Shown here: in pieces, positions 1 to 64,000 of the stretch
Layout: each line of letters opens with the position of its first letter
How positions within the stretch are numbered: position 1 is the stretch's first letter
Program-made: the position numbers and the translations under genes
The notes under the pieces: model-generated
What the model was told of the DNA's origin: nothing
Seen by the model: the letters and a program-made list of their open reading frames with translations, nothing else
Database searches by the model: none
Source of the DNA: Escherichia phage ECOH1
DNA: 64,000 bases
Reading direction: 5' to 3' (one strand)
Sequence record: ON540300.1

Positions 1-13
1 ATCCCCCGCCAAT

Positions 14-92
14 GCTCCATTACTCCAATTGGCAGAGAGGCCAGACTTAAAATCTGTGTTATGTATCGGTTCGAATCCGATATGGAGTACCA
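14..92 (+). tRNA. tRNA with anticodon UAA (Leu-type anticodon, but short variable region)
   Basis: Acceptor gctccat/atggagt, T-arm atcgg-ttcgaat-ccgat, anticodon loop cttaaaa, encoded CCA; D-stem weak and 7-nt variable region are non-canonical. Confidence 0.5.
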
Positions 93-97
93 AATTT

Positions 98-173
98 AGC
101 GGTATAGCATAACTGGCAATGCAGCAGTCTCTGAAGCTGTCTTATTAAGGTTCAAATCCTTATGCCGCTGCCA
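98..173 (+). tRNA. tRNA-Gln (anticodon CUG)
   Basis: Acceptor agcggta/tgccgct, D-stem gcat/atgc, anticodon stem gcagt/gctgt with loop ctCTGaa, T-arm taagg-ttcaaat-cctta, encoded CCA. Confidence 0.7.
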
Positions 174-204
174 CTTCTAAGGATTCTTACGAGAGTCCTT
201 AAAT

Positions 205-280
205 GTGGCCTTATCATAAATGGTAATGACCCATGCTGTGAACATGGTCTATACGGGTTCAAATCCCGTAGGTCACCCCA
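205..280 (+). tRNA. tRNA-His (anticodon GUG)
   Basis: Acceptor gtggcct/aggtcac (7 bp), D-stem tcat/atga, perfect anticodon stem ccatg/catgg with loop ctGTGaa, T-arm acggg-ttcaaat-cccgt, discriminator C, encoded CCA. Confidence 0.75.
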
Positions 281-285
281 ATTTA

Positions 286-360
286 TAGTCCAAGTAGCTT
301 ATATGGTTAAAGCGCGTGTCTGAAAAACATGAGAAGAGGGTTCAAATCCCACTGGGCTAC
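286..360 (+). tRNA. tRNA-Phe-like (anticodon GAA), non-canonical acceptor/D junction
   Basis: Anticodon stem cgtgt/acatg with loop ctGAAaa, D-arm gctt-atatggtta-aagc, T-loop ttcaaat; acceptor pairing tagtcca/tgggcta leaves extra nucleotides before the D-stem and one T-stem mismatch. Confidence 0.45.
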
Positions 361-629
361 CAATTTCAAAGGTGCTTAATGAAAGAGATGACAGAACAAG
401 GTAAGGAGATTTTTAATCTCTTAAAAACCGGTAGAGGGTTTTCTAATCCCTTATTACTGGTGCAGCAGTTCTCGGTGGAACCGTAGCTGCCTCTACATCA
501 CTTGTAAGCTCTATTAGCTCTGTAACAGACCCTACAATAAAGGATAAACTTGTTGCTGCTGGACTTACAACAGTTCTGCTTAACAGCTTTACAACGAGTC
601 TGACAAGCACTACATCAACCACTAAGACA

Positions 630-1112
630 TTGGCAGATTACGGTCAAAAGTCCATTGATGAGTTTTCATCACGTATGCAGGTAGCAAAAGGATATTCCAA
701 TGTTATGGGTGCAGCAGGAGAGCAAGTCGGTTGCACACCATTTAGTGGTATTATGGGTGTTGCTACAGAGTACGGTCAAAAAGCTATTGACACAATTAAC
801 AGTACACTAGATGGTGTTAATGATGTATTAAGTGACTTACAAGATGCTATTGATAAAGGTCTTGATACTGTTTCTGATTTAGCTAATCAAGCTGTTAGTA
901 AGATTAATGAAGGTATCTCGAAGATTACAGCTTATGCAGATGAAGTTGTGCAGATGATTGAAGAAGAAGCTGCCCTTATTGCAGAGTACCTTAAAACGAA
1001 TATCAATGGGTTCTTAGCAGGTATCTTACCAGACTGGTTTGATGATGCTTGTAAAACTGGTGTAATTGACACTATTGCAACACCAGAAATGAAGAACGCA
1101 TTACAGAAATAA
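630..1112 (+). CDS. hypothetical protein; only available start is TTG, frame open upstream to 447
   Basis: 160-codon ORF from the track; no in-frame ATG/GTG upstream although the in-frame upstream translation is hydrophobic and protein-like. Confidence 0.4.
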   Translation: MADYGQKSIDEFSSRMQVAKGYSNVMGAAGEQVGCTPFSGIMGVATEYGQKAIDTINSTLDGVNDVLSDLQDAIDKGLDTVSDLANQAVSKINEGISKITAYADEVVQMIEEEAALIAEYLKTNINGFLAGILPDWFDDACKTGVIDTIATPEMKNALQK

Positions 1113-1113
1113 T

Positions 1114-1206
1114 GGAAGATTAACCCTAAAAGGTAAGGGAGCAGTTTGCTAAACTGCCAGTAGCTGAGAAATCGGTGTACCAGTTCAAGTCTGGTATCTT
1201 CCTCCA
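1114..1206 (+). tRNA. tRNA-Ser (anticodon GCU), type II with long variable arm
   Basis: Acceptor ggaagat/atcttcc, anticodon stem gcagt/actgc with loop ttGCTaa, 21-nt variable arm, T-arm accag-ttcaagt-ctggt, encoded CCA. Confidence 0.8.
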
Positions 1207-1210
1207 ATTT

Positions 1211-1286
1211 GAATCCGTGACAGAAATGGCTATGTACCTGTCTGCAAAACAGGTTTATAAGGGTTCGAGTCCCTTCGGATTCTCCA
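1211..1286 (+). tRNA. tRNA-Cys (anticodon GCA)
   Basis: Acceptor gaatccg/cggattc, perfect anticodon stem cctgt/acagg with loop ctGCAaa, T-arm aaggg-ttcgagt-ccctt, encoded CCA. Confidence 0.8.
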
Positions 1287-1323
1287 AGTTATTTTACTCT
1301 CTCTCAATTAAAATAATAATAAT

Positions 1324-1383
1324 GCCCTGCTATAAGTATTCTTCCTTTCGCTACCGAAGAGTATTTTTAGACAGGGCTTTTTT
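1324..1383 (+). terminator. candidate intrinsic terminator after the tRNA cluster (long imperfect hairpin + T6)
   Basis: gccctg...cagggc stem followed by tttttt. Confidence 0.45.
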
Positions 1384-1448
1384 ACAGAGTTATACTTTAT
1401 AAGAAGACTTATACAGTATGTCTCTGACGTACATTGTGGTTTCTCCTT

Positions 1449-1472
1449 GACGGTCTCTGTACCGTCTTTTTT
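1449..1472 (+). terminator. intrinsic terminator-like hairpin
   Basis: gacggt-ctctgt-accgtc followed by tttttt; immediately upstream of the RBS of ORF 1509. Confidence 0.55.
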
Positions 1473-1508
1473 AAGGAGAAACATGGTTAACTATTTGGAG
1501 AAAACATA

Positions 1509-1709
1509 ATGAGCGAGACCGTTTATAAAGAACTTTATGAAGCTAATAAGAAGCTAGAATTTATGCAGAATACTATCATGGCAATTGCAGACAGATTATC
1601 TGTAGCAACAGGTATTGATATTAAAGAAGCGTCTATGGATGCACTTCTTGACGCTGTTGATGCAAAGTTCGAAGTTAAGAAAGAAGAGACTGCTACAGAC
1701 TCTGAATAA
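1509..1709 (+). CDS. hypothetical small protein (first gene of the packaging/structural module)
   Basis: ATG with RBS ggagaaaacata; position just upstream of large terminase. Confidence 0.5.
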   Translation: MSETVYKELYEANKKLEFMQNTIMAIADRLSVATGIDIKEASMDALLDAVDAKFEVKKEETATDSE

Positions 1710-1730
1710 TTCTATTTGCGGAGGTGCTTA

Positions 1731-3332
1731 ATGGACTTAAATGCTGTTAAGCAGAAGCGAGTGGAAGATGTTAGGAAAGTCCTAGCTGGAGAGTTGGGGC
1801 TTTCTGATGAAGTAAAAGAAATTATCAAATCATTCGGTAAAGACCCCTCTAAATTCCTTCCAACTCAAATTCTGACTTTATTAAGATACACACCAGACCA
1901 AGTTAGACTTATCTTCAAATTGATGACTGATAAGAACTATGTAGCCCCTCAGCCGGGTTCTCAAGAGGTCTTTTTAAATACTAATGCTGACTTGGTTCTC
2001 TATGGTGGTGCTGCGGGTGCTGGTAAGACTGCTGCATTGTTGATGGATTCTTTAAGATTTATTGAAGACCCTAACTATAATGCTGTGTATTTCCGTCGAA
2101 ACACGACACAGTTACAAGGTGGTTTATGGCCTGCTGCAAAGAAACTATTTGGTAAGTTTGGTGGGGTTCCTCACGAGCAGAAGATGACTATCACATTCCC
2201 TTCTGGGGCCACTATCAAGTTTACCTACCTAGAACTTGAAAAGCACGCTGAAGGTCATCAGGGTATTGAATACTCAGCTATTTACTTTGACGAAGGTACG
2301 CACTTCTCTGCTTCACAGATTTCATACCTACAGACTCGTCTACGTTCTGGGGCTGAAGGTGATTCATACATGAAGATTTCTATGAACCCAGACAGAGACC
2401 ATTTTATTTACGATTGGGTAGAGCCATTCTTAGATGAAGAAGGTTACCCAGACCCTGAAAAGTGTGGTCGTATTCGTTGGTATGTAATGAATGATGGTGT
2501 TATGGTTTCTGATTGGGAGAGAGACAAGATTCTTGAAATGTTTCCTCTTGAGATTCCTCAAACATATACATTCATCTCTGGTACGATTGATGATAACCCA
2601 ATTCTTGACTTCTTAGAACCTAAATATCGTGGTAAGTTGGAAAACAACACCCCTGTAAACGTTGCAAGACTTCGTTTCGGTAACTGGAAGGCTCGTGCAG
2701 AAGGTTCAAACTATTGGCAAAGACAATGGTGTGAAATTGTTGATTCACTTCCAGAAGATGTATTCGATGTCAGAGCATGGGACTTAGCAGCAACTTTACC
2801 ATCTGAGATTAACCCTAATCCAGACTGGACAGCAGGTGTTAAGATGGGTAAATCTAAAAAAGACGGTTGCTATTATATCATTGATGTAGTAAGATTTAGA
2901 GATAGACCCTCTGGAGTCGAAACACAAATTAATTTGACTGCTGAAAGTGACGGTAAGCGAACTGGTATTTTTATCCCTCAAGACCCAGGCGCTGCTGGTA
3001 AATCCTACGCAACATCCCTCATCAGGAAACTTGCCGAGAAAGGTTATCGAGCAAGGGCTAAACCAACAAATAAAGATAAAGTTACCCGATTTGCGGGGTT
3101 TTCTGCTGCTTCTGAAGCTGGACTTGTAAAAGTCTTGAGAGGTAGTTGGAACGAAGCTTACTTCCAAGAACTTGAAGGTTTTTGTGGTGATGGTAAAACT
3201 AAAGATGACCAAGTGGATGCTACCAGTGATGCTTTCAACAGTCTTAACGAAGTTAAATTATTCAAGCCACCATCAATGGGTGCTCACACAGACTTAGTGA
3301 GAGGAAACCCATATGAGGGGCTTAGACGTTGA
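1731..3332 (+). CDS. terL: terminase large subunit
   Basis: Walker A-like GGAAGAGKT near N-terminus, ~530 aa, position at head of structural module; start moved to ATG 1731 with RBS ggaggtg (track start 1716 is TTG). Confidence 0.85.
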   Translation: MDLNAVKQKRVEDVRKVLAGELGLSDEVKEIIKSFGKDPSKFLPTQILTLLRYTPDQVRLIFKLMTDKNYVAPQPGSQEVFLNTNADLVLYGGAAGAGKTAALLMDSLRFIEDPNYNAVYFRRNTTQLQGGLWPAAKKLFGKFGGVPHEQKMTITFPSGATIKFTYLELEKHAEGHQGIEYSAIYFDEGTHFSASQISYLQTRLRSGAEGDSYMKISMNPDRDHFIYDWVEPFLDEEGYPDPEKCGRIRWYVMNDGVMVSDWERDKILEMFPLEIPQTYTFISGTIDDNPILDFLEPKYRGKLENNTPVNVARLRFGNWKARAEGSNYWQRQWCEIVDSLPEDVFDVRAWDLAATLPSEINPNPDWTAGVKMGKSKKDGCYYIIDVVRFRDRPSGVETQINLTAESDGKRTGIFIPQDPGAAGKSYATSLIRKLAEKGYRARAKPTNKDKVTRFAGFSAASEAGLVKVLRGSWNEAYFQELEGFCGDGKTKDDQVDATSDAFNSLNEVKLFKPPSMGAHTDLVRGNPYEGLRR

Positions 3333-3348
3333 TAGCTAGGTGAGAAGA

Positions 3349-4815
3349 ATGGCAGATATTACAGAAACACAAGAAAGCTTACCACCATTTAGAATGGGTG
3401 AAGTAGGTTCTTTGGGTCTGAAGGTTAAGAATGGAAGAATCTATGAAGAACCTCGTCAGGCACTAAGGTTCCCTGAAAGTATTAAAACTTTCCAATTAAT
3501 GATGCGTGACCCTGCTGTAGCAGCATCTGTAAATATTATTAAGATGTTTGTCAGAAAAGTCAACTGGAGATTCGTACCTCCAAAGGGAAAAGAGCAAGAC
3601 CCTAAAATGCTTGAAAGAGCAGACTTCTTTAATTCTTTAATGGATGACATGGAGCATGATTGGGCAGATTTTATTAACTCTGTAATGTCATTCTGCACTT
3701 ATGGGTTCTGTGTTAACGAAAAGGTTTATAAGAAACGTCAGGGTAAAAAAGGAAAGTATCAGTCAAAATTTGATGATGGTCTAATTGGGTGGGCTAAATT
3801 ACCAATCAGAAACCAGTCAACACTTGATAAGTGGTATTTTGATGAAGACTTTAGAAAAGTTACTGGTGTCAGACAAAATCTAAGAAATGTTTCACATATT
3901 GCTGGAGCAATTAATCTTGGAGAAAGACCACTAACAAGAAAACTTCCACGAGCTAAATTCATGCTGTTTAAGTATGATGATGAGTATGGTAACCCAGAAG
4001 GTCGTTCACCATTACTTAATGCTTATGTACCGTGGAAGTATAAAGTACAGATTGAAGAGTACGAAGCTGTTGGTGTTTCAAGAGACTTGGTAGGTATGCC
4101 AAAGATTGGTTTACCACCAGATTATCTTGATGAAAATGCAGAGCCTGAAAAGAAAGCTTTCGTACAATACTGCAAAACTGTTGTTAATGATATGATTGCT
4201 AATGACAGAGCAGGTTTAATCTGGCCTAGATATATCGACCCAGATACTAAAGAGGATATTTTTGAGTTCTCATTAGTTTCTAGACAGGGTGCTAAAGCGT
4301 ATGACACAGGTTCTATCATTGACAGATATTCTAAGCAGATTATGATGGCATTTATGTCAGATGTTCTTGCTATGGGTCAGTCAAAATATGGTTCATTCTC
4401 TCTTGCAGATTCTAAGACAAGTCTATTAGCGATGTCAGTAGATATTCTGCTGAAGCAAATTAAGAACGTAATTAACCGTGATTTAGTTGCACAGACTTAT
4501 GCTCTTAATATGTGGGATGACGAAGAACATGTACAAATCACATATGATGATATCGAAACTCCAGACCTTGAAGCAATTGGTTCTTATATTCAGAAGACTG
4601 TTGCAGTAGGTGCTTTGGAAGTTGACAAAGAGCTATCTAACAAACTTAGAGAGCATATTGGTCTCCCTCCTGCTGATGAGTCTCAGCCAGTATCTGAAAA
4701 GCTTTCTCCAAATAGCCAAAGCCGCTCAGGAGATGGTTATAAGACCGCTGGAGAAGGTACTGCAAAGACACCTTCAGCGAAAGACCCAAGCACAGCAAAT
4801 AAGGCAAATAAATAA
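3349..4815 (+). CDS. portal protein (putative)
   Basis: ~490 aa ORF directly after large terminase; start moved to ATG 3349 with RBS aggtgag. Confidence 0.6.
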   Translation: MADITETQESLPPFRMGEVGSLGLKVKNGRIYEEPRQALRFPESIKTFQLMMRDPAVAASVNIIKMFVRKVNWRFVPPKGKEQDPKMLERADFFNSLMDDMEHDWADFINSVMSFCTYGFCVNEKVYKKRQGKKGKYQSKFDDGLIGWAKLPIRNQSTLDKWYFDEDFRKVTGVRQNLRNVSHIAGAINLGERPLTRKLPRAKFMLFKYDDEYGNPEGRSPLLNAYVPWKYKVQIEEYEAVGVSRDLVGMPKIGLPPDYLDENAEPEKKAFVQYCKTVVNDMIANDRAGLIWPRYIDPDTKEDIFEFSLVSRQGAKAYDTGSIIDRYSKQIMMAFMSDVLAMGQSKYGSFSLADSKTSLLAMSVDILLKQIKNVINRDLVAQTYALNMWDDEEHVQITYDDIETPDLEAIGSYIQKTVAVGALEVDKELSNKLREHIGLPPADESQPVSEKLSPNSQSRSGDGYKTAGEGTAKTPSAKDPSTANKANK

Positions 4816-5315
4816 TGGCTGAAATTATCTCTATTTCAAATGCTACACGAGTGCATTCGTATAGGGGTGTCCTTATCATTACTGATAAGCTATCTGTAGA
4901 GGCTGGCTCAAGGGTCAGCCTTTCAGGTTATGTTAGTGATGGTGGAGTCTCTGACGTTTTCACTATTTGCAGGTTACTTGATGCACCAATGAGTGGAAAA
5001 CCGTTTATTTCAGGAAATTGTAGTGAAATTGTTAAAATTCCATTTGACAGTTCATGCCTTTTGGGTGTAAAGTTATATAACTGCGAGAATAAACGTATCA
5101 ATGTTAATAGCATTGAAGCCGCTTTCATTACCCTCGACACTGCATTTCAATCCCCAATGACAGTTAACAAAGAAACAAACAGACTTGAATACATTTTTTC
5201 ACAAAATGATTACAAAGTACTTGTCAAAGGTAAAGTATATGATATGATTGTAAATGTGGTAGATGAATCTGGTAACCATTCAACAGTCCTTAAACAAAAA
5301 GTAAGGTTTAATTAA
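4815..5315 (+). CDS. hypothetical protein (head module)
   Basis: ORF with start overlapping portal stop (translational coupling). Confidence 0.5.
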   Translation: MAEIISISNATRVHSYRGVLIITDKLSVEAGSRVSLSGYVSDGGVSDVFTICRLLDAPMSGKPFISGNCSEIVKIPFDSSCLLGVKLYNCENKRINVNSIEAAFITLDTAFQSPMTVNKETNRLEYIFSQNDYKVLVKGKVYDMIVNVVDESGNHSTVLKQKVRFN

Positions 5316-5647
5316 TGGGAACATTAACTATTGATGGTAAGAATAAAATCCTCGCCACGCTAACCCCAACGACTATTATTTTACACAATGTAGACCCAAC
5401 GGCAGACCCTACAGCAAATAAGGTTACTCAGCCAGTGGCTATTTATTTTTCTGAACCGGATAATGGCTTAATTGCCTCAGAAGACACAGTTAATATTACT
5501 GTTCCAGCTTCTGCAACGGTCTCACACTATAGCTTGTGGGATGCTAACGATAAATGCGTGGCAACTGGTGCTCTTAGCAAACCTCAATTCTTTGCTGAAG
5601 AAGGTATCTATGTTATCTCTTCAGTCTCTGTAGATTTAAACAAATAG
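5315..5647 (+). CDS. hypothetical protein (head module)
   Basis: ORF with coupled start/stop. Confidence 0.5.
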   Translation: MGTLTIDGKNKILATLTPTTIILHNVDPTADPTANKVTQPVAIYFSEPDNGLIASEDTVNITVPASATVSHYSLWDANDKCVATGALSKPQFFAEEGIYVISSVSVDLNK

Positions 5648-5658
5648 GGTGAGTAAAA

Positions 5659-7005
5659 ATGAGTTCGAATATCTTCAGACTTGCTGATAGATTATTCAAC
5701 CAACCTTTACTAGCCACTGAATCATTAGCTCACTCAGCAGCAACTTATGTGAATAACAGATTGCTGGGTGATGTCCAAGCAGCAGTAAACTTTGATAAAC
5801 CCAAAGGTGAAGCAAGAAGTCTTTTAAAAGTAAAAGATGACATTGCTATTATTCCTATTATGGGTGGTTTAACCCATCGTATGACATTCATTGATGCAAT
5901 GTGTACAGGTGGATTAAGCTCTTATGAAGGTTTGCGTAGAGGCTTTGACGAAGCTTTAGCAGATGAGTCAATTAAGACTATCGTTCTGCATATTGATTCT
6001 GGTGGTGGTGAAGCTTCAGGTTGCTTTGAATTAGCACGTCACATTATGGCTTCAAGAGGCCAAAAGAAAATTATTGCTTATGTAGATGAGTTCGCTTGTT
6101 CCGCTGCATATGCTCTTGCATCTTCTGCTGAAGAAATTATTGCATCACCAGATGCAGATGTTGGTTCTATTGGTGTAATCATGGTTCATCAGGAATTAAC
6201 TAAGGCATTTGAAAAGAATGGCGTAACAATTAACGTCATCAAAGCTGGTGAGTTTAAAGGTATGGGTTCACCATTCCAAGCACTCTCAGAAGAAAGCAAA
6301 GAAAGACTTCAAAAGAGAATTAATGATACCTACGCAACCTTTACAGGTTTTGTAGCTGAATCTCGTAATCTCTCTGAAGAAGCTGTAAAGAATACTGAGG
6401 CGAATGTTTATTCTGCTCAGGAAGCTCTTGAACTTGGTTTAATTAACTCAATCATGTCTCAAGATGATTTCTTAAATTACTTACAAGGTTCTGAAGAGGC
6501 TCCTGTAAGTTTAAACGTTAACAATTCAGGTGAAGAAATGACTGAACAAGAAAAGCAAGAACTAGAAGCTTTGCGTCTTCAGGTTGCTCAAATGAAAGCT
6601 AAAGAACAGGAAGCTGCTTTGTCAGATTTGACTAATAAGATTTCTGCTTCTGCTGAAGCTTTTGGATTTGATGCAAAAGAAGCTGCAACGACTATTTTAG
6701 GTGCTGGTCTTGATAACCCTCTGAGTGTTCTGTTTATGAATGCTATGGAAGGTGCTAACCAGAAACTTAATGAAACTATCGCATCCCATGCTTCTGCAAT
6801 GGAAGAAAAAGAATCAGAAATTACCAAGCTGAAAGAAACTGCTGGTGCTGTTCTTGAACATTCCAACGCTATGGAAGAAGTGGGTAATGACGGCGAAGCT
6901 GATTTGGTTGAAGAAGAAAAAGAACCAGCTAAGAATGCTTCCGAAGACACCGCTGAACAACGCAAACTGGCTCTCCAGAATGCTCTAAAATCTCTTATCA
7001 AATAA
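5659..7005 (+). CDS. prohead protease (S49/ClpP-like) fused to coiled-coil scaffold-like C-terminal region
   Basis: Motifs IPIMGG, DSGGGEASG, AYVDEFACSAAYALAS typical of S49-type peptidases; C-terminal half is Glu/Ala/Lys-rich and coiled-coil-like. Confidence 0.65.
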   Translation: MSSNIFRLADRLFNQPLLATESLAHSAATYVNNRLLGDVQAAVNFDKPKGEARSLLKVKDDIAIIPIMGGLTHRMTFIDAMCTGGLSSYEGLRRGFDEALADESIKTIVLHIDSGGGEASGCFELARHIMASRGQKKIIAYVDEFACSAAYALASSAEEIIASPDADVGSIGVIMVHQELTKAFEKNGVTINVIKAGEFKGMGSPFQALSEESKERLQKRINDTYATFTGFVAESRNLSEEAVKNTEANVYSAQEALELGLINSIMSQDDFLNYLQGSEEAPVSLNVNNSGEEMTEQEKQELEALRLQVAQMKAKEQEAALSDLTNKISASAEAFGFDAKEAATTILGAGLDNPLSVLFMNAMEGANQKLNETIASHASAMEEKESEITKLKETAGAVLEHSNAMEEVGNDGEADLVEEEKEPAKNASEDTAEQRKLALQNALKSLIK

Positions 7006-7016
7006 GGAACACAACA

Positions 7017-7394
7017 ATGGCATATCAAGGTTTTACTAAGTTAGGTAAAAGAGAACCTCTGAATGATATCATTCTTTGGGAACAGGTTACCCCAACAGGC
7101 CACTCTCGTAAAGAGTACACCCCACAGGCATCTACAGAATATCGTGTAGGTGAAGTTCTGAAAGCAGACGGTACTAAGGTTACAGCAGGGCAAGAAGCTC
7201 AGGCTGACTCTGTATGTATCGTTAACTTCTACGCAGACTCACAACTGTCTTATCATGGTCAGTTGAAAGTTGTTGGTATTTACCGCGACGCAGAACTGAA
7301 AGACATGCTTACTCTTGAAGCAAGCGTTGACGCTGCCGAAGTCAAGAAAGCTCTGGCTGCCAAAGGTATTGATTTCGTACCAACTGGCCTGTAA
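7017..7394 (+). CDS. hypothetical head protein
   Basis: 125-aa ORF between protease and capsid gene. Confidence 0.45.
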   Translation: MAYQGFTKLGKREPLNDIILWEQVTPTGHSRKEYTPQASTEYRVGEVLKADGTKVTAGQEAQADSVCIVNFYADSQLSYHGQLKVVGIYRDAELKDMLTLEASVDAAEVKKALAAKGIDFVPTGL

Positions 7395-7427
7395 TAAAAA
7401 TAATAAGACATTCTGGAGAATTTTACA

Positions 7428-8534
7428 ATGTTGACTAATTCTGAAAAAAGCAGATTTTTCCTTGCTGACCTGACTGGTGAAGTCCAGTCTATCCCAAATA
7501 CTTATGGGTATATTTCCAACTTAGGTCTGTTCCGTTCAGCACCAATCACCCAAACTACTTTCCTGATGGATTTGACTGATTGGGATGTTAGCTTGCTTGA
7601 TGCGGTAGACCGTGATAGCCGTAAAGCAGAGACTAGCGCACCTGAGCGTGTTCGTCAAATCAGCTTCCCAATGATGTACTTCAAAGAAGTTGAAAGCATC
7701 ACTCCTGATGAAATTCAGGGTGTACGTCAGCCAGGCACTGCAAACGAACTGACTACTGAAGCTGTAGTACGTGCTAAGAAGCTGATGAAGATTCGTACCA
7801 AGTTCGATATTACTCGTGAGTTCCTGTTTATGCAAGCTCTGAAGGGTAAAGTTGTCGATGCTCGTGGTACTCTGTACGCTGACCTGTACAAGCAGTTCGA
7901 CGTTGAGAAGAAGACTGTTTACTTCGACCTTGCCAACCCTAATGCTGACATCGACGCTTCTATCGAAGAACTGCGTATGCACATGGAAGATGAAGCTAAG
8001 ACTGGCACTGTAATCAACGGTGAAGAAATTCACGTAGTCGTTGACCGTGTATTCTTCAGCAAACTGGTTAAGCACCCTAAGATTCGTGACGCTTATCTTG
8101 CACAGCAGACTCCGCTGGCTTGGCAACAGATTACTGGTTCTCTGAGAACTGGTGGTACTGACGGCGTTCAGGCTCATATGAACACCTTCTACTACGGTGG
8201 TGTTAAGTTTGTCCAGTACAACGGTAAGTTCAAAGACAAGCGTGGTAAGGTTCACACTCTGGTTGGCATTGATGGTGTAGCAGCAACTGTTGGTGTTGGT
8301 CATGCCTTCCCTAACGTATCTATGCTGGGTGAAGCTAACAACATCTTCGAAGTGGCATATGGCCCATGTCCTAAGATGGGTTATGCAAATACACTTGGTC
8401 AGGAACTGTACGTATTTGAATACGAAAAAGACCGTGACGAAGGTATTGACTTCGAAGCTCACTCTTACATGCTGCCATACTGCACTCGTCCTCAGTTGCT
8501 GGTAGATGTTCGCGCTGACGCTCAAGGTGGCTAA
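7428..8534 (+). CDS. major capsid protein (putative)
   Basis: 368-aa ORF following protease/scaffold; highly expressed-type codon usage; position. Confidence 0.6.
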   Translation: MLTNSEKSRFFLADLTGEVQSIPNTYGYISNLGLFRSAPITQTTFLMDLTDWDVSLLDAVDRDSRKAETSAPERVRQISFPMMYFKEVESITPDEIQGVRQPGTANELTTEAVVRAKKLMKIRTKFDITREFLFMQALKGKVVDARGTLYADLYKQFDVEKKTVYFDLANPNADIDASIEELRMHMEDEAKTGTVINGEEIHVVVDRVFFSKLVKHPKIRDAYLAQQTPLAWQQITGSLRTGGTDGVQAHMNTFYYGGVKFVQYNGKFKDKRGKVHTLVGIDGVAATVGVGHAFPNVSMLGEANNIFEVAYGPCPKMGYANTLGQELYVFEYEKDRDEGIDFEAHSYMLPYCTRPQLLVDVRADAQGG

Positions 8535-8554
8535 TAAACTTAGGAGGGTTATGA

Positions 8555-9004
8555 ATGTGTTATACAGGCGACCCAGCCAATAACCCTCTTGATAGAGTAA
8601 GAATCCTCTGCACAGACACTAATAATGATGAAATTCTTATTGAGCAGTCTGTGCTAGAGTGGTTCTATCAAGAATCTGGAAAGGATGAAAAGAAAGCAGC
8701 CATCAAAGCTCTTAAATATTTACTCTTTCAAGTAGCCAAGATGGGAGATGAGAAGGTTGGTGGTGTTTACTTACGTAACTCTTCCAGATTCAAATCTCTG
8801 AAAGCTGTTTATGACGACCTTGTTAAAAGCTCTGTTTCAGGACTACCCTATGCAGGTGGTATTAACCAGTGCGACATTGATATGCGTCGTCAGAATCCTT
8901 GCTCTGTCAAGAAATACACAGAATATGGTGATGCTGCCAGATACGAAGGCAGAGATTACTGCAACCGTGTTAATGGCGTATTTATTATCGAGCGAGATGA
9001 ATAA
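8555..9004 (+). CDS. head-tail connector / head completion protein (putative)
   Basis: Position between capsid and tail genes. Confidence 0.4.
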   Translation: MCYTGDPANNPLDRVRILCTDTNNDEILIEQSVLEWFYQESGKDEKKAAIKALKYLLFQVAKMGDEKVGGVYLRNSSRFKSLKAVYDDLVKSSVSGLPYAGGINQCDIDMRRQNPCSVKKYTEYGDAARYEGRDYCNRVNGVFIIERDE

Positions 9005-9486
9005 TGGTTAAAAGGGTTATTCACCCCGCTAGAGCAAAATTAGTCGGGGCTATGAAGAACTTGCAAACGGCTAATGCTCAAGTTGGGTATTTTCAAGAAC
9101 AAGGTCAACATAGCTCTGGTTTTTCTTATCCTGCTTTAATGTATTTACAAGAAGTTATTGGGGTTCCTTCAGCTTCTGGTAAAGTATATCGTAGGTTGTT
9201 TGAAATCACTATGATGCTAAACAAACAGACCTTGTTAGAGCAGACTAAGAAGAATCTATATAAGCAACTTAGCAGTCTCAACACAGACCCTTCAAATACC
9301 TTAGAAGCATTTGCAAAGAATGCTCAAAAGGCAATTAAAAGAGGTTTTGGTAATTCTGCTATCCTCCCTCCTAACGCACCTTCCACAGTCAAGAAAAAAG
9401 GCTTTAATGCACCTCTTGTTGAGACAGGTGACTTAAGAGATAGCCTTGCTTATAAAATTTCTACTAAGAAGGGTATTAAGAAATGA
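9004..9486 (+). CDS. head-tail joining protein (putative)
   Basis: Position; coupled start. Confidence 0.4.
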   Translation: MVKRVIHPARAKLVGAMKNLQTANAQVGYFQEQGQHSSGFSYPALMYLQEVIGVPSASGKVYRRLFEITMMLNKQTLLEQTKKNLYKQLSSLNTDPSNTLEAFAKNAQKAIKRGFGNSAILPPNAPSTVKKKGFNAPLVETGDLRDSLAYKISTKKGIKK

Positions 9487-9884
9487 GACTCTTAAACAGA
9501 CACAGCTTTATAGTAAAGCGTAAAGTCTCTGAAGACGGTTATTATAATGATGATGGTGATTGGGTAGCTTCACAAGATATTGTAGAGGTTAACTGCAAAG
9601 GTAATATCCAGCCATATATCAAAGGTTCTGTAAAGAATGGTACACAGATTGCTTTACCGGAAGGTATTAGGCTTACCGATACAAGAATCCTGTATACCAC
9701 ATATAAACTTAGAACTTCAGATGATGTAGAGTGGAATGAGTCTGACATTGTTATGATTGATGGTCATGAGTATGAAGTATTTATGACTATGGATTGGTCA
9801 CAGCAATTAGCCCATACGTCCCATTATGAATATATCATTATTAGAAGGGATAAAATGAATGCAGTTAGAAACAGCAGAACTTGA
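9483..9884 (+). CDS. neck/tail completion protein (putative)
   Basis: Position; overlapping start. Confidence 0.4.
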   Translation: MRLLNRHSFIVKRKVSEDGYYNDDGDWVASQDIVEVNCKGNIQPYIKGSVKNGTQIALPEGIRLTDTRILYTTYKLRTSDDVEWNESDIVMIDGHEYEVFMTMDWSQQLAHTSHYEYIIIRRDKMNAVRNSRT

Positions 9885-10458
9885 AAAAGGTCTAGTTAGA
9901 ACCTTAGTGGATGTTATTGGTCACAGACTAACTCGTGATAAAAATAATAGACCAAATGTAATTAGAGCTTACCCTTCTGATAACTCAAATGACAAAGGTT
10001 TAAAACCTGACCAGCCATTTATTACCGTATATTGTCAAGATGCTGCAACACCTTATGGTTGGGTTCTTGATAAGTTTGTTGAGGATGATGTAGTTTGCTA
10101 CAGAATTGCTTTTCAGATTCCTGTACTAATTACGGTGAATGGTAAAGGTGCTCACAGTATTATGCTTGAGCTTAAACAACGATTAGAGATGAGTTCAGTC
10201 AGGGATTTAATTCTTGAAGAAACAGGGGCAACAGTCTTAGACACTGGAGCTATCCCGAATGACTATACTTATCTTAATACAGATTTCGAAAATTCTGCGC
10301 CTCTTGTTGTAACTCTTGTAAAAAATTCAGTCCTGAAAGATGAACGTGGAGGTATTATTGAACGTGTCATTGTTGATGGTGAATTAGTTTACGAAGAAGG
10401 ACAAGAGCCACCAGAATATACTATCCATCTAGATGTAGACTCCAAAGGGGTAAAATAA
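9859..10458 (+). CDS. tail completion protein (putative)
   Basis: Position; overlaps upstream ORF by 26 nt. Confidence 0.4.
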   Translation: MQLETAELEKGLVRTLVDVIGHRLTRDKNNRPNVIRAYPSDNSNDKGLKPDQPFITVYCQDAATPYGWVLDKFVEDDVVCYRIAFQIPVLITVNGKGAHSIMLELKQRLEMSSVRDLILEETGATVLDTGAIPNDYTYLNTDFENSAPLVVTLVKNSVLKDERGGIIERVIVDGELVYEEGQEPPEYTIHLDVDSKGVK

Positions 10459-11811
10459 ATGTGGAATCCAATTGTTAATGTAGATATTACATTGAACACC
10501 GCAGGAACTACAAGAGAAGGTTTTGGGCTACCACTATTTTTAGCTTCAACAGATAACTTTGAAGAAAGAGTCCGTGGTTACACTTCCTTAACTGAAGTTG
10601 CTGAAGATTTCGATGAAAACTCTGCTGCATATAAGGCTGCTAAACAACTTTGGAGTCAGACTCCTAAAGTAACCCAGCTTTATATTGGTAGACGTGCTAT
10701 GCAGTACACTGTATCAATTCCTGACTCTGTTACTGAAAGTACCGATTATTCTTTGACTGTAGCTGTGAGCGGTGGAATCTCTCAGCCATTCCAGTATACT
10801 TCAAAGACATCAGATACTGCTGAGAAGGTGTTACAACAGCTTAAAACACAGATTGAAGCTGACCCAACAATTAAAGATAAGGTCACTGTGAATGTAACTG
10901 GTGCTGGCGGTTCAGCCACAATGGTAATCACCAAAGCTGGTGTGAACGACTTCGTGAAGGTTACTTCTACAGCACAAACAGTGTCAATTGCAAGTACAAC
11001 TGCTGACACAGCATCTACTGCTTTGGCAGCTATTGAAGCTTATTCAACTGACTGGTATTTCATTGCAGCAGAAGACAGAACTCAACAGTTTGTCTTAGCA
11101 ATGGCTTCTGAGATTCAAGCTCGTAAGAAGATTTTCTTTACAGCTAACTCTGATGTAACAGCACTGCAAGGTACAGAATTAGCTAGTGCAAATGATGTTC
11201 CAGCACAGCTTGCTAAGAGTCAGTACACTCGTACCGTTTGCTTGTGGCATCACACGGCAGCAGAAGACTATCCAGAAATGGCATACATTGCTTATGGTGC
11301 TCCATATGATGCAGGTTCGATTGCTTGGGGCAATGCACAGCTAACTGGTGTAGCTGCTTCTCTACAGCCAGCTAATAAGAGACCTCTGACAAGTATTCAG
11401 AAGTCAGCTTTAGATGCACGTCACTGTAACTTTATTGACCTTGATGGTGGTGTTCCAGTGGTTCGTAGAGGGATTACTTCTGGTGGGGAATGGATTGATA
11501 TCATCCGTGGTGTTGACTGGTTAGAATCAGACCTGAAAACTTCTCTGAGAGACTTGCTAATTAACCAGAAGGGTGGTAAGATTACTTATGATGATACTGG
11601 TATTACCCGTATTCGTCAAGTCATTGAAACCTCTCTGCAAAGAGCAGTCAACAGAAACTTCCTGTCATCTTACACAGTTAATGTTCCTAAAGCCTCTCAA
11701 GTTGCTTTAGCAGACAAGAAAGCTCGTATCCTGAAAGATGTTACCTTCTCAGGTATCTTAGCAGGGGCTATCTTGGATGTTGACTTGAAAGGTACAGTGG
11801 CTTACGAATAA
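10459..11811 (+). CDS. tail sheath protein (putative)
   Basis: 450-aa ORF immediately followed by a ~150-aa tube-sized ORF, chaperone pair and tape measure: canonical contractile-tail gene order. Confidence 0.5.
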   Translation: MWNPIVNVDITLNTAGTTREGFGLPLFLASTDNFEERVRGYTSLTEVAEDFDENSAAYKAAKQLWSQTPKVTQLYIGRRAMQYTVSIPDSVTESTDYSLTVAVSGGISQPFQYTSKTSDTAEKVLQQLKTQIEADPTIKDKVTVNVTGAGGSATMVITKAGVNDFVKVTSTAQTVSIASTTADTASTALAAIEAYSTDWYFIAAEDRTQQFVLAMASEIQARKKIFFTANSDVTALQGTELASANDVPAQLAKSQYTRTVCLWHHTAAEDYPEMAYIAYGAPYDAGSIAWGNAQLTGVAASLQPANKRPLTSIQKSALDARHCNFIDLDGGVPVVRRGITSGGEWIDIIRGVDWLESDLKTSLRDLLINQKGGKITYDDTGITRIRQVIETSLQRAVNRNFLSSYTVNVPKASQVALADKKARILKDVTFSGILAGAILDVDLKGTVAYE

Positions 11812-11826
11812 TAGAGGTAAATTGGA

Positions 11827-12273
11827 ATGGCTATGTATCAGCAATATTCCCCTAAAGACGTTGTATGTAGCTGGAACGGCATTGCTATTGAAGGCTTTGC
11901 TCCAGATTCATTCTTACGTCTACAGAGAACATCACCACTTATCACACCAGTTGTAGGTGCGGGTGGTCAAGTTGCTCTGACAAGAAATGCAGACAAGACA
12001 GGTACTATTGAGATTGAGCTAATGCAGACTTCTCTCTCTAATCAGATGCTTTCTGCAATTCAAGCTAAACAAGACAATATGGAACTTGAAGAAGATATCT
12101 CTTCTAACTTCGTAATCTACGACCCATCAGGCTCTGTTCTGGCAACTGGTATTAATGCTTGGTTGCAGGAATTACCGCAGGTTGAACTTGGTCGTGACCA
12201 GAACTCTAAAACTTGGATTTTTGGTTGTGAGAAGCTAGACTACACTTCTACAATTCCAGCGTCAAGTGTTTAA
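11827..12273 (+). CDS. tail tube protein (putative)
   Basis: 148-aa ORF after sheath, followed by strong terminator. Confidence 0.5.
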   Translation: MAMYQQYSPKDVVCSWNGIAIEGFAPDSFLRLQRTSPLITPVVGAGGQVALTRNADKTGTIEIELMQTSLSNQMLSAIQAKQDNMELEEDISSNFVIYDPSGSVLATGINAWLQELPQVELGRDQNSKTWIFGCEKLDYTSTIPASSV

Positions 12274-12284
12274 TAAATCCTATA

Positions 12285-12318
12285 AGGGGGAGACTTTAAA
12301 AGGTCTTCCCCTTTTTTG
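12285..12318 (+). terminator. strong intrinsic terminator
   Basis: gggggagac-tttaaaa-ggtcttcccc hairpin followed by T7. Confidence 0.7.
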
Positions 12319-12346
12319 TTTCTTTTAAAAGTATTAAGGAATCACA

Positions 12347-12745
12347 ATGAAAACAGAATCTAGAGTAATTAATGGTAAGAAAGTAAATATCATTCTGCTT
12401 GGGGCAAGAGATGGTATTAAGATGTCTATGAAGTTGGGTAAAATTGTTGTTCCAACCTTTGCACAGATGCTATCAAGTCTGACTGATAAAGATAAGAAAG
12501 AAGCTCCAATGGTTCCATTTAAAGAACTTGTTGAAGCTTGTTTTGACAGAATTGAAGAAATTAACCTTGAAGAAATGGCTAACTTGTTATTTCAAGGGGC
12601 AACTGTTGATGACTTCCCACTTAATATTGATACGTACTTCCAAGCAAACTACGGTGAGTTTATTGATTACTTAGCATTTGCGCTGGAGGCAAACTTCGGA
12701 AGTTTTTTCGAAGCAAGCATTTTCAAAAGCCTAACTTCTCAGTAA
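12347..12745 (+). CDS. tail assembly chaperone (G-like)
   Basis: 132-aa acidic ORF directly upstream of the tape measure gene; contains slippery heptamer T_TTT_TTC near its 3' end. Confidence 0.55.
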   Translation: MKTESRVINGKKVNIILLGARDGIKMSMKLGKIVVPTFAQMLSSLTDKDKKEAPMVPFKELVEACFDRIEEINLEEMANLLFQGATVDDFPLNIDTYFQANYGEFIDYLAFALEANFGSFFEASIFKSLTSQ

Positions 12746-12747
12746 AC

Positions 12748-12986
12748 ATGGGTAACACTCTACAGACACCACTAACTGATGCTGCTGTAGAGGCAACCTA
12801 TGAAGAAGCAGACGAGATGAAATTTGTGCTTGCTATTTATGGTATGGAAGGGTGTAAAGAAACACTTGACCAACTCTTTGCTATGACATTCTCTGATTTA
12901 TTATCATTGAGACAATTTCTTGAAATTCAGAGGTCGTATAAAGAGGAAATTGCTTACAACGAACTTAGAAGAGCAGGAAAAATGTA

Positions 12987-12987
<1 letters not shown>
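12748..12987 (+). CDS. tail assembly chaperone extension (likely expressed as -1 frameshift fusion, GT-like)
   Basis: 79-codon ORF in the -1 frame relative to the upstream chaperone; -1 frame is open from slippery site 12703 through 12987. Confidence 0.45.
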
Positions 12988-18350
<5,363 letters not shown>

Positions 18351-18351
<1 letters not shown>

Positions 18352-19820
18352 TGGCAGGACTAACTACAACAGGATTACAAACTCTAAGATATCAGGAGAT
18401 TTTTGATAATATCAAATCAAGACTTCTTAGAGATATTTCACCAAACCTTGACGTTTCTGAAGACAGTCAATTAGGACTCTTCCTAGCTTCAATTGCAAGG
18501 TCTTTAGCAGATACTCATGAGATTCTATCAGAAGTCTATGACGGTGGAACAATTGACAAGGCCGAGGGTTTTAACCTTGACGATATTACAGCTTTGAACG
18601 CTGTCTACAGATATGTTGCTCAGGCAACAAGAGGTCAAGTTGAGTTTACTGGGACTACTGGTGCTACCATTCCTTCAACAACAAGATTAAGAAGTACTGC
18701 CGGAAACATCTTTTATCCAGTTAATAACATCACCCTTACTCCATCATATTGTGTTGAAGCTACACTTGAAGTTAACTCTTTACGAACTGATGCAGATTAT
18801 GTTATTATTATTGATAACGTCATTTTCTCATATAAACCAACCTCATTAGACACAATCACCACGCTGCTAACAAAATTAGCAGAAGCTATTAATGGTGGTA
18901 TTGTAGCAAAAGCAGAAGTCATTAATGATGGAGCCGCATTAAGAGTCTATAAAGACGAAGGTGATATCATTGCAAGAACAAACCCTATGGTTGTCACTGC
19001 AACAACGTTTCTGACCTTTACAAAGATTACAACTATTTCAGATGTAGTAGCTGAAGAGGTGGGTGCTACCCCTGCTTTGGCTGGTACGCTTATTGAGATT
19101 GAGACAACTGTTGATGGTCTTGACAGTATTTATAACAGATATGACTTAACAACTGGTAGAAACGAAGAAACTGACACAGAACTTAGACAGAGATATTTAG
19201 AGTCCTTAGCAGTTACTGGTGTGGGTACTTTGGATGCAATTGTAGCTGCTGTTAAAAGAGTTCAAGGTGTCTCAGATGCTTCAGGTGTTGAAAATGATAC
19301 TGAAGAGACAAACTCAGAAGGTCTTCCACCAAAATCTTTTAAGATTGTCGTAGTTGGTGGTCAAAATGATAATGTTGCTCAGGCAATCTGGGATACAAAA
19401 CCTGCTGGTATTAGGGCTTATGGCTCAATTTTTGGTACAGCCCATGATTTAGGTGGTTTGGCACATAATATTTATTTTAGCAGACCAACACCAAAATACG
19501 CATTTGTTAAGGTGTCTTACTCACTATACGACGAAGAAAACTTAACAATCCCTGAAGAGGATATCAGAGACAGCATTGTACAAGGTATTAATGCCTACGG
19601 AAGAACTCTTAAGGTTGGTAATGACGTTATCCCTAACAGAATCTATGGACATATCTATGACGTAATTAAAGGTATTGAGATTAATGAAGTTAAAGTGGCA
19701 TTATCAAATAACCAATCAGTTCCACCTAGTGACGGGCAGTATACTACAGCAAGAATTACTGTTGACGGTGACCAATATACTGTTTGGGAAAGTAGCCAGT
19801 ATACCATCACTAAGGAGTAA
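18351..19820 (+). CDS. baseplate J-like protein (putative)
   Basis: 489-aa ORF in conserved W-J-I order. Confidence 0.45.
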
Positions 19821-19822
19821 TA

Positions 19823-20677
19823 ATGTTTGAAAAGATTGATAGTGTTTATTATAAAACACTTGATGAAAGGACTGTAACACAGTTTAAAGATAAATTTATC
19901 TATACAAGTCTCTTGAAAGCAATCACTGATGAGCTACAAACACTAGAGGATGTTTGCTGGCAGATGCACACAGAGAGAAATATCAGGACGTCAGTAGGTC
20001 AACAACTTGATAATATTGGCTCACTGATTAAAGTTCCTAGACCTTTAGGTGCTGATGATGAAACATACAGAGCTATGCTTTATATCCAAATCTTCCTAAG
20101 ACGTTCTGATACTACTCCAACATTCTTGCAAAAAGCAATTATGACATTGTATGGTGCAACTTTCTCTCAGATTTTTGAGCATATTACTCCTAAGACTGGT
20201 GGTATCGTTATCCGTATTAATACTAGAAAAAGCGTTCTTGATGCTGCATATACACTGTCAAAGATTTCTGCAACAACCACTGGTTCCGCTGTTATCTTAA
20301 GAGATGTTACTTTAAATGGGACTGCTTGGACACCTGTAGAGGTTGCTGATTCATCACTTGCTATTGTTGATGATAAAGAGAACTGGTTTGTAACTGATGC
20401 TAACAGGGGTCTGGTAACAAATAACACTGGTGGCTCTCTGGAGTCCAACCTAGTAGGGAGTCTTGCAGATGCTGGTGTTATTGATGGTTACTTTAAGGTT
20501 GACAGAACAGCAAACCCACAGAGCGATGATTATATGACTGTAGATAGGTCCAATAATAGTGGCTATTTCATTGCTGGTAAAGAAGCTATTGCAGGTGGTG
20601 CATATGGAATCATGGCTGAGGTTGCACAAATTGTCAAAGGCAGAAAAGATAAATCACAACAAGAAGGAAATTCTTAA
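19823..20677 (+). CDS. baseplate I-like protein (putative)
   Basis: 284-aa ORF following J-like gene. Confidence 0.4.
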
Positions 20678-20979
20678 TGGCAGTTCTAAATTGGTCTACA
20701 AACGAAGTAGATACTGATGGTAATCAGTTAAAAGTTTTACCACCACCGGAAGTTCAAGAGACAGGTCTTTTAAAGGGTGAGCCTATGGGTAGACAGTGGT
20801 TCAACTATATTATCAACTACCTGCTGAATAAAGTAAATGGCACTGTTGGTGAAGTTCGTTCATATGCAACTGAGCAACCAGATTTAGTGGCTAATGGCTG
20901 GAATCTCATTAAGTCTGAGACAGGGACTGCATCAACAAGTACAAGAAACCTTTACACATATGAATATGTAGGAGCTTAA
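20677..20979 (+). CDS. hypothetical tail protein
   Basis: 100-aa coupled ORF before fibre genes. Confidence 0.4.
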
Positions 20980-20981
20980 TA

Positions 20982-22157
20982 ATGGCAGTAGGTGAAATTC
21001 AAATTAGTGCCTTGCCACAAGCGGCCTTACCAGTTGATTTGAGTGATATCTTCCACCTTAAGCAAGGTGTTGAGGATAAAAGATGTACGCTTGAGCAGTT
21101 GTTAGCACCTCACGCATCTTTGAGGAATAACCCTCATGGTGTAACTAAATCACAAGTAGGTCTTGATAATGTTATTAACTCTCTTCAATTAGTTGCAGCT
21201 AATAACTTGTCAGATATTGTAAGTGTTGCTGAGGCAAGAGCAAATCTACAAATTATGTCGTCAGAGGAAGTGAATAACTTAATTCAGCAACATATTGACG
21301 ACAAAAGTAACCCACACAATACAACGAAAGCACAGGTTGGTTTAAGTAATGTTCAGAACTGGACAACATCTAATCTGTACAATGAAGATGCTGATAAGTA
21401 TGCTACCGCGAAAGCAGTTAATAATTTATACAAAGCTATCCAAGCGTCATATCCAGTAGGGACTATTCATCTATCTGTTAACTCTGCTAACCCATCCACT
21501 TACTTGCTTTGTGGAGGTACTTGGGAGTTAGTTTCTAAAGGTAGAGCACTAGTTGGTTATGATACAGATTCTAGACCTGTTGGTTCAACGTTTGGTTCTC
21601 AGACTGTAGCATTAACAAATAATAATTTACCAGCACATACTCACTCTATCTATCTAACAGGTGGTGGTCATACACACTCTGCAAGTGTATCTATCTCTAG
21701 TTTTGATTATGGTTCAAAAAGTACATCAACTTTTGATTACGGTACAAAAACGACTAATAGTGCTGGTGCTCACACTCACACGTTTAGTGGCACAACAAGT
21801 AATGCTGGTAACCACAACCATAGAGTCCCTATGAGGGGTAATGATAGGGGTGGCACAAACGCTATCACTGCATCTGCTGATGCTGGTGTTGGTAATGCTA
21901 TGTATACTGATTTAGCTGGTGCTCACACCCATAGCTTCTCAGGTACAACTGCATCATCTGGTGCTCATAGCCATACTGTCGCAATTGGTGCTCACAGCCA
22001 CACTGTTAATATTGGTTCGCACAGTCATACAGGCACTGTTACTGTTTCTAGCTCTGAGCATACACACTCAGGGACATCTGGTTCTGTTGGTGGTGGTCAA
22101 GCTTTCAGTGTTGAGCAGCCATCTTTTGTAGTGTATGTGTGGCAGAGAACAGCTTAA
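20982..22157 (+). CDS. tail fibre protein with C-terminal His-x-His repeat domain
   Basis: Repeats such as GAHTHSFSGTT, GAHSHTVAIGAHSHTVNIGSHSHTG; C-terminus ...VVYVWQRTA shared with the next gene. Confidence 0.6.
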   Translation: MAVGEIQISALPQAALPVDLSDIFHLKQGVEDKRCTLEQLLAPHASLRNNPHGVTKSQVGLDNVINSLQLVAANNLSDIVSVAEARANLQIMSSEEVNNLIQQHIDDKSNPHNTTKAQVGLSNVQNWTTSNLYNEDADKYATAKAVNNLYKAIQASYPVGTIHLSVNSANPSTYLLCGGTWELVSKGRALVGYDTDSRPVGSTFGSQTVALTNNNLPAHTHSIYLTGGGHTHSASVSISSFDYGSKSTSTFDYGTKTTNSAGAHTHTFSGTTSNAGNHNHRVPMRGNDRGGTNAITASADAGVGNAMYTDLAGAHTHSFSGTTASSGAHSHTVAIGAHSHTVNIGSHSHTGTVTVSSSEHTHSGTSGSVGGGQAFSVEQPSFVVYVWQRTA

Positions 22158-22203
22158 TTTCTTTACAGGGGCTATAAAGCCCCTTTTAAGAGGAAAATTC
22201 ATA

Positions 22204-24753
22204 ATGGCAGATTACAAATTGAGTCAATTAAACTCAATCGACACAATTCGTTCAGAAGACCTATTGCACATCAGAGTTAAGAAAAGACCTGAAATGTTGG
22301 GTGACGAAGACCGTAGAATGACCTATCAAGACTTCTTAGCTTCCTTCAAACTAGAAAGGTTTGTTCAGATTGCTGGGAGTACTATGGTTGGGGATTTAGG
22401 TATTGTCAAGTTACTTTACGGTGGTAAGGCAGTATTTGACCCAACAGGCTCTTCTGAGATTACTATTGGGGATATTTTAAAGACTTTTAAAATTAACTCA
22501 AATGGGCTTAAACTCACTATTGCAGATGCCACAAGGTCGGCAACTGTTTATCATACTTTGAATAAACCAAGCCCTAATGAACTTGGTATGAGAACTAATG
22601 AAGAGAATGATGCAAGATATGCAAGGCTTGCTGTTACAAACACATTCTCTGGAACTCAGAACATTCAAGGTGATGCTAACTTACTTCGTCTTAGAAACCA
22701 GAATGCAAATAATGCGCAATATATTGAGGGTGTGAACTTAGATGGTTCAGCTAGATGGTGGGTTGGTATTGGTAGTAATGGCTCTGATGAAGTAAAACTG
22801 TACAATAACAAATACAACTCAGCTTTGACTATTGCAAGCAATATCTCTGTTAATAAGTCTTTAGCAATCACTGGACAAGTTCAACCTTCAGATTTCTCTA
22901 ACTTAGATGCTAGATACTTCACTCAGACAGTTGCTAATCAGAGATTTGCACAGTTAGCTGGCAATAATACTTTTACAGGTGCTAACACATTTAGGACTAT
23001 GAGTGTTATTTCAAATGCTGCTGCTATCACACTGCAATGTGCATCAGCAAACGAATCCCTGTATCTACTTGCAAAAGATTATGAAGGTGGAAACTTATGG
23101 TATCTTGGTAAAGGTAGTTCAGGTGCTGGTGTAACTATCTACAACTATACCACTGACACCTCTTTGGTCTTAGATGCTGCTGGAGTATCAGCAAATAAAA
23201 ATGTCAGAATCACTGGACAAGTTCAACCTTCAGATTGGGCTAACATTGACTCTAGATATATTCCGGCAGCAACATTAAGTACAATTGCAAGAACTAATGC
23301 AAGGAATACTTTTAATGGTGTACAGACAGTTGTTACGGATAATGAAGGTCTGATTGTTAAAAACTCTACTCAGAATAGACCATTATATATTCGTGGTGTG
23401 GACACTACTAATGTATCAAGATGGTGGATTGGTGTTGGTGGTGCTGATACGAATGATGTTACCCTAAATAACAGTTATTCTGGAACCCAATTGGTTCTCG
23501 GAAATACAACATCATACATTAACAAAACATTGACTATTGCTGGACAAGTTCAACCTTCAGATTTCTCTAACTTAGATGCTAGATACTTTACGCAAAGTGC
23601 TAGTGATAGCAGATACCTAAGAATCAGAAGTACTAGTTTTAATTTAGGAAACGGTGAAAAGTGGGCTAAAATCGCTACTGTTGTAATGCCACAATCAACA
23701 TCTACGGCAGTCATTGAGGTTTTTGGAGGTGCTGGTTTTAATGCGAATAACCCATACCAAGCAGGTAAGTGTGAAATTGTTTTACGAACGTCAAATAATA
23801 ATACAAAGGATTTAAATGCTGTAGCTTGGAGAACAGCAGATAATGCCCTCATCACGGATATTGGTTATATTAACACTTCTGGTGACACTTATGATATTTA
23901 CTGTAAGGTTGGTGGCTACCAAAATTCTACGGTATCTAGGGTTCAATCTTCTAGTAATGCAAGTGTACAGTTGTTTGAAGTCCCGCAAACATTTGATGAT
24001 GCTCCACAAGGTATTGTGAAGGGTACACTTGCAAGGTACTACACAAGTTTGCAAAAACCAACCCCTTCAGATATTGGTGCATACACTAAAGCAGAGACTG
24101 ACCAGAAAATTGCAGAAGCGATTAGTGACTCTACAGACCTGAATAAAATCTATCCAGTAGGTATTGTGACGTGGTTTAACAGCAATGTTAACCCTAATAC
24201 AGCACTTCCTGGGTTAACTTGGACGTACCTGAACAATGGTGTTGGCAGAACTATTAGAATTGCAGCAGCAAATGGTTCAGATGTTGCTACAACTGGTGGT
24301 TCAGATTCTGTAACGTTATCTGTTGGTAACTTACCTTCACACACGCACAGTTTCTCTGCTACCACTTCGACGTTTGATTATGGCACTAAGCACACAGATG
24401 GTCAGGGTGCTCACGACCATGATAGAGGTAATATGGAAATTCATGGTGATTTTGGTTTCTTCAGGAGTGACACATCAAGCTTCTACACTGCTAGTGGGTC
24501 TTTTGCTATCTCAGGTTCACAAGCATCTAGAGGATACACAGGTAATAACTTCACTTACGGTACTCCTGTTAATTTCTATGCCTCTAGAACTTGGACAGGT
24601 AGAACAAGTTGGGTAGGTGCTCATACACATGGTGTAGGTATTGGTGCTCATAACCATACGGTAAGTGGTAACACTGGTGGTACAGGTTCTGGTTCAGCAT
24701 TTAGTGTTACTAACCAGTTCTACAAGTTAATGGCTTGGGTAAGAACTGCTTAA
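22204..24753 (+). CDS. large tail fibre protein with internal repeats and C-terminal His-x-His domain
   Basis: 849 aa from ATG 22204 (RBS aagagga); three copies of ITGQVQPSD(F/W)SN(L/I)D(A/S)RY; C-terminal SHTHSFSATTSTFDYGTK...GAHTHGVGIGAHNHTV...MAWVRTA. Confidence 0.6.
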   Translation: MADYKLSQLNSIDTIRSEDLLHIRVKKRPEMLGDEDRRMTYQDFLASFKLERFVQIAGSTMVGDLGIVKLLYGGKAVFDPTGSSEITIGDILKTFKINSNGLKLTIADATRSATVYHTLNKPSPNELGMRTNEENDARYARLAVTNTFSGTQNIQGDANLLRLRNQNANNAQYIEGVNLDGSARWWVGIGSNGSDEVKLYNNKYNSALTIASNISVNKSLAITGQVQPSDFSNLDARYFTQTVANQRFAQLAGNNTFTGANTFRTMSVISNAAAITLQCASANESLYLLAKDYEGGNLWYLGKGSSGAGVTIYNYTTDTSLVLDAAGVSANKNVRITGQVQPSDWANIDSRYIPAATLSTIARTNARNTFNGVQTVVTDNEGLIVKNSTQNRPLYIRGVDTTNVSRWWIGVGGADTNDVTLNNSYSGTQLVLGNTTSYINKTLTIAGQVQPSDFSNLDARYFTQSASDSRYLRIRSTSFNLGNGEKWAKIATVVMPQSTSTAVIEVFGGAGFNANNPYQAGKCEIVLRTSNNNTKDLNAVAWRTADNALITDIGYINTSGDTYDIYCKVGGYQNSTVSRVQSSSNASVQLFEVPQTFDDAPQGIVKGTLARYYTSLQKPTPSDIGAYTKAETDQKIAEAISDSTDLNKIYPVGIVTWFNSNVNPNTALPGLTWTYLNNGVGRTIRIAAANGSDVATTGGSDSVTLSVGNLPSHTHSFSATTSTFDYGTKHTDGQGAHDHDRGNMEIHGDFGFFRSDTSSFYTASGSFAISGSQASRGYTGNNFTYGTPVNFYASRTWTGRTSWVGAHTHGVGIGAHNHTVSGNTGGTGSGSAFSVTNQFYKLMAWVRTA

Positions 24754-24760
24754 TCCCTTA

Positions 24761-24789
24761 TTGACTGATTGTTAAGATGGTGTTAATAT
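24761..24789 (+). promoter_or_regulatory. sigma70-like promoter TTGACT-N17-TAATAT flanked by a 9-bp inverted repeat
   Basis: TTGACT 24761-24766, TAATAT 24784-24789; inverted repeat aagatggtg (24774-24782) / caccatctt (24806-24814). Confidence 0.45.
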
Positions 24790-24832
24790 TCTTTATGGGT
24801 ATTCTCACCATCTTGGCTGATGAGGTGATTAA

Positions 24833-25030
24833 ATGCCTACAATCCTAGCAATTCTTCTAAAAAATCTAGGTAGCTTCTTCTGGAAACTCATTTTATCCCT
24901 TCTAAGTGAATACATGATTGAGAAAGTGTTCTTTAGGCTTGCAAGATACCTTGCGAGTAAAACAGACACACCTATTGATGATGAGTTCGTAGATAACTTA
25001 GAGAAAGCTTTTAAGGGGGAGAATAAATGA
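24833..25030 (+). CDS. small membrane protein (putative)
   Basis: 65-aa ORF with hydrophobic N-terminal segment, RBS gaggtg. Confidence 0.45.
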   Translation: MPTILAILLKNLGSFFWKLILSLLSEYMIEKVFFRLARYLASKTDTPIDDEFVDNLEKAFKGENK

Positions 25031-25398
25031 AGTGGCTAGAGGAAGCTTTTAAAAATAATATTGGTGCAATTGTAGTTGGTATTTTTAGTGTTATTGGGAT
25101 GTATACCACGATGCAAGTTTCAAGTGGTAAACAAGAAGTGTCTGTCTCAACAAAGTTACAGCAGCTAGATAATTATTCAAAAAGTAATTACTCAGCTATT
25201 CGTGATTTACAGTCTGACATGAGACTGCTACAGCTAGGGATGGAGAACCAGAAAGTCCAGTTAGAGAATGTTAAGGGTGAGAACGCAAAACTTACTAAGA
25301 CTCTTGATAAATTCTCTGATAGTGTGAACAATCTGGCTCAATCAGTATCAGCCCTCCAAGCTATTACTGAAAAGAACACAAAGAATACTGAAAAGTAA
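25027..25398 (+). CDS. membrane-anchored coiled-coil protein
   Basis: N-terminal TM segment (IGAIVVGIFSVIGMYTTM) followed by coiled-coil-like region. Confidence 0.45.
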   Translation: MKWLEEAFKNNIGAIVVGIFSVIGMYTTMQVSSGKQEVSVSTKLQQLDNYSKSNYSAIRDLQSDMRLLQLGMENQKVQLENVKGENAKLTKTLDKFSDSVNNLAQSVSALQAITEKNTKNTEK

Positions 25399-25405
25399 AG
25401 TTTAA

Positions 25406-25432
25406 GGCTCCTTTTTACGGGAGCCTTTTTTG
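25406..25432 (+). terminator. intrinsic terminator between convergent gene blocks
   Basis: ggctcc(t)-loop-(g)ggagcc hairpin followed by T6; lies between + ORF ending 25398 and - ORF ending 25435. Confidence 0.65.
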
Positions 25433-25434
25433 TT

Positions 25435-26334
25435 TTATTTACCTACTGACAAAGGTGCTTCAATCTTTCCTGCATGTTGGTAATTGTTAATACCACCAAT
25501 AAAGTCACTTGCAGTGAGATGTTTTAAGTCACTTAAAGTGTTAAGTGGGATACCAATCTCAAAAGTTGGTGCATGGAACTCTTCATTGTTCATCAGTTCA
25601 TAAACCTGTTTCATATGGTTCTGATAAATCTGAGTATCTCCAAAGACACCTATCAAGTACCGTGGAGTATATCCAGTCATCTTACAAAGAACTTCCAGAA
25701 TAAAACCGTAAGATGCAATATTAAATGGAAGTCCTAAAAAGGTGTCTACTGAACGCTGATACCATTGTAAGTCAACTTCACCCTCGTTAGTAATATAAAT
25801 CTGAAACAGAACATGACAAGGTGCTAGAGCCATTGAGTTTGCTGCAATATCTGCCGCATTCCAAGCATTAACAAGCATGTAACGGTCTGTGATATCACCC
25901 TTCATCTTCGTTACTAAGGTCTCTAACTGGTCTACAACACAACCGTTATGACCTTCAAAGTTTCTCCACTGAACACCATAAATTCTTCCACCCGCATCTT
26001 CTAACCAATCTTGTTCAGAAGAGTAATTAGAGCTTAACCAGCGTTTAAAATCATCTGACCAGATAGTCCAGCGTTCTCCATCATTCTCACCCCAAGTACG
26101 GTAACGGAGTTCACCCAGCTTATTCTCACCATTCAGGAACCATAAAGCTTCCCCGATAACTTGCCGTGTAAACACCTGTTTAGATGTTAAGAGCGGGAAA
26201 CCAGTTCGCATATCAAAACGAAACTGAGGTGGAGCAAATGCAGAGATAACATCTCCAGTTCGTGTAGTACGCAGTTCACCAACTGATAAAACATGGTTCA
26301 GGATATTTTTGTAACTCAAATCTGCTTGTGACAT
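25435..26334 (-). CDS. thyA: thymidylate synthase (ThyA family)
   Basis: Motifs GRIYGVQWRNF and catalytic-Cys region MALAPCHVLFQIYI; adjacent DHFR gene supports a thymidylate synthase assignment. Confidence 0.75.
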   Translation of the reverse strand: MSQADLSYKNILNHVLSVGELRTTRTGDVISAFAPPQFRFDMRTGFPLLTSKQVFTRQVIGEALWFLNGENKLGELRYRTWGENDGERWTIWSDDFKRWLSSNYSSEQDWLEDAGGRIYGVQWRNFEGHNGCVVDQLETLVTKMKGDITDRYMLVNAWNAADIAANSMALAPCHVLFQIYITNEGEVDLQWYQRSVDTFLGLPFNIASYGFILEVLCKMTGYTPRYLIGVFGDTQIYQNHMKQVYELMNNEEFHAPTFEIGIPLNTLSDLKHLTASDFIGGINNYQHAGKIEAPLSVGK

Positions 26335-26335
26335 A

Positions 26336-26881
26336 TCAAAAGTGTCCTTTTACTTGTGGAACATAAATTTCAAAAGTTGCTTTACCATCCTCTGATGGTT
26401 TTGACTGTACCTTTGTAAATACACGGTTATCATACAGCTTCTCAAAGAAGTTTTCAAAAGGTAAATGCACAGTGGCCTCTTCAGTAACTTTATGGAAAAC
26501 TGTATGAAACACTACATCAGCATACGGTAAAGCATTGACAAGGACACCTGCACCACCAATTACAAAGACATCTTCATCAATAGAGCTATCAAGATACTTC
26601 AAAAATGCTCCAAATGACTCTTTACTGGCTTTAGCATACATTACCTCATCTTTACCAAAGTCTATGCCTAAGTATGGTACAGAGTTTGTTAAGATTAGGT
26701 TTGCACGTTCTGGTAAAGGTTTACTACCCAGAGTCTTAAAAGTCTCATTCCCCATCACTACTAAGTTATTTTTAGTGAGTCTCTTAAACTCTTGCATATC
26801 CTGTTTATGTCGAGGCCACGGCATACCAGTTGGAGTACCAAACTCACCATTTTCACCACTTGCAAAGATTAATTTAATCAT
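26336..26881 (-). CDS. dihydrofolate reductase
   Basis: N-terminal DHFR signature IFASGENGEFG...MPWPRHKQDMQEFK...VVMGNETFKTLG...PLPERANLILT. Confidence 0.8.
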   Translation of the reverse strand: MIKLIFASGENGEFGTPTGMPWPRHKQDMQEFKRLTKNNLVVMGNETFKTLGSKPLPERANLILTNSVPYLGIDFGKDEVMYAKASKESFGAFLKYLDSSIDEDVFVIGGAGVLVNALPYADVVFHTVFHKVTEEATVHLPFENFFEKLYDNRVFTKVQSKPSEDGKATFEIYVPQVKGHF

Positions 26882-27138
26882 TTTGTAAACCCTTTCTTAA
26901 TGAACCAGTTGATAACATTCTTCACAGCTTTATTGCTATGGTAGATTAGGTGTGGTGTAGGCTGGTATGAACCATAGGCCCAGAATGATAGATGCTCACC
27001 ACAACCAACACATGTAGTACTTTCTTCAGCTATATGACCATTAACAATCACATGAACTTCACCTTGCAAGTCTGTACACCCACAATGTGGGCAACGGATA
27101 GGTGTTCCATCAGACTCATAGCAGTGTTCAATTTTCAT
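26878..27138 (-). CDS. zinc-ribbon protein (putative)
   Basis: CPHCGC...CVGCGEH cysteine pairs. Confidence 0.45.
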   Translation of the reverse strand: MKIEHCYESDGTPIRCPHCGCTDLQGEVHVIVNGHIAEESTTCVGCGEHLSFWAYGSYQPTPHLIYHSNKAVKNVINWFIKKGFTK

Positions 27139-27654
27139 TTATTTAACCTCAAAAACTGGCTCAAGAACCAATATAAAGTCTACACAATCATCTTCTTCAT
27201 CCAGAATACCATCAAAGTTCTTAGGAACGAAGTCGAAGAGGCTCATAACAAAACAGTCAGAAGTAACCCTGATAGTTCCTCCCATGTTCTCTACAGTCAA
27301 CACTGTACGACTTTCTTTTACCTCTCTCAGAAGATTACTCACAAAGTCATCTAAGAAGTACTTCATCAGTGACTTAAAACCTTTAGGGTAATCTGTACCA
27401 GAGTATGTTTCAATCTGGGGTACAAGCTTAACATTTATACTAGTCTTTGTTAAGAACGTGCTAGAGAACATGCTATCAGGTAACTTACAAACAATCTTTC
27501 CAGTACCTTCATGCTCAATCTCAACAAAACCAGCTTCGTCGCCACATGTAACTATTTTAAAAGATGCTTCATTCTCATGCTGTGAAGCCATAAACTTTTT
27601 AAGCATCACTTTAAGGAAATCTGCATGAGCATCTTGTAAGTAGATATCAATCAT
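27139..27654 (-). CDS. hypothetical protein
   Basis: 171-aa ORF tightly packed in minus-strand operon. Confidence 0.45.
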   Translation of the reverse strand: MIDIYLQDAHADFLKVMLKKFMASQHENEASFKIVTCGDEAGFVEIEHEGTGKIVCKLPDSMFSSTFLTKTSINVKLVPQIETYSGTDYPKGFKSLMKYFLDDFVSNLLREVKESRTVLTVENMGGTIRVTSDCFVMSLFDFVPKNFDGILDEEDDCVDFILVLEPVFEVK

Positions 27655-27667
27655 AGTTAATCACCTA

Positions 27668-28027
27668 TTATGGGAACAGACACTTGATGTCATCATTTTT
27701 GAAAACAAAACTTGTGTAGTTGTGACCATCAACATCCAGCCAAACAGCCTGAACATCTACACCATCAAGATTGTGGTAAAGCTCTTTGATGAAGTGGTCT
27801 TTCACAACCTGACTACTAGTTGTTTCCAGCTTAATGTTTGAGATTGCTGAACCTACAGCCATATAACCCATGACACGTTTCTTCTCAGTATGCTTAATCT
27901 TACCATCTTTGTAAGCCATAATGAGATTGGAAAGAATCTTCACACCATAATACTTTTCAAGGTGAGTAGGTACACCGTAAAAACCTAATGCGAAGTTTTC
28001 AGAGTGGATAATGTTTTCACGTTTCAT
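27668..28027 (-). CDS. hypothetical protein
   Basis: 119-aa ORF. Confidence 0.45.
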   Translation of the reverse strand: MKRENIIHSENFALGFYGVPTHLEKYYGVKILSNLIMAYKDGKIKHTEKKRVMGYMAVGSAISNIKLETTSSQVVKDHFIKELYHNLDGVDVQAVWLDVDGHNYTSFVFKNDDIKCLFP

Positions 28028-28028
28028 A

Positions 28029-28358
28029 TTAATCTGCCAACCTTAAATTAAAATTAACACCAAATTTTTCACATACTTCCAACATAAACTCAAGAGAGAC
28101 ATTACCAGTGAGGTTGATTATGTTGGATACACGAGCTTGAGAGATACCACAAATCTTAGCAACTTGCTCTTGAGAAAGACCTCTGGATTTAATCTCTCTC
28201 TTAAAACGATGTGCAACGAAGTCTCTCATTTCGTCTACATCCATTGGACAAATATAACTCTCCATTTCAGCTTCTCTGTCAGCCTCCCAATCATCTTGTG
28301 GAGCATAAGGGTCAAAAACCTCATTCATCTTTCTTCTTCCGTTTACGTGAAGCATCAA
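28029..28358 (-). CDS. helix-turn-helix DNA-binding protein (XRE-like)
   Basis: HTH-like segment LSQEQVAKICGISQARVSNIINLTGN. Confidence 0.55.
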   Translation of the reverse strand: MMLHVNGRRKMNEVFDPYAPQDDWEADREAEMESYICPMDVDEMRDFVAHRFKREIKSRGLSQEQVAKICGISQARVSNIINLTGNVSLEFMLEVCEKFGVNFNLRLAD

Positions 28359-28533
28359 TCAATGAATCTATGTTTGTAGCTCTAACCTTTTCACGTTCAT
28401 CGTTAAGATAATCATCAAGAGCCTTCTCAATCTGTGAATCATCTTGACAGATAACTGTAAAGACTGTAAAGCCATCTATATCATCAATTATCTTACCATA
28501 ACCGCTTCTGGGATGTAACTTTTTAAGAGCCAT
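28321..28533 (-). CDS. hypothetical small protein
   Basis: 70-aa ORF overlapping the start of the downstream gene. Confidence 0.35.
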   Translation of the reverse strand: MALKKLHPRSGYGKIIDDIDGFTVFTVICQDDSQIEKALDDYLNDEREKVRATNIDSLIDASRKRKKKDE

Positions 28534-28534
28534 A

Positions 28535-28918
28535 TCAAATACCTGTGCAGCTTCTGTTTTCTAAGAAATACTCAACACCATACATAGCTTTTTGCATCAA
28601 GTCTTCTTTAAACTGAATACGATGATTGAGCATAGCCTGTACATCAATATCTTCATGGTGCTTCTCTTTAATGTTTGCAGATTGCAGGAAATACTCTGCA
28701 AGAACACGATACTGATAGTCAGTTACCTTATCAGTCATCTCTGTTAAAGACTCTTCAGAGATTGGTTTAAGTAACTCACCATTAGCCAAAGCAACACCTT
28801 TAACAATCTGACAAGTGTCTTCTGGAACACCTGATAAGTCCACATTTGGGAGTTCTGTTGCATTGACTGGTAAATTCATTGACATAACCATTGCAGCAGC
28901 TAATAAAATCTTTTTCAT
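28535..28918 (-). CDS. secreted/periplasmic protein with signal peptide (first gene of minus-strand operon)
   Basis: N-terminus MKKILLAAAMVMSMNLPVNA resembles a Sec signal peptide. Confidence 0.5.
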   Translation of the reverse strand: MKKILLAAAMVMSMNLPVNATELPNVDLSGVPEDTCQIVKGVALANGELLKPISEESLTEMTDKVTDYQYRVLAEYFLQSANIKEKHHEDIDVQAMLNHRIQFKEDLMQKAMYGVEYFLENRSCTGI

Positions 28919-29478
28919 AATGACCTCAAAGTTATATTAAATTTTGTATTACATTGAGTATAAAAATAAGCTATAACACCTGATTTGTCAACAGATTTTA
29001 TAGCTTATTTGGCAGATTTTTTTTATAAGGCTACTGCCATCCTTCCATACCAAACCATACCAGACATAGCCATACCCGACCGTACCTCGCCTCACAACAC
29101 TTAAAAATCCTCTTAGAAGACTCTTAAGTGATGTAATCGAATTTTAATGTAGCTCCGATTAACTACCCATACCTCACCTCATCCAACCATACCATGCCTT
29201 ACCAGACCGCACCTTACCTTATTAAAAGACCCTATTTAAAGACCTTTTAAAAAGGTGAGTCTCATTTTAAATGTAGCTGAGACTAACTACCCATACTGTA
29301 CCGCACCTGACCCGACCTGACCAGACCTAACATTACCGTGCCACACCGTACCGAACAGAACATTGCCATACCTCGCATCACTTAAAAACCCTTTTAAAAG
29401 ACTCTTAAGTGATGCTGGTGAGTACCCGTCGGTTTATGCTGCTCAGTATACTCACCAAATTTTCTATGTCAACAACTT
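28919..29478. repeat. 560-bp non-coding region with composite direct repeats, CCATACC-like heptamer tracts and hairpins
   Basis: Two copies of cacttaaaaa(t/c)cc...aagactcttaagtgatg (about 29098 and 29380), two copies of ttttaa(a)tgtagct..aactacccatac (about 29142 and 29263), more than 12 CC(A/G)TACC-like units, strongly G-poor top strand. Confidence 0.7.
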
Positions 29479-30582
29479 TTATTCATAATCCCTAATAACT
29501 AGTCCGACAGGGAACTGTAAAGAACCCTTACGAGTCATCTTCTGGAACTGTACCGTTAAAGGCTTCCCGATAAACTCTTCAGGATGCTCAGCAAGATACT
29601 GTTTCTTCTCATGAGTAGTCTTCCATGAGACATCTACAAAGACGTTAGGAAGAGTCTCTACAACGAACTTGCCATGACCACGCTTATCAGTCTTTACACC
29701 AGTCACTTTAAACTCTTCAGTGTGCATCTTCTTGTGCTTAATCAAGAAGTATGAACGGTGACAACACTCATAGAAGGAGTCTTCAGAGATTGAACGGTAC
29801 ATTGCACCTTCAAACTTAGCTTCAACCCACTTATCATGAGCTTCATCAAACTCTTCCCAAGAATTTACACGACGAGACTTAACAGGAACAACTTTACAGC
29901 CGTCTCTGAAGTCATTCAATGGTGAAGTCTCAATAATATCTCTACGCTCAGGCCACGTCTTAGTACTATCACAGATATCGTACCAGTAAAACTTGAGCAA
30001 GTGTCTGTCAGGATTGTCTTCATTTTTAATCATGGAGACGATATCTTCTAAGTCCCACCCATGAGCATAAATCTCTCCATCAAATTCATCAACATCTTTG
30101 TGGAGCCTTAGCATTGCCATAATGTCAGGTATTAGTTCGGCAGGGATTTTATAAACAGTATTTTCACGAGAATATGCTGTAAATACACTGCCAATACTTA
30201 AGTGTCTTGAAATTCTACAACGGACACCATCAAGTTTTGGTTGAGCATCAGCAGGGAACTTCAGATACTTTGCATGACTAACCTTTGCAGCATCATGAGC
30301 AAGCTGCACACCTACCTTCTCAGTATTCTGTGCAGACTCTTTTGTGTAAGCATAGCCTTTGCGGTCAACCTGCTTTTTATACTTAGCAGCAACTTCAAAG
30401 AGAGCTTGCTGTTCAGCGTTACGCTCATTCTTTTTACCGATGTTTTTAGGTTCTGCTGTATACTCTTCAAACATCATCTTGCCATTTTCTTTGCCATACG
30501 TGGTAACAACTTTGTCACCTACAGCGACACATGACCAGACGTTAAAAGAGCCATCTTTATTTTGTTTGTACAGTATTGTCAT
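29479..30582 (-). CDS. ATP-dependent DNA ligase
   Basis: Adenylation motif I PKLDGVRCRIS (KxDG); start moved to internal ATG at 30582 with RBS cagaggaataaa. Confidence 0.7.
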   Translation of the reverse strand: MTILYKQNKDGSFNVWSCVAVGDKVVTTYGKENGKMMFEEYTAEPKNIGKKNERNAEQQALFEVAAKYKKQVDRKGYAYTKESAQNTEKVGVQLAHDAAKVSHAKYLKFPADAQPKLDGVRCRISRHLSIGSVFTAYSRENTVYKIPAELIPDIMAMLRLHKDVDEFDGEIYAHGWDLEDIVSMIKNEDNPDRHLLKFYWYDICDSTKTWPERRDIIETSPLNDFRDGCKVVPVKSRRVNSWEEFDEAHDKWVEAKFEGAMYRSISEDSFYECCHRSYFLIKHKKMHTEEFKVTGVKTDKRGHGKFVVETLPNVFVDVSWKTTHEKKQYLAEHPEEFIGKPLTVQFQKMTRKGSLQFPVGLVIRDYE

Positions 30583-30583
30583 T

Positions 30584-30775
30584 TTATTCCTCTGAGTGAT
30601 ACCAAGTATTGCAAGCATTACATGCGTAAAGCTCTAAGTCATTTTTATCTGGTTTATGAAAACAGTTTGCTCCGCAGTGGCAACGAAACGGCTTTCCACC
30701 AACTGTCAGGATGAAGGATTGAACCTTTCCATCAGGAGTCCGTACAGCATTTTTATGCTTGTCTTCTTTATTCAT
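30584..30775 (-). CDS. small zinc-finger protein
   Basis: CHCGANC...CNAC cysteine clusters in 63 aa. Confidence 0.4.
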   Translation of the reverse strand: MNKEDKHKNAVRTPDGKVQSFILTVGGKPFRCHCGANCFHKPDKNDLELYACNACNTWYHSEE

Positions 30776-30931
30776 TTGTGCTATTGCCTTTGTCAGATTT
30801 CATATAGGACATGTTACTATGCCTTTTAATAAAATGTACAACGCATTTTGGTGTATCTTTTGTGTCTTTGATGTGCAATCTATCGAAACTGTGTACTGTG
30901 AAGGTTGCATCTGTCATTGTCTGCTTAGGTT

Positions 30932-31138
30932 TCATTTTCTTTTACCACCAATCTCTACGTCAATAACTTGAACATCACCAGCAACATCAAACTTATGAAT
31001 GATGCTTTCCACAGTGTAAGTCCAACCCTCAATGCGAACCAACTCACCTTCTCGTGGGACGATTGGGTTACGTTGAGCTACGGTTGTAGTGGAGTGAACA
31101 ACATCATAACAGTAGATATAGTTTACTAGGACTTCCAT
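30932..31138 (-). CDS. hypothetical small protein
   Basis: 68-aa ORF. Confidence 0.4.
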   Translation of the reverse strand: MEVLVNYIYCYDVVHSTTTVAQRNPIVPREGELVRIEGWTYTVESIIHKFDVAGDVQVIDVEIGGKRK

Positions 31139-31391
31139 ATCTTCACCTTAAAAGAATAAGTCAGATGCTTTTGGGTTGATTAAACTCATGCAGTTTTGAA
31201 GCATGGCTTCATTGTACCCATCTTGGCAAACTACGTAGAGTTTATCGAAAGTTTCTTTTGATGCTGGGTAGACTGATAACTCCTGGCATACACTAAGATA
31301 CCATTAGTAATCTAAGCCTCTGCTCCAAGCGTCAGCGATTAGGGCTGTAGCTTTGTCTTTGCTTCTGATAACTTCATCAGACTTTTCAATT

Positions 31392-31547
31392 TTACTGTTC
31401 ACGATGTTCTACCTCTCTGTACGTTCGTCGATAGTATATGATAAGCTGTGCTAACTCGTTGCTTTTAACATCTGAACGTAGCAGTTGCCAATCAAAACCT
31501 TTACCGACTCTTCCATATAAGCTAAATAATTTTACTTTGCGTTTCAT
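31392..31547 (-). CDS. small basic protein (51 aa), not in the ORF track
   Basis: ATG preceded by RBS gggag; translation MKRKVKLFSLYGRVGKGFDWQLLRSDVKSNELAQLIIYYRRTYREVEHREQ. Confidence 0.35.
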   Translation of the reverse strand: MKRKVKLFSLYGRVGKGFDWQLLRSDVKSNELAQLIIYYRRTYREVEHREQ

Positions 31548-31564
31548 TTTGGTACTCCCAATAC

Positions 31565-31792
31565 TCAGAGGCCAATACTAATACGTTCACCCTTGAGGAC
31601 TCCTGTACGGTCTCTTGCAATCTTGCCGTCAACAATAAGGATATGCGCAGACCTTAAAGATTCACTATTAAAACCTTTTACGAACTTGCTAGGCATCACT
31701 ACAATGTACATCTTCTGAATCAACTCTGGAGTGTAGCAGTTATCATGAAGTTGCTGAATAACGTCTGCAAGTGTCATTTTTGATGTCTCCAA
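31565..31792 (-). CDS. hypothetical small protein
   Basis: 75-aa ORF. Confidence 0.4.
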   Translation of the reverse strand: METSKMTLADVIQQLHDNCYTPELIQKMYIVVMPSKFVKGFNSESLRSAHILIVDGKIARDRTGVLKGERISIGL

Positions 31793-31983
31793 TATTCAAT
31801 ATCTACAAGTTCTTGTGCAATGCTTTTCAGATTACCTTTCAAGAAAACCTTCTCAGAACCTGAAAGAGATGAATTGTCAATTAACCTGTTCATCCTCTCA
31901 AACAACTTCTGTTTACGGTTCTTGATAGTTTCCTTTGAAGCACCTTTCATCATCGCTGCATGGGTTCTTCCACGGTGGCTCAT
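31774..31983 (-). CDS. hypothetical small basic protein
   Basis: 69-aa ORF. Confidence 0.4.
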   Translation of the reverse strand: MSHRGRTHAAMMKGASKETIKNRKQKLFERMNRLIDNSSLSGSEKVFLKGNLKSIAQELVDIEYWRHQK

Positions 31984-32034
31984 AAGCCCTCCTATATAAG
32001 ATATTGTATAAGGTACTCTTCCCTGAGCACCTTG

Positions 32035-32568
32035 TCAACTTAGTTTTGCAAACTCTCCGTGGAGTTTCACAGCAGCTTCACAGTAAGCTTTATGGGCTTC
32101 TTCAGGTGTGTCATGGTGACCTAAAAACATCTTCTTACCTTTATAACTTATCTGTGCGACCCACTTACCAGACTTCTTCTTAAGGCTTACACCCTTGTAC
32201 CCAGATTTATTGGTGGCTAGTTTACCTTTATTCCAAGCACTTTGGAAGTCATCTGCTTCCCTTAAGTTTGCAATCCTGTTGTCAAGAGAGTCTCCGTTGA
32301 TATGGTCAATGATACCTTTTGGCATCTTGCCATATACATAAAGCCATGCGAGTCTGTGTGCTTTATGTGCTTTCTTGTCAAAATAGATACTAATCTGTTT
32401 ATGACCAGTTGAATCAGTCTGGATATTACCTGCCACCTTTCCTGCATAATTACTGTTAAAAACACTAACAGCTCTTGATTTACCTTCTCTACGAAGCCAA
32501 GTAAAGACCCCTGTTTCGGGGTCATAGTGCAGCAGCTCCTTTAAACGTTTTTGTAAAATTAAATCCAT
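32035..32568 (-). CDS. HNH endonuclease with AP2-type DNA-binding domain (free-standing homing-endonuclease-like)
   Basis: HNH-like IIDHINGDSLDNRIANL followed by AP2-like GYKGVSLKKKSGKWVAQISYKGKKMFLGHHDTPEEAHKAY. Confidence 0.65.
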   Translation of the reverse strand: MDLILQKRLKELLHYDPETGVFTWLRREGKSRAVSVFNSNYAGKVAGNIQTDSTGHKQISIYFDKKAHKAHRLAWLYVYGKMPKGIIDHINGDSLDNRIANLREADDFQSAWNKGKLATNKSGYKGVSLKKKSGKWVAQISYKGKKMFLGHHDTPEEAHKAYCEAAVKLHGEFAKLS

Positions 32569-32571
32569 TAA

Positions 32572-35271
32572 TCAATGTACCTCCAACCAGCTCTTACCAA
32601 CCTTTGCTGTACCAGTTACAAGTGTTTCTTTCCTCAAACCTAAGTTTTTTGAAGCTTGTCCATACATCCAGTCAGCAATTGCTTTCATATCCTGTGTCAT
32701 ACCCTCTGGACATTCCCAACTATTTTCATCGTGATATGCCAGAAGTAACCTTGCTCCGATAGCTGGTTTTCGAGCATTCAGTTTTGTCAGGCCATCTTCA
32801 CAGGCTTTTCTTGCTGCTAGGTTGATAGCCTCATTCTGAATCTGTGCTTCCGAACTCATCAGGAGGTAGTTCAGTAGTTTATGTGGAGATTTGCACCATA
32901 TCCATGCTCCAGCGACCCTGATATAACCACCTTTAGCAATTGAAGAATTCTTCCCAAAAACCTCTTCCAGAGCCTTTTTAGACGCCTTAAAATCGGCTTC
33001 TAAGCTATCAAGTAACTTCTTAATCTTTGGCAGACGCATATAGTAAGTTTGTTTAGTCAATGCACCCTCTTCCGTAGATGATGCCTTGATAGTTTTTGCA
33101 AACTTCTCGTCTCCGGCTCCAAATAACAGGGCGTAGATGCCATTTTTGCTCTTCTTACGACCTTTTGTAATCTCGTGAAGAAGTTCCTCATCCTGTGTCT
33201 CCCTGCAACGAACAATATCCTCTTCTTTGTTAAGACCAAAGTAAATACTGTTCAGTGTATGCGCATCAGTCCCTGTGTAGACTTCATAGAGGTCATTTTC
33301 AGCATCATAACGCAGATACTTGTCAGTTTCTGGGTTAAGATACTTGTCAAGATGTTTACAGTAGTATCTACCATCATCTTGCTTAGTGAACTCCACTGAC
33401 TCTTTACCCTCAGTTACCGCTTTAGTGAAGTCTTCATCACCCATAAAGTTACAAAGGAGAACTAGCTGGGCTGAGTTTTGGTCAACAGAAACAATGTTAG
33501 TCCCCTCTTCACAAATCCACACTGCCCTCATAGGTGCTCCGTAGACAGCAGCACCAGACGGTACGTTTACAATACCATACTGTGTCATACGTCCAGTTGA
33601 AGTACCAAACACCATTGCACCAGCACTAAGGCGACCATCAGGACGAATCTGGTTCAACCAACCTTTTTCATCATCCTTTGAGTTCTCAATAGTTCTGCGT
33701 CGGTGCATCAAAGTATAGTACTTTGCAATCTTCTGTCCAAGTTCACCTTCAATCGTATCATAAGATGACTCAGTAAGCTTTGGTGAAGTACGGATTAAGC
33801 AAGGCTCAAGCAAATCTGTGTACTTCTTCACAGACCAGTTATGCTCAATGTACTGTATACCTTCATGTTCAACATAACTCAAACCACACCGCTCAACCAT
33901 TTCCTGCCACTTAGGATGTTTTGTAATCATCTTTTTATTGTCTTTGAAACGACAAACTTTGACAGGGCGACCGTCTGAGTCTTTCTTGTAGTTCCAGTCA
34001 TCTGGAATCCAACCAACTGATTTCAAGTAGTCTTTAACAACGGCTACCTGAGTCATACGAGAAACTTCAAACTCAATTGGTGTATATGGTGCATCAATCA
34101 AACCTGTGTAGCGACTTGACTCAAGTTCAAAGTGGTTAACAACGTGACTGTTATAGTACTTCACAGTCTTGACTGTTTTTACTGGTTTCCAGTCTTTGCA
34201 TTTCTTACCAATCTTTGCGTTCAACTCATTGCAAATTGCACGAGCATCCTTCATTGCTACAAAACCTTCCTTGTACTCTTCACCAGTTACAGTGTTGGTT
34301 GGTGTATAGCAATTTCTCTTTTCAATGTTAAAAATCTTTGTAGTTGGCTTACCAAATGGTTTAATTTCGTATGTCTGCATCTCACCATTACGTACCTGCT
34401 GACGATACTTTGTCTTAGGGTACTTGGTAATTCTCTTCAGTCCATCTGCATGACCAAATGTTTCAACATACTCATTCCAAGCTTTTGCAAACTCTTCTCC
34501 AGTGACTTTACCTTTGGTCTTAATAGTTGGAGGCAGGTGTGGTTCAACCTCTGAAGCAAGCTCATTAGTCAACTTGTCAAGTTCCTTTACATGGAACTCC
34601 ATAAGCTCTTTATCAGCTTTCCAGCCATTGATAGCTTGTTGACTCATCCAGAAAGATGTTTCTTTAGCTCGCATATAGGTTTCATAAGTGTCTATGCCAC
34701 ACTTCTTTAGCTTCAGATATTCATTATCCAGTGCGCGTTTAGTTTTGGCGTTAATACGGATATCTTCTACAACACGAGTGAAGATTTCTGCATTCCACAC
34801 ACCCCAATGTTCAATCTCTGGTTTACGGACACCAACACGAGCACCCCATGCAGCCAAACCATGAGCACCTTTATAACCCTTTGGAGTTGGTCTATCCATC
34901 CACTGAACACGAGACTGGATAAGAGAATCCTGAAAGAAATTACTCCACGGCTTGCACTTTGGATTATCAAAGTTCCATAAATCAGGTGCAATGTGATTGA
35001 AAACCCACCAGTCATAACCCAGACCATTATGGATGCAAAGTCGTTTTGCCTTTAACGCAAACTCAATACCTTCACGTAAGCCACCCTTGATGTACTTGGT
35101 ATACTTGTGACCGAGGATAGGTTCATCTGTAAAGACCCATACAGGTGGCTCTTCATCGTCAGATTTATAGTCTGCGAAAGCCATTACGTGCACTTTAGTG
35201 AACTCAAGGAGTAAACCATCAGTTTCTGTATCACCAACCAAATGTAAGTTTTTAAAATCTACGTTTTCCAT
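32572..35271 (-). CDS. DNA polymerase, family A
   Basis: 3'-5' exonuclease motif DTETDGL near N-terminus, motif-B-like KKSKNGIYALLFGAG, motif C YHDENS; start moved to ATG 35271 with RBS agagggag (track start 35301 has no RBS). Confidence 0.8.
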   Translation of the reverse strand: MENVDFKNLHLVGDTETDGLLLEFTKVHVMAFADYKSDDEEPPVWVFTDEPILGHKYTKYIKGGLREGIEFALKAKRLCIHNGLGYDWWVFNHIAPDLWNFDNPKCKPWSNFFQDSLIQSRVQWMDRPTPKGYKGAHGLAAWGARVGVRKPEIEHWGVWNAEIFTRVVEDIRINAKTKRALDNEYLKLKKCGIDTYETYMRAKETSFWMSQQAINGWKADKELMEFHVKELDKLTNELASEVEPHLPPTIKTKGKVTGEEFAKAWNEYVETFGHADGLKRITKYPKTKYRQQVRNGEMQTYEIKPFGKPTTKIFNIEKRNCYTPTNTVTGEEYKEGFVAMKDARAICNELNAKIGKKCKDWKPVKTVKTVKYYNSHVVNHFELESSRYTGLIDAPYTPIEFEVSRMTQVAVVKDYLKSVGWIPDDWNYKKDSDGRPVKVCRFKDNKKMITKHPKWQEMVERCGLSYVEHEGIQYIEHNWSVKKYTDLLEPCLIRTSPKLTESSYDTIEGELGQKIAKYYTLMHRRRTIENSKDDEKGWLNQIRPDGRLSAGAMVFGTSTGRMTQYGIVNVPSGAAVYGAPMRAVWICEEGTNIVSVDQNSAQLVLLCNFMGDEDFTKAVTEGKESVEFTKQDDGRYYCKHLDKYLNPETDKYLRYDAENDLYEVYTGTDAHTLNSIYFGLNKEEDIVRCRETQDEELLHEITKGRKKSKNGIYALLFGAGDEKFAKTIKASSTEEGALTKQTYYMRLPKIKKLLDSLEADFKASKKALEEVFGKNSSIAKGGYIRVAGAWIWCKSPHKLLNYLLMSSEAQIQNEAINLAARKACEDGLTKLNARKPAIGARLLLAYHDENSWECPEGMTQDMKAIADWMYGQASKNLGLRKETLVTGTAKVGKSWLEVH

Positions 35272-35301
35272 TTTTACTCCCTCTAAAATCATTAACCTCA
35301 T

Positions 35302-35528
35302 ACATTACTGCAAAAAATTATAAAAAGCAAGTTGACAATGCACTTGACAAGGTGTTAATCTTTGCGAAGTGGGTTTTTACTTAAAAGGTTACTTAACAGT
35401 TTAAATATACAGATACTTTAAAACTCTTAAAAGATTATTTAATAGCTTTTAAAAAGCTTTAAAGTATAACGTATAGAATACGTTAAGATAAAAGATTAAA
35501 ACTTAATAGTTACTTAAAAGAGGCTTAC
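35302..35528. promoter_or_regulatory. divergent intergenic control region between polymerase (-) and early operon (+)
   Basis: Tandem TTGACA hexamers (35331-35336, 35343-35348), palindrome agcttttaaaaagct and inverted repeat aacgtat-aga-atacgtt in AT-rich context. Confidence 0.45.
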
Positions 35529-35951
35529 ATGCAGAAAATGTTTGTTCACCCAGACATAGCTGACTTTGTTAGAGCTTTGCAGAAGTTGGAAGAACTTGAC
35601 ATTGCTGCTCAACGGGAATATGCTCACCATCACAGGAGAATGGTTGATATACAACATGAAATAGAGTTGTCTGAAAACTATGAAGATGACTTAAAATGCT
35701 CTGTATTTGAGCATATGAAAGATGTTGCTACAGCGAGACGTAAAGCTAAAGACACAGTTGCTTTACTAGATTCTCTTAAAAAGAGGTTGCAAAGTGGTAC
35801 AGACCTGTGTAATCTAGCATCACTGATTAACGATGTTGAAACTTCTTGGGATAGGCACTATTATCCACGTTCTGAAAAGACACTTGACTTTTCTTCATCC
35901 GAAAACTTAAAATGTTCTAGAAAGAAACTCAACCAACTGAGAGAGAAATAA
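35529..35951 (+). CDS. hypothetical protein
   Basis: 140-aa ORF, first gene after divergent promoter region. Confidence 0.5.
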   Translation: MQKMFVHPDIADFVRALQKLEELDIAAQREYAHHHRRMVDIQHEIELSENYEDDLKCSVFEHMKDVATARRKAKDTVALLDSLKKRLQSGTDLCNLASLINDVETSWDRHYYPRSEKTLDFSSSENLKCSRKKLNQLREK

Positions 35952-35952
35952 T

Positions 35953-36765
35953 ATGAATATCAATGTAGAAAAGATGCTTGAAGAAAAAGGTATTGACGAA
36001 GCGTTCTTAATCAATGCCGTAGAAAGCATGGCTATGATTCTTCGTGGCAACAACTACACAGAACAGTTTATGCCTGCAAGCTATAACTTGCCTAAAGATA
36101 AGTCTGATAACGGTGCTTTTGCAGAACAGGTTAATATGATGCTGTGTGATAAAACACTTGCTTTAGCATCTATCGTTGTAGGTGTTGATGCTCTTGCAGA
36201 GTTCATTTTTTATGAGATGCAGAAAAATGACTATATTGCCATGACCTCTGAAGAAAAAGACTCGCTACTGCTCTTAGGTTATGATGAGCTAGTTAACCTG
36301 TTAATTTCGTCAACGAGTGCTGTTATGGCTGCTCTTGAGAAGCGAATGGAAGAGAAGCTGTCACGATATGAAAAGCTTGATTGGGGTGTAGAAGAGTTAA
36401 ACCCACGAATCAAAGAGATTATCCAGCAAACCAAAGATTCTTTGGAAGAAGCTGTGAAAAATGATTCTGTAGCTGACATAGAGCCACTTCAGGTGAAAGT
36501 TGCATTGATGATTCCAGCCATCTCCACGATGATGAATATCGTTGCACTAATCCAGCTTTCACAGATGATGGGCACAAGCATTGAGTTCATTGAGAGTATG
36601 ACTGGTGGTGTGAGTATGCAAGCAATCAATGATGTTCTGGTGAGCATTGGTGCTTCAATCATTGAAGAGAAGCTGCGCATTAACTTTGGTGATGATTTTG
36701 TGAAGCAAATCTCAGCTATGGCTGAAAAAGAGTATTCACAGGCTAATACTGACCAACTGCACTAA
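35953..36765 (+). CDS. hypothetical protein
   Basis: 270-aa ORF, coupled to upstream gene. Confidence 0.5.
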   Translation: MNINVEKMLEEKGIDEAFLINAVESMAMILRGNNYTEQFMPASYNLPKDKSDNGAFAEQVNMMLCDKTLALASIVVGVDALAEFIFYEMQKNDYIAMTSEEKDSLLLLGYDELVNLLISSTSAVMAALEKRMEEKLSRYEKLDWGVEELNPRIKEIIQQTKDSLEEAVKNDSVADIEPLQVKVALMIPAISTMMNIVALIQLSQMMGTSIEFIESMTGGVSMQAINDVLVSIGASIIEEKLRINFGDDFVKQISAMAEKEYSQANTDQLH

Positions 36766-36783
36766 GTCTTTATAAATTTTACA

Positions 36784-36808
36784 AGCCTCCTTAGTTGGGG
36801 GCTTTTTA
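36784..36808 (+). terminator. intrinsic terminator
   Basis: agcctcc-ttagtt-gggggct followed by T5. Confidence 0.6.
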
Positions 36809-36826
36809 GTAATTAAGGGAGATAAA

Positions 36827-37570
36827 ATGAGTAATATTATCGCATTTACTGGAAAGGCACGTTCTGGAAAAGACACCTCATGTTCTATTGTGAAGAATAT
36901 CTTAGAGGATGAGTACGGCTACAATGTTGCAGTAATGGCCTATGCAGACAACCTTAAACTCTCTGCTTCAAAGATATTTGACCTGACTTGGAATGACCTG
37001 TACGGTGAAACTAAAGAGACTCCACAGGTTTTTGATTTATCATACTCTGAACTTATGCCTAAAGTTACGGAGGCTATCGAGTTCACCTTCAGAGATGAAC
37101 GTTATCATATGGACTTTAAGCTTATGTCAGAGTTAACCGGACGATTAGTCATGGAGCTTAAGAAGGTCGCTAAACCGACTCTATTGACACGTCTAGGGTT
37201 TAGTAAAAAGTATAAATTCTCATCAAGGCAAATTCAACAGATTTGGGGTACTGAAGTCATCCGTAAAGTTATGGGTGACAAATTCTGGGCTAAAGACCTT
37301 GAAAAACGAATGGCTCGCTTCTTTGAATCTTGTTCACTTATGAATCAAGAGGGTGTTGTTTTAATCAGTGACTTAAGGTTTGACTCTGAAGCGGAGTGGC
37401 TGAGTAGATTTGCACACCAGACTATTGAAGTAAAAAGAGACAATGTGGATAAGGTTTCATCACATGTTTCAGAAAATGGGATTTCTACCAAATATGCGCG
37501 TGACATTATCCATAATAATGGTACTCTTGCAGACCTTGAAAGTAAGCTAAGAGCTATCCTTAAAATTTAA
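36827..37570 (+). CDS. deoxynucleoside monophosphate kinase-like P-loop protein
   Basis: N-terminal Walker A IAFTGKARSGKDT, as in phage dNMP kinases. Confidence 0.55.
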   Translation: MSNIIAFTGKARSGKDTSCSIVKNILEDEYGYNVAVMAYADNLKLSASKIFDLTWNDLYGETKETPQVFDLSYSELMPKVTEAIEFTFRDERYHMDFKLMSELTGRLVMELKKVAKPTLLTRLGFSKKYKFSSRQIQQIWGTEVIRKVMGDKFWAKDLEKRMARFFESCSLMNQEGVVLISDLRFDSEAEWLSRFAHQTIEVKRDNVDKVSSHVSENGISTKYARDIIHNNGTLADLESKLRAILKI

Positions 37571-37578
37571 AAGAGAGC

Positions 37579-37779
37579 ATGAAGATGAGAGTAAAAGATA
37601 ATTTCAAAGTTATTGACCATCGTTTAGTGGAACTCTCATCTCTTTCCAATGAGGTAATGATTGAACGTCTTAAGAGAGTTGAATCACGAAGGAAAGAGAT
37701 TGCAGATGAAATCCATGAACTGGACAAGATTGAAAATGGATTGAAGGCAGAACTACAACGAAGAGGTGCTAATGTCTAA
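37579..37779 (+). CDS. hypothetical small protein
   Basis: 66-aa ORF. Confidence 0.4.
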   Translation: MKMRVKDNFKVIDHRLVELSSLSNEVMIERLKRVESRRKEIADEIHELDKIENGLKAELQRRGANV

Positions 37780-39757
37780 AGGTCGTAAATTGAAAGAGGC
37801 TGGTCAGTTTGTTGGTCATTGTGCATGTCCACGTTGTGGTTCATCAGATGCTGGTTCAATCTACCACCATGACGATGATTCTTATTCGATGACTTGCTTT
37901 AGCTGTAACAAAGGTTTCCCAGAGTGGGATTTTGATAAAGGACAGATTGTGAGCACTTATTCTACTGGTTCAGATAATAAAAACCGTACTTTCCGTGGGA
38001 TGGATTTAGACGATGTAAAAGAAAACCTTGAAGCAATGGACTTGAAAGACAGGAAGATTCCTGCAAAAGTTCTTGAACGCTTAGGTATCAAGGTCGACAT
38101 TGACAGTGATGGTGAAATTGATGCACATTTCTATCCGACTTACAAACGTAATGAAGATGGCAAGCTAGAACATGTTGGCTACCGTGTTCGTCACCGTTAC
38201 CCAGAAGACCATCCAAAAGAACACCTACGTGGTAAGTTAAAAGACTTTTCAGGTGGTGTTGGAGACATTAAAGGTGAACTGGCAATGTTCGGTTCATGGA
38301 TTGCTCCAGAAGGTGGCAACCGTCTATTCATCTGGGAAGGTGAGATGGAGTGTGCTACAGCAATCTACATGACTTCTCTGGCAATTAAAGACAAGTCTCG
38401 TCGTAAGAACTACTGTCACGTATCTGTTCCATCAGGTGCAAACATTAAGTCTATCAAAGACAACTATCAGTACATTACATCATTTGATGAGATTTACTTG
38501 TGCTTTGATAACGATGAAGCAGGTGCTAAAGCAACAAAAGAGGCTGCTGGCATCCTACCTATTGAGAAGGTTCGTTTATTCCAGTATCCAGAAGGTGTAA
38601 AAGACCTTAATGAATGGTGGACAAAGTTCTATAAAGAGAAAGACACAGTTCTGGAAGGATTTAAGCAGCGTATCTACAATGCACCTCGTTATTGCCCTGC
38701 TGGTATCAAGAACTTTGCAGATGGTTTTGAGGCAATGAAGAATCGTGGTCAGATTCCATTGATTCCTTTCCCAGAATCTTTCGGGGATTTGAACAGACTA
38801 ACTTACGGTGGTTATGGTTTAGGAGAGATTACAACTCTGGCAGCACCATCTTCAGTAGGTAAATCAGCTTACACTCGTGAGATGATTTATTCAGCTTGGA
38901 AGGAAACCGATTACAATATTGGTGTAATTCCGGTAGAAGATACTTACGAAGAACTTATGGAAATGCTCTGTGCAATCCACCTGAGCAAGCAGATTTCTGA
39001 GATTCCTTATGATGAACGTGATTGGGATGAACTAAAGAGAGCACACGCAGAACTATCTAAAGGTCGTCGTATCCATATCGTTGACCATCAAGGGGCAATT
39101 GACCAAGATAACCTGCTGGAATTTGTTGACTATCTTGTTAATAGTTTAGACTGTAAGATTATCATTCTTGACCCTATTACGTTGGCTCTGTCACGTTCAG
39201 ATACTGATGAAGAGGAAGTTTTGTCTGAGCTATTGCGTCGTTGCAAACGCTACCAGTATGCACAGGTAAACGTCTGTCACGTTCGTAAGAGTGCAGGTGG
39301 TCAGAAGGCTAACTCTGAAGGTGGGGATATCTCTGAAGAGGATATTAAAGGTTCTGGTGCGTATTTCCAGATTTCTATGAACAACATCCTGTTAATGCGT
39401 AACAAGGTTGACCCAGACCCTGTTAAGAAAAACTTGACAAAAATCAAGCTAACTAAATGTCGTCGGCATGGTAAGTCAACGGGTATTGCTGGTCATACTT
39501 GGTACAATCCAGATACAGGACGCCTCATCAAAGCATCTGGTTGTGGAGTTGACATTGATGGTGCAGCAGAAAATATTCGCCAACAGTTTGGTATTGGTGA
39601 AGTGGAAGACCATTACGATGACTCTTTGCCACATTATGAGGATGAAGTGTTTGACCGTGAGACTGGTGAAGTCTATACTGAAGAGCAGCGTCAAAGCTCA
39701 ACAATTCCACCTGTATTAAGTGAGGATGCAGATGACTGCCCATTCGAAACTGAGTGA
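37772..39757 (+). CDS. DNA primase-helicase (zinc ribbon + TOPRIM + DnaB-like helicase)
   Basis: Zn ribbon CACPRCGSS...CFSCNKG, TOPRIM DxD (CFDNDEAG), Walker A APSSVGKSAYT; start at ATG 37772 with RBS agaggtg. Confidence 0.8.
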   Translation: MSKGRKLKEAGQFVGHCACPRCGSSDAGSIYHHDDDSYSMTCFSCNKGFPEWDFDKGQIVSTYSTGSDNKNRTFRGMDLDDVKENLEAMDLKDRKIPAKVLERLGIKVDIDSDGEIDAHFYPTYKRNEDGKLEHVGYRVRHRYPEDHPKEHLRGKLKDFSGGVGDIKGELAMFGSWIAPEGGNRLFIWEGEMECATAIYMTSLAIKDKSRRKNYCHVSVPSGANIKSIKDNYQYITSFDEIYLCFDNDEAGAKATKEAAGILPIEKVRLFQYPEGVKDLNEWWTKFYKEKDTVLEGFKQRIYNAPRYCPAGIKNFADGFEAMKNRGQIPLIPFPESFGDLNRLTYGGYGLGEITTLAAPSSVGKSAYTREMIYSAWKETDYNIGVIPVEDTYEELMEMLCAIHLSKQISEIPYDERDWDELKRAHAELSKGRRIHIVDHQGAIDQDNLLEFVDYLVNSLDCKIIILDPITLALSRSDTDEEEVLSELLRRCKRYQYAQVNVCHVRKSAGGQKANSEGGDISEEDIKGSGAYFQISMNNILLMRNKVDPDPVKKNLTKIKLTKCRRHGKSTGIAGHTWYNPDTGRLIKASGCGVDIDGAAENIRQQFGIGEVEDHYDDSLPHYEDEVFDRETGEVYTEEQRQSSTIPPVLSEDADDCPFETE

Positions 39758-39829
39758 TAGTTATAAAAGAGAGGGGTTCATACCCTTCTTTGAAGAAAAA
39801 AGTTTAAATAAATTTCAGGAAGAGTGTTT

Positions 39830-39858
39830 GACAAAGATTGATAGGTTCTATAGAATGC
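39830..39858 (+). promoter_or_regulatory. sigma70-like promoter TTGACA-N17-TAGAAT
   Basis: TTGACA 39830-39835, TAGAAT 39853-39858. Confidence 0.5.
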
Positions 39859-40009
39859 TCCTCATGAAATGTGATGGGGAGGTTGCTATAAAAGAAGATT
39901 CCTACCAAAGCACGATTACAGTCATCATTACACTGCCTCAGCATAATATTAGTTGGCTGTTTATAATTAAAGAAAATGTGTTTGAATATCAAGTATATCG
40001 GAGAATACC

Positions 40010-40159
40010 ATGAAACACTCTAAAGCATTTGAAAAAGTTTTTGGGGATTCCTTAAAAGCCACTGCTGGAAAACCAGCAAAATACTATGAAGAAAAACGTG
40101 TAAGAACTGGAAAAACTGCACGTAAAGCAGCTTCTAAAGATAAGCACAACTTCCAGTAA
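40010..40159 (+). CDS. small basic protein (49 aa), not in the ORF track
   Basis: ATG at 40010 with RBS ggagaatacc; translation MKHSKAFEKVFGDSLKATAGKPAKYYEEKRVRTGKTARKAASKDKHNFQ; downstream of promoter 39830. Confidence 0.4.
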   Translation: MKHSKAFEKVFGDSLKATAGKPAKYYEEKRVRTGKTARKAASKDKHNFQ

Positions 40160-40166
40160 TTAGTAT

Positions 40167-40195
40167 TTGACAATAGAGTATCAACAAACTAGAAT
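40167..40195 (+). promoter_or_regulatory. sigma70-like promoter TTGACA-N17-TAGAAT upstream of SSB gene
   Basis: TTGACA 40167-40172, TAGAAT 40190-40195. Confidence 0.5.
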
Positions 40196-40231
40196 TGGTA
40201 CTCTTCATAAATTGAGATAGAGGTTTAAATA

Positions 40232-41089
40232 ATGTCTAAAGTTGTTAAAATGAAAGCTCCGGTAGAGAAATACAATGGTACTGAACGCCAAACTCTGCGA
40301 TACCTGCTGAAAGATGTCTGGTTTTATTACCTGAACACTTCACCACGTCCGGGAAAAGGTAAGTCTATTGATAAGAAATTCCCAGGCAAAGACTGTAACT
40401 ACAGCGTATCAATTCTGGCAGAAGACGGTAACAAGCTGTTTAAAGAATTTACTAAGTCTAAGAAAAACCCAGAAGGTTGGGATAAAGTTACTACTGAAGC
40501 AGTTGATGCAGATGACTTCGAAGAGAAGTTTGGTTGCAAACCACCATTTGAAGCAGATACTTACTACATCTTGAAAGTAAGTCGTGCAGCAGCTTATAAA
40601 GATGGTGCTGTATGGACAGCTAAACAGTCATTCCCTGTAATGCTGATTGAAGAAGTAAATGGTAAGCGTGTAGCTGTTAAGCAGCCGATGAAGAAAATCA
40701 AAGCTCAAGCATCTGATAAACATGAAGATGACAAGAACTATGATGTAATTCATCCAGATATTGCAGTTGGTAACGGTTCTTTTGGTAGCGTGATTCTTTC
40801 TACTCACTTCTACACTTTTGAGAACAATGTTCTGACAAAACCTATTCAGGAACAGTTTATCATTGATACTCTTGTACCTTACACTGGTGGTAACGGTGCT
40901 AACGGAGAACCTGAACTGGATGAAGACGAACTGGCTATGCTTGGTCTTGATGGTGTCGAAGATAACGGTGAAATCACTGAAGAAGACGCAACAGACCATA
41001 AATCTTCGAATGATTCTGATGATGGTGATGATGAAGATTTGCCAGACCCAGATGACGAAGAAGATGAAGACTTCGATACAGAAGATTAA
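40232..41089 (+). CDS. single-stranded DNA-binding protein (putative) with acidic C-terminal tail
   Basis: C-terminus DDGDDEDLPDPDDEEDEDFDTED typical of phage SSBs; location in replication module. Confidence 0.55.
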   Translation: MSKVVKMKAPVEKYNGTERQTLRYLLKDVWFYYLNTSPRPGKGKSIDKKFPGKDCNYSVSILAEDGNKLFKEFTKSKKNPEGWDKVTTEAVDADDFEEKFGCKPPFEADTYYILKVSRAAAYKDGAVWTAKQSFPVMLIEEVNGKRVAVKQPMKKIKAQASDKHEDDKNYDVIHPDIAVGNGSFGSVILSTHFYTFENNVLTKPIQEQFIIDTLVPYTGGNGANGEPELDEDELAMLGLDGVEDNGEITEEDATDHKSSNDSDDGDDEDLPDPDDEEDEDFDTED

Positions 41090-41107
41090 TCTCTAAAGTT
41101 ACTTTAA

Positions 41108-41134
41108 AGCCCTGTACTCCGTATGGGGCTTTTT
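41108..41134 (+). terminator. intrinsic terminator-like hairpin
   Basis: agccc-13 nt loop-gggct followed by T5. Confidence 0.45.
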
Positions 41135-41150
41135 CATATGGAGAGCCATA

Positions 41151-42191
41151 ATGGAGAAGTACACATTAACAAAACTTCCCGATTCAGTTACACATGTTTT
41201 TATTGACTCTGACAGTATTGCCTATAAAGGTGCTTGTGTAGTTGAGAAAGCAAAGTATAAATATGTCAATAAACTCACAGCAGAAGAGTCTGAGCCATTT
41301 GATAATGCGAAAGATGCTGCAAGATGGTTAGCAGACCAGAGAATCCTTGTGGAAGAGCTTGGCCTGACATTTGATGAAGATGAATGGGAAAGACAGACTT
41401 GGAAAGAAGCTAAGAGTGAAAAAGAAGCTATCATGGCTACTCAACAGGTGCTTCAGGAATGGCTTAAGGTTGTTGGTAAAGAGAGAACTTGGGTAGGTTA
41501 CTTAACAGAGAAAGGTGTGCATAAACACAAAGACATTAAAGGTCTTGAGCACCAATATCAAGGTAACCGCAAAGATGCTGTCACACCAACACACTTAGTT
41601 GCTTGTCGTGAGTATCTTCTGTCAAGACCAGAGTTCAAGCTGATTCTTGATGGATTTGAAGCTGACTCTATCGTAATTGCTAAAGCTGAAAAGATGGGTA
41701 AAAAGGCTGCCTTAATGAGTATTGATAAAGACCTTCGACAAGCTGAAGGTACTTACTGCATTGACATGACCTATGAAAAATCACCTTTAATTTTTATTGC
41801 TGATAACAATGTTGGTGAAATCTGGGATTGTCCAATAAAATCGACACCAAAAGCTAAGAAGACAGTTGGGGTAGGTTTTAAATTTCTTTGTTACCAAGCT
41901 GTGGCTGGTGATAATGCTGATAATTATTTTGGTTTAAAGGGCGTTGGTAAGGCTACTGTAATGAAAGCCCTTGAAGGGAAAACAACTTACAAAGAGTGTC
42001 TTGATGCTATCTATGAACTTTATGCTAAGAAAGAGTCATACACTTATGTCTCGTGGGATGGTCAAACAATTACCAGAACACCTTTAGAGTTAATGCAGCA
42101 ACACTTTTTCTTAGCTTATCAGGAAAGAAACAAGAAAGATGATTTCACTTTTAAGAAATATAATTGGGAGCCTTGTATGAATGAAGATTAA
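41151..42191 (+). CDS. 5'-3' exonuclease / flap endonuclease (RNase H-like)
   Basis: Motif LILDGFEADSIV resembling the GxEADD motif of 5'-3' exonucleases; replication-module context. Confidence 0.55.
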   Translation: MEKYTLTKLPDSVTHVFIDSDSIAYKGACVVEKAKYKYVNKLTAEESEPFDNAKDAARWLADQRILVEELGLTFDEDEWERQTWKEAKSEKEAIMATQQVLQEWLKVVGKERTWVGYLTEKGVHKHKDIKGLEHQYQGNRKDAVTPTHLVACREYLLSRPEFKLILDGFEADSIVIAKAEKMGKKAALMSIDKDLRQAEGTYCIDMTYEKSPLIFIADNNVGEIWDCPIKSTPKAKKTVGVGFKFLCYQAVAGDNADNYFGLKGVGKATVMKALEGKTTYKECLDAIYELYAKKESYTYVSWDGQTITRTPLELMQQHFFLAYQERNKKDDFTFKKYNWEPCMNED

Positions 42192-42678
42192 AGGATTTGG
42201 TAATTGCCCCACCTATGGTCATTGGGTATCTTTATGTGGGGAAGTTGACCCCACTAAACATTTTGGTTTTGTCTATTTAGTACACTGTAAGAAAACCGGA
42301 CAATATTATATAGGAAGGAAACAGTTTAACAGTGTTACCAAAAGAAAAGTTGCTGGAAAGACTCGGAAGAAGGTAGTCACTAAGGAGAGTGATTGGATGA
42401 CTTATGAGACTTCTTCTGAGTATATTAAAAAAGATATTGAGAGCTTTGGAAAAGAATTTTTTGACTTTTACATCATTCAAACCTACTACACAAAAGGTGG
42501 CCTAGTCTATGGTGAAGCAAACCTTCAACATAAATTCGATGTAATGACAAAAAGGATTGACTCGAAGCTCAGACTCTTCTACAATGCCAATATTGCAGCA
42601 ATTAAGTTTATTACTAAAGAAACTTATGAAGATGCTGAAAAAAGAATCCATAAGGTAATGAAAGCAAATTGTGCTTGA
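42181..42678 (+). CDS. hypothetical protein, possible GIY-YIG-like nuclease
   Basis: Segment FVYLVHCKKTGQYYIGRK resembles GIY-x10-YIG spacing; weak. Confidence 0.35.
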   Translation: MKIKGFGNCPTYGHWVSLCGEVDPTKHFGFVYLVHCKKTGQYYIGRKQFNSVTKRKVAGKTRKKVVTKESDWMTYETSSEYIKKDIESFGKEFFDFYIIQTYYTKGGLVYGEANLQHKFDVMTKRIDSKLRLFYNANIAAIKFITKETYEDAEKRIHKVMKANCA

Positions 42679-42684
42679 TAACTA

Positions 42685-42930
42685 TTGAGAGAGAATAAAA
42701 TGTTTAACAAAAGTAAAGCTGTGAGCCATGTAGCAAAAGTTGACAGCAAGATTGAAGAACTTGAGCGCATTCTTGCAAATGCCAGAGAGTCAATAATTAA
42801 AGAAGTTGAAGCTGTTGAATCTCAAATGCAGCACCTAATGCTTAAACGTCAAGAGTTACGTGAGCATCTGGAATATATTGAAACACGAGAGCTAAAAGTT
42901 AACAGATTTTTAAGGAGCCAAAATGTTTAA
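42685..42930 (+). CDS. hypothetical coiled-coil small protein
   Basis: 81-aa ORF. Confidence 0.4.
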   Translation: MRENKMFNKSKAVSHVAKVDSKIEELERILANARESIIKEVEAVESQMQHLMLKRQELREHLEYIETRELKVNRFLRSQNV

Positions 42931-43678
42931 CTCAAGAGAGTCAGTAAAAAACTGGAACCTTCGTTGTGGAAACACTCAAAAGCAACCTTACAGTGATGAG
43001 TATTGGGAATCTTTAAAATCTCAATCTCTGTGTATGCTTGAAGAAGCAAAAGAGCTTGTAAAAGCAATTGAAGAGAAAGACCCCATTGAGACACTGGATG
43101 CTCAGGCAGATTTGCAATATGTTCTTGATGGCTTGATTTATCTGTCACAACATGACCATAATGGCGCTATGAAAGCTGTTTGCCATAATAATGACCTGAA
43201 GTACACAGACGACTATGAAGAAGCTTTAAAACGTCTTGCAGATATTGAGAAGCGTACTGGTCAAGAGTGTATCATCAGAATGTCAGTAGTTGATGGTAAA
43301 GAATGGTATGCAATTGTTCGTGCAGCCGATGGGAAGATTATGAAGCAATCTAATCTCCCTAAAGTTCAGCTTGGTGAATACATTGTAGAACTTGAAAGCC
43401 AAGAACTTTTTGTGGTAGTATCTGACACATGCGTTATCTGCAAAGGTATTGTATGTAGCTTAAAGGATTTGGGTGTAGATGGTTTTGTAGAAGTTAATCC
43501 AATTACCTCTAAAGCAGATAAAGATTTCTGTAAAGAGAATGGACTATGGATTGCAGATATTGTCTACTATGATGGTGAGCAGTTCCATGTAACCTCATAC
43601 CCGAAACTGAATTATGATGCTAATAACCTGAAGTGCTGGTTAAAAGGGGTTGGTTATAATGGATTCACAGAACATTAA
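42923..43678 (+). CDS. hypothetical protein (possible MazG-like NTP pyrophosphohydrolase N-terminus)
   Basis: EE..E...D helix pattern LEEAKELVKAIEEKDPIETLDAQADLQYVLDG; weak. Confidence 0.35.
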   Translation: MFNSRESVKNWNLRCGNTQKQPYSDEYWESLKSQSLCMLEEAKELVKAIEEKDPIETLDAQADLQYVLDGLIYLSQHDHNGAMKAVCHNNDLKYTDDYEEALKRLADIEKRTGQECIIRMSVVDGKEWYAIVRAADGKIMKQSNLPKVQLGEYIVELESQELFVVVSDTCVICKGIVCSLKDLGVDGFVEVNPITSKADKDFCKENGLWIADIVYYDGEQFHVTSYPKLNYDANNLKCWLKGVGYNGFTEH

Positions 43679-43982
43679 TAAAGAAGGTGTGGCTCAGAAG
43701 AGCCACTTCTCAAACTACAATATTTCTATGACGGTGTTTATGAATGACCCGTTACTTGAGAAGTATGGTGAGACTCCAGATACACTTCTGGATAATGAAC
43801 AAGTTTTAAAAGCAGTCCTGTACAAATACGGGATTGATATTGAGAAAGAGTATTCTTTTGAAATCTGTCAACACAGGAATACTTTTGGTAAAGTTGTAAT
43901 GGCTCCACTCTTCATGGGTGTAGAAAGGACTGACTATGGTTGGTTATATCTAAAAAGAAACTTGGAGAAATACCGTGTCTAA
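43650..43982 (+). CDS. hypothetical protein
   Basis: 110-aa ORF. Confidence 0.4.
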   Translation: MVIMDSQNINKEGVAQKSHFSNYNISMTVFMNDPLLEKYGETPDTLLDNEQVLKAVLYKYGIDIEKEYSFEICQHRNTFGKVVMAPLFMGVERTDYGWLYLKRNLEKYRV

Positions 43983-44310
43983 AGCAAAAAAGTTATCTTA
44001 TGATGACATTATCTCAGGTGCTAAATTAGGTGTTGATAGTATCGGACAAGATGTTAAGCACGGAGACACAGTTATGTACTGTGACGACCGAAGAGGCAGA
44101 AGTCCAATCTTGTTTGGAAGAGTTGTTTGCAAGATGCGAGGTAATTATGTTGTTTCAGATATGGATGTCAACGTCGCACAAAAGCTCAAAACAATCATGG
44201 ATAGCAAGATTTCATCATGGCTCTTAAATTGTATGCACGCATCGTCAATCACAAAGGTAAGTGATAAGTTTTACGATATGTGGCAGAATGAGCAAATTTT
44301 CAAGATTTAA
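43975..44310 (+). CDS. hypothetical protein
   Basis: 111-aa ORF. Confidence 0.4.
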   Translation: MSKAKKLSYDDIISGAKLGVDSIGQDVKHGDTVMYCDDRRGRSPILFGRVVCKMRGNYVVSDMDVNVAQKLKTIMDSKISSWLLNCMHASSITKVSDKFYDMWQNEQIFKI

Positions 44311-44316
44311 ACTAGG

Positions 44317-44338
44317 GAGCCTCTTCGGAGGCTCTTTT
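44317..44338 (+). terminator. intrinsic terminator
   Basis: gagcctc-ttcg-gaggctc followed by T4. Confidence 0.6.
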
Positions 44339-44356
44339 CATCTGTAGGATTTAAAA

Positions 44357-46591
44357 ATGATTAAGACAATTAAAAAATCAAACGGTACAGTAGTAAGCTT
44401 TGACCCAGAAAGACTGAATAAATGGGCATCATGGGCAGATAAGCGTGGAATTATCTGGTCAGAAGTCACTATGGAAGCTATGAAACGTGTCTATGAAGGT
44501 TGCACCACAAAAGAGATGCACCAAGCCATGATTGATGTTTGTGTTGATAAGCAAACTCAAGAGTACTCAGATATGGCTGGACGGCTACTTCTGGGAATTA
44601 TCTACAAAGAAGCCTTTGGAGGTTTTACTAAGGTTCCTACGCTGGTTACCTTCGTTAAAAATATGGAGAGAGCAGGACTTTGGGAGAAGATGGATTATTC
44701 ACAGGAAGAGCTTGAATACCTGCAAGGTTACATCGTGCACTCAAAAGATATCTCTTACGGTTATGCAGTCTTGAAACAGTTCAGAGACAAGTATGGTATC
44801 CGTGATATTAAAACTGGAAGGCTTTTTGAGTCACCTCAATTTATGTTTATGGGTATGGCTATGAAAGCCTTTGAGAAGCAACCAAAGCACCGTAGACTGC
44901 AAGATGTTATCAAGCTGTACACTTACCTATCTGACCTGAAGATTAACGCTCCTACGCCTTATTTAAACGGTTTAAGAGCAACTAAATCAGGCTATGCGTC
45001 ATGCTGTTTGATTAAGGCAAATGATACTGCTGAATCACTTGGTATTGCTGCAAAGGTTGCTTATGACATGACTACAAAGCAAGCTGGTATTGGTATGTTG
45101 ATGGAGACTCGCACTATTGGTGATGGTATCCGTCAAAATACTATTGAGCACATGGGTAAGCTACCTTATTACAAGCTTGTACGTTCATCTGTAGAGGCAA
45201 ACAAACAGAAGAGTCGTGGTGGTTCAGCTAATAACTTCTACACTGCTCTAGACCCGCAGATTGAAGATTTACTGCGTTTGAAGCACCCTACAACGGTTCC
45301 TTCTAAACGTATTAATGAGATGGACTACTCATTCGGTACAAACGATTATTTCTGGCAGTGTGTTCAGTATGATACAGATTGGTTGCTATTCTCTTACAAA
45401 GATGCACCAAAACTCTATGACATGTTCTACACAGCATCTGCTGATGAGTTTGCTATGGCAGTTGGTCATGCAGTACATTCAGGTGTTAAACACAGACGAG
45501 TCAAGGCTCGTGAAATTGCTAAGCTGTTTATTCAACAGCGTTATGCTACAGGTCGTGTGTATCCATTCTTCACTAACAATGCAAACACACATACACCATT
45601 TAAAGAGCCTTTGAAGATGTCAAATCTTTGCATGGAAATTGTGTTGCCAGTGTACGGCTTTGAGAAAGAGACAGACCTTTACAGAGACGATGCTGTGAAG
45701 GAGGATGGTGAGGTAGCTCTTTGCTTCCTAGCTAGTTTGGTTGCAGGGAGAATTTCAGAAGATGAATACGCTGACGTTGCTTATTATGCTCTTGCAATGG
45801 TTGACTCCGTTATTGACCTTATGGATTATCCGTATCCGTCGATGCGTAACCATGTTCAGAAGCGTCGCTCTGTTGGCATTGGCCTTACAAATGTGGCTCA
45901 TTACCTTGCGAAGAACTACGTGAACTACTCTTCACGAGCAGGTAAAACGAAACTTCATGAACTTGCAGAGATGCACTCTTACTATCTGCATGAAGCCTCT
46001 CTGAGACTTGCTAAAGAGCGTGGCGTTCCAGAGTACATGAAGTTCACTAAGTATCCTGAAGGCTGGGTTCCTCCAAAGACAGCTAACAAGAAGATTGATG
46101 AAAAGCATGATGCAAAACTACGATATGATTGGGATGACTTAGCACAACGTATCAAAGAAAATGGTGGAATCCGAAACTCTGTATTAGAAGCTTACATGCC
46201 TAATGAGAGTTCTTCACTAGCAACTAATACGACAAATGGCTTGTACCCAATTCGTGACTTTATTTTAACTAAAAAGTCTGCAACTGGTAACGTACTGTTT
46301 ATTGTTCCAGATTATGAAGAACTGAAGTATGTCTATGAAATTGCTTGGGATATTGACACCTTTGATATGATTGATTGTTATGCAATTGTTCAAAAGTTCA
46401 CTGGTCAGGCTATCTCTTCAGACTTCTATGTTGACTATGCAAAGTCTAAGAAGGTATCATTGGCTCAAGCTTTGAAGTACATGATTTATGCCAACTCGGT
46501 AGGTATGAAAACCATGTACTACCTTAACAGTCGCATTGGTGTAGGTAAATCTGCACTGCAAGATGCTTATTGCGAGGGTTGTGGTGTTTAG
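44357..46591 (+). CDS. nrdA: ribonucleotide reductase class I large subunit
   Basis: 744 aa; active-site motif SNLCMEI; C-terminal Cys pair CEGCG. Confidence 0.8.
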   Translation: MIKTIKKSNGTVVSFDPERLNKWASWADKRGIIWSEVTMEAMKRVYEGCTTKEMHQAMIDVCVDKQTQEYSDMAGRLLLGIIYKEAFGGFTKVPTLVTFVKNMERAGLWEKMDYSQEELEYLQGYIVHSKDISYGYAVLKQFRDKYGIRDIKTGRLFESPQFMFMGMAMKAFEKQPKHRRLQDVIKLYTYLSDLKINAPTPYLNGLRATKSGYASCCLIKANDTAESLGIAAKVAYDMTTKQAGIGMLMETRTIGDGIRQNTIEHMGKLPYYKLVRSSVEANKQKSRGGSANNFYTALDPQIEDLLRLKHPTTVPSKRINEMDYSFGTNDYFWQCVQYDTDWLLFSYKDAPKLYDMFYTASADEFAMAVGHAVHSGVKHRRVKAREIAKLFIQQRYATGRVYPFFTNNANTHTPFKEPLKMSNLCMEIVLPVYGFEKETDLYRDDAVKEDGEVALCFLASLVAGRISEDEYADVAYYALAMVDSVIDLMDYPYPSMRNHVQKRRSVGIGLTNVAHYLAKNYVNYSSRAGKTKLHELAEMHSYYLHEASLRLAKERGVPEYMKFTKYPEGWVPPKTANKKIDEKHDAKLRYDWDDLAQRIKENGGIRNSVLEAYMPNESSSLATNTTNGLYPIRDFILTKKSATGNVLFIVPDYEELKYVYEIAWDIDTFDMIDCYAIVQKFTGQAISSDFYVDYAKSKKVSLAQALKYMIYANSVGMKTMYYLNSRIGVGKSALQDAYCEGCGV

Positions 46592-46646
46592 TTTTAACAA
46601 CTATGAGGGTCGTAAAAGACCCTCTAAAAATAACTTTGGAGAGACC

Positions 46647-46904
46647 ATGAAAGATTTAATAGAAAAACATGAGCGACCTATATACTTGCTCCATAAGCCT
46701 CGGAAAACGATGTACTATGTGAGTAGCACAGACATGATGATAAAACAAAATGATGACTCATGGGTCGATGGCGTCTCTTACATCTTTACAGCAGATGGTA
46801 AAATCTACGCAAGACCTTATGAGATGTTTAACAAAGAAAACTGGGAAGTTTTAGACAGAAAACAAGCCCTAGAAATGATAAAGAAAGGAGAAATCACGCT
46901 ATGA
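46647..46904 (+). CDS. hypothetical protein between nrdA and nrdB
   Basis: ATG 46647 with RBS ggagag (track start 46563 overlaps nrdA). Confidence 0.4.
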   Translation: MKDLIEKHERPIYLLHKPRKTMYYVSSTDMMIKQNDDSWVDGVSYIFTADGKIYARPYEMFNKENWEVLDRKQALEMIKKGEITL

Positions 46905-47974
46905 TTAACCAGCACCCAATCTTTTTAGGTGGTGAGAGAAAAACTTTTGACTCACTTAATAAACACTACCCAAAAATCTTTGAACTTTATAAACAACAAA
47001 AAGCACAAGACTGGTCAGAAGATGAGTTCCCTTTTGAACAATCACGTCTTGATTTTGAGAGTGTCCCAGCATCAATGTCAGGTGTAATGCTTGAGATTCT
47101 TAAGTGGCAGTGGGAAGCAGATACCCAAGTTGCTAAGAGCTTGGCATTTGCCTTTGCACCCTTTATCTCTGATGACATCTATGCAACTGCAATTATGAAG
47201 CAGTCTGAGATTGAAAACCTACATGCTCTTACTTACTCAGAGATTGTAAGGCAATGTATTAAAAACCCTGAAACCATCTTAGATGAGATTAACCAGAATG
47301 TTGCTGTGCAAGACCGATTAAAAACTGTGAATCGTGTTCTTGAAGAATTACTGGATGAAGGTATAAACTACCGTCTGAGTTATGTGCGTGATTCACTTCT
47401 GGACAAAGACCCTTTACACTTCCATAAAGTGATTCTGAAAGGTCTATTTGCAGTGACTGCACTGGAAGGTATATCTTTTATGGCATCCTTTGCATGTACT
47501 TTTGCACTTGATGCTCAAGATAAATTTCAGGGTATTGCTCAAGCTGTCCAGAAAATTATGCTTGACGAAATCCTTCACACTAAAATTGATATTGAAGTTT
47601 TAAAAGAAACTTTAAGAGATGATGAGTGGCAGAAAGCTTTTCAACAAATTCTTCCAGAGATTAAAGTAATCTTAGATGAAGTAGTTGAAAGTGAAGAGAA
47701 ATGGTCGTATTATATCTTCTCCGAAGGACGTGCTGTAGTTGGCCTAAATACAAAGCTTCTTCATGAGTGGGTTTACTATAATGCTGCCCCACTGTATGAT
47801 ATGTTTGGCATTCAAAGAGATTTTGTAGCTCCTAAAGAACCACCTTTGAAATATATGATTAAGAAGATGGAAATTGATAAAGAGCAGAATGCTAATCAGG
47901 AGCAACAGAATGGCGCGTACCTATTGAATACTGTTGTAGATGATTTGAATAGTGGATTTTTAGAGGTTCCTTAA
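46901..47974 (+). CDS. nrdB: ribonucleotide reductase class I small subunit (putative)
   Basis: 357-aa ORF coupled downstream of nrdA; size and context. Confidence 0.6.
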   Translation: MINQHPIFLGGERKTFDSLNKHYPKIFELYKQQKAQDWSEDEFPFEQSRLDFESVPASMSGVMLEILKWQWEADTQVAKSLAFAFAPFISDDIYATAIMKQSEIENLHALTYSEIVRQCIKNPETILDEINQNVAVQDRLKTVNRVLEELLDEGINYRLSYVRDSLLDKDPLHFHKVILKGLFAVTALEGISFMASFACTFALDAQDKFQGIAQAVQKIMLDEILHTKIDIEVLKETLRDDEWQKAFQQILPEIKVILDEVVESEEKWSYYIFSEGRAVVGLNTKLLHEWVYYNAAPLYDMFGIQRDFVAPKEPPLKYMIKKMEIDKEQNANQEQQNGAYLLNTVVDDLNSGFLEVP

Positions 47975-48216
47975 TGACTTATGTAATTTACTCCAAAGCT
48001 GGATGCCCTCAGTGTGAGACTGCAAAGAATTTTGCAAAAGCTCGTGGTATTGGCCATGTTGTGAGAATGTTAGGGCAGGATTATGAACTATCAGACCTGA
48101 TGGAGATTGCACAGATGCCAGTTCGTCAGATGCCATTCATCATGAAAACTGATGGACAAAACCTAAAACCTGTTGGGACGCTACAGAATTTTATGGCAGA
48201 GGTGAATAATGCTTAA
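47974..48216 (+). CDS. glutaredoxin-like protein (NrdH-like)
   Basis: 80 aa with CxxC motif YSKAGCPQCETAK; context in nrd cluster. Confidence 0.55.
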   Translation: MTYVIYSKAGCPQCETAKNFAKARGIGHVVRMLGQDYELSDLMEIAQMPVRQMPFIMKTDGQNLKPVGTLQNFMAEVNNA

Positions 48217-48415
48217 ACGCATTTGGGAAGGTTTGGTTGTTGATGCACCAGCTATTGTGATTGGTATGCTTATTGTTAACCTATTTACTGACTTTGAACA
48301 AGGTTCATTGTTTGGAGCCATGTTACTATGGGTTATCTTTGAAATATTAGAGATACAGTTAGGTATCACTGAAAAACTAAGAAAACTCTTTGTGAAGTTT
48401 TCTAAAAAGATTTAA
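48209..48415 (+). CDS. small membrane protein
   Basis: 68-aa hydrophobic ORF. Confidence 0.4.
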   Translation: MLKRIWEGLVVDAPAIVIGMLIVNLFTDFEQGSLFGAMLLWVIFEILEIQLGITEKLRKLFVKFSKKI

Positions 48416-48422
48416 AATGAAA

Positions 48423-48444
48423 GGGTCTCTTCGGAGACCTTTTT
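48423..48444 (+). terminator. intrinsic terminator
   Basis: ggtctc-ttcg-gagacc followed by T5. Confidence 0.6.
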
Positions 48445-48463
48445 AGCATGTAAAGGGGCAATA

Positions 48464-49660
48464 ATGAACAAAGTACAGATTATTAAAAAGAGTGGCTCAC
48501 TCGAAGAACCTGATATCAAAAAAGTTTTAGCAGCAGTCACAAAGTCAGCTAATAGGGTTGGTTATAAAGAGCTTCCACCAGATGTTACTCAAGCTCTTGA
48601 GTCAGCATTTATGAGGATTCTGGTAAAATCTACTAAGCAGAATAATTTACTCGTTTCAGTAAATGATATTCACAGTATTGTTGAGGGTGCTTTGGCAGAA
48701 GTCAATCACGAGATTTATGAGTCTTACTCAACATATAGAAATTACCGTAAAGAAGTTGCTCAAAATTGGGATGAACTTTACCAGAAGACCAAAGATACAC
48801 TCTTCTTAGGTGACAGAGAGAATGCTAACTTTGACAGCAGTTTAATTTCTACAAAAGGTTCAATTATTCGTGGTTATCTGACTAAAGAAATCTTTAAACA
48901 GTACCATTTAACACCAGAGGAACTTGAAGCCATTGAAAAAGGGTTTATCTATATCCATGATTTAAGAGACCTAATTTTTGGTGGTATCAACTGTTGCCTG
49001 TTTGACATTGGTAAAGTCCTGAAAGGTGGCTTTGAAATGTCTGGCATCGAATATTGTGAACCAAAGTCTGTACTGTCAGCCTTACAGGTTATTGGTGATG
49101 TAGTTCTTTCAGCAACTGCACAGCAATTTGGTGGCTTTACTTTAGCAGAGATTGATAAGGTACTTGTACCGTATGCTAAGAAGTCTCTACGCTATCATGC
49201 TGAGAAAGCAGCATCTTATGGTATTCCTAAAGAACATTACCACAATTATGTCATGGAGCAGCTACAGATTGAATTAACTCAAGGCTTCCAGTCACTAGAG
49301 ATGAAACTGAATACTGTACCATGTAGTCGTGGGGATTTTGCATTCACAACTTTGACATTCGGGTTACTTGACTCAGATATGTCCAATGAAGATAACCGAC
49401 TGCAATACATGATTGCAAGTACTCTCCTAGATGTTCGTATGAATGGACAAGGCAAGAGCAAGAAACCTGTTGTATTCCCTAAACTGGTTTATATCTATGA
49501 CCAGAAGAGACATAATGAGAATATCTGTCAAGGCCAACTGTACAGCAAAGCTATTGAGTGTTGCTCTAAAGCGATGTATCCAGATTTTTTAAGTGTATCT
49601 GGTCATGGTGCTGTAGCAGAGGCTTTTGAGCGTTCTGGTAAGGTAATTTCACCGATGGGT
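48464..49660 (+). CDS. nrdD: anaerobic ribonucleotide reductase NrdD, exon 1
   Basis: ORF ends at a TAA that lies at the start of the intron; proposed exon end ...VISPMG. Confidence 0.7.
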
Positions 49661-49975
49661 TAACAAGCTCTATAGCTCATCTAAAACGTGCCTAAACAGG
49701 GAAACTCTACAGGTGTAGACAATCCTGTGCTAAATGATGTACGATGTAAGAAACTATATAACATAGGAGTCTTACATGCCAAATAACTTCGAACATGAAT
49801 TTGAATACATCTAAATGCCGAACGACTAACCGTGATGAATGTAGCGGTGTAGGGTCAAGCGACTCGAAATGGTACGCTACTTAGAAATAAGTAGAAGATA
49901 TAGTCTGGACTTACTGGCGACAGTAAGCAGCTTGAATAAAGCGGGTAAGCTTAGCGAACTTACCTGAACAACAAG
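49661..49975 (+). mobile_element. group I self-splicing intron (IA2-like core), ORF-less, interrupting nrdD
   Basis: 315 nt (multiple of 3); core elements ctaaacagggaaactctacaggtgtagacaatcctgtgctaaat, aaatgccgaacgactaaccg, gtagggtcaagcgactcgaaa, agatatagtctgg, terminal ctgaacaacaag ending in G; exon 1 ends in U; these match group I core elements of T4 td-type introns as recalled from memory. Confidence 0.7.
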
Positions 49976-50923
49976 TGTAGAGCATTTTTATCACCATACC
50001 ATAACGAATATGGTGAAGAGTTTTATGTAGGTCGTGCAAACATTGGTGCTGTATCATTGAACTTACCAATGATTTACCAGTATTCTAAAGAGAATGGTTT
50101 AGATTTCTGGAAAGAGCTTGATAAGTACCTAGAGATGATTCGTAGTTTCCATAAGAAACGCTATGAAATGATTGCCAATATGCCAGCAAGTTCTAACCCT
50201 CTTGCATTTACACAAGGTGGTCTGTACAAAGGAACTAAGAAGCCTACTGACAGGGTTGGTTGGGATATTGTGAAGTCCTTCACAGCTTCTTTTGGGGTTA
50301 CTGCGCTTGATGAGCTATCTGTTCTTGCTGAAGGTAAACGACTTCATGAAGTTGGAAGCTGTAGTTTTGCATACGATGTTCTGGAATACATCAACATGAA
50401 AACTGAAGAGTTTAAAAATGAAGATGGCTTCTTATATGCAGTTTATGGCACTCCAGCAGAATCACTTTGTGGAACTCAGCTAAAACAGTTCAGAGATATG
50501 TTTGGTGTTATCAAAGGTGTTTCTGATAAGGAATACTTTACAAACAGTTTCCATATGAATGTTGCAGCAGATATTACACCATTTGAGAAGCAGGACTTAG
50601 AAGAACCTTTCTTCCATATCTGTAGAGGTGGTAGAATCCAGTATGTCAGAGTAGCTAACCCAGAAAACTTACCAGCACTTAAAAGTTGTATTACAAGAGG
50701 GATGTTGAAAGGTTTCTATCAGGGACTTAACTTTGACCTAGCAATCTGTGAACATTGTGGTAACAGACCAAAGGCTGATGTTGAAGAATGTGAGGTTTGC
50801 CATTCACACGATATCTCTGTGATTAACAGGGTGTGCGGGTACTTGTCATTCACAAAAATTAAAGGTCAGTCTCGAATGAATGACGCTAAGATGGCAGAAA
50901 TTAAGGATAGGGTTTCTATGTAA
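49976..50923 (+). CDS. nrdD: anaerobic ribonucleotide reductase NrdD, exon 2
   Basis: Same frame as exon 1; begins CRAFLSPYHNEYG; contains CxxC zinc-ribbon cysteines and glycyl-radical motif RVCGYL near C-terminus. Confidence 0.75.
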   Translation, partial: CRAFLSPYHNEYGEEFYVGRANIGAVSLNLPMIYQYSKENGLDFWKELDKYLEMIRSFHKKRYEMIANMPASSNPLAFTQGGLYKGTKKPTDRVGWDIVKSFTASFGVTALDELSVLAEGKRLHEVGSCSFAYDVLEYINMKTEEFKNEDGFLYAVYGTPAESLCGTQLKQFRDMFGVIKGVSDKEYFTNSFHMNVAADITPFEKQDLEEPFFHICRGGRIQYVRVANPENLPALKSCITRGMLKGFYQGLNFDLAICEHCGNRPKADVEECEVCHSHDISVINRVCGYLSFTKIKGQSRMNDAKMAEIKDRVSM

Positions 50924-50933
50924 AACTTGACAT

Positions 50934-50970
50934 GGTGGTGTGAGTCTTGATAGGCTTGCATCACCTTTTT
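50934..50970 (+). terminator. intrinsic terminator-like hairpin
   Basis: ggtggtg-loop-catcacc followed by T5. Confidence 0.45.
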
Positions 50971-50985
50971 ATTTGGAGTTACATT

Positions 50986-51321
50986 ATGGACTTGTGGCTT
51001 TATGTAGCAGTTTGTGGGATTGTATGTCTGATAATCTTATTTATTCTTGGAGTAATGCGATTTAGAGACATCATACAGTCAGATTTTTTGCCTGAGTTTG
51101 CCATGATAGTTGGGGTTATTACCCTTTGTGTCTTGGCAGTGTTCTATTCATACAAAACTGTGATATGGATGGAGGCAAACAATTGTGTAAAAACTCATCA
51201 GCATCGTGAGGTTACTCATTTTGTGAGTGTACTTAGTGGTAGCACCACTATACTTGTCCCACAAACTTCTGTAGAGTATCTTTACACATGTGATAATGGT
51301 AAAACTATATGGTGGAATTAA
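50986..51321 (+). CDS. membrane protein
   Basis: ATG 50986 with RBS ggag; multiple hydrophobic segments. Confidence 0.45.
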   Translation: MDLWLYVAVCGIVCLIILFILGVMRFRDIIQSDFLPEFAMIVGVITLCVLAVFYSYKTVIWMEANNCVKTHQHREVTHFVSVLSGSTTILVPQTSVEYLYTCDNGKTIWWN

Positions 51322-51524
51322 CAATGACAACACTCTTAAAAGTATTGATGCCCATACTACATATAGCAGTCTTCTTCTTTGGTATTAGTGTTATGGTATG
51401 GGGCTTTTCAGACCCACAATGGAGTTTTTCATATCATGGTCAGATGGACTTATGGTCATGCTTCAAACCATTTTTAGGGTTAGCTATAGCATTCAGTGCA
51501 TTACCAACTAAGGTGAAATTATGA
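51309..51524 (+). CDS. small membrane protein
   Basis: 71-aa hydrophobic ORF. Confidence 0.4.
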   Translation: MVELTMTTLLKVLMPILHIAVFFFGISVMVWGFSDPQWSFSYHGQMDLWSCFKPFLGLAIAFSALPTKVKL

Positions 51525-51916
51525 TTAAGTTGAACCAAAAACAGCTAGAGTGGATTAAAGACTACGCCTCAGAGTGTGGCTCTTGTGAAAAGAACCACCT
51601 AAGATACTCAACATTCCATACGACCTTCACATTGTATATTGGTGACAATGTTCTAAGTGACTCCGTAGAAGATAATGTAGCATTACCTAATGAGTTGCTT
51701 GACAAATTAGCTGTAGTCACTGGAACTTGGTCTGAAGAAGACGGTCATGAATTATCTAACGATGTTGTCTTCTACAGTCTTGAAAACATTATGAATCCAG
51801 AGTACATTATGTTAATGACTTGTGCACAAGACTGTGTGCCATTACAAAACTTCATTAAAGAACACTGTGAAGAGTTTATTACTAAACAGGTTCCTTGTCA
51901 GGTGGTGTTTGAATGA
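51521..51916 (+). CDS. hypothetical protein
   Basis: 131-aa Cys-containing ORF. Confidence 0.4.
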   Translation: MIKLNQKQLEWIKDYASECGSCEKNHLRYSTFHTTFTLYIGDNVLSDSVEDNVALPNELLDKLAVVTGTWSEEDGHELSNDVVFYSLENIMNPEYIMLMTCAQDCVPLQNFIKEHCEEFITKQVPCQVVFE

Positions 51917-51951
51917 GTAAAAGGCTTAAATAATATTGGTGAGGTAACTAG

Positions 51952-52437
51952 ATGAATTACATGGAGATTAGACCATTTGACACAGCTAATGGTGAAGGGG
52001 TTCGTGTAAGCCTCTTCGTAGCTGGCTGCAAACATCACTGTGAAGGCTGCTTTAACAGGGAGTCTTGGAAATTTAATGCTGGTAAAGAGTTTACTTATGC
52101 AAACCTCTACGGCATCATTAAGTTAATGGATGATAATGCTATCAGTGGACTGTCAATACTTGGTGGGGAGCCTCTGGATGACAGAAACATTCAAGAGGTC
52201 ACTAATATATGCAAGCATATTAAAACCGTTTATCCAGAGAAGTCTATCTGGCTCTGGACAGGTTTTCAGTTACACGAAAAAATTCACCTAGATGTGATGA
52301 AATACGTTGACGTGGTGATTGATGGTAAGTATGATTCATCTAAACCAACAGTTAAGCCGTATCGTGGTTCTGATAACCAAAACCTCTGGAGAAAAGAGTA
52401 TGGGTGGCAAGGTGACTGTCAGTGGAGAGCCGAGTAA
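51952..52437 (+). CDS. nrdG: anaerobic ribonucleotide reductase activating protein (radical SAM)
   Basis: CxxxCxxC motif CKHHCEGCF; size 161 aa; nrdD context. Confidence 0.7.
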   Translation: MNYMEIRPFDTANGEGVRVSLFVAGCKHHCEGCFNRESWKFNAGKEFTYANLYGIIKLMDDNAISGLSILGGEPLDDRNIQEVTNICKHIKTVYPEKSIWLWTGFQLHEKIHLDVMKYVDVVIDGKYDSSKPTVKPYRGSDNQNLWRKEYGWQGDCQWRAE

Positions 52438-52474
52438 GTCTCGTCGTAAAGTGGGTTACAGAAAAGGTGAGATA

Positions 52475-52777
52475 ATGGTTCTTTCTTTTAACAGTGCTTT
52501 ATTGGGTACTTATAAAATTAAGACCGAGCTACTTGATGAATGGAGAAAGTATACAAACTCCCTTTTCGGTAATGTTGGAATGGAAGCCTTAGCAGAGATT
52601 GAGAAGGCTGGAACATTTGAAGTTGTTGGTAAAGGTAACTACACAATGTTCTACAAAACAAATTTAAACGTTGGTGACAGTATTGTTGGTGTCACTGAAG
52701 AAGAACTTAAAACATTTTGTGAAAAGATTGAGAGAGATGCGAAATGGGACTCTGGAACAGTTTTAAATCAAAAGTAA
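52475..52777 (+). CDS. hypothetical protein
   Basis: ATG 52475 with RBS aaaggtgag (track start 52319 overlaps nrdG). Confidence 0.4.
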   Translation: MVLSFNSALLGTYKIKTELLDEWRKYTNSLFGNVGMEALAEIEKAGTFEVVGKGNYTMFYKTNLNVGDSIVGVTEEELKTFCEKIERDAKWDSGTVLNQK

Positions 52778-53001
52778 AAGCAGCACTAGCATCATTAGGC
52801 ATACTCACTGGCATTGATGTGACTCATCTTATGCAGAACTTTAAGATGGATGAGAAGCTGGCTAATGAGATTATGAAAAGTATCTATGTAGGCCGTGGCA
52901 AAGGTGGTAAGAAACAAGCCCACCGTCCGTCTGGTGCAGCAGCTATTAAACGAGCAGCTAAGAAAGCTCGTAACCGTAAACGTAATAAGAAGGCTAAATA
53001 A
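52744..53001 (+). CDS. hypothetical protein with basic C-terminus
   Basis: 85-aa ORF. Confidence 0.35.
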   Translation: MGLWNSFKSKVKAALASLGILTGIDVTHLMQNFKMDEKLANEIMKSIYVGRGKGGKKQAHRPSGAAAIKRAAKKARNRKRNKKAK

Positions 53002-53003
53002 TC

Positions 53004-53324
53004 ATGAGCAAAGTTTATAACACTCGTAAATTACAGATTTTCGTACTGTGCCAGTTTATGGCTAAAGAATATAACTTCTACTATTGTGGTACAGGTTTTA
53101 TTAGCGATGATGATGGCTCATACCTCCCATTTAAAGAAGCTGTGAAACTCTTTAATGAAGAGAAAAGCTCTAAGAAAGATATTGAAAAGGTTAAGCTAAC
53201 CTACAGCAAGAAAGATAAGAAGATTATCTGCCTAGATAACTTTGTGAAAGTTACTGGAGAAGCAAAAGAGTTTATGGATGAGAGTGAAATCTCATTCACA
53301 AGCATCTTGAAAGTAGCTCAGTAA
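53004..53324 (+). CDS. hypothetical protein
   Basis: 106-aa ORF. Confidence 0.4.
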   Translation: MSKVYNTRKLQIFVLCQFMAKEYNFYYCGTGFISDDDGSYLPFKEAVKLFNEEKSSKKDIEKVKLTYSKKDKKIICLDNFVKVTGEAKEFMDESEISFTSILKVAQ

Positions 53325-53337
53325 ACAGATACTATAA

Positions 53338-53361
53338 GGGGACTGTAAAGGTTCCCTTTTT
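53338..53361 (+). terminator. intrinsic terminator
   Basis: ggggac-tgtaaag-gttccc followed by T5. Confidence 0.55.
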
Positions 53362-53375
53362 ATTTTGGAGATAAT

Positions 53376-53891
53376 ATGTATCTGTCAAATCTGAAACGTT
53401 CTGTTGCAATGTCAGTGTTAAGACTCAGTTTTGAGGAACGTCAAGAGTTCATTGACTCCCACCAATACGACCCTTCCAACTCCAATCACATGATTCTCTG
53501 GAATCGTGAGAGTACTCGTGAAAGAGCATTATTTCGATATTATCCACACTACACCATAGACAACCTGTATGAATGTTTTGTTGTGAAGAACACCATTAAA
53601 GTACTCAATAAACTTTGCAGATACACAGGCAGTCAATCCTTCACATTAGGCCACCACAAACCTGTTACAAAAGGTGGTGAACATCACTGTGCAAACTGGT
53701 TTATTCAGACTAAAGCTGATAACCAGAAGCAAGGAGATAGCCTCCTAAGTATCCCTAAGATGACCTATGAAGAGCAAGAGAGATATATCAAAAATAATAT
53801 GCCAGATGTGCTTGACAACAACTATACAGATTTGGCAATATCTCTCCTGTTGAAGTTCGAGATAGTTTATAGGGCAACTTACAATGGCTAA
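53376..53891 (+). CDS. HNH endonuclease-like protein
   Basis: HNH-like segment GHHKPVTKGGEHHCANWFIQTKADNQKQGD. Confidence 0.5.
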   Translation: MYLSNLKRSVAMSVLRLSFEERQEFIDSHQYDPSNSNHMILWNRESTRERALFRYYPHYTIDNLYECFVVKNTIKVLNKLCRYTGSQSFTLGHHKPVTKGGEHHCANWFIQTKADNQKQGDSLLSIPKMTYEEQERYIKNNMPDVLDNNYTDLAISLLLKFEIVYRATYNG

Positions 53892-54162
53892 AGAAAAGTG
53901 GGAGATTTTACCATTAGTCAGTGAAGGCGGTAATGGTTGTGAAATGTACATGATACGTGGTCATGTTCCAGAGCCAATTGCACTTGAGATGGTAAATAAT
54001 TATACAGATGGTTCCTGCAAAGACTTAGGAGAACCAACTGTCAAGCAGCAATGGGTAAAGCCTGTGCCAGATAGTACAGGAAACTGTAGTGTACTTTATC
54101 ACGTTGTAGACCCTGTAAAATGCAAGTCTGCAATGGCAGTAACTAACGTAACTTTTGATTGA
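53884..54162 (+). CDS. hypothetical protein
   Basis: 92-aa ORF. Confidence 0.4.
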   Translation: MAKEKWEILPLVSEGGNGCEMYMIRGHVPEPIALEMVNNYTDGSCKDLGEPTVKQQWVKPVPDSTGNCSVLYHVVDPVKCKSAMAVTNVTFD

Positions 54163-55055
54163 GAGAGAAAATTATGAAAACATCTATACGTGTTACAGTT
54201 CATTCACCAACTAAAGGAACTCATGAAGAAGAGTTTAACATCATCCAATTTCCTTCTGGTGAGATTGGTGGACACTTTTCACCAGAGTTTGTTGATTTTA
54301 CTGCTTATGCAGCATCATCTATCAACAATGTGATTATGATTGTAAAAGGTTATGATAAGGACACATTGTTTGCTGTGGCACTTGCTAAAGAAGCAATTGA
54401 TGATTTAGTACCTCATAAGTTTGCTATGAAGACTGCTATCTTTTACTATTTGCCAAATGCACGTTACGACCGTCACATGTTTAAAGGTGATGCAGCAGCT
54501 TTGAAAGTGTTTGCACAACAGGTTAATGCAATGGGTTTTGATGCAGTCTGTGCAGTTGACCCTCACAGCTATGTACCAGATAACCTGTTTAACTGCTTCC
54601 AGAGTATTCCTCAAAAGGAAATTGCAGTCCACTATGCAAATGACCCACGCATTGATTTCTTGGTAGCCCCAGATGCAGGTGCAGCTAAGAAGACTGAAGA
54701 GACTGCTAAAGAGGTGGATAAACCATACATCACAATGTCTAAAGTACGTAACCTTAAGACTGGTGAAATTACTGGTATGCGAATCCTTGATGATGTTGAT
54801 TTGACCGATAAAACTGTCATGATTCTCGATGATATCTGTGATGGTGGTCGAACCTTCATAGAAGCAGCTAAACATCTTCGTGAAGCAGGTGCAAAACGTG
54901 TGGAACTCTATGTAACTCATGGCATTTTCTCTAAAGGTGTTGAAAACTTACTTGACAATGGTATTGACCATATCTACACTACAAACTCTTTAGGGGAAGC
55001 TAAAGACCGTGGCTTAACACATTATGCCCAAGTTACTGTAATTACCATTGATTGA
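54159..55055 (+). CDS. ribose-phosphate pyrophosphokinase (Prs) family protein; candidate ADPR-pyrophosphate synthetase of a NAD+ reconstitution pair
   Basis: Prs-like motifs DPHSYVP and PRPP-binding loop VMILDDICDGGRTF, GAKRV...THGIFS; similarity to E. coli Prs judged from recalled sequence. Confidence 0.75.
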   Translation: MREKIMKTSIRVTVHSPTKGTHEEEFNIIQFPSGEIGGHFSPEFVDFTAYAASSINNVIMIVKGYDKDTLFAVALAKEAIDDLVPHKFAMKTAIFYYLPNARYDRHMFKGDAAALKVFAQQVNAMGFDAVCAVDPHSYVPDNLFNCFQSIPQKEIAVHYANDPRIDFLVAPDAGAAKKTEETAKEVDKPYITMSKVRNLKTGEITGMRILDDVDLTDKTVMILDDICDGGRTFIEAAKHLREAGAKRVELYVTHGIFSKGVENLLDNGIDHIYTTNSLGEAKDRGLTHYAQVTVITID

Positions 55056-55102
55056 AACTTTATAGGGGGTTTCAAAGCCCCATTTTGAGAGAGATTAAAA
55101 AG

Positions 55103-56884
55103 ATGACTAAATCACTTTATGCAGTACCAGCAGGTTTAAACGCGGATGCTTACAAATCTGGCCATATTTATCAGTATCCTAGTGCAACAGAGTACCTAAT
55201 GTTCAACCTGACACCACGTAGTGACAAATGGTTTAACAGCCCTTTAGCAATTGACGGTGTAGTGGCTTTTGGTATTCAACGTTTTGTTAAAGATTACCTG
55301 ATAGACCACTGGAACGCCACCTTCTTTGAACGTGACAAAAAAGAAGCAATTGACGAAATCTTAGAAGTCATGAACGGTGTTCTGGGTAAAGATGCTATTG
55401 GTCGAGAACATTGGGAAGCACTCCATGACTTAGGTTATCTACCAGTTGAAGTATACGCTGTAGAAGAAGGCACAGTTGTTCCTATGCGTGTACCAATGAT
55501 TGTCTTCCAGAACACTGTCTCAGGTTTCCATTGGGTAGCGGGGTATCTGGAAGATGCTTTCTCTGCTGAGATTTGGAAGGCTTGTACCATTGCAACTATT
55601 GCATTGCACTACAAACGTATCTGTAAGAAGTGGTCTGACCTTACTTGTGACAACGACTTGCATTTGCCTTATCAGTGCCATGACTTTGCTATGCGTGGTA
55701 TGTCCGGCTTTACCGATGACGCATTTAACGCTGTAGGCCACTTAACCAGCTTTAAAGGAACTGATAGCTTCCCTGCTGTGTATACAGCTAAACGCATCTA
55801 TGGACAGTCCTACCCAATCTCTGATATTGGTAGCTCTGTACCAGCCACTGAACACTCTGTAATGTGTGCAAACATTGCTTGGGAAGGTGGTAGTGAGTTG
55901 ATTGAAGAAGAAAGACGCTTTAAAGGTGAGTTACAAACCTTCCGTCGTTTCTTAACAGAAACTTACCCAACTGGTATTGCAAGTGTTGTTTCAGACACTT
56001 ATAACTTCTGGAGAACTGTATCAGTCATATTACCAGAACTCCGTAAAGAGATTATGGAACGTAATGGCAAACTAGTAATTCGTCCTGATTCTGGAGACCC
56101 TGTACATATTGTCACAGGATACAAAGCAATCCATTTAGAGTGTGCTAAAAAGGCTTATTACGAACACCTAAGTAAGCTGGAAGCCAGCGACACAATGCTG
56201 AATGCTGTTCTGAACATGAAGCTTGAAAACATCAATTATGGTATTGCTGGATGGCTACTGTCAGAAGGTTACGAAATGGTTGTTGACAGAGAAGACTTTG
56301 AAGTTGCTGATACAGTGCTGTTGAAAAATGCTTATATGGTTGGTTCTGCAAACGTTGTAACACGTCCTGTAGCGGAGATTGATGGAGCTATCAAGACACT
56401 GTATAACATCTTTGGAGGAACTATCAACTCTAAAGGTTTTAAAGTACTGGATGAGCATATCGGGCTTATTTATGGTGACTCTATCACGTTGGAACGTGCA
56501 AACGAAATACTGAAGCGTTTGTATGAAATGGGTTTTGCAAGCTCTAACGTAGTATTTGGTGTAGGTTCTTACACTTACCAGTACATGACTCGTGACACTT
56601 TTGCATTTGCTGTCAAAGCAACTCTTGCAAGTATTGGTGGTAAAGAGATTATGCTTGCAAAAGACCCTAAAACAGATAGTGGTGTTAAGAAGTCTGCTTT
56701 TGGTGGTGTAGCACCTATGTGGGATGGTGAAAATCTTAAAGCTGTAGATGGCTATGGATTCCAGAGCTTTGCAGATGCACTTGAACACCCAGCTTGTGCT
56801 TTACGTCTAGTCTTTAGCGACTCTGAGCAGTTCGGTTACACAACTCTTGGTGATATTCGAAATAATATTGACAAGCAGCTTTAA
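55103..56884 (+). CDS. nicotinamide phosphoribosyltransferase (NAMPT/NadV) family protein
   Basis: Recalled NAMPT signature blocks: LNADAYKSGHIYQYP, LPVEVYAVEEGTVVP, HDFAMRGMSG, FKGTDSFPAVY, SVPATEHSVM, VVSDTYNFW, IRPDSGDPV; start at ATG 55103 with RBS gagagag. Confidence 0.8.
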   Translation: MTKSLYAVPAGLNADAYKSGHIYQYPSATEYLMFNLTPRSDKWFNSPLAIDGVVAFGIQRFVKDYLIDHWNATFFERDKKEAIDEILEVMNGVLGKDAIGREHWEALHDLGYLPVEVYAVEEGTVVPMRVPMIVFQNTVSGFHWVAGYLEDAFSAEIWKACTIATIALHYKRICKKWSDLTCDNDLHLPYQCHDFAMRGMSGFTDDAFNAVGHLTSFKGTDSFPAVYTAKRIYGQSYPISDIGSSVPATEHSVMCANIAWEGGSELIEEERRFKGELQTFRRFLTETYPTGIASVVSDTYNFWRTVSVILPELRKEIMERNGKLVIRPDSGDPVHIVTGYKAIHLECAKKAYYEHLSKLEASDTMLNAVLNMKLENINYGIAGWLLSEGYEMVVDREDFEVADTVLLKNAYMVGSANVVTRPVAEIDGAIKTLYNIFGGTINSKGFKVLDEHIGLIYGDSITLERANEILKRLYEMGFASSNVVFGVGSYTYQYMTRDTFAFAVKATLASIGGKEIMLAKDPKTDSGVKKSAFGGVAPMWDGENLKAVDGYGFQSFADALEHPACALRLVFSDSEQFGYTTLGDIRNNIDKQL

Positions 56885-56899
56885 AAGTATATGATAAGA

Positions 56900-56920
56900 G
56901 GCTCCTACGGGAGCCTTTTT
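56900..56920 (+). terminator. intrinsic terminator
   Basis: ggctcc-tacg-ggagcc followed by T5. Confidence 0.6.
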
Positions 56921-56937
56921 AATTTCTGGAGAAGATT

Positions 56938-57273
56938 ATGAAAATCAAAGAGATGAACATCAACATTGTCTTAGAAGAGCGTTGGGAGAACATCAAGAAG
57001 CCTGAAAATGGTCATAAGTTCCTCAATAAAATCTTAGTAGCAGCTAAAGAAGAACTGACTGGCAAGATTGCAGCAGCAATCACAATAAAGGTCTGTGTAA
57101 AAGGTCTTCCAGACAATCACCAATTTGCACTTGACGAGTTTAAAGAGAGCTTCTACAATCCAAACAAACAGATGCTTGAAAGTAACTTTGCAGTGTCTAC
57201 AAGTATCGTCCATGACAGAAGCTTTATCCTTTACAAGAATATGAGAGGTGAGTCATGCAAGCATATTGGATAG
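56938..57273 (+). CDS. hypothetical protein
   Basis: 111-aa ORF. Confidence 0.4.
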   Translation: MKIKEMNINIVLEERWENIKKPENGHKFLNKILVAAKEELTGKIAAAITIKVCVKGLPDNHQFALDEFKESFYNPNKQMLESNFAVSTSIVHDRSFILYKNMRGESCKHIG

Positions 57274-57431
57274 AAATTTTGCTATCACTTGGTAGTGTAG
57301 CAGTGTTTGTTTATCTTCTTTGTAAGTACTTTGCAGAGTACAAGAAGTGTGATTACTGCAACGGAGAAGGGTATACAAGAGCAGGTTGTTGCCCTATGTG
57401 TGGCGGTTCTGGTAAAATGTTTAATAAGTAA
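57255..57431 (+). CDS. small membrane protein with DnaJ-type zinc-finger repeats (58 aa), not in the ORF track
   Basis: Translation MQAYWIEILLSLGSVAVFVYLLCKYFAEYKKCDYCNGEGYTRAGCCPMCGGSGKMFNK: TM helix plus two CxxCxGxG motifs. Confidence 0.4.
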   Translation: MQAYWIEILLSLGSVAVFVYLLCKYFAEYKKCDYCNGEGYTRAGCCPMCGGSGKMFNK

Positions 57432-57459
57432 TTTAACAGTAAACTAAGAGGAAAGTATT

Positions 57460-59826
57460 ATGCGCATGGTAAATGACCACGCAGAAGTGATTAAGAGTTC
57501 AACTTCTTTAGAGACGTCTCAAGCACAGATTACAATGACACCTGAGATGTTCAGCCTTTTGAGTTCTGGTGTATATACCTTTAAAGAAAGGGCAGTGATT
57601 CGTGAACTGTCATGTAACGCAGTAGATGCTCAGAAAGAAGCTGGAAAAGAGAACATCCCGTTCCATGTGCATTTACCTACTCGTTTTGAGCCTTACTTTG
57701 AAGTTCGTGATTTTGGAACTGGATTGACTCATGATAAAGTTATGAGTTTGTACCTAAACTACGGGGCTTCTACGAAGAATGACTCTAATGACTACATTGG
57801 TGCAATGGGTATCGGCTCAAAATCCCCATTTGCAATTGCTCAGTCATTCACAGTATCCAGCTATGTTGACGGTGTTGTTAACAAGTACTCTGTTTACCTT
57901 GAGAATGGTATCCCTCAAGTAACTAAGCTAACCACCAACCCAACGAATGAACCTAATGGTTTAGCTGTACGTGTAGCAGTTGCTGACCATCGTATTTCAA
58001 AGTTCTTTGAAGAGGCTGGTAATGTATACTCATACTTTGCTGTAAAACCAGAAAGTAATATTGAGTATGACGATGTATTAGCAGATATGAACGTCATTGC
58101 CCGTGAAGAAGGTGTCTATGATGCCATGATTCATAAGCAAAGCTGGCGTTCTAGTGGTAACAGGACAGAGTTTAATGTGGTGATGGGTAACATTGCCTAC
58201 CCTGTTAATATGGAAGCATTACTTGGTGATGATTTCTTCAAAGTATTGCCAGAATTTTTCCGTAGGAGCGTAGACCTTGTAAACATCTACATGCCTATTG
58301 GTTCAGTTGCTATTGCAGCTTCTCGTGAAGCATTGCAGATGAATGACACGACAAAAAATGTTATCATTGAGGCTACTAAAAAGATAACTGAAGCAATTAC
58401 AAAGGATGTTATCAAGAAAGTTAATAGCCAACCTACACTCATGGATGCTGCACAGGCTTATGCTGAGTTACGTTTGAACTCACGAGAGATGTTTAATGCT
58501 GTGTGTCCAAAGCTAGAGTGGGGAGGCGTTAAGCTTGATTCTCTGGAAGAAGAATTACTAAACATTCGTCGTGGAATTATCTACGCAGAAGACGGCTCAG
58601 TTGTCTATGAACGCGATGGTAAAGGTAATATTAAGGTTGATAGGAACGGAAACAACATCCCTAAAGTAGATTATCTTTATAATCCAGTTGCTTATGTTAA
58701 GTTTAACTCTTTAGAGAGTAAGATTCGTGCAACAGCACTTTCCTACACTCAAGAGGCGAGTATGTTCAATATCTTTGGTGCAATGCGCAAAAGCCAAATT
58801 GAACAGTTTTTGTTTGTTATCAATGACCGTCGCAATAAAAATGGTACTGAGAAGACTGTAGGACGCAATCAGATTCTGCGTGGTGCATGTCGAGACTATG
58901 CCAGTGAGTCAAGTCTGTTTCACAGATACAATGGTATTGTCTTTGTATTCTCGACTGAAAAAGAGTTAGACGACCTAATCAATCTGCACAAACTTGATAA
59001 AAGCTTGTTAAAGATTGTGAAGATGTCTGATAAGGAACACCATTATCAGCGTAAAGAAGCTGTAAGAGGTGTTGTAAAACTTTGGAAAGCTGTTCCAGCA
59101 GAAGGTGTAGCTTCCTATAAAGAGGTTTCAGAGGACTTTGATACAATTGAAGAACCTCAGTTTTATATTAAGGCAGTAGGCGACACAGTTGATGGCGAAT
59201 GTTTTTGCTCATCTCCAGAAGATGTAGCTAAGTCAGTTGCCAATGTCATTGGAAAGACAGTATATGTTTTCCGAAAAGCAAATTGGAAAAAGATACCAGA
59301 AGACTGGATTGAAGTAGATGAGAAGCTCTTGAACGACAGCTTAACTGATGTTCATTGGATTAATCATAACAGATATATGACACGTATCTATATGAATGGT
59401 GTCCTCGACCTTACAAGCAGTTGGATTATTGCCAGAAACTTTACGTTCAATAACAGAAAGATTTCTCGTGGTTATTGTTATTCACGAGATACAAACAAAA
59501 CTATCTTCTTAGAAGGTAATGAAGATGCTGTTGAGGCAATGTTTGGTAAAATCCAATACGTTGCTGCACCGTTTGCATACACTTACACTATTAGTAGGTT
59601 GCAAACTTTGAAAGATTGCCTTGACAATGATACAAAGCTGTACAAGAAAATTAAGAAAGCTGGTGACCGTATGGTCATCAAGGTGACAAACTATCTTTCA
59701 AAAAGAAAACAAGAAAACTTCTTGCTTTCTCATTTAGATTGGAATAAAGTGTCACCTATTGAAGTGAGTAAGTTCTTAGGCTTTGATGTGAAGTGTGTTC
59801 CAGAAGGAACTACAATTTACGATTAA
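57460..59826 (+). CDS. rIIA: rIIA-like protein with N-terminal GHKL/histidine-kinase-like ATPase fold
   Basis: N-terminal motifs ELSCNAVDA and VRDFGTGL...GAMGIGSKS; 788 aa; followed by a second large ORF. Confidence 0.5.
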   Translation: MRMVNDHAEVIKSSTSLETSQAQITMTPEMFSLLSSGVYTFKERAVIRELSCNAVDAQKEAGKENIPFHVHLPTRFEPYFEVRDFGTGLTHDKVMSLYLNYGASTKNDSNDYIGAMGIGSKSPFAIAQSFTVSSYVDGVVNKYSVYLENGIPQVTKLTTNPTNEPNGLAVRVAVADHRISKFFEEAGNVYSYFAVKPESNIEYDDVLADMNVIAREEGVYDAMIHKQSWRSSGNRTEFNVVMGNIAYPVNMEALLGDDFFKVLPEFFRRSVDLVNIYMPIGSVAIAASREALQMNDTTKNVIIEATKKITEAITKDVIKKVNSQPTLMDAAQAYAELRLNSREMFNAVCPKLEWGGVKLDSLEEELLNIRRGIIYAEDGSVVYERDGKGNIKVDRNGNNIPKVDYLYNPVAYVKFNSLESKIRATALSYTQEASMFNIFGAMRKSQIEQFLFVINDRRNKNGTEKTVGRNQILRGACRDYASESSLFHRYNGIVFVFSTEKELDDLINLHKLDKSLLKIVKMSDKEHHYQRKEAVRGVVKLWKAVPAEGVASYKEVSEDFDTIEEPQFYIKAVGDTVDGECFCSSPEDVAKSVANVIGKTVYVFRKANWKKIPEDWIEVDEKLLNDSLTDVHWINHNRYMTRIYMNGVLDLTSSWIIARNFTFNNRKISRGYCYSRDTNKTIFLEGNEDAVEAMFGKIQYVAAPFAYTYTISRLQTLKDCLDNDTKLYKKIKKAGDRMVIKVTNYLSKRKQENFLLSHLDWNKVSPIEVSKFLGFDVKCVPEGTTIYD

Positions 59827-59831
59827 AGTGT

Positions 59832-59861
59832 TTGACAAGGGGCTTCAAAGCCCCTTAGAAT
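59832..59861 (+). promoter_or_regulatory. promoter-like TTGACA-(GC palindrome)-TAGAAT element
   Basis: TTGACA 59832-59837, palindrome ggggcttcaaagcccc 59839-59854, TAGAAT 59856-59861. Confidence 0.45.
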
Positions 59862-59905
59862 AGCCTTACAAAATGATTTATTAACTAACAAGAGAGAGTA
59901 ATAAG

Positions 59906-61015
59906 ATGACTACTAAAACTAAAGCACAGATTGACGCAGAAATTTACAAACTGGTTAAAGAAGGCAAGCTGACTAAAACAGCTATTGCACAGAAGTTCAA
60001 TACTTCAACCCGTTCAGTTGGTCGTGCTGTAGAGCGTCATGAAGCAACCTTAAAGGGTAAGAAAAAGACAGCTTCGACACCAGCTACGAAGACTTTGAAG
60101 CAAGTTGCTAAGACCTTTAAGAAGAAAGCTGGCAAACCAGTTGAAAAGGTCGTTAAAGACACTGTACAGAAAGTTCCAGTAAATAAACTGCACGAAGCTA
60201 TGCAGAAAGATGACAAGATTGAGTACATGATTACTGGCGACTCTGTAATTATGACTTACGGTTCAGAATCTGAAATTGTTGAGTCTACTCATCCGAACTA
60301 TCAAGAGATTGTAGTCCATGTTGTGAAAGGTGAGTTCAAGAAAGCTTTCGAACTGATGAACATTCGTAAATCTATCGAAAACTTCACTCAGGGTGCTATC
60401 ACAATCAAAGGTGACAAGCTATTCTACGGTGCTGTTGAAATGCGTTCTACTCTGGTTGACCGTATCCTTCACATGATGAAGACTGGTGATAAAGGTTTTG
60501 AACGACTTGTAATGTTCTTCGAAAAACTGATGGAAAACCCATCTAAAGACTCTGTAGAACAACTTTGGGGATTCGTATCTCACCTTGATGTTGAAATTGA
60601 TGAAGAAGGCTACATCATTGGTTGGAAGAAAGTCTCTACTCGTGAAGGCAAGCTGGTTGACTCTCACACCTACAAAGTACCTAATGATTTAGGTAACATT
60701 GTAGAAATGCCACGTTGGATGGTTGATAACAACCGTAACGTAACTTGCTCTCAGGGTCTTCATGTTGGTGCTTGGGATTATGTTCGTTGCTTCTCAGGTG
60801 ATACAATCCTGAAGGTTCGTGTCCATCCACGAGATGTTGTATCTGTTCCGACTGATTACAACGATATGAAGATGCGTTCATCCCGTTATGAAGTTGCAGC
60901 AATCGTTGATAATCAACGTAAAGTGTTGAAAGCATGGGACGGTAAGACTGAAGCTTTGCATGTCATCGTCGGTACTGCTGGTGAACTCATCTCCCAACGT
61001 AAACGTGAAATCTAA
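59906..61015 (+). CDS. rIIB-like protein (putative)
   Basis: 369-aa ORF immediately downstream of rIIA-like gene; assignment by context only. Confidence 0.3.
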   Translation: MTTKTKAQIDAEIYKLVKEGKLTKTAIAQKFNTSTRSVGRAVERHEATLKGKKKTASTPATKTLKQVAKTFKKKAGKPVEKVVKDTVQKVPVNKLHEAMQKDDKIEYMITGDSVIMTYGSESEIVESTHPNYQEIVVHVVKGEFKKAFELMNIRKSIENFTQGAITIKGDKLFYGAVEMRSTLVDRILHMMKTGDKGFERLVMFFEKLMENPSKDSVEQLWGFVSHLDVEIDEEGYIIGWKKVSTREGKLVDSHTYKVPNDLGNIVEMPRWMVDNNRNVTCSQGLHVGAWDYVRCFSGDTILKVRVHPRDVVSVPTDYNDMKMRSSRYEVAAIVDNQRKVLKAWDGKTEALHVIVGTAGELISQRKREI

Positions 61016-61032
61016 TAAGTAATTTCTTAAAA

Positions 61033-61054
61033 GGCTGCTTCGGCGGCCTTTTTT
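61033..61054 (+). terminator. intrinsic terminator
   Basis: ggctgc-ttcg-gcggcc followed by T6. Confidence 0.6.
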
Positions 61055-61115
61055 ATTTGTATTTTGTGCAGAGTGCTGTATAATTGTTGTCACGATAAAC
61101 TAAACAGGAGAACCA

Positions 61116-61664
61116 ATGAAGAAATTGATTCTAGGATTGTGCTTAATGTTTACAGCACATTTATCTTATGCAGTTGACTGCCCAGAGCTATCAATTAGCC
61201 AAAAAGTTAACATGTTAAAAGCTTACCAGTATGGTGAGAACAACATGGGGAAAGGCTGGGGTATTACTCTAGCAGCTATAGCCTTACAAGAGTCAGAGTT
61301 AGGTCTGAAGGTAGAGAATAAAAAGACCCATGACTATGGTATTTTCCAGAATCACTTGAAGACTGTTGTAAAGCGTAACAAAATTAGTCCTAATGTGGCT
61401 AAAAAGAAACTCTTAAAAGATTTTGACTATGCAGCAAAAGAGACACATAAAGAGCTTGAGTTTTGGACTAAGGTACATGGTCACCCGAAGTCAAAGAAGA
61501 CTTTACAAAAAGTTTTAGCATCATATAATGCTGGGTATTCGTACAAAATCCCTAAAGCTAAGAAATACTCTCAAGATGTCTATAACAATATGAAAGTTAT
61601 TGCTCAATGTGAATTTGCAACAAACATTTCTAAGGTAAATCATGAAAAAATTAAGAAAGCCTGA
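61116..61664 (+). CDS. secreted lytic transglycosylase (SLT-domain)-like protein, endolysin candidate
   Basis: Signal peptide MKKLILGLCLMFTAHLSYA; catalytic-like segment AIALQESELG...YGIFQNH. Confidence 0.45.
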   Translation: MKKLILGLCLMFTAHLSYAVDCPELSISQKVNMLKAYQYGENNMGKGWGITLAAIALQESELGLKVENKKTHDYGIFQNHLKTVVKRNKISPNVAKKKLLKDFDYAAKETHKELEFWTKVHGHPKSKKTLQKVLASYNAGYSYKIPKAKKYSQDVYNNMKVIAQCEFATNISKVNHEKIKKA

Positions 61665-62337
61665 TGAAGTCCTGTGCCACGCTTATGACTTGCATCCTCA
61701 TGAGTTAGGTCTTGATTCCTGTGTATGGACTCCAGAACAGTGCAGGGATTTTGAAGACACTGCAAGAGAAGTTGTATGTTCACTTGAAGAGTTCCACACA
61801 TCAGAACCAATTGTGAACGTTGTGGATAAAGAAACTGGACAAGCTATAGGTGTAAGTCGTGATAGTTTAGTCATAGTCAATAAAGACCTTGTAGAAAAAG
61901 GTAACCTCATCTTAGCAGATATTGATGGTGTTCTTACAAATTTTAATCACGAAGATTGCTCAACGGAATTGACTGATGGGTCATTCTCACAGTACACTAA
62001 TCTTCTTGACTCTGTAAGAGCAAAACCAACATATGTTTTTAGTATTATTGATGCAATTGCTAATCATGCTACCATTGGACTCTTGACAGCTAGAGGTGAA
62101 TCTCAGAGAATACCTACTGAGATGTTTTTAAGGCATAACATAGAGCATGATTACATGCTTTTTATGCGTGGTTTTGGAACTAACTCTATAAGTGCAGAAA
62201 GTTTAAAAGCTAGGATGATTCAGTCTTGCATTCTTCCTTACTTTAATATAGTATGCTTTATAGAAGATACAGAGAAGAATGTTCAGAAGGTAAACAGAAT
62301 CCTTCCACACATTAAAACCATGTTAGCTAAACATTGA
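61642..62337 (+). CDS. HAD-superfamily hydrolase-like protein
   Basis: Motif ILADIDGVLTNF (DxDG); overlaps upstream gene by 23 nt. Confidence 0.4.
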   Translation: MKKLRKPDEVLCHAYDLHPHELGLDSCVWTPEQCRDFEDTAREVVCSLEEFHTSEPIVNVVDKETGQAIGVSRDSLVIVNKDLVEKGNLILADIDGVLTNFNHEDCSTELTDGSFSQYTNLLDSVRAKPTYVFSIIDAIANHATIGLLTARGESQRIPTEMFLRHNIEHDYMLFMRGFGTNSISAESLKARMIQSCILPYFNIVCFIEDTEKNVQKVNRILPHIKTMLAKH

Positions 62338-62348
62338 GAGAAAAACTT

Positions 62349-62813
62349 ATGAACAATATCATTACGGTAGCACTGGACGATACGACAAACAAATCTGTAG
62401 TAGTTCGTAAATTGATTCAAGGTAACTTTGAAGGTAAAATTTTTCGTGCTGTCAATGTAAAAGCTGATGGCAGCATTCGTGAATATCGTGCATTGTTGAA
62501 CGTTAAGAAGCACGTAAAAGGTGTTGGTTCAACGACTGCACACAAAGAAAACCTGATGACTATCTATGATATGGGTAAGGCTTCAGAGTTAGGTGCTGAA
62601 GGTATCGTTAAAGAAGGTGCTCCGTATCGCTCTTTCAATCTGGAAACTACTCTTATGCTTTCCTTTACGAGTGGTTCTAAAACAATCACTTATCTCTTTA
62701 CTGATGCTGCAACGGTATCTGCTATTAAGGATGGCACTGTCAAAGCTGGCGTAGTTGCTGCTGCAAAAGCTTCTTCGATGGCTGCAAATATCCTTGCTAA
62801 AGTCCTCGGTTAA
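62349..62813 (+). CDS. hypothetical protein
   Basis: ATG 62349 with RBS gagaaaaa. Confidence 0.4.
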   Translation: MNNIITVALDDTTNKSVVVRKLIQGNFEGKIFRAVNVKADGSIREYRALLNVKKHVKGVGSTTAHKENLMTIYDMGKASELGAEGIVKEGAPYRSFNLETTLMLSFTSGSKTITYLFTDAATVSAIKDGTVKAGVVAAAKASSMAANILAKVLG

Positions 62814-62825
62814 GGTTAAGATACA

Positions 62826-62846
62826 GGCTCCTTCGGGAGCCTTTTT
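62826..62846 (+). terminator. intrinsic terminator
   Basis: ggctcc-ttcg-ggagcc followed by T5. Confidence 0.6.
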
Positions 62847-62865
62847 CATTTCAGGAGATTGTTAA

Positions 62866-63213
62866 ATGACATTTAAAGAGTTCTGTCAAGCTACTTTCAT
62901 AATTGTTTTCTTAGTTGGGGCAGGTGTCTGGGGAGGATACTCTTACAGAGACTACCAAGTTGCTGAAGCTGAGCTAAATAATGAGAAACTAATAAGTGTT
63001 GCTAAAGATGCTTATCAGGAAGGTTTAGCCACACTCAGCACCAATTACAAAAATGATTTGAAAGACGTGCTTGCTAAGAATAAGCATACAAAAGAGGTAC
63101 TAACGTATGAAAAGACTAAGCCAGAGTTTTATAATGTTTGTGTTACTGATAATTATGTCAGGGTGTTCAACGAACAAAGTGAACAGTACATTCAAAAACT
63201 CCCAAGTAAGTGA
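62866..63213 (+). CDS. i-spanin-like protein (N-terminal TM + periplasmic domain)
   Basis: N-terminal hydrophobic FIIVFLVGAGVWGGY followed by charged helical region; overlapped by a lipoprotein ORF in another frame. Confidence 0.45.
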   Translation: MTFKEFCQATFIIVFLVGAGVWGGYSYRDYQVAEAELNNEKLISVAKDAYQEGLATLSTNYKNDLKDVLAKNKHTKEVLTYEKTKPEFYNVCVTDNYVRVFNEQSEQYIQKLPSK

Positions 63214-63376
63214 GAGTGACAAGTACACTCAAGAAGATTCAAGATTCACTGTCAAAGGTAATACTGGTAGTGATGTGGCATCAGCCCTTGAGTTTTACCG
63301 TGATGGTTTTTACCAGTGCACAATCAAAGCTAATAACCTTATTGATATGATTTTATTAGGAAACAAACAGCAATGA
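63107..63376 (+). CDS. o-spanin-like outer-membrane lipoprotein, overlapping the 3' end of the i-spanin-like gene
   Basis: Lipoprotein signal with lipobox LLIIMSGC; overlaps 62866..63213 in a different frame. Confidence 0.45.
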   Translation: MKRLSQSFIMFVLLIIMSGCSTNKVNSTFKNSQVSESDKYTQEDSRFTVKGNTGSDVASALEFYRDGFYQCTIKANNLIDMILLGNKQQ

Positions 63377-63642
63377 CAGAGAATGAAGACACTTTCTATG
63401 TAGAAGGGTACTTACTGCTACCACGACCAAAAGAAACTTATATGCGGGTTGATTTCTCACCAACCATTATGGATAACGTGATGTGTCATATCTTTATGCA
63501 AGGTGTCACAGCACAACTTAAGCATGTTGGTAAAGAGTGCAAAATAAAGGTTGACACTCATCCAGAAATCAAAGAGAATCACTACACATGGTTCTTACCA
63601 GACTCTAAAGAAATCTTAGCAGTTCTTAAAACGAGGAAATGA
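63373..63642 (+). CDS. hypothetical protein
   Basis: 89-aa coupled ORF. Confidence 0.4.
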   Translation: MTENEDTFYVEGYLLLPRPKETYMRVDFSPTIMDNVMCHIFMQGVTAQLKHVGKECKIKVDTHPEIKENHYTWFLPDSKEILAVLKTRK

Positions 63643-63953
63643 TTATGCAATTCCAGCCAACAAATCGTGGGTTTTCTTATGCAGAATTTAAAGATGCTAA
63701 AGGAGAGATTTGTACTTTACAAGAAAGTTCATCATATGAACCATGTATCTGGTTAGGTGCTAAAGAGGTCTCTGTTCAGTACCTAGATGGTGGCTGGAAA
63801 ACACTTGATATCCCAGCATTAGTAGGCAAAGATTTTGTAGGTAACCAAAGAATGAAACTCAACCAAGAACAGGTGAGAGAGTTATTACCATACCTTCAGT
63901 ACTTTGCTGAAAATGGTGAATTACCAGCAGAGGAACTTACAAATGCAGATTAA
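63639..63953 (+). CDS. hypothetical protein
   Basis: 104-aa coupled ORF. Confidence 0.4.
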   Translation: MIMQFQPTNRGFSYAEFKDAKGEICTLQESSSYEPCIWLGAKEVSVQYLDGGWKTLDIPALVGKDFVGNQRMKLNQEQVRELLPYLQYFAENGELPAEELTNAD

Positions 63954-64000
63954 TGGAAGAGATTTTGTAGCCGTTTACTACGAGAACGATAAAGAAGTTG

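What the first reader, a model, noticed from the sequence alone, without database searches (positions are those of the whole stretch)
12700..12750. Programmed -1 frameshift signal joining the two tail-assembly chaperone ORFs
The heptamer T_TTT_TTC (12703-12709) lies 34 nt before the stop of ORF 12347-12745, and the -1 frame is open from that site into ORF 12748-12987. This matches the conserved chaperone frameshift found directly upstream of tape measure genes.
Basis: partly seen in the sequence, partly recalled or inferred. Interest (0 to 1): 0.5.

Follow-up and report, generated by a model that had tools for sequence, protein, structure and literature searches.

The report
Tail chaperone −1 frameshift site, FelixO1-like phage
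This is the usual "slippery" sequence that lets a phage make a short and a long version of its tail-assembly helper protein from one gene; the site is real and strongly conserved, but it is already annotated in sister phages and is ordinary.

Summary
T_TTT_TTC lies at 12703-12709 in the correct register (zero frame AGT TTT TTC). The -1 frame is open from 12667 to the stop at 12985-12987. The fusion would be 213 aa (24.3 kDa), not about 225 aa.

The window is a Felixounavirus (98% identical to Escherichia phages PHB11 and ekra). Gene order is sheath, tube, chaperone (Pfam Phage_TAC_15), -1 extension, tape measure protein.

The heptamer is not there by chance:
- It is the only in-register T_TTT_TTC in about 18,600 codons of the window.
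- It sits in the only invariant run of at least 8 nt (12701-12711) across 34 distinct Ounavirinae sequences.
- It is kept in register in 52 of 53 metagenomic relatives, down to 25% protein identity and up to 65% GC.
- "ORF2" has no Shine-Dalgarno sequence.
- In 11 of 18 lineages the -1 extension has no start codon for at least 35 codons.

Most likely mechanism: lambda G/GT-type programmed -1 ribosomal frameshifting. There is no downstream RNA structure. An upstream GGAGG with a 13-nt spacer may stimulate the shift, but the evidence is weak.

The same shift is annotated in GenBank for Citrobacter phages Michonne and Mordin and stated in the Michonne and Moogle genome papers. Verdict: correct, already known, low interest.

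The parts
12347..12745 (+). Tail assembly chaperone, short (G-like) form, 132 aa, 14.9 kDa, made by standard decoding
   Evidence: Pfam PF21822 Phage_TAC_15, E 1.2e-19, 71.5 bits against a cut-off of 22. phrog_1613 tail assembly chaperone, E 7.7e-49. Its own SD, AAGGA, scores -6.1 kcal/mol.
12685..12689 (+). GGAGG, a Shine-Dalgarno-like sequence 13 nt upstream of the heptamer; possible 5' stimulator (inferred, weak)
   Evidence: It scores -9.3 kcal/mol against the anti-SD, in the top 0.4% of in-register positions within +/-1.5 kb. An SD-like element is in the top ~2.5% in 11 of 18 lineages, including lineages where the encoded residues differ (AAGGAG, AGGGAG). Given the amino-acid sequence, however, P = 0.058 here and Fisher's combined P = 0.013, with lineages not independent. 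The element is absent in Kolesnikvirus.
12703..12709 (+). Slippery heptamer T_TTT_TTC, the site of tandem tRNA-Phe slippage into the -1 frame
   Evidence: Register checked. It is unique in the window. It lies inside the only invariant run of at least 8 nt, 12701-12711. It is conserved in register in 52 of 53 related loci. U_UU.U_UU.C is listed among the efficient E. coli motifs (PMC4066793).
12667..12745 (+). Overlap in which both the zero frame and the -1 frame are open; the only place a -1 shift can join the two ORFs
   Evidence: The nucleotide-variability minimum of the whole two-ORF region falls at 12692-12736. blastn against Erwinia phages matches only 12692-12732, at 92.7% identity.
12709..12987 (+). 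-1-frame extension (T-like domain), 92 aa plus stop, read after the shift. Fusion = 12347-12709 joined to 12709-12987, 213 aa, 24.3 kDa
   Evidence: Translation. The extension is 85-105 aa in all 18 lineages. In the window its stop (12985-12987) overlaps the tape measure ATG at 12987. tblastn with the fusion covers 100% of the query in two frames in Erwinia phages at 43% identity.
12748..12987 (+). 'ORF2' as called by gene finders (79 aa). It is the distal part of the -1 extension and probably not an independent gene
   Evidence: phrog_4963 tail assembly chaperone, E 2.8e-55. There is no SD: +0.7 kcal/mol, against -5.1 to -10.7 for 16 neighbouring genes. The ATG is absent in phiEa21-4 and in many distant relatives.
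12987..15194 (+). Tape measure protein, 735 aa; the inferred client of the chaperone
   Evidence: Pfam TMP_3, E 2e-17. phrog_4036, E 0.
10459..12273 (+). Tail sheath (10459-11811) and tail tube (11827-12273) genes immediately upstream (context)
   Evidence: Sheath: DUF3383 and phrog_205 tail sheath. Tube: KPP10_Orf10 and phrog_280.

Best explanation
This is a lambda G/GT-type programmed -1 ribosomal frameshift in the tail assembly chaperone gene of a FelixO1-like myophage.

Most ribosomes translate 12347-12745 to the TAA and release the 132-aa chaperone. A minority pause with tRNA-Phe on UUU (P site, 12704-06) and tRNA-Phe on UUC (A site, 12707-09). Both tRNAs slip back one base onto UUU UUU (12703-08). 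Translation then continues in the -1 frame from CGA at 12709 to the TAA at 12985-87, giving a 213-aa fusion (...ANFGSFF-RSKHFQKP...).

By analogy with lambda gpG/gpGT (inferred, not tested here), the shared N-domain coats the tape measure protein. The C-terminal extension recruits the tube protein. The fixed shift frequency sets the ratio of short to long form that tail assembly needs.

Shown here: the geometry, the register, nucleotide-level selection on the heptamer, and the lack of independent initiation signals for the extension.

Inferred: that the shift is ribosomal, its efficiency, the roles of the two forms, and a possible 5' stimulatory role for the upstream GGAGG.
For: - Register and open frames.
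- Gene context sheath-tube-chaperone-extension-tape measure, with a Pfam Phage_TAC_15 hit.
- The heptamer is the only in-register T_TTT_TTC in 18,592 codons.
- It is invariant in Felixounavirus, Suspvirus, Mooglevirus, Kolesnikvirus, Yersinia phage P778 and Pectobacterium phage Arno18.
- It is present in register inside the -1 overlap in 52 of 53 IMG/VR relatives. The one exception, L060, keeps C_CTT_TTT at the homologous codons.
- It persists in genomes of 57-65% GC, where TTT and NNT codons are disfavoured. The preceding codon is always NNT (AGT, ACT or GAT). The joint probability from synonymous codon choice is about 1e-14 over 18 lineages if they are treated as independent.
- The only invariant run of at least 8 nt in the two-ORF region is 12701-12711.
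- blastn against Erwinia phages detects only 12692-12732.
- The ATG at 12748 has no SD, unlike 16 of 16 neighbouring genes.
- In 11 of 18 lineages the first start codon in the -1 extension is at least 35 codons in.
- GenBank annotates the same slip in Michonne ('ribosomal slippage (47149)', which falls inside the T run) and a two-piece joined CDS in Mordin. The Michonne and Moogle genome papers state it: PMC4591319 and PMC4319497.
- U_UU.U_UU.C is a frameshift-prone motif in E. coli: PMC4066793.
Against: - I found no experimental demonstration for any FelixO1-like phage. All support is comparative or annotation.
- There is no downstream stimulatory structure in the window: MFE -3.6 kcal/mol, z +1.4, and no consensus structure. 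Efficiency therefore cannot be estimated.
- An ATG lies 2 nt after the zero-frame stop, so some independent reinitiation of a 79-aa product cannot be excluded.
- The conserved F-F dipeptide explains part of the T-run conservation. It does not explain the TTT codon choice or the preceding NNT.
Confidence: 0.88

Rival explanations
1. These are two separate genes. The 79-aa ORF2 starts at ATG 12748 by termination-reinitiation coupling after the TAA at 12743-45, and no fusion is needed.
For: The ATG lies 2 nt after the stop. Most GenBank Felixounavirus records annotate two separate CDSs.
Against: There is no SD: +0.7 kcal/mol against -5.1 to -10.7 for 16 neighbours. The ATG is missing in Kolesnikvirus and in many relatives, where the first start codon lies 35-72 codons into the conserved extension. 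This model does not explain nucleotide-level selection on the heptamer, including the NNT before it.
Confidence: 0.06
2. The shift is transcriptional slippage. RNA polymerase adds one extra U in the T6 run, so a subset of mRNAs encode the fusion in a single frame.
For: The site is a homopolymer. The GenBank record of phage CL1 has T7 at this site and therefore encodes exactly the predicted fusion as one ORF. Some distant relatives have T7.
Against: Productive bacterial transcriptional slippage is described for runs of about 9 A or T (PMC5009743), and T6 is short. The heptamer fits the tandem-slippage rule exactly and belongs to an efficient ribosomal motif class (PMC4066793).
Confidence: 0.05
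3. The heptamer is fortuitous. The T run only reflects a conserved Phe-Phe in the chaperone, and the -1 ORF is an unrelated small gene.
For: F-F is part of a conserved NF-x-S-FF protein motif.
Against: Codon choice (always TTT first, and always NNT before it) is kept in 18 lineages, including high-GC ones; joint P is about 1e-14. The frame geometry and the extension length are conserved. The extension abuts the tape measure gene in the window.
Confidence: 0.01

Closest known systems
Tape-measure chaperone frameshift annotated in FelixO1-like Citrobacter phages Michonne (KT001916), Mordin (KT363872), Moogle and Mijalis (Mooglevirus, Ounavirinae)
   Same: The gene is orthologous (about 71-76% protein identity). 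The heptamer AGTTTTTTCGA is identical and in the same register. The direction is -1 and the junction is the same (...GSFF-R...). GenBank joins the CDS at the T run. Stated in PMC4591319 and PMC4319497.
   Different: This phage belongs to a different genus (Felixounavirus). In its genus the records I inspected annotate two separate CDSs. In the Mooglevirus phages the zero frame runs 9 nt further. Their annotation is also computational, not experimental.
Bacteriophage lambda gpG/gpGT (Levin et al. 1993; Xu, Hendrix and Duda 2004, 2013, 2014)
   Same: Two overlapping ORFs lie directly upstream of the tape measure gene. [quoted passage not shown]
   Different: Lambda uses G_GGA_AAG and is a siphovirus. 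No sequence similarity to lambda G/GT was detected: the hit is Pfam Phage_TAC_15, not the lambda family. The ratio and binding partners were not tested here.
P2 gpE/E+E' and Mu-type myovirus chaperone frameshifts
   Same: These are contractile-tail phages with the chaperone pair between the tube gene and the tape measure gene. The shift is -1 (PMC5009743 notes 2-3-fold higher efficiency in P2-like phages).
   Different: They belong to other protein families and use other heptamers. This comparison was not made at sequence level here.
E. coli dnaX and IS-element -1 frameshift cassettes with a 5' Shine-Dalgarno stimulator
   Same: An SD-like GGAGG lies 13 nt upstream of the heptamer. That is inside the 6-17 nt range used for such stimulators (PMC4066793; PMC5009743).
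   Different: dnaX also has a strong 3' hairpin, which this site lacks. The SD-like element is not universal in the family and is only weakly beyond what the protein sequence imposes.

Membership tests
G/GT-type tail assembly chaperone programmed -1 frameshift (Xu, Hendrix and Duda 2004) | Two ORFs located between the major tail/tube gene and the tape measure gene | tested here: met
   Tube 11827-12273, chaperone 12347-12745, extension to 12987, tape measure 12987-15194.
G/GT-type tail assembly chaperone programmed -1 frameshift (Xu, Hendrix and Duda 2004) | The downstream ORF is in the -1 frame and overlaps the 3' end of the upstream ORF | tested here: met
   The -1 frame is open from 12667, giving a 79-nt overlap. 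The same geometry occurs in all 53 related loci.
G/GT-type tail assembly chaperone programmed -1 frameshift (Xu, Hendrix and Duda 2004) | A canonical slippery heptamer X_XXY_YYZ in register inside the overlap | tested here: met
   T_TTT_TTC at 12703-12709 is the only such heptamer in the overlap.
G/GT-type tail assembly chaperone programmed -1 frameshift (Xu, Hendrix and Duda 2004) | The slip site is conserved among relatives beyond what the protein sequence requires | tested here: met
   52 of 53 loci. Joint P from codon choice is about 1e-14. It lies in the only invariant run of at least 8 nt.
G/GT-type tail assembly chaperone programmed -1 frameshift (Xu, Hendrix and Duda 2004) | The extension has no translation initiation signals of its own | tested here: met
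   There is no SD at 12748. In 11 of 18 lineages there is no start codon for at least 35 codons.
G/GT-type tail assembly chaperone programmed -1 frameshift (Xu, Hendrix and Duda 2004) | The fusion protein is actually made at a low fixed ratio, and both forms are required for tail assembly | not testable with these tools
   This needs a western blot, mass spectrometry or genetics. No published experiment on FelixO1-like phages was found.
Pfam PF21822 Phage_TAC_15 | Sequence score above the family's gathering threshold | tested here: met
   71.5 bits against a cut-off of 22, E 1.2e-19, covering residues 9-124.
dnaX/IS-type stimulated -1 frameshift cassette | An SD-like sequence 6-17 nt upstream of the heptamer | tested here: inconclusive
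   GGAGG is present with a 13-nt spacer, in the top 0.4% of positions. Given the protein sequence, P = 0.058 in the window and 0.013 combined. It is absent in Kolesnikvirus.
dnaX/IS-type stimulated -1 frameshift cassette | A stable hairpin or pseudoknot 5-9 nt downstream of the heptamer | tested here: not met
   MFE is -3.6 kcal/mol with z +1.4, and 188 of 200 shuffles fold at least as well. RNAalifold predicts zero pairs across 9 Ounavirinae sequences.
Transcriptional slippage recoding sites | A homopolymeric A/T run of about 9 or more | tested here: not met
   The run is T6. The run length of about 9 is taken from PMC5009743.

The most novel reading that the evidence does not exclude
The slip site is not lineage-specific. 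It is an ancient, family-wide feature of Phage_TAC_15 chaperones. T_TTT_TTY is embedded in the conserved NF-x-S-FF motif and kept at nucleotide level from 37% to 65% GC and down to about 25% protein identity. In this lineage the shift would be driven by an upstream anti-SD pairing (GGAGG, 13-nt spacer) instead of any 3' RNA structure. It might also be tuned by the phage's own tRNA-Phe(GAA) and tRNA-Ser(GCU), which decode the three codons at the site.
Probability: 0.25. Interest if true: 0.3.

Novelty: already known. Interest (0 to 1): 0.15.

Why it matters
The practical value is for annotation. Most Felixounavirus GenBank records, including FelixO1 itself, list two separate small genes or "hypothetical proteins". 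Kolesnikvirus records leave the extension unannotated (phiEa21-4) or split it into small fragments (Coenus). All should carry a joined "ribosomal slippage" CDS of about 213 aa.

Biologically it confirms that this myophage group uses the standard chaperone-ratio device for tail length and assembly. The deep nucleotide conservation of one heptamer across a whole chaperone family, and the lack of a 3' structure, are minor points of interest for people who study recoding.

Tried and rejected
- Downstream stimulatory RNA structure. I folded 12703-12800 and the homologous stretches, and ran RNAalifold on 9 Ounavirinae sequences. Nothing was stable or conserved. A -16 kcal/mol hairpin at about 12749-12800 starts 40 nt after the heptamer, too far away, and is not significant (z -1.6). 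Some high-GC or distant relatives (L053, L043, L049) have hairpins 1-4 nt after the heptamer, but none beats its shuffles.
- Intragenic terminator. A weak hairpin followed by the T run at 12683-12709 was flagged as 'terminator-like'. I rejected it: 6 pairs, two of them G-U, inside a conserved coding motif.
- Alternative slip sites in the overlap. There are none in the window. TTTGGAG and AAACCTG in some relatives are not conserved.
- Solved-structure relatives. A profile search of the PDB found none (best E 0.2, an unrelated epoxide hydrolase).
- NCBIfam. No family matched.
- Experimental evidence in the literature. None found for FelixO1-like phages.
- Not run. I did not use the large protein searches or structure prediction, because family membership was already settled by Pfam and PHROGs.

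Full report
**What is in the sequence.**
TTTTTTC occupies 12703-12709. ORF 12347-12745 reads ...GGA AGT TTT TTC GAA..., so the heptamer is in the X_XXY_YYZ register: T | TTT | TTC. The zero-frame stop TAA is at 12743-45. The -1 frame is open from 12667 (after a TGA) through the ATG at 12748 to TAA at 12985-87. Only a 79-nt stretch can therefore join the two ORFs. Slipping on the heptamer gives 121 zero-frame residues plus 92 residues in the -1 frame. That is 213 aa and 24.3 kDa, against 132 aa and 14.9 kDa for the short form.

**Context.**
The window is a Felixounavirus. The stretch 11800-13400 is 98-99% identical to Escherichia phages PHB11, pEP20 and ekra, and 294 phage records match it. The gene order, is:

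| Coordinates | Gene | Support |
|---|---|---|
| 9859-10458 | neck/tail terminator | Pfam Phage_tail_terminator_9 |
| 10459-11811 | sheath | DUF3383, phrog_205 |
| 11827-12273 | tube | KPP10_Orf10 |
| 12347-12745 | tail assembly chaperone | Pfam Phage_TAC_15, E 1.2e-19 |
| 12748-12987 | ORF2 | phrog_4963 "tail assembly chaperone" |
| 12987-15194 | tape measure protein | TMP_3, phrog_4036 |
| 15194-15991 | Dit-like protein | Pfam Dit_like |

This is the canonical position of the G/GT chaperone pair.

**Is the heptamer more than chance?**
- In 67 gene-like ORFs (18,592 codons) of the window, in-register T_TTT_TTC occurs exactly once, here. The expected count of any X_XXY_YYZ in the 26-codon overlap is 0.09, and of efficient-class motifs 0.015.
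- The heptamer is invariant and in register in Suspvirus SUSP1, Mooglevirus Mordin and Michonne, Kolesnikvirus phiEa21-4 and Coenus, Yersinia phage P778 and Pectobacterium phage Arno18.
- blastn of the two ORFs against Erwinia phages detects only window 12692-12732, at 92.7% identity. The slip site is an island of nucleotide conservation in otherwise diverged genes.
- Over 34 distinct Ounavirinae sequences the variability minimum is at 12692-12736. The only invariant run of at least 8 nt in the 641-nt region is 12701-12711, AGTTTTTTCGA.
- Of 53 IMG/VR loci that encode relatives of the chaperone, 52 carry T_TTT_TTC or T_TTT_TTT in register inside the -1 overlap. The exception, L060, keeps C_CTT_TTT at the homologous codons.
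- The 52 include relatives at 25-31% identity and genomes of 57-65% GC, where TTT and NNT codons are disfavoured. The preceding codon changes amino acid (Ser, Thr, Asp) but always ends in T.
- Given each lineage's codon usage, the joint probability is about 1e-14 over 18 lineages. This treats the lineages as independent, which overstates the significance somewhat.

**Is the downstream ORF an independent gene?**
The ATG at 12748 has no Shine-Dalgarno sequence: +0.7 kcal/mol against the anti-SD. All 16 neighbouring structural genes score -5.1 to -10.7. In 11 of 18 lineages, including phiEa21-4, the first ATG, GTG or TTG in the -1 extension lies 35-72 codons in. That is inside the conserved domain, so the domain can only be reached by frameshifting. 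The extension is 85-105 aa in all 18 lineages, and in the window its stop overlaps the tape measure start codon. The fragmented annotation in Erwinia phage Coenus (a "hypothetical protein" plus a truncated chaperone) and the unannotated gap in phiEa21-4 are what a missed frameshift looks like.

**Prior knowledge.**
GenBank annotates a two-piece joined "tape-measure chaperone" CDS in Citrobacter phage Mordin. That coordinate maps to the fourth T of the same T run and gives the same junction...GSFF-R.... The Michonne and Moogle genome announcements state that the tail assembly or tape-measure chaperone of these FelixO1-like phages uses a translational frameshift (Michonne specifies -1). The Michonne paper cites Xu, Hendrix and Duda 2004 (PMC4591319, PMC4319497). 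The Felixounavirus records I inspected (ekra, BPS17W1) list two separate CDSs. I found no experimental test in this phage group.

**Mechanism.**
U_UU.U_UU.C is among the frameshift-prone heptamers in E. coli. It belongs to the H_HH.U_UU.Y class, gives more than 0.1% shifting without stimulators, is under-represented in E. coli genes, and is used by IS elements (PMC4066793). With tRNA-Phe(GAA) on UUU in the P site and on UUC in the A site, both tRNAs can re-pair on UUU UUU one base back.

There is no 3' stimulatory structure. The 68 nt from the heptamer fold at only -3.6 kcal/mol (z +1.4), and RNAalifold finds no conserved pair.

An SD-like GGAGG lies at 12685-89, 13 nt upstream. That is within the 6-17 nt range used for 5' stimulators (PMC4066793). 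Such stimulators are a major feature of dnaX and of an estimated 56% of IS elements (PMC5009743). The element is in the top 0.4% of in-register positions. SD-like motifs also recur where the encoded residues differ: AAGGAG in L043 and AGGGAG in L058. Conditioned on the protein sequence, however, the signal is weak: P = 0.058 in the window and Fisher's combined P = 0.013. It is also missing in Kolesnikvirus. I treat it as a lead, not a finding.

The roles of the two products are inferred from lambda (PMC5009743): the short form coats the tape measure protein, and the extension recruits the tube protein at a fixed ratio.

**Rivals.**
- Independent reinitiation at ATG 12748: confidence about 0.06.
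- Transcriptional slippage on T6: about 0.05. T6 is short compared with the runs of about 9 known in bacteria. The CL1 record with T7 shows that one extra T encodes the fusion.
- A fortuitous heptamer: about 0.01.

**Verdict.**
It is an ordinary, already-annotated recoding site of a well-known kind, useful mainly for correcting annotation. Interest 0.15.

Noticed in passing
L007 (OK040806.1, Escherichia phage CL1) 957-964; homologous to window 12703-12709: The CL1 record has seven T's instead of six. The chaperone and its extension are therefore one continuous 213-aa ORF, identical in layout to the predicted fusion. This is either a homopolymer sequencing error or a phage that encodes only the long form.
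   Followed up: partly
window 12284-12313 (+), T-tail to 12323: A strong intrinsic-terminator-like hairpin (13 pairs, followed by TTTTGTTTCT) lies between the tube gene and the chaperone gene. A terminator is annotated at the same place in Mordin and Michonne. It would lower expression of the chaperone and tape measure genes relative to sheath and tube.
   Followed up: partly
window 287-362 and 1114-1206 (+): The phage encodes tRNA-Phe(GAA) and tRNA-Ser(GCU). These are the tRNAs that decode the three codons at the shift site (AGU, UUU, UUC). This is probably a coincidence within a larger tRNA cluster (six tRNAs at 14-1286), but they could influence shift efficiency.
   Followed up: no
L004 (phiEa21-4) 1269-1506; L009 (Coenus) 1039-1244: In Kolesnikvirus records the -1 extension is either unannotated or split into a 'hypothetical protein' and a truncated 'tail assembly chaperone'. 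These look like gene-calling artefacts of the missed frameshift.
   Followed up: partly
L053 1903-1939; L043 1859-1880; L049 1862-1890: Some distant or high-GC relatives have hairpins starting 1-4 nt after the heptamer (for example about -30 kcal/mol in L053). None beats dinucleotide shuffles. The type of stimulator may differ between lineages of the same chaperone family.
   Followed up: partly
window 12710-12734: The 25 nt after the heptamer (CGAAGCAAGCATTTTCAAAAGCCTA) are nearly invariant across Ounavirinae genera. Both frames are translated here, which may explain it. A role as a linear, unstructured stimulator is not excluded.
   Followed up: no
window 26000-36000: GC skew turns negative across roughly 26-36 kb, which suggests a block of genes on the minus strand. 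This was not examined.
   Followed up: no

Follow-up and report, generated by a model that had tools for sequence, protein, structure and literature searches.

Conserved linkers bound mosaic shaft cassettes in the long tail fibre of Escherichia phage ECOH1

Positions 20982-24753 of Escherichia phage ECOH1 (ON540300.1) hold two consecutive tail-fibre genes with similar ends, the second of which carries three direct DNA repeats; positions are counted along the window, the whole 64,000-nt stretch of DNA that was analysed. The question raised by this locus is whether the repeats only reflect the regular build of a fibre or mark the points at which related phages exchange parts of it. An earlier note, made from the sequence without database searches, had favoured exchange, proposing the repeats as substrates for recombination and for a module shuffling that can alter host range. 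We compared the region with 30 related loci (given L-numbers here) and with GenBank, and 25 related long fibres were compared segment by segment.

By sequence comparison, the two genes encode the short tail fibre (STF) and the long tail fibre (LTF) of a coliphage related to Felix O1, in the genus Felixounavirus (Table 1). Phages KEP3 and wV8 are 91.9-94.4% identical to the region at the nucleotide level (~94% across 4.3 kb). The gene order of baseplate wedge, baseplate protein, a 100-aa protein, STF, LTF, two small proteins and then td and frd on the opposite strand is conserved here, and the fibre region is syntenic with those of wV8, HMD-P8 and Bas63. The STF is the orthologue of wV8 gp82 and of Bas63 gp26 (75% amino acid identity to gp26 over its full length), and the LTF that of wV8 gp83 and Bas63 gp27 (60-67% identity to gp27). 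While the LTF open reading frame mechanically begins at 22135, the true start is almost certainly 22204, ATGGCAGAT downstream of the ribosome-binding site AAGAGGAAAA, as in the wV8 and Bas63 annotations. By homology, STF and LTF are each predicted to form a baseplate-borne homotrimer. The hairpin between the two genes is probably a weak (leaky) intrinsic terminator: a rho-independent terminator is annotated at the equivalent site in wV8, and a consensus terminator scan did not call the hairpin here because it is followed by only four T residues. We consider it very probable that the region as a whole encodes two Felixounavirus fibres with tips of the T4 gp37 type, the longer of which has a shaft that exchanges cassettes.

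Table 1. Features of the short and long tail-fibre genes, in window coordinates
Feature	Position	Strand	Evidence
STF gene, 391 aa	20982..22157	+	ORF; phrog_2097 tail fiber, E 1e-138; tail fiber in wV8 annotation
STF predicted receptor-binding tip, T4 gp37 type, aa 145-362 (collar, 9-HxH needle, small head)	21414..22067	+	phmmer vs PDB 2XGF
Variable central module of STF tip (head and two HxH) between His-box DNA repeats	21752..21958	+	blastn breaks
Hairpin GGGGCTATAAAGCCCC then TTTT, between STF and LTF	22168..22187	+	Sequence; fold -16.1 kcal/mol, z -3.0
LTF gene, 849 aa	22204..24753	+	phrog_4277 tail fiber, full length; wV8 and Bas63 annotation
Shaft unit 1, PF20744 gp37_trimer, aa 159-247 (variable beta-helix cassette and R1)	22678..22944	+	Pfam, E 3.2e-34
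Repeat copy 1, linker R1, encodes ITGQVQPSDFSNLDARY	22850..22925	+	Repeat search, family D1
Shaft unit 2, PF20744, aa 275-356 (variable cassette and R2)	23026..23271	+	Pfam, E 6.4e-18
Repeat copy 2, linker R2, encodes ITGQVQPSDWANIDSRY	23192..23267	+	Family D1, 70% identical to copy 1
Shaft unit 3, PF20744, aa 381-466 (variable cassette and R3)	23344..23601	+	Pfam, E 1.2e-29
Repeat copy 3, linker R3, encodes IAGQVQPSDFSNLDARY	23519..23594	+	Family D1, 86% identical to copy 1
Middle shaft module, long form, aa 467-616	23602..24051	+	Alignments with most relatives show a gap of 231-234 nt
LTF collar region and first His boxes, aa 647-745	24142..24438	+	Pfam Gp10_C, E 4.9e-6
Variable LTF head module	24390..24633	+	His-box flanks GAHDH (24406-24420) and GAHTHGVGIGAHNH (24616-24657)

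The LTF shaft contains three matches to PF20744, scoring 117, 65 and 103 bits for units 1 to 3 against a gathering cut-off of 21.7, and each DNA repeat forms the end of one of these domains. In each unit a variable beta-helix cassette would precede a conserved joint, GQVQPSD(F/W)xN(L/I)DxRY, which in the Bas63 orthologue is described as a "triple alpha-helix and turn" between beta-helix domains (PMC12609058). The middle shaft module that follows is ~77 aa longer than in Bas63-type LTFs; residues 474-637 match T-even gp37 and the fibres of SJ46 and phi458 at 30-50% identity (tblastn), and residues 375-637 are ~30-33% identical to T-even gp37. The repeats are spaced 342 nt (copies 1-2) and 327 nt (copies 2-3) apart. 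The earlier note had reported three DNA-level repeats with about 49 nt common to the first and third, and had set against its own reading the case of ordinary beta-helix periodicity with no identity in the DNA. All three copies were recovered and DNA identity is present, with an exact run of 49 nt between copies 1 and 3 (22871-22919 = 23540-23588) and one of 29 nt between copies 1 and 2 (22866-22894 = 23208-23236). In GQVQPSDFSNLDARY, all 15 codons are identical between copies 1 and 3 (P ~5e-6 from local codon usage), and none of the seven same-amino-acid codons in the immediate flanks of the 49-nt run is identical.

Comparison with relatives shows that the cassettes between the linkers are mosaic. 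Cassette identity to the 25 related LTFs is bimodal in each slot and uncorrelated between slots: the unit 1 cassette is either ~90% or ~41-52% identical to relatives, the unit 2 cassette matches L002 and L025 at 100% and the others at 40-61%, and the unit 3 cassette matches L001, L002 and L007 at 99-100% and the others at 39-65%. Over slots 1 to 3 the identities run 49, 100 and 45% for L025 and 92, 52 and 99% for wV8; the linkers are 60-100% identical across the same comparisons. Segments of 97-100% identity are embedded between segments of less than 50% in the same phage pair, with block boundaries recurring at 22627-22635, 22878-22899, 22963-22983, 23212-23223, 23300-23303 and 23549-23554. 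The crossover in L025 maps within the copy 1 core, the DNA identity of SP22 ends at 23587, and in several relatives the match to the LTF ends at ~aa 447-477, where repeat copy 3 lies. Clustering of 75 cassettes from the 26 LTFs gave 36 allele clusters, in 20 distinct combinations. All four possible combinations are present for pairs of alleles in slots 1 and 2, and likewise for pairs in slots 2 and 3.

Cassettes also change slot. A 290-nt cassette in slot 3 of L003 is 94% identical in DNA to slot 1 of L024, and in GenBank this cassette occupies slot 3 in eight records and slot 1 in eight others. HMD-P8 carries in slot 2 the cassette type found in slot 3 of the LTF described here (83% over 389 nt). 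An assembly artefact is an unlikely source of the mosaics and slot swaps, since the two arrangements are seen in 16 independent GenBank records. With identity switching between high and low exactly at the linkers, four combinations of neighbouring alleles and a change of slot, the proposal that the repeats are substrates for module shuffling is supported. Since the traced shaft cassettes are common to phages of E. coli, Salmonella and Shigella by the host labels of their GenBank records, a role of the shaft cassettes in deciding host genus is argued against.

The same pattern could be sought in mutation, the repeats being only the periodicity of a beta-helical fibre and shaft diversity the product of point mutations accumulated in tolerant regions. 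Such mutation is the first of three possibilities put forward for Bas63, whose authors regarded the shaft variability as "not expected" and offered only mutation-based explanations (PMC12609058). The position of the repeats at the ends of the PF20744 domains, the constant number and position of the motif in all LTFs examined, and a synonymous conservation of the linkers that is not elevated are consistent with this reading. Point mutation cannot, however, account for cassette identities that are bimodal and form no continuum, for adjacent-slot alleles in all four combinations, for near-identical segments set between dissimilar ones in the same phage pair, or for one cassette found in two slots, depending on the phage. 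Taken alone, this explanation is already contradicted, and we judge it quite improbable. A recent gene conversion within the gene of this phage would account for the identity of copies 1 and 3, including its sharp bounds, with all 15 codons matching inside the run and none of 7 same-amino-acid codons beyond it; copy 1 here also starts with GGA, as copies 2 and 3 do, and not with the GGT seen in all close relatives and in the majority of the others. The same copy 3 sequence is nevertheless found in wV8, and in L002 save for one flanking synonymous change, and the copy 1 cores of this phage and L002 are a single base apart, so that the identity of the two copies predates this phage. Mean similarity of linkers 1 and 3 over the 26 LTFs is 0.78 within a phage and 0.76 between phages, and these near-equal values argue against general concerted evolution of the linkers and make a recent conversion improbable.

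Two further readings would give the repeats or the variable segments a more active role. Unequal recombination between direct repeats of 49 nt at a spacing of 669 nt could, in theory, remove a pair of units or duplicate it and so alter fibre length. All 24 complete LTFs that fit the motif pattern, however, have exactly three linker motifs at the same positions, repeat numbers are constant across the genus according to the Bas63 authors (PMC12609058), and length differences between LTFs map to the middle and head modules, and gain or loss of shaft units is therefore very unlikely. The hypervariability of tips and shaft between relatives might likewise suggest programmed diversification by a diversity-generating retroelement or a Gin/Cin-type invertible segment. 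The repeats are direct and not inverted, a repeat search of the fibre region returned only chance-level inverted pairs of 15-17 nt, and no reverse transcriptase or invertase is found among the annotated neighbours of the fibre genes in wV8, HMD-P8 and Bas63. The variation moreover takes the form of whole-cassette alleles and not of site-specific substitutions, and such a system is scarcely credible here.

We favour exchange of cassettes between phages. The joints are under protein constraint and have remained similar in DNA over 45-50 nt across slots and phages, and so offer short stretches of homology. These stretches, along with the short NTF motif at the opening of each unit, may let co-infecting relatives recombine, such that single cassettes are swapped and occasionally one is moved to another slot, with the number of units and the length of the fibre unchanged. 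Synonymous-site identity among orthologues is 0.66-0.73 in the linker cores versus 0.73-0.80 in other conserved parts of the gene; as the linkers are no higher than elsewhere, there is no indication of selection on the linker DNA itself, and the linkers may be crossover points simply by being the sole conserved islands. The mosaic pattern, its breakpoints, the four allele combinations and the slot transfer are shown by these comparisons; the recombination pathway and any phenotypic effect of cassette exchange are inferred. More tentatively, and rather doubtfully, the LTF shaft may be a three-slot array of interchangeable cassettes with at least 36 alleles among 26 fibres, traded between phages and even from slot to slot through ~50 nt of linker homology, whose diversity is not neutral and is maintained because the cassettes touch a variable partner, for instance a secondary structure of the host surface or a host defence sensor.

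The fibre tips show a second level of modularity. The earlier note had pointed to related His-x-His (HxH) domains at the C-termini of both fibres, to similar final residues, and to duplication as their origin. The motifs GAHTHSF, GAHSHTV and GAHNHTV are present, and the C-terminal parts of STF and LTF align over 273 aa at 30% identity (BLASTP, E 3e-15); this alignment includes the ends ...VWQRTA (STF) and ...AWVRTA (LTF), which are kept in every relative examined. The tips are thus paralogous and both homologous to the T4 gp37 tip, in agreement with duplication, and identity of only ~30% points to a duplication that is old and not recent. STF residues 145-362 match gp37 residues 785-1026 in PDB 2XGF (phmmer, E 1.8e-26) with all seven gp37 HxH motifs in register and one extra at each outer end, and Pfam Gp10_C covers aa 154-276. 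The STF motifs lie at residues 219, 230, 264, 278, 315, 329, 338, 347 and 360, nine against 1.4 expected, and the LTF has four against 0.16 expected; none of 20,000 shuffles reached the observed count. The LTF match to 2XGF covers aa 707-826 (phmmer, E 1.6e-5), and since two of its motifs are upstream and two downstream of a head of ~70 aa, its needle would be shorter. By homology, the tip would be built from a collar, a needle of six strands and a small head at which the chain reverses. Every HxH layer, of which the STF has nine and the LTF four, would contribute six histidines to an octahedral site for a single metal ion, which in T4 is iron. The HxH arrays may accordingly bind metal, as they do iron in the 2XGF crystal structure as reported in PMC12609058; a single-sequence AlphaFold2 model of the STF tip (monomer, no ligand) had a mean pLDDT of 33 and was unusable.

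In both genes the variable head lies between His-box motifs that are conserved in DNA, and one such motif, GGTGCTCAYNNNCAY, occurs seven times over the two genes (repeat search, family D3). In STF, blastn alignments to L014, L017, L018, L020, L024 and L027 stop at 21749-21751 and restart at 21959-21960, and the central module between is flanked by repeats D4 (21753-21796) and D2 (21960-22006). The STF HxH count is seven and not nine in L017, L018, L020, L024 and Bas63, with L014 and L027 as exceptions. The LTF collar region is 88-96% identical in nucleotides in nearly all Felixounavirus relatives, and the head is 33-62% identical to relatives with both flanks at 88% or above in most. Alignment with Bas63, wV8 and the STF places this head where Bas63-type LTFs have two inner HxH motifs.

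The closest known system is Bas63 (Escherichia phage JohannRWettstein), of the same genus, with the same gene order and orthologous fibres, gp26 and gp27, for which the architecture is known from cryo-EM and AlphaFold 3 (Sci Adv 2025, PMC12609058). The two differ in HxH number (STF 7 and LTF 6 in Bas63, 9 and 4 here), in the LTF head, which is larger and histidine-poor here, in the longer middle shaft module here, and in the alleles of all three shaft cassettes. The T4 gp37 tip (2XGF; Bartual et al. 2010, as cited in PMC12609058) resembles these tips in sequence, in its seven iron-coordinating HxH in register with STF, in its gp10/gp37-related collar and in a chain that returns through the head domain. 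In contrast, the tips here would sit on two far shorter, single-protein fibres directly on the baseplate, and the HxH layers number nine and four as against seven in T4. The shafts of T4 gp34 and gp37 have PF20744 repeats in common with the LTF, which has three above-threshold matches; here there are only three units, each with many discrete alleles in one genus. T-even fibre and adhesin genes are described as having hypervariable segments bounded by short conserved motifs where exchanges occur, and interchangeable fibrous motifs (Tetart et al. 1996, 1998, as summarised in PMC3157838). The same pattern is found here at linkers and His boxes, with variable segments bounded by conserved motifs, recurrent breakpoints and incongruent ancestry of adjacent segments, although the evidence here is purely comparative.

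Since the fibre architecture was already described for the Bas63 orthologues and recombination at conserved motifs is a classic T-even concept, the finding as first stated changes little. What the 30 related loci and GenBank add is the existence of discrete cassette alleles, either ~90-100% or ~40-60% identical, their reassortment with breakpoints at the linkers, and slot transfer; no description of a cassette moving from one slot of a shaft to another was found in the fibre literature examined. For the shaft variability that was unexpected in Bas63, cassette exchange is a concrete answer in place of gradual drift. Natural crossovers in Felix O1-type fibres fall at the linker cores, at the NTF motif opening each unit and at the His boxes flanking the heads, and these are the obvious places to join parts when chimeric fibres are engineered in this group of phages, which serves in diagnostics and biocontrol of Salmonella and E. 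coli O157. A similar arrangement extends to Shigella phage Sf14, of a different genus (Mooglevirus, Ounavirinae), which has two fibres at each baseplate position. Each of these fibres consists of one protein; the longer ends in a distal tip like that of T4 gp37, and a separate chaperone was not recognised (PMC11821841). The Moogle-like LTFs in our set (L014 and L027) are ~50% identical to the LTF described here, and their linker motifs are more diverged.

The shaft of the long tail fibre (LTF) contains three gp37_trimer units (PF20744), and a DNA repeat, here called a linker, sits near the C-terminal end of each unit and encodes the joint motif GQVQPSD(F/W)xN(L/I)DxRY. The earlier note had claimed three intragenic repeats at the DNA level, and these were found; copy 1 shares an exact run of 49 nt with copy 3 and one of 29 nt with copy 2. 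Codons are identical at 15/15 positions of GQVQPSDFSNLDARY in copies 1 and 3 (P about 5e-6 given the local codon usage); in the flanks of these two copies, identical codons are used at 0/7 positions that encode the same amino acid. No variation in repeat number was found among relatives, which carry three motifs at fixed positions, and the authors of a cryo-EM study of the related phage Bas63 agree that the number is constant (PMC12609058).

Positions of the fibre genes, shaft units, linkers, recurrent block boundaries and variable tip modules (nt of the window unless given as aa)
Feature	Position	Strand	Remarks
Short tail fibre (STF) gene	20982-22157	+	ORF, 391 aa; adjoins LTF gene
Hairpin GGGGCTATAAAGCCCC then TTTT	22168-22187		Between STF and LTF genes; terminator in wV8 annotation
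LTF gene	to 24753	+	Long ORF; 849 aa from start 22204
PF20744 (gp37_trimer) copies 1-3	LTF aa 159-247, 275-356, 381-466	+	Pfam, all above threshold
DNA repeat copy 1 (linker 1)	22850-22925	+	Reference copy
DNA repeat copy 2 (linker 2)	23192-23267	+	70% identity to copy 1
DNA repeat copy 3 (linker 3)	23519-23594	+	86% identity to copy 1
Recurrent block boundaries	22627-22635, 22878-22899, 22963-22983, 23212-23223, 23300-23303, 23549-23554		Independent comparisons
Variable STF module	21752-21958	+	Bounded by His-box DNA repeats
Variable LTF head	24390-24633	+	Bounded by His-box DNA repeats

The fibre genes were compared with those of 27 related IMG/VR loci and of phages wV8, HMD-P8 and Bas63, and 26 full-length LTFs, including that of the window, were aligned by codon. 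The N-terminal 143 aa of the LTF, its collar and its C-terminal 40 aa show high identity to the window throughout, and the linkers are 60-100% identical to it across relatives. Each of the three beta-helix cassettes of the shaft is either ~90-100% or ~40-60% identical to the window irrespective of neighbouring cassettes, and pairwise cassette identities are bimodally distributed. For slots 1, 2 and 3, the positions that these cassettes occupy, identity to the window is 92, 52 and 99% in wV8, 49, 100 and 45% in locus L025, and 90, 51 and 42% in locus L016. Recurrent block boundaries map to the linker cores and to NTF, the short motif that opens each unit; the left crossover of L025 can be placed within a 15-nt invariant stretch of linker 1. 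With a cluster cut-off of at least 80% amino acid identity, 75 cassettes from 25 relatives fell into 36 allele clusters, and the 26 LTFs carry 20 distinct cassette combinations. Two allele pairs, one involving slots 1-2 and the other slots 2-3, were each seen in all four combinations.

Cassettes were also found in different slots. A 290-nt cassette in slot 3 of locus L003 is 94% identical to one in slot 1 of locus L024; in GenBank, eight records of Salmonella phages have it in slot 3 and eight of E. coli or Salmonella phages have it in slot 1. The slot-3 cassette type of the window was found in slot 2 of HMD-P8 (83% over 389 nt), and slot 1 of Bas63 holds a more distant relative of it; a search of other slots found this type displaced in these two phages only. 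The same search with the slot-2 cassette of the window placed it in slot 2 in 15/15 records that hold it. As read from these alignments, recombination at conserved motifs is well supported by the cassette mosaicism, the recurrent breakpoints, the allele combinations, the movement between slots and the tip modules described below. The proposal that the repeats are substrates for recombination and module shuffling thus gains support from breakpoints at the linkers, allele reassortment and slot movement.

Other accounts of the linkers and of shaft variability were considered alongside recombination. General concerted evolution of the linkers was rejected, as linkers 1 and 3 are about as similar within a phage (identity 0.78) as between phages (0.76). 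The idea that synonymous sites are unusually conserved in the linker cores was likewise rejected, with values of 0.66-0.73 there versus 0.73-0.80 in conserved parts elsewhere in the LTF. Because synonymous conservation is not raised and within-phage similarity equals that between phages, the linkers look like crossover points by virtue of being conserved islands, and not like sites that evolved specially for recombination. A recent event confined to the window phage was also rejected as the origin of the 49-nt identity, on comparison of the linkers with those of relatives. The Bas63 authors described shaft variability as 'not expected' and gave three mutation-based explanations (PMC12609058). 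The closest concept to exchange at conserved motifs in the LTF is that of the T-even phages, in whose fibre and adhesin genes exchanges fall inside conserved motifs or close to them (Tetart et al. 1996, 1998, as summarised in PMC3157838). No description of cassette exchange in Felixounavirus fibres was found in the literature searched, which is not proof of absence, and we regard the pattern as a modest addition to what is known.

The C-terminal regions of the two fibres, previously noted as shared domains, proved to be 30% identical over 273 aa (E 3e-15), including the ends ...VWQRTA and ...AWVRTA. The STF contains nine His-x-His (HxH) motifs where 1.4 are expected and the LTF four where 0.16 are expected, counts that were reached by none of 20,000 shuffles. 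The DNA motif GGTGCTCAYNNNCAY occurs seven times over the two genes, and Tandem Repeats Finder detected only a 27-nt periodicity of these HxH-encoding repeats (His boxes) at 21948-22024. Residues 145-362 of the STF match crystal structure 2XGF, the receptor-binding tip of T4 gp37 (E 1.8e-26), with 7/7 gp37 HxH motifs aligned to HxH in the STF, which adds one at each outer end. The match of the LTF to 2XGF is weaker (E 1.6e-5), and a Gp10_C-type collar is present in this protein. The histidines of the T4 tip coordinate Fe (PMC12609058), and we infer metal binding by the HxH tips from homology to 2XGF; a single-sequence AlphaFold2 model of the STF tip had a mean pLDDT of 33, and a monomer would in any case not reveal a site formed by a trimer. 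The tips are organised like the shaft, with variable modules between His-box repeats, and the STF needle DNA (21723-21815) is ~81% identical to LTF tips of other phages.

By analogy to T4 (PMC12609058), the heads would be likelier determinants of specificity than the shaft cassettes. The traced cassettes are common to phages of E. coli, Salmonella and Shigella, and an effect of the shaft cassettes on host range is unproven. Functional selection of the three-slot array, through secondary host contact or defence evasion, is possible but rather doubtful.

The architecture of these fibres is already published, because the window proteins are orthologous to gp26 (STF) and gp27 (LTF) of Bas63, both of which have a gp37-like collar, HxH needle and head (PMC12609058). 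The earlier observation is confirmed and its interpretation supported, for an object already known. Its nearest counterparts are the fibres of Bas63, the tip of T4 gp37 and the rod repeats of T4 gp34/gp37, and a study of Sf14, in subfamily Ounavirinae, likewise reports two single-protein fibres (PMC11821841). Identity to Bas63 is 75% for the STF and 60-67% for the LTF. The window differs from Bas63 in HxH number (nine versus seven in the STF, four versus six in the LTF), in its larger, histidine-poor LTF head and in its longer middle shaft module, which has relatives in T-even gp37 and in other fibres. This module (23602-24051, LTF aa 467-616) exceeds its counterpart in Bas63-type LTFs by ~77 aa and has 30-50% identity to parts of T-even gp37, the fibre of P1-like phage SJ46 and a T5-like phage protein; it is a further mosaic module found across phage families.

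The window is a genome segment of a Felixounavirus (Felix O1-like myophage), with 94.4% identity to Escherichia phage KEP3 over 4.3 kb around the fibre genes and ~92-94% identity to wV8 and O157 typing phages in the same region. Gene order is identical in the window, wV8, HMD-P8 and Bas63, with genes for a baseplate J-like wedge, a further baseplate protein and a protein of 100 aa 5' of the STF, and with two small ORFs and then, on the other strand, td and frd 3' of the LTF. The STF protein matches PHROG tail-fibre families. The mechanical start of the LTF ORF is 22135, but the true start is almost certainly 22204, an ATG with AAGAGGAAAA 5' of it, in agreement with the annotation of wV8 and Bas63. 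The hairpin between the genes has only four U; if leaky, it would make LTF expression lower than that of the STF, and this might be linked to the partial LTF occupancy of Bas63 virions, for which 0-6 fibres are reported. Repeat family D8 (20658-20684, 20963-20989, 22185-22211) is a similar translation start context, (A/G)GGA...TAATGGCAG, common to three consecutive late genes, whose proteins open MAV..., MAV... and MAD....

Several related records have irregularities. The LTF frame of Salmonella phage Si3 (L013, KY626162) is broken exactly at linker 3 (locus about 6080), which leaves ORFs of 453 and 336 aa, and that of L019 is broken further along, near aa 541; either could be sequencing error or real truncation. 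GU169904 (Staphylococcus phage SA1) and MG065664 (Campylobacter phage A132) contain Felixounavirus fibre genes (~80-96% DNA identity), and their attribution to unrelated hosts suggests contamination or chimeric assembly.

An Rfam scan of 20500-25600 gave sub-threshold chance matches only, with no match for 24754-24832. This intergenic stretch, which follows the LTF stop, hardly varies in any of the related loci, including those whose LTF body is <50% identical. Within it lies a sigma-70-like promoter (TTGACT-17-TAATAT with upstream TG, 24761-24789), and an 86-nt stem-loop is predicted at 24750-24835 (-33.6 kcal/mol, z -7.0), its sequence being without variation among relatives. The region precedes ORFs of 65 and 123 aa, the second of which is annotated as 'holin' in HMD-P8.

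Follow-up and report, generated by a model that had tools for sequence, protein, structure and literature searches.

A probable array of three vrRNA guide genes without its Vipr effector in Escherichia phage ECOH1

In the stretch of Escherichia phage ECOH1 DNA that we analyzed (record ON540300.1; 64,000 nt, referred to below as the window), a 560-nt non-coding gap at positions 28919-29478 separates the ligase gene (29479-30618, minus strand) from a gene encoding a 127-aa protein (28535-28918, minus strand). Judged by its sequence, the window DNA comes from a Felix O1-like phage, being 95% identical over 60 kb to Salmonella phage S19cd, a member of Felixounavirus. The genes flanking the non-coding island are all on the minus strand, and the repeat unit of the island on this strand is GGY-NN. 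Read on the plus strand the same unit becomes NN-RCC; it is the minus-strand reading that is informative.

All of the elements that an earlier note on this DNA had described in the island were present, roughly at the coordinates given there. They included two hairpin elements, each 41 nt long (H1 and H2 in Table 1), two boxes of the form ttttaa(a)tgtagct...aactaccc, and an 8-bp inverted repeat, ggtgagta/tactcacc, with arms at 29417-29424 and 29449-29456. The two boxes correspond to the vrRNA tails described below, seen from the opposite strand. The note had also described two G-poor tracts of heptamers; both the phase scan and Tandem Repeats Finder gave a period of 5 rather than 7, and three tracts were present rather than two. 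Within the 64-kb window, a phase-5 CC count of 9/10 was reached in these three tracts only, and the same scan of the window saw no phase-5 CC count of 5 or more outside of them. Tandem Repeats Finder independently reported periods of 5 and 10 in the tracts, as well as a 13-nt period (2.9 copies) in the leader at 29216-29257. The island repeats are therefore real and far beyond chance. When searched against Rfam at a permissive threshold, the island scored below the gathering score, the best match being DUF2815 RNA (18.4 bits vs 41.2, E = 6.4).

Three complete units lie in the island, and each has the same order: a leader hairpin, a GGY-NN tract and a 3' tail that is predicted to fold as an H-type pseudoknot. 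The units are named here vrRNA1 to vrRNA3 after the published RNAs discussed below, and their guides vr1 to vr3; all coordinates are summarized in Table 1. An H2-type element was also found before vrRNA1 and vrRNA4 of phage SUSP1. One unit of the vrRNA2 tract reads GAT in place of GGT, and the homologous guide in a vipr-carrying locus (L010) has GGT at that place. The three tails differ in sequence and share one common pseudoknot. Among 14 tail variants, 9 of the 11 pairs displayed compensatory changes, and pairing was observed in 89.6% of cells, compared to 27-38% when the partner columns were slid. We conjecture that leader hairpins H1 and H2 are processing sites.

Table 1. Predicted features of the non-coding island, listed in the direction of minus-strand transcription.
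Feature	Position	Strand	Description
Promoter P1	29445..29472	-	TTGACA, 16-nt spacer, TATACT; 11/12 consensus positions
8-bp inverted repeat GGTGAGTA / TACTCACC	29417..29456	.	Brackets P1 -10 box and predicted start
Hairpin H2, vrRNA1 leader	29375..29415	-	19-bp stem, -20.3 kcal/mol, z = -7.1 vs shuffles
vrRNA1 tract, 17 units	29291..29374	-	NN: GA AT AA TC TC AC GT AC AA TA CT CA CG CA GC AC AT
vrRNA1 3' tail, H-type pseudoknot	29258..29291	-	S1 GTAG/CTAC, S2 AGTCTCA/TGAGACT
vrRNA2 leader hairpin	29216..29257	-	~13-nt CTTTTAAxAGGGT-like repeats; -15.4 kcal/mol
vrRNA2 tract, 10-11 units	29167..29220	-	NN: (AA) AA GC CT AA AT AT TG GA GA AT
vrRNA2 3' tail pseudoknot	29134..29167	-	S1 GTAG/CTAC, S2 TAATCG/CGATTA
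Hairpin H1, vrRNA3 leader	29094..29134	-	-21.1 kcal/mol, z = -5.7 vs shuffles
vrRNA3 tract, 10 units	29045..29093	-	NN: GA GA AC CG AT TA CT AT TT AT
vrRNA3 3' tail pseudoknot	29011..29045	-	S1 AAGG/CCTT, S2 GGCAG/CTGCC
AT-rich hairpin, then UUUUUAU	28964..29010	-	-17.8 kcal/mol, z = -4.7; loop contains P2 -35 box
Promoter P2	28963..28991	-	TTGACA, 17-nt spacer, TATTTT; 10/12 consensus positions; serves 127-aa gene

All three GGY-NN tracts are enclosed by two near-consensus, leftward-facing sigma-70 promoters. P1 is located directly past the ligase stop codon; it was kept in all relatives, and in phages SUSP1, Moogle and wV8 it sits before the first vrRNA. Its transcription start is predicted near 29438, from which we infer a non-coding transcript of ~430 nt. 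P2 is marked as a promoter in the annotation of phage ASO1A. The 8-bp inverted repeat at P1 was conserved in every relative and may act as an operator; because its upstream arm precedes the predicted start, it would be absent as a structure from the P1 transcript. After the last tract, the AT-rich hairpin provides a terminator-like end to the array.

We compared the locus with its counterparts, collected from 23 IMG/VR contigs and several GenBank phages. This comparison, which covered 28 related loci and which the earlier note had named as a check, revealed a conserved repeat architecture in which GGY is fixed and NN is hypervariable. Across relatives hardly any change was seen in the two promoters, the inverted repeat, the hairpins or the boxes; in Citrobacter phage Moogle the flanking non-coding elements were near-identical even though the adjacent protein was only 33% identical. 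In contrast, the tract sequences were wholly different between close relatives, while their register was kept. A pentamer profile of 71 distinct tracts gave 78% for G1, 98% for G2 and 99% for Y3, with the NN positions near random. Tract lengths stepped by 5 nt (47/48, 52/53, 57/58 and so on, up to 98 nt), corresponding to 9-19 units (most often 11), and the number of tracts per phage ranged from one (Felix O1, ASO1A and EC6) to five. In the Mooglevirus ESh22 the whole cassette was absent, leaving a single promoter between the two genes.

These findings bear on the suggestion, raised in the earlier note, that the island is a replication origin. An origin, or an array of iterons offering DNA sites to an initiator, would suit a large non-coding region that lies beside replication genes (ligase and polymerase), contains many repeats and palindromes, and carries GGTC-type motifs, which we take to resemble T7 primase sites. 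Yet the cassette is missing from ESh22 and its tracts number anywhere from one to five in other relatives, and this is therefore not the behavior of an essential origin. Iterons, moreover, do not combine a fixed GGY with a hypervariable NN, and here the NN positions are free. As discussed below, decoding the NN string yields a foreign gene, and the homologous elements of SUSP1 are small RNAs bound by Vipr. We consider an origin extremely unlikely.

The relatives also connect the island with a protein. Many of them, including wV8, SUSP1 and Moogle, carry a pair of genes (gp96 and gp95 in wV8) within the array, at the locus that corresponds to the island of the window. The wV8 gp96 protein matched the PDB entry 36pp, 'SUSP1 Vipr protein', with E = 6e-128 and 98% identity; it was without a match in Pfam and PADLOC, and its PHROGs entry reads only 'unknown function'. 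A DNA pattern scan of IMG/VR for the bare motif (GGTNN)7GGT returned at least 120 loci, and a single-sequence phmmer search with gp96 as the query identified a Vipr homologue in 38 of these (39 ORFs). Many of the pattern loci belonged to unrelated phages, in which hypervariable tracts, as many as a dozen or more, alternated with short fixed punctuation; in several, the tracts flanked a gene whose product ends like gp96.

The VIPR class is described in two 2026 preprints. Vipr is a minimal RAMP-fold protein, a relative of Cas5/6/7, and a vrRNA is built from 9-16 YNNGG repeats and, after them, an invariable ~40-nt tail, which in the SUSP1 clade contains a pseudoknot (bioRxiv 10.64898/2026.04.26.720920 and 10.64898/2026.04.26.720927). 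Each GGY triplet of the transcript is held by one Vipr protomer, with G1, G2 and Y3 flipped into pockets of the protein and purines excluded from the Y3 pocket (bioRxiv 10.64898/2026.04.26.720927). The NN bases pair with DNA in the pattern NNxNNx..., the skipped x usually being a codon wobble base, and binding of Vipr-vrRNA silences transcription (bioRxiv 10.64898/2026.04.26.720920, 10.64898/2026.04.26.720927). During SUSP1 infection the phage produces four vrRNAs, each ~100 nt long, the first from upstream of vipr-vap1 and the other three from downstream, and small-RNA sequencing combined with pull-down shows that they co-purify with Vipr; 41 guides are reported for the SUSP1 clade, of which 20 have identifiable natural targets, and 18 of these 20 address a satellite integrated in E. 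coli (bioRxiv 10.64898/2026.04.26.720920, 10.64898/2026.04.26.720927). Satellite-borne vrRNAs are mentioned as well (bioRxiv 10.64898/2026.04.26.720920, 10.64898/2026.04.26.720927).

In the SUSP1 locus itself, vipr is preceded by P1, the inverted repeat and a single hairpin, 12-unit tract and tail; downstream of it are three leader-tract-tail units that extend to P2. Since GGY is fixed, NN is hypervariable and a gene inside the relatives' array encodes a protein 98% identical to SUSP1 Vipr, we conclude that the island is very probably an array of three type II (SUSP1-like) vrRNA genes, left without an effector after loss of a vrRNA2-vipr-vap1 segment. The window displays the hallmarks of such an array: three tracts with conserved GGY and hypervariable NN, a pseudoknot in all three tails, guides of which vr1 and vr3 match satellite genes under the 1-nt skip rule, and carriage on a mobile element, namely Felixounavirus-type phage DNA. 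The 17 units of the vrRNA1 tract exceed the published range of 9-16 by one. The earlier note's proposal of arrayed protein-binding sites thus holds insofar as each GGY is, in homologues, the site of one Vipr protomer, although these sites are in RNA and are not DNA iterons.

The same base-by-base profile helps to evaluate a G-rich structure or a sponge for host proteins as the function of the island. The candidates were two-tier G-quadruplexes, an R-loop, and a sponge for a CsrA-like or TRAP-like protein. GG doublets spaced every 5 nt could give two-tetrad quadruplexes, the 5-nt period and modal 11 units recall TRAP sites, and the last tract ends with an AAGGAUG; all of these are likenesses. 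With G1 at only 78% and Y3 at 99% pyrimidine, conservation fits the Vipr pockets and not quadruplex rules. In addition, the tracts co-occur with Vipr genes in unrelated phages, and the NN positions carry target information. We therefore assign this alternative, like the origin, a very slight probability. Several narrower candidates were rejected on similar grounds. For an R-loop origin of the immunoglobulin switch or ColE1 type, and for T7-type primase sites (GGGTC/TGGTC), the conservation again fits the GGY pockets of Vipr and NN decodes to a target; the Vipr-pocket profile and the NN target likewise argue against an antisense-strand rut site and against pairing to tRNA CCA ends.

A terminal repeat or packaging site was also considered and set aside as less likely: the record of UAB_Phi87 starts among the tRNA genes, ~29 kb away, and break points vary by assembly. 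Several assemblies break in the array region, and UAB_Phi87 has a 608-bp terminal repeat. Breaks at the array are more likely to be repeat-induced.

We identified the satellite by a DNA search with the SUSP1 baseplate-like gene that is named in the preprint. Of the 5,426 complete E. coli genomes, 474 contained it, and six satellites (five E. coli copies and one from IMG/VR) served as the target set. Under the 1-nt skip code, vr1 matched 32 of 34 positions at 8871-8920 of one satellite (L155), inside a gene encoding a 185-aa protein. This match was in frame, with each skipped base falling on a wobble position, so that vr1 in effect spells E-I-N-S-S-T-V-T-N-x-L-Q-R-Q-A-T; the candidate target sequence is GAAATTAACTCATCCACTGTGACAAATCATCTTCAGCGTCAAGCAACCAG. 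The guide also matched 32/34 positions in satellite L160 and 30/34 in L159, compared to a background of at most 21/34 elsewhere (P ~5e-12 after correction for the sites searched).

For vr3, 17 of 20 positions matched the first codons of a small serine-recombinase gene in two satellite variants, again with the skips on wobble bases. These were the two best matches in 1.56 Mb of collected sequence; statistically, the target assignment is only suggestive. No target reaching 80% was found for vr2 in the six satellites, the window, or the 1.56 Mb of collected loci. An exact-pattern scan of IMG/VR with vr2 gave no match, and a scan of GTDB genomes gave three (Lachnospiraceae and one Thermoprotei genome), where about one is expected by chance. 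For the phage group as a whole, 44 of 72 distinct guides matched the six satellites at the 80% threshold, compared to 0 of 72 for 67.8 kb of control DNA. This 72-guide test independently reproduces the published 1-nt skip code.

A complete type II system has vipr and vap1 genes in addition to its guides, and the window has neither. Searches with tblastn failed to find Vipr or Vap1 in the 64-kb window (best E values of 2.2 and 0.84) or in the complete S19cd genome (85,995 bp), which includes the part of the genome beyond the window. A Vipr profile, derived from 42 diverse homologues, likewise found none in the window or in S19cd (best E 2.1), while the wV8 control scored E = 6.5e-65. The window is equivalent to S19cd positions 17956-81085, and the absence of vipr from the remaining ~22 kb rests on synteny with S19cd. 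Since the window covers only this S19cd-equivalent interval, vipr and vap1 could in principle lie elsewhere in the ~22 kb beyond it, making the system complete. In each of the vipr-carrying Ounavirinae records listed, however, the gene was at the array locus (save for one assembly, where its two parts are at opposite ends of the record); S19cd, which shares 95% identity with the window, lacked a Vipr homologue genome-wide by either tblastn or profile; and the layout of the window is exactly that of a vipr-carrying locus minus the cassette. A complete system is thus very improbable.

Alignment to a vipr-carrying locus (L026) suggests how the cassette was lost. Sense positions 1-268 of the island aligned to L026 positions 1-266, and positions 224-560 to L026 positions 1502-1860. 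Both alignments extend into a 45-nt leader repeat, where they overlap, and therefore one crossover between leader copies would remove vrRNA2, vipr and vap1. The leader hairpin at 29216..29257 is the likely site of this crossover. The vr1 guide of the window is the same as that of L026, with one NN different.

Loss of vipr appears to be common. Among GenBank Ounavirinae, Vipr was found in 118 records compared to 258 with the flanking gene, such that about half are without vipr. The share of vipr-carrying phages was 77/119 for those named after Escherichia vs 17/76 for those named after Salmonella (p = 6e-9), a distribution that would fit vipr being lost wherever phages do not encounter the satellite, which has so far been seen in E. 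coli.

Taken together, these findings suggest the following course of events. P1 would drive a minus-strand transcript bearing three vrRNAs. In a complete system, as shown for SUSP1, one Vipr protomer binds per GGY, and the resulting filament presents the NN dinucleotides for pairing with double-stranded DNA in the pattern NNxNNx..., silencing transcription of the phage-parasitizing satellite. In ECOH1 the vrRNA2-vipr-vap1 segment has been lost, most likely because two leader-repeat copies recombined, leaving an orphan array whose guides remain intact and continue to address the satellite. Expression, processing and use of the guides in ECOH1 itself are steps that we infer. Unless Vipr is supplied in trans, the orphan guides would most likely be inert.

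We most likely are dealing with a recent, largely inert deletion derivative. The principal alternative is that a function in trans maintains the orphan array, either through loading of Vipr from a co-infecting, vipr-carrying Felixounavirus, which would provide defence against the satellite free of any coding cost, or through soaking up or re-programming the Vipr of a rival, much as RNA anti-CRISPRs act; the orphan vrRNA would then be an RNA decoy for the rival's Vipr. Several observations are consistent with such a role. About half of the Ounavirinae records with the locus lack vipr (118 with Vipr vs 258), and all 11 of the 11 vipr-less Felixounavirus loci examined hold one to three complete vrRNAs, P1 and intact pseudoknots. 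G2 was conserved at 97.5% in orphan tracts vs 98.2% in linked tracts, and satellites were matched at 80% or better by 9 of 19 orphan guides compared to 35 of 53 linked ones, a non-significant difference (Fisher p = 0.18); an orphan guide of UAB_Phi87 matched a satellite at 22/22 positions. Retention of this kind speaks against mere decay and could indicate that the array is in use. Satellites, furthermore, carry vrRNAs without Vipr (neither tblastn nor the profile found Vipr in them), and therefore borrowing of Vipr in trans is already implied for the system.

In contrast, perfect GGY units were slightly rarer in orphan arrays (65% vs 72%, p = 0.049), vr2 of the window has a G2-to-A change in one unit, and repeated recent deletions from vipr-carrying ancestors would look alike at a locus where recombination is rampant. 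We accordingly view a function in trans as possible, albeit doubtful. The broader proposal, that effector-less arrays are a maintained strategy in about half of the Felix O1-like phages, through free-riding or through an RNA-based anti-VIPR or hijack activity in which abundant early vrRNAs would capture and re-program the Vipr of a rival, strikes us as unlikely, a little more so than trans action itself.

VIPR is a newly described form of protein-to-DNA guidance with dinucleotide specificity in a 5-nt repeat, and has been proposed to be older than CRISPR. The vrRNA system is already known, and only the effector-less arrangement adds to what has been published: the preprint text, in the portions available, makes no mention of effector-less arrays carried by helper-type phages, and the search reported there began from the protein; such arrays have therefore probably been under-counted. 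Our findings indicate that vrRNA guide genes can be recognized from raw sequence alone, and that many Felix O1-like phages retain satellite-directed guides after loss of the effector gene. Several Felix O1-like phages are used in Salmonella typing and biocontrol. Should the orphan guides prove active in trans, the conflict between phage, satellite and phage would gain a further level, one of sharing or sabotage; if they are not active, they would form a dated series of decaying guides from which the rate of array turnover could be derived.

The closest known counterpart is the type II VIPR system of SUSP1, with Vipr, Vap1 and four vrRNAs, which occupies the same slot between the ligase and 127-aa genes. 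The two loci share P1, the inverted repeat, the leader hairpins, the GGY-NN tracts, the pseudoknot tails and P2, and they have the same target (the E. coli satellite integrated in tonB or yecD), the same 1-nt skip and skips on wobble bases. Unlike SUSP1, the window is without vipr and vap1, has three guides rather than four, and includes one guide whose 17 units exceed the published range. The vrRNAs of satellites are likewise effector-less and have to depend on Vipr from another element: L159 has a 13-unit tract and a matching pseudoknot tail, and no Vipr. Whereas the orphan guides of satellites belong to the parasite itself and have rival satellites as their targets, those of the window belong to a helper-type phage and are directed against a satellite.

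Like the island, iteron origins are clusters of palindromes and short direct repeats, set in a wide gap between genes and close to genes for replication. In contrast to iterons, which conserve their full sequence, the island leaves 2 of 5 positions free, is dispensable and strand-specific, and decodes to a foreign target. The TRAP sites of the Bacillus trp leader comprise 11 (G/U)AG triplets separated by 2-3-nt spacers, with one subunit bound per triplet. Like vrRNA tracts they have a 5-nt period, a conserved triplet and a dinucleotide spacer, and the modal number of units here is also 11; the vrRNA tracts differ in the GGY triplet, the fold of the protein, the informative spacers and DNA as the bound partner.

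Class 1 CRISPR systems share with VIPR a programmable guide array, a RAMP-fold protein that recognizes a constant RNA motif and flips bases at regular intervals, and a conserved, structured handle that caps the variable portion. Orphan CRISPR arrays that rely on effectors encoded elsewhere also exist, as do phage-borne mini-arrays. The vrRNA array differs in placing dinucleotide specificity within 5-nt repeats, in skipping each third base, in silencing rather than cleaving, and in having no adaptation genes. The repeat finder and Tandem Repeats Finder detected only 5-, 10- and 13-nt periods in the island together with the two ~40-nt hairpins. Thus the earlier description of the island as not CRISPR-like is correct as regards its layout, in which repeat-spacer units are absent, and wrong as regards its function, which would be that of a guide-RNA array with a RAMP-fold partner akin to Cas5/6/7.

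Among GenBank phage records having this locus, grouped by the host name in the phage name, vipr, the gene for the RAMP-fold effector, was found in 77 of 119 Escherichia-named phages, compared to only 17 of 76 Salmonella-named phages (Fisher p = 6e-9). Loss of the whole cassette, comprising the vrRNAs, vipr, the accessory gene vap1 and P2 (the promoter of the 127-aa gene), was observed in the Shigella phage ESh22 (Mooglevirus; L033 2835-3010), in which one P1-like promoter lies immediately 5' of the 127-aa gene homologue.

A satellite of ~12 kb that is targeted by the guides was found in 474 of 5,426 complete E. coli genomes. Its gene content includes a large serine recombinase together with tape-measure and baseplate genes, some copies also bear a DNA adenine methyltransferase, and it occupies several integration sites, namely yciI-tonB, a DUF72 gene near yecD, and lafU-dinB. 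One satellite copy (L159) carries a vrRNA of its own, while a Vipr gene was not detectable in any of the 6 copies.

Coordinates of features at the vrRNA locus, in satellites and in other phages
Feature	Record	Position	Remarks
Inverted repeat GGTGAGTA/TACTCACC	window	29417-29456	conserved; spans P1 -10 box and predicted start
Assembly end in locus	L004 (warpig)	1-157	
Assembly end in locus	L005 (momo)	record start	
Assembly end in locus	pinkbiff	1-203	
Assembly end in locus	L027	contig start	
Satellite copy	L155	4400-16400	in E. coli PAR, at the yciI-tonB site
Further satellite copies	L156-L160		
Satellite-borne vrRNA, 13 units	L159	4059-4123	minus strand; matching pseudoknot tail, S2 GTCG/CGAC
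Long vrRNA arrays	L039, L046, L092, L091, L044, L111		IMG/VR contigs

The inverted repeat at P1, the sigma-70 promoter ahead of vrRNA1, resembles an operator to which a dimeric regulator would bind, with the Cro/CI-type HTH protein encoded at 28029-28358 as a possible candidate. When the vrRNAs are expressed may depend on this putative operator. We compared the adjoining ligase-P1 junction (window 29479-29520) with L003 1780-1925 and L031 875-1025. The relatives ASO1A, wV8 and Moogle have an ORF for a hydrophobic product of ~47 aa separating the ligase gene from P1; it is absent from the window, where the ligase reading frame extends to the promoter.

Several published assemblies start or stop within this locus, each at a different point, and the likely cause is breakage of short-read assemblies at the repeated vrRNA modules. 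The real terminal repeat reported for UAB_Phi87 (608 bp) seems to be located away from this locus. In Rfam, the DUF2815 RNA motif gave a weak match (window 29231-29293, minus strand), which overlaps the tail of the first vrRNA and the adjoining leader; it scored far under threshold (18.4 bits, E = 6.4) and was set aside as chance.

Much longer vrRNA arrays, of up to ~17 tracts, were present in unrelated phage contigs from IMG/VR. In contrast to the Felix O1 type, these contigs bear unlike punctuation, e.g. GGCTAATGG, AAGGAATGGTTTAATGAATTTAAT and GGCAGTT, and they probably represent other VIPR types.

Follow-up and report, generated by a model that had tools for sequence, protein, structure and literature searches.

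Close known relatives of the element analyzed here include two group I introns of phage T4. One interrupts td, the gene for thymidylate synthase, is the model IA2 intron and encodes the endonuclease I-TevI. The other interrupts nrdD (sunY), where it lies between gene nucleotides about 538 and 1571 and is accompanied by I-TevII. According to published work in T4, translation reaching but not entering the intron favors splicing in vivo, and insertion at the most conserved active-site codons of a gene is typical of mobile introns and inteins.

Felixounavirus comprises the Felix O1-like myoviruses of Salmonella and E. coli. For one of them, UAB_Phi87, a 'split nrdD interrupted by a homing endonuclease' has been described (Bardina et al. 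2016, PMC4837284, citing Moreno Switt et al. 2013), and the paper on phage SPJ41 lists 'two introns' among the ncRNAs of that phage. The BASEL record of JohannRWettstein (Bas63) already joins both nrdD exons; where the intron carries no ORF, most records annotate two CDSs. A search of the full-text literature, with few subscription journals covered and therefore weak as an absence, found no paper in which the nrdD element is identified as a group I intron or its splicing is tested.

Here, we describe nrdD in a 64,000-nucleotide stretch of Escherichia phage ECOH1 (ON540300.1; hereafter, the window). Judging from sequence and comparative features, we consider it very probable that positions 49661-49975 are a group I intron that splices itself and belongs to the T-even td/sunY (IA2-type) family. 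The subgroup name IA2 follows the classification of td and sunY. Features are on the + strand unless stated otherwise.

The nrdD locus

The nrdD region of the window (48464-50923) has matches in 304 phage records, the best being Felixounavirus genomes at 95-97% identity. As judged from the ORF list and a comparison with Felix O1, its neighborhood is the usual Felix O1 nucleotide-metabolism block. nrdB (46901-47974, from the ORF list) is followed by a glutaredoxin gene (47974-48216) and a small membrane protein gene, both 5' of nrdD, and small ORFs separate nrdD from nrdG (51952-52437). Elsewhere in the window, six tRNA genes are clustered at 14-1286 (Leu-taa, Gln-ctg, His-gtg, Phe-gaa, Ser-gct, Cys-gca), on which ARAGORN and Rfam agree.

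The gene itself is in two parts. Exon 1 (48464-49660), delimited by the ORF list, by Pfam matches on the joined protein and by colinearity with Felix O1 nrdD, opens with ATG 48464 and comprises 399 codons that encode an ATP-cone and an N-terminal portion of the NrdD barrel. Its final codons are CCG ATG GGT, with T49660 as the last base, and the next codon is TAA (49661-49663). Exon 2 (49976-50923) takes up the NrdD frame with TGT AGA GCA, the beginning of CRAFLSPYH, and consists of 315 codons plus a stop (50921-50923). Its first codon, TGT at 49976-78, specifies Cys400, and the codon for the glycyl-radical Gly is at 50837-50839, within RVCGYL. Both exons are intact and share 94-97% identity with those of relatives. 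A preliminary description, made from the letters and ORF translations of this DNA alone, had proposed that the NrdD frame stops at this TAA and resumes in the same frame, RVCGYL included, beyond 315 nt that end in G, with U as the last exon nucleotide. The re-entry at 49976, T49660 and G49975 agree with it on every point.

GC-rich hairpins flank nrdD on both sides. The one just 5' of the gene (48424-48439) has T-rich flanks on both sides and gives a terminator-like match on the - strand. The other (50934-50975) has a 14-bp stem and a T-run immediately 3' of the nrdD stop, and is terminator-like on the + strand by consensus scan only. The same kind of scan detected no + strand terminator-like site between the two exons, so the exons should be co-transcribed.

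It should also be noted that the 3' end of nrdD (within 50500-50923) varies sharply among relatives. Over the last ~100 nt (CDS nt 2041-2145), there are 13-18 differences per 60 nt compared to Felix O1 and Bas63, and 0-1 differences per 60 nt compared to REP5. We interpret this divergent end as a recombination mosaic boundary, independent of the intron.

Identification and boundaries of the intron

Among the checks named in the preliminary description are an Rfam covariance model and an alignment of the joined protein to NrdD; the first is treated here and the second with the joined protein, and both came out in its favor. The Rfam model RF00028 (Intron_gpI) matched at 54.2 bits, only about 4 bits over its gathering score of 50, with an E-value of 5.6e-11. 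The match coordinates, 49576-49927, are not the ends of the intron, since P1/P2 of the model are placed in exon 1 and the match stops before P9.1/P9.2. Relatives that contain a homing-endonuclease gene within the intron score only 38.6-38.9 bits because the insert breaks the covariance model. No further intron was detected besides the RF00028 match when all 64 kb of the window were scanned with Rfam (E ≤ 0.1). A blastn search with the interval gave matches, at 60-80% identity, to td-type introns in about 350 records from T4-like and other phages. The phage collection searched does not contain the exact 315-nt sequence; the best match there is 98.4% identical.

The assignment of 49661-49975 as a 315-nt, td/sunY-like group I intron with IA2-type peripheral helices draws on the Rfam match, on intron-less alleles for the boundaries, on the pairing of each helix and on covariation. 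The predicted intron begins with the in-frame TAA and ends ...CTGAACAACAAG, with G49975 as its last base. By sequence alone the boundary could slide by 1 nt (GGGT|T...AAG|T); the requirement for a terminal G resolves this to 49661-49975.

Intron-less alleles confirm, at the DNA level, that precise excision would restore nrdD, as they are colinear with the joined exons. Felix O1, wV8, ULIM8, CL1 and about 120 others align unbroken over the junction. When 200 nt from each side were joined into a synthetic junction, Felix O1, wV8, VpaE1, ULIM8 and many others matched it unbroken, with 88-94% identity. At 2145 nt, the joined CDS is exactly as long as the uninterrupted Felix O1 nrdD, to which it is 94.1% identical position by position without an indel. 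The predicted ligated DNA reads ...CCGAUGGGU|UGUAGAGCA..., or ...AUGGGU|UGUAGAGC... as RNA, and GKVISPMGCRAFLSPY is encoded across the junction in 8/8 compared alleles, including Felix O1, wV8, ULIM8 and CL1. The junction that had been predicted from the window alone, VISPMG|CRAFLSPYH, is identical to what these four uninterrupted alleles encode.

Predicted structure and covariation

The structure was modeled on the homologous T4 td and sunY introns, and each strand was checked by script. In the window, pairing is complete in every helix (P1, P3-P9, P7.1, P7.2, P9.1, P9.2 and P10); P2 is absent, as it is from the T4 sunY sequence as we read it.

The internal guide sequence (49667-49681) is shared by two helices. 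Its 3' part (49675-49681, GCUCAUC) pairs with the end of exon 1 (49654-49660, GAUGGGU) to form P1, with 7/7 pairs, and its 5' part (49667-49674, GCUCUAUA) pairs with UGUAGAGC at the start of exon 2 to form P10, with 8/8 pairs. The splice-site wobble is U49660.G49675, and a U.G pair is invariant at this position in 6/6 aligned introns.

The first part of the predicted catalytic core (49687-49876) contains P3 (49687-92/49871-76, CGUGCC x GGUACG), P4 (49696-701/49723-28, ACAGGG x UCCUGU), P5 (49706-10/49715-19, UCUAC x GUAGA), P6 (49729-30/49817-18, GC x GC) and P6a (49736-41/49806-11, GAUGUA x UACAUC). It also contains the 5' strand of P7 (49824-28; GACUA x UAGUC), P7.1 (49829-32/49845-48, ACCG x CGGU) and P7.2 (49852-56/49861-65, GGGUC x GACUC). 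The second part of the core and the 3' domain (49877-49975) comprise P8 (49877-83/49888-94, 7 bp with a GAAA loop), J8/7 with the 3' strand of P7 (AGAUAUAGUC, ending at 49905), P9 (49910-16/49921-27, 7 bp with a GCGA loop), P9.1 (49930-33/49939-42, 4 bp), P9.2 (49943-49/49959-65, 7 bp) and a 3' tail that ends at G49975. All four core strings quoted in the preliminary description are present, at 49692-49735, 49813-49832, 49849-49869 and 49895-49907.

An unconstrained fold of 49651-49985 has a free energy of -90 kcal/mol (z = -3.88 compared to shuffles). The minimum-free-energy fold recovers P3, P4, P5, P6, P6a, P7.1, P7.2, P8, P9, P9.1, P9.2 and P10; P7 is missing from nested folding because it forms a pseudoknot with P3.

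To this we add covariation in a MAFFT alignment of six introns: those of the window, Bas63, Vibrio F88, T4 td, T4 sunY and Aeromonas phiA009. Measured on these six sequences only, with the structure drawn on the window row, 89.1% of cells are paired, compared to 36-42% in controls with the partners displaced by 1-3 columns. Both sides of the pair have changed in a compensatory manner in 40/79 pairs, and 0/500 shuffles reach any of the five measures used. P3 is 100% paired, with 5/6 of its pairs compensated. P7 is invariant in the six introns and so provides no evidence of covariation; the blocks AACGACTA and GAAGATATAGTCTG are likewise invariant. Pairing is lower (59-81%) in P1, P10 and P6a, which MAFFT misregisters in some rows.

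Loss of the endonuclease gene

Three states of the nrdD site are found in Felixounavirus: about 120 records lack the intron, about 30 have an intron of 315/316 nt, and 61-63 have a 742-nt intron with an HNH endonuclease gene. The gene is still present in about two thirds of intron-bearing relatives, and its product is a 154-aa HNH homing endonuclease (Pfam HNH_3; gp68 in Bas63). When the window is aligned with JohannRWettstein and REP5, the short form is the 742-nt form minus a single block of 426 nt (142 codons), and is otherwise the same base for base. The cut falls at a 3-nt AAT microhomology (49782-84 in the window; ATGCCA-AAT-TAT... ...CAT-AAT-AAC). The roughly 30 ORF-less records align to the window intron in a single piece at 97.5-98.4% identity, indicating one common deletion junction. 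We conclude from these alignments that the ORF-less state is secondary, a clean in-frame deletion of the HNH homing-endonuclease gene: a 426-nt deletion at the AAT microhomology removed it from the P6a loop.

What is left of the gene in the window is a relic in the P6a loop (49765-49814), with the ribosome-binding site AGGAG at 49765-69, the start codon ATG at 49776 and TAA at 49812-14. It encodes MPNNFEHEFEYI followed by the stop, and its 12 codons are three N-terminal codons and the last nine codons of the endonuclease gene. The last codons of the full-length ORF overlap the 3' strand of P6a. The relic AGGAG also lies in the loop of a 7-bp hairpin (UGUAAGA ... UCUUACA; 49743-49775) that ends at the relic AUG; this hairpin may be what remains of an element that controlled translation of the endonuclease gene before its loss. 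Beyond the relic, the window copy contains no intron-encoded homing-endonuclease gene, as no ORF of more than 12 codons starts inside 49661-49975. The absence of such an ORF had been noted in the preliminary description and stands as an observation, but it does not reflect the original state of the intron, from which the HNH gene has been deleted.

The length of the window intron, 315 nt, results from a G-run (49943-45) that is one base shorter than in the 316-nt intron of REP5 and others. This 1-nt deletion lies between P9.1 and P9.2 and no pair is lost. The preliminary description had noted that 315 is a multiple of 3. The arithmetic is right for this copy, but it has no meaning: most ORF-less relatives have 316 nt, which makes the multiple incidental, and the intron in any case opens with a stop codon. 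For the same two reasons, we rejected a read-through or intein-like insert, an idea that follows from the multiple-of-3 length.

Loss of the endonuclease gene also fits a different history, in which the element is a splicing-dead remnant in decay and nrdD is a pseudogene. A pseudogene would be tolerable because the phage also encodes aerobic NrdAB; with nrdB adjoining at 46901-47974, the aerobic enzyme would be available. The 1-nt deletion at 49943-45, private to the window copy, could be a further sign of decay. However, pairing is perfect in all core helices, and the invariant blocks J6/7-P7 and J8/7 have been preserved. Both exon frames are open and the catalytic residues are conserved, with differences from relatives that are mostly synonymous. 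Furthermore, the ORF-less intron recurs at 97.5-98.4% identity in about 30 independent isolates, which is unlike decay. We therefore regard a dead remnant as improbable and retain the reading of a self-splicing intron that has lost its endonuclease gene.

The joined NrdD protein

Joining the exons gives a protein of 714 aa. Pfam NRDD covers residues 119-712 in one stretch (E 3e-114), in addition to an ATP-cone at 5-97. Alignment to a solved NrdD structure, PDB 9d3x, shows no gap through the junction (pmgcrafls / pmgcrsflq), and a tblastn comparison with T4 nrdD pairs SPMGCRAFLS with SPMGCRSFLS, where T4 is contiguous (VSPMGCRSFLS). The intron falls between Gly399 and Cys400. Cys400 aligns with residue 290 of T4 NrdD, which we take, from the T4 NrdD structure (1H78 family), to be the thiyl-radical cysteine on the finger loop. 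This alignment places the intron right at the most conserved active-site codons. Its position adjoining the catalytic cysteine codon is one more case of a mobile intron located in the most conserved coding sequence.

The position of the interruption also bears on whether nrdD could be a truly split gene, with residues 1-399 and a fragment from about residue 428 made separately and assembling, and with the intervening RNA playing no part. Two CDSs are annotated in most deposited relatives, and split phage RNR genes whose products reassemble have been reported (PMC3653736). However, there is neither a start codon nor a ribosome-binding site at 49976. The first in-frame start of exon 2 is TTG 50057, 27 codons downstream, and ATG 50069 is also used in annotations; a CDS from either omits residues 400-427 or more, so a separately translated C-terminal fragment would lack the catalytic Cys400. 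In addition, the intervening sequence is a complete predicted ribozyme whose guide matches both exons. We consider a split gene very unlikely, less likely still than a dead remnant. Least likely of all is a chance Rfam resemblance, with the 315 nt being some other insertion such as the remnant of a free-standing endonuclease cassette: the score is near threshold, but the E-value (5.6e-11), the precise insertion, its terminal G and its U.G wobble, and the blocks common to the T4 td and sunY introns all count against it, and the covariation and full helix pairing effectively refute it.

Proposed splicing pathway

If the self-splicing reading is correct, nrdD would be transcribed as a single pre-mRNA, as expected for an intron of this class. 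Ribosomes translating exon 1 would stop at the TAA with which the intron begins, presumably leaving the ribozyme free to fold. An in-frame TAA also opens the T4 td, T4 sunY and F88 introns. The guide at 49667-49681 would pair with the last 7 bases of exon 1 (P1) and the first 8 bases of exon 2 (P10). Exogenous guanosine held in P7 would then attack after U49660, and the freed 3'-OH of exon 1 would attack after the terminal G49975. Ligation is predicted, from the sequence of the exons, to yield the 714-aa NrdD with Gly399 and the catalytic Cys400 rejoined. We infer splicing activity and the role of the in-frame stop from conserved features of the family; the boundaries, the core structure with its covariation, the polymorphism of intron and endonuclease gene among relatives and the integrity of the joined protein are observed.

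Mobility and the exon-2 tract

Alleles that have or lack the intron were compared across the 300 nt that flank the insertion site on either side, using the window, REP5, Bas63 and pSJ21 as intron-containing alleles and Felix O1, wV8, ULIM8 and CL1 as intron-less alleles. There are 10 fixed differences between the two groups of four, and none of them lies in the 300 nt of exon 1. Eight are substitutions within a short tract at the beginning of exon 2 (49978-50014), at +3, +9, +12, +18, +24, +26, +33 and +39. In the first exon-2 interval, the two groups differ on average by 7.0 per 30 nt, compared to 1-3 elsewhere, and divergence within the intron-containing group is 0.0 there. At +3, intron-containing alleles have U (C in empty alleles), which completes P10. 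The tract fits co-conversion of flanking exon sequence during homing, but also substitutions that protect against the HNH endonuclease or a footprint of its target.

With no endonuclease of its own, the window copy should be unable to start its own homing. It could be mobilized in trans by a co-infecting relative that contains the endonuclease gene. As it interrupts the target site of the HNH enzyme, it should also be immune to that enzyme.

A broader reading is possible, although we hold it only tentatively and doubt it more than we favor it. Gly|Cys would be a recurrent homing site of td/sunY introns, the intron would derive from the sunY site by reverse splicing, the ORF-less copy would persist by blocking the HNH enzyme, and the exon-2 tract would mark where that enzyme binds or cuts. 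The guide core GCUCAU pairs with AUGAGU in T4 and with AUGGGU in the window; two nrdD sites thus fit nearly one guide, so that, speculatively, an intron might switch between them by reverse splicing. Recurrent use of the site may span unrelated lineages, namely Felixounavirus, Vibrio F88/F93 and an uncultured phage in IMG/VR. If true, the ORF-less copy would still block the target of an HNH enzyme borne by competing sister phages.

Annotation and significance

In most of the roughly 90 Felixounavirus genomes that contain the element, nrdD is listed as two truncated CDSs, some with 'hypothetical proteins' inside the intron. The correct product is predicted to be a single 714-aa NrdD. Since Felixounavirus phages are widely proposed for biocontrol of Salmonella and E. 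coli, correct gene models matter. Three records under other names, MG065664/MG065668 ('Campylobacter phage A132/A126') and GU169904 ('Staphylococcus phage SA1'), also contain a Felixounavirus nrdD at 93-95% identity; MG065664/MG065668 include the ORF-less intron. All three are probably mislabelled or contaminated.

Knowledge of group I introns is unchanged by this element. Its value lies in the correction of annotation and in a natural series for the homing-endonuclease life cycle. The genus offers a clean succession of an empty site, an intron with its HNH endonuclease and an intron with the endonuclease deleted, and thereby a compact system for the cycle of endonuclease gain, degeneration and loss and for intron-mediated competition between co-infecting phages.

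Comparison with known introns

A relative within the genus is the 742-nt nrdD intron of, for example, JohannRWettstein/Bas63, UAB_Phi87, FSL SP-010 and Mushroom. Site and ribozyme are the same, and the two introns are 97-98% identical once the ORF is set aside, but the longer one keeps the 154-aa HNH gene, from which the window copy lacks 426 nt (142 codons).

Outside the genus, the same site is occupied in Vibrio phages F88/F93, where an intron interrupts nrdD between the same Gly and Cys of the PMGC motif (YMG|CRSLLSPW) and has an ORF in the P6a position, annotated in F88 as an HNH endonuclease. In F88 (2390-3230 of stretch L007), the segment from the 3' strand of P6a to that of P3 is 86% identical to the window intron, a rough figure, like all our per-segment identities, from simple local alignments. 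In contrast, its exon and guide sequences, P8 and P9.1/P9.2 differ, and its host belongs to an unrelated phage lineage. The F88 P1 is AUAUGGGU x GCUCAUGU, with a guide that matches its own exon bases and is compensated relative to the window. Its P10, GAUUGGCA x UGCCGAUC, is similarly compensated relative to GCUCUAUA x UGUAGAGC in the window. In our view, an F88 guide that tracks its own exons is the strongest comparative evidence for a functional guide sequence in these introns.

We also scanned IMG/VR for introns at this site with the pattern ATGGGTTAA N5-20 GCTCAT, which returned at least 120 stretches. Among the matches listed, almost all were due to chance; four had a group I core downstream, and only contig 3300027715_000016 was clearly an nrdD intron at the same site. 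This contig (L041, about 2385-3500) shares the Gly|Cys junction (STMG|CRTLLG) and has an ORF in the P6a position; by eye, no convincing P10 was found in its intron. Another stretch, L125, requires a one-base shift of the junction to read PMG and then C-A-G. L125 (5492-5724 and about 6290-7110) and L109 (1703-1979 and 2287-2549) each have two group I introns within a few kb.

The preliminary description had likened the core elements to those of T4 td-type introns, and the sequence blocks of the intron and the helices P7.1/P7.2/P9.1/P9.2, present as in T4 td and sunY, argue for that class. The resemblance to T4 sunY includes the nrdD host gene family, matching core blocks AACGACUA and GAAGAUAUAGUCUG, a form of P7.1 with the loop ...UGAUGAAUGUA..., the lack of P2, the in-frame TAA start, the guide core GCUCAU (49675-49680 in the window) and a 5' segment that is about 75% identical on a rough alignment. 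Despite these similarities, the T4 nrdD intron corresponds to about residue 280 here, about 120 codons upstream of the 399/400 site. Its ORF encodes a GIY-YIG enzyme, I-TevII (as annotated in the T4 record), and starts 3' of P9, whereas that of the Felixounavirus relatives encodes an HNH enzyme in the P6a loop. As insertion site, endonuclease family and ORF position all differ, we rejected identity with, or orthology to, the T4 nrdD intron.

T4 td is alike in its P3-P9 architecture with P7.1, P7.2, P9.1 and P9.2, in an identical P6/P6a internal loop (UAAAU/UAAAU), in a 3' tail that is about 75% identical (again roughly), and in an exon that ends GGGU before an intron that starts UAA. Its I-TevI ORF also lies in the P6a loop and extends at its 3' end into the 3' strand of P6a. 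It is unlike the window intron in having a P2 hairpin, a thymidylate synthase host gene and an endonuclease of the GIY-YIG rather than the HNH family. Set beside these systems, the element is an ordinary, well-formed td/sunY-family intron of a textbook class, present in about 90 deposited Felixounavirus genomes.
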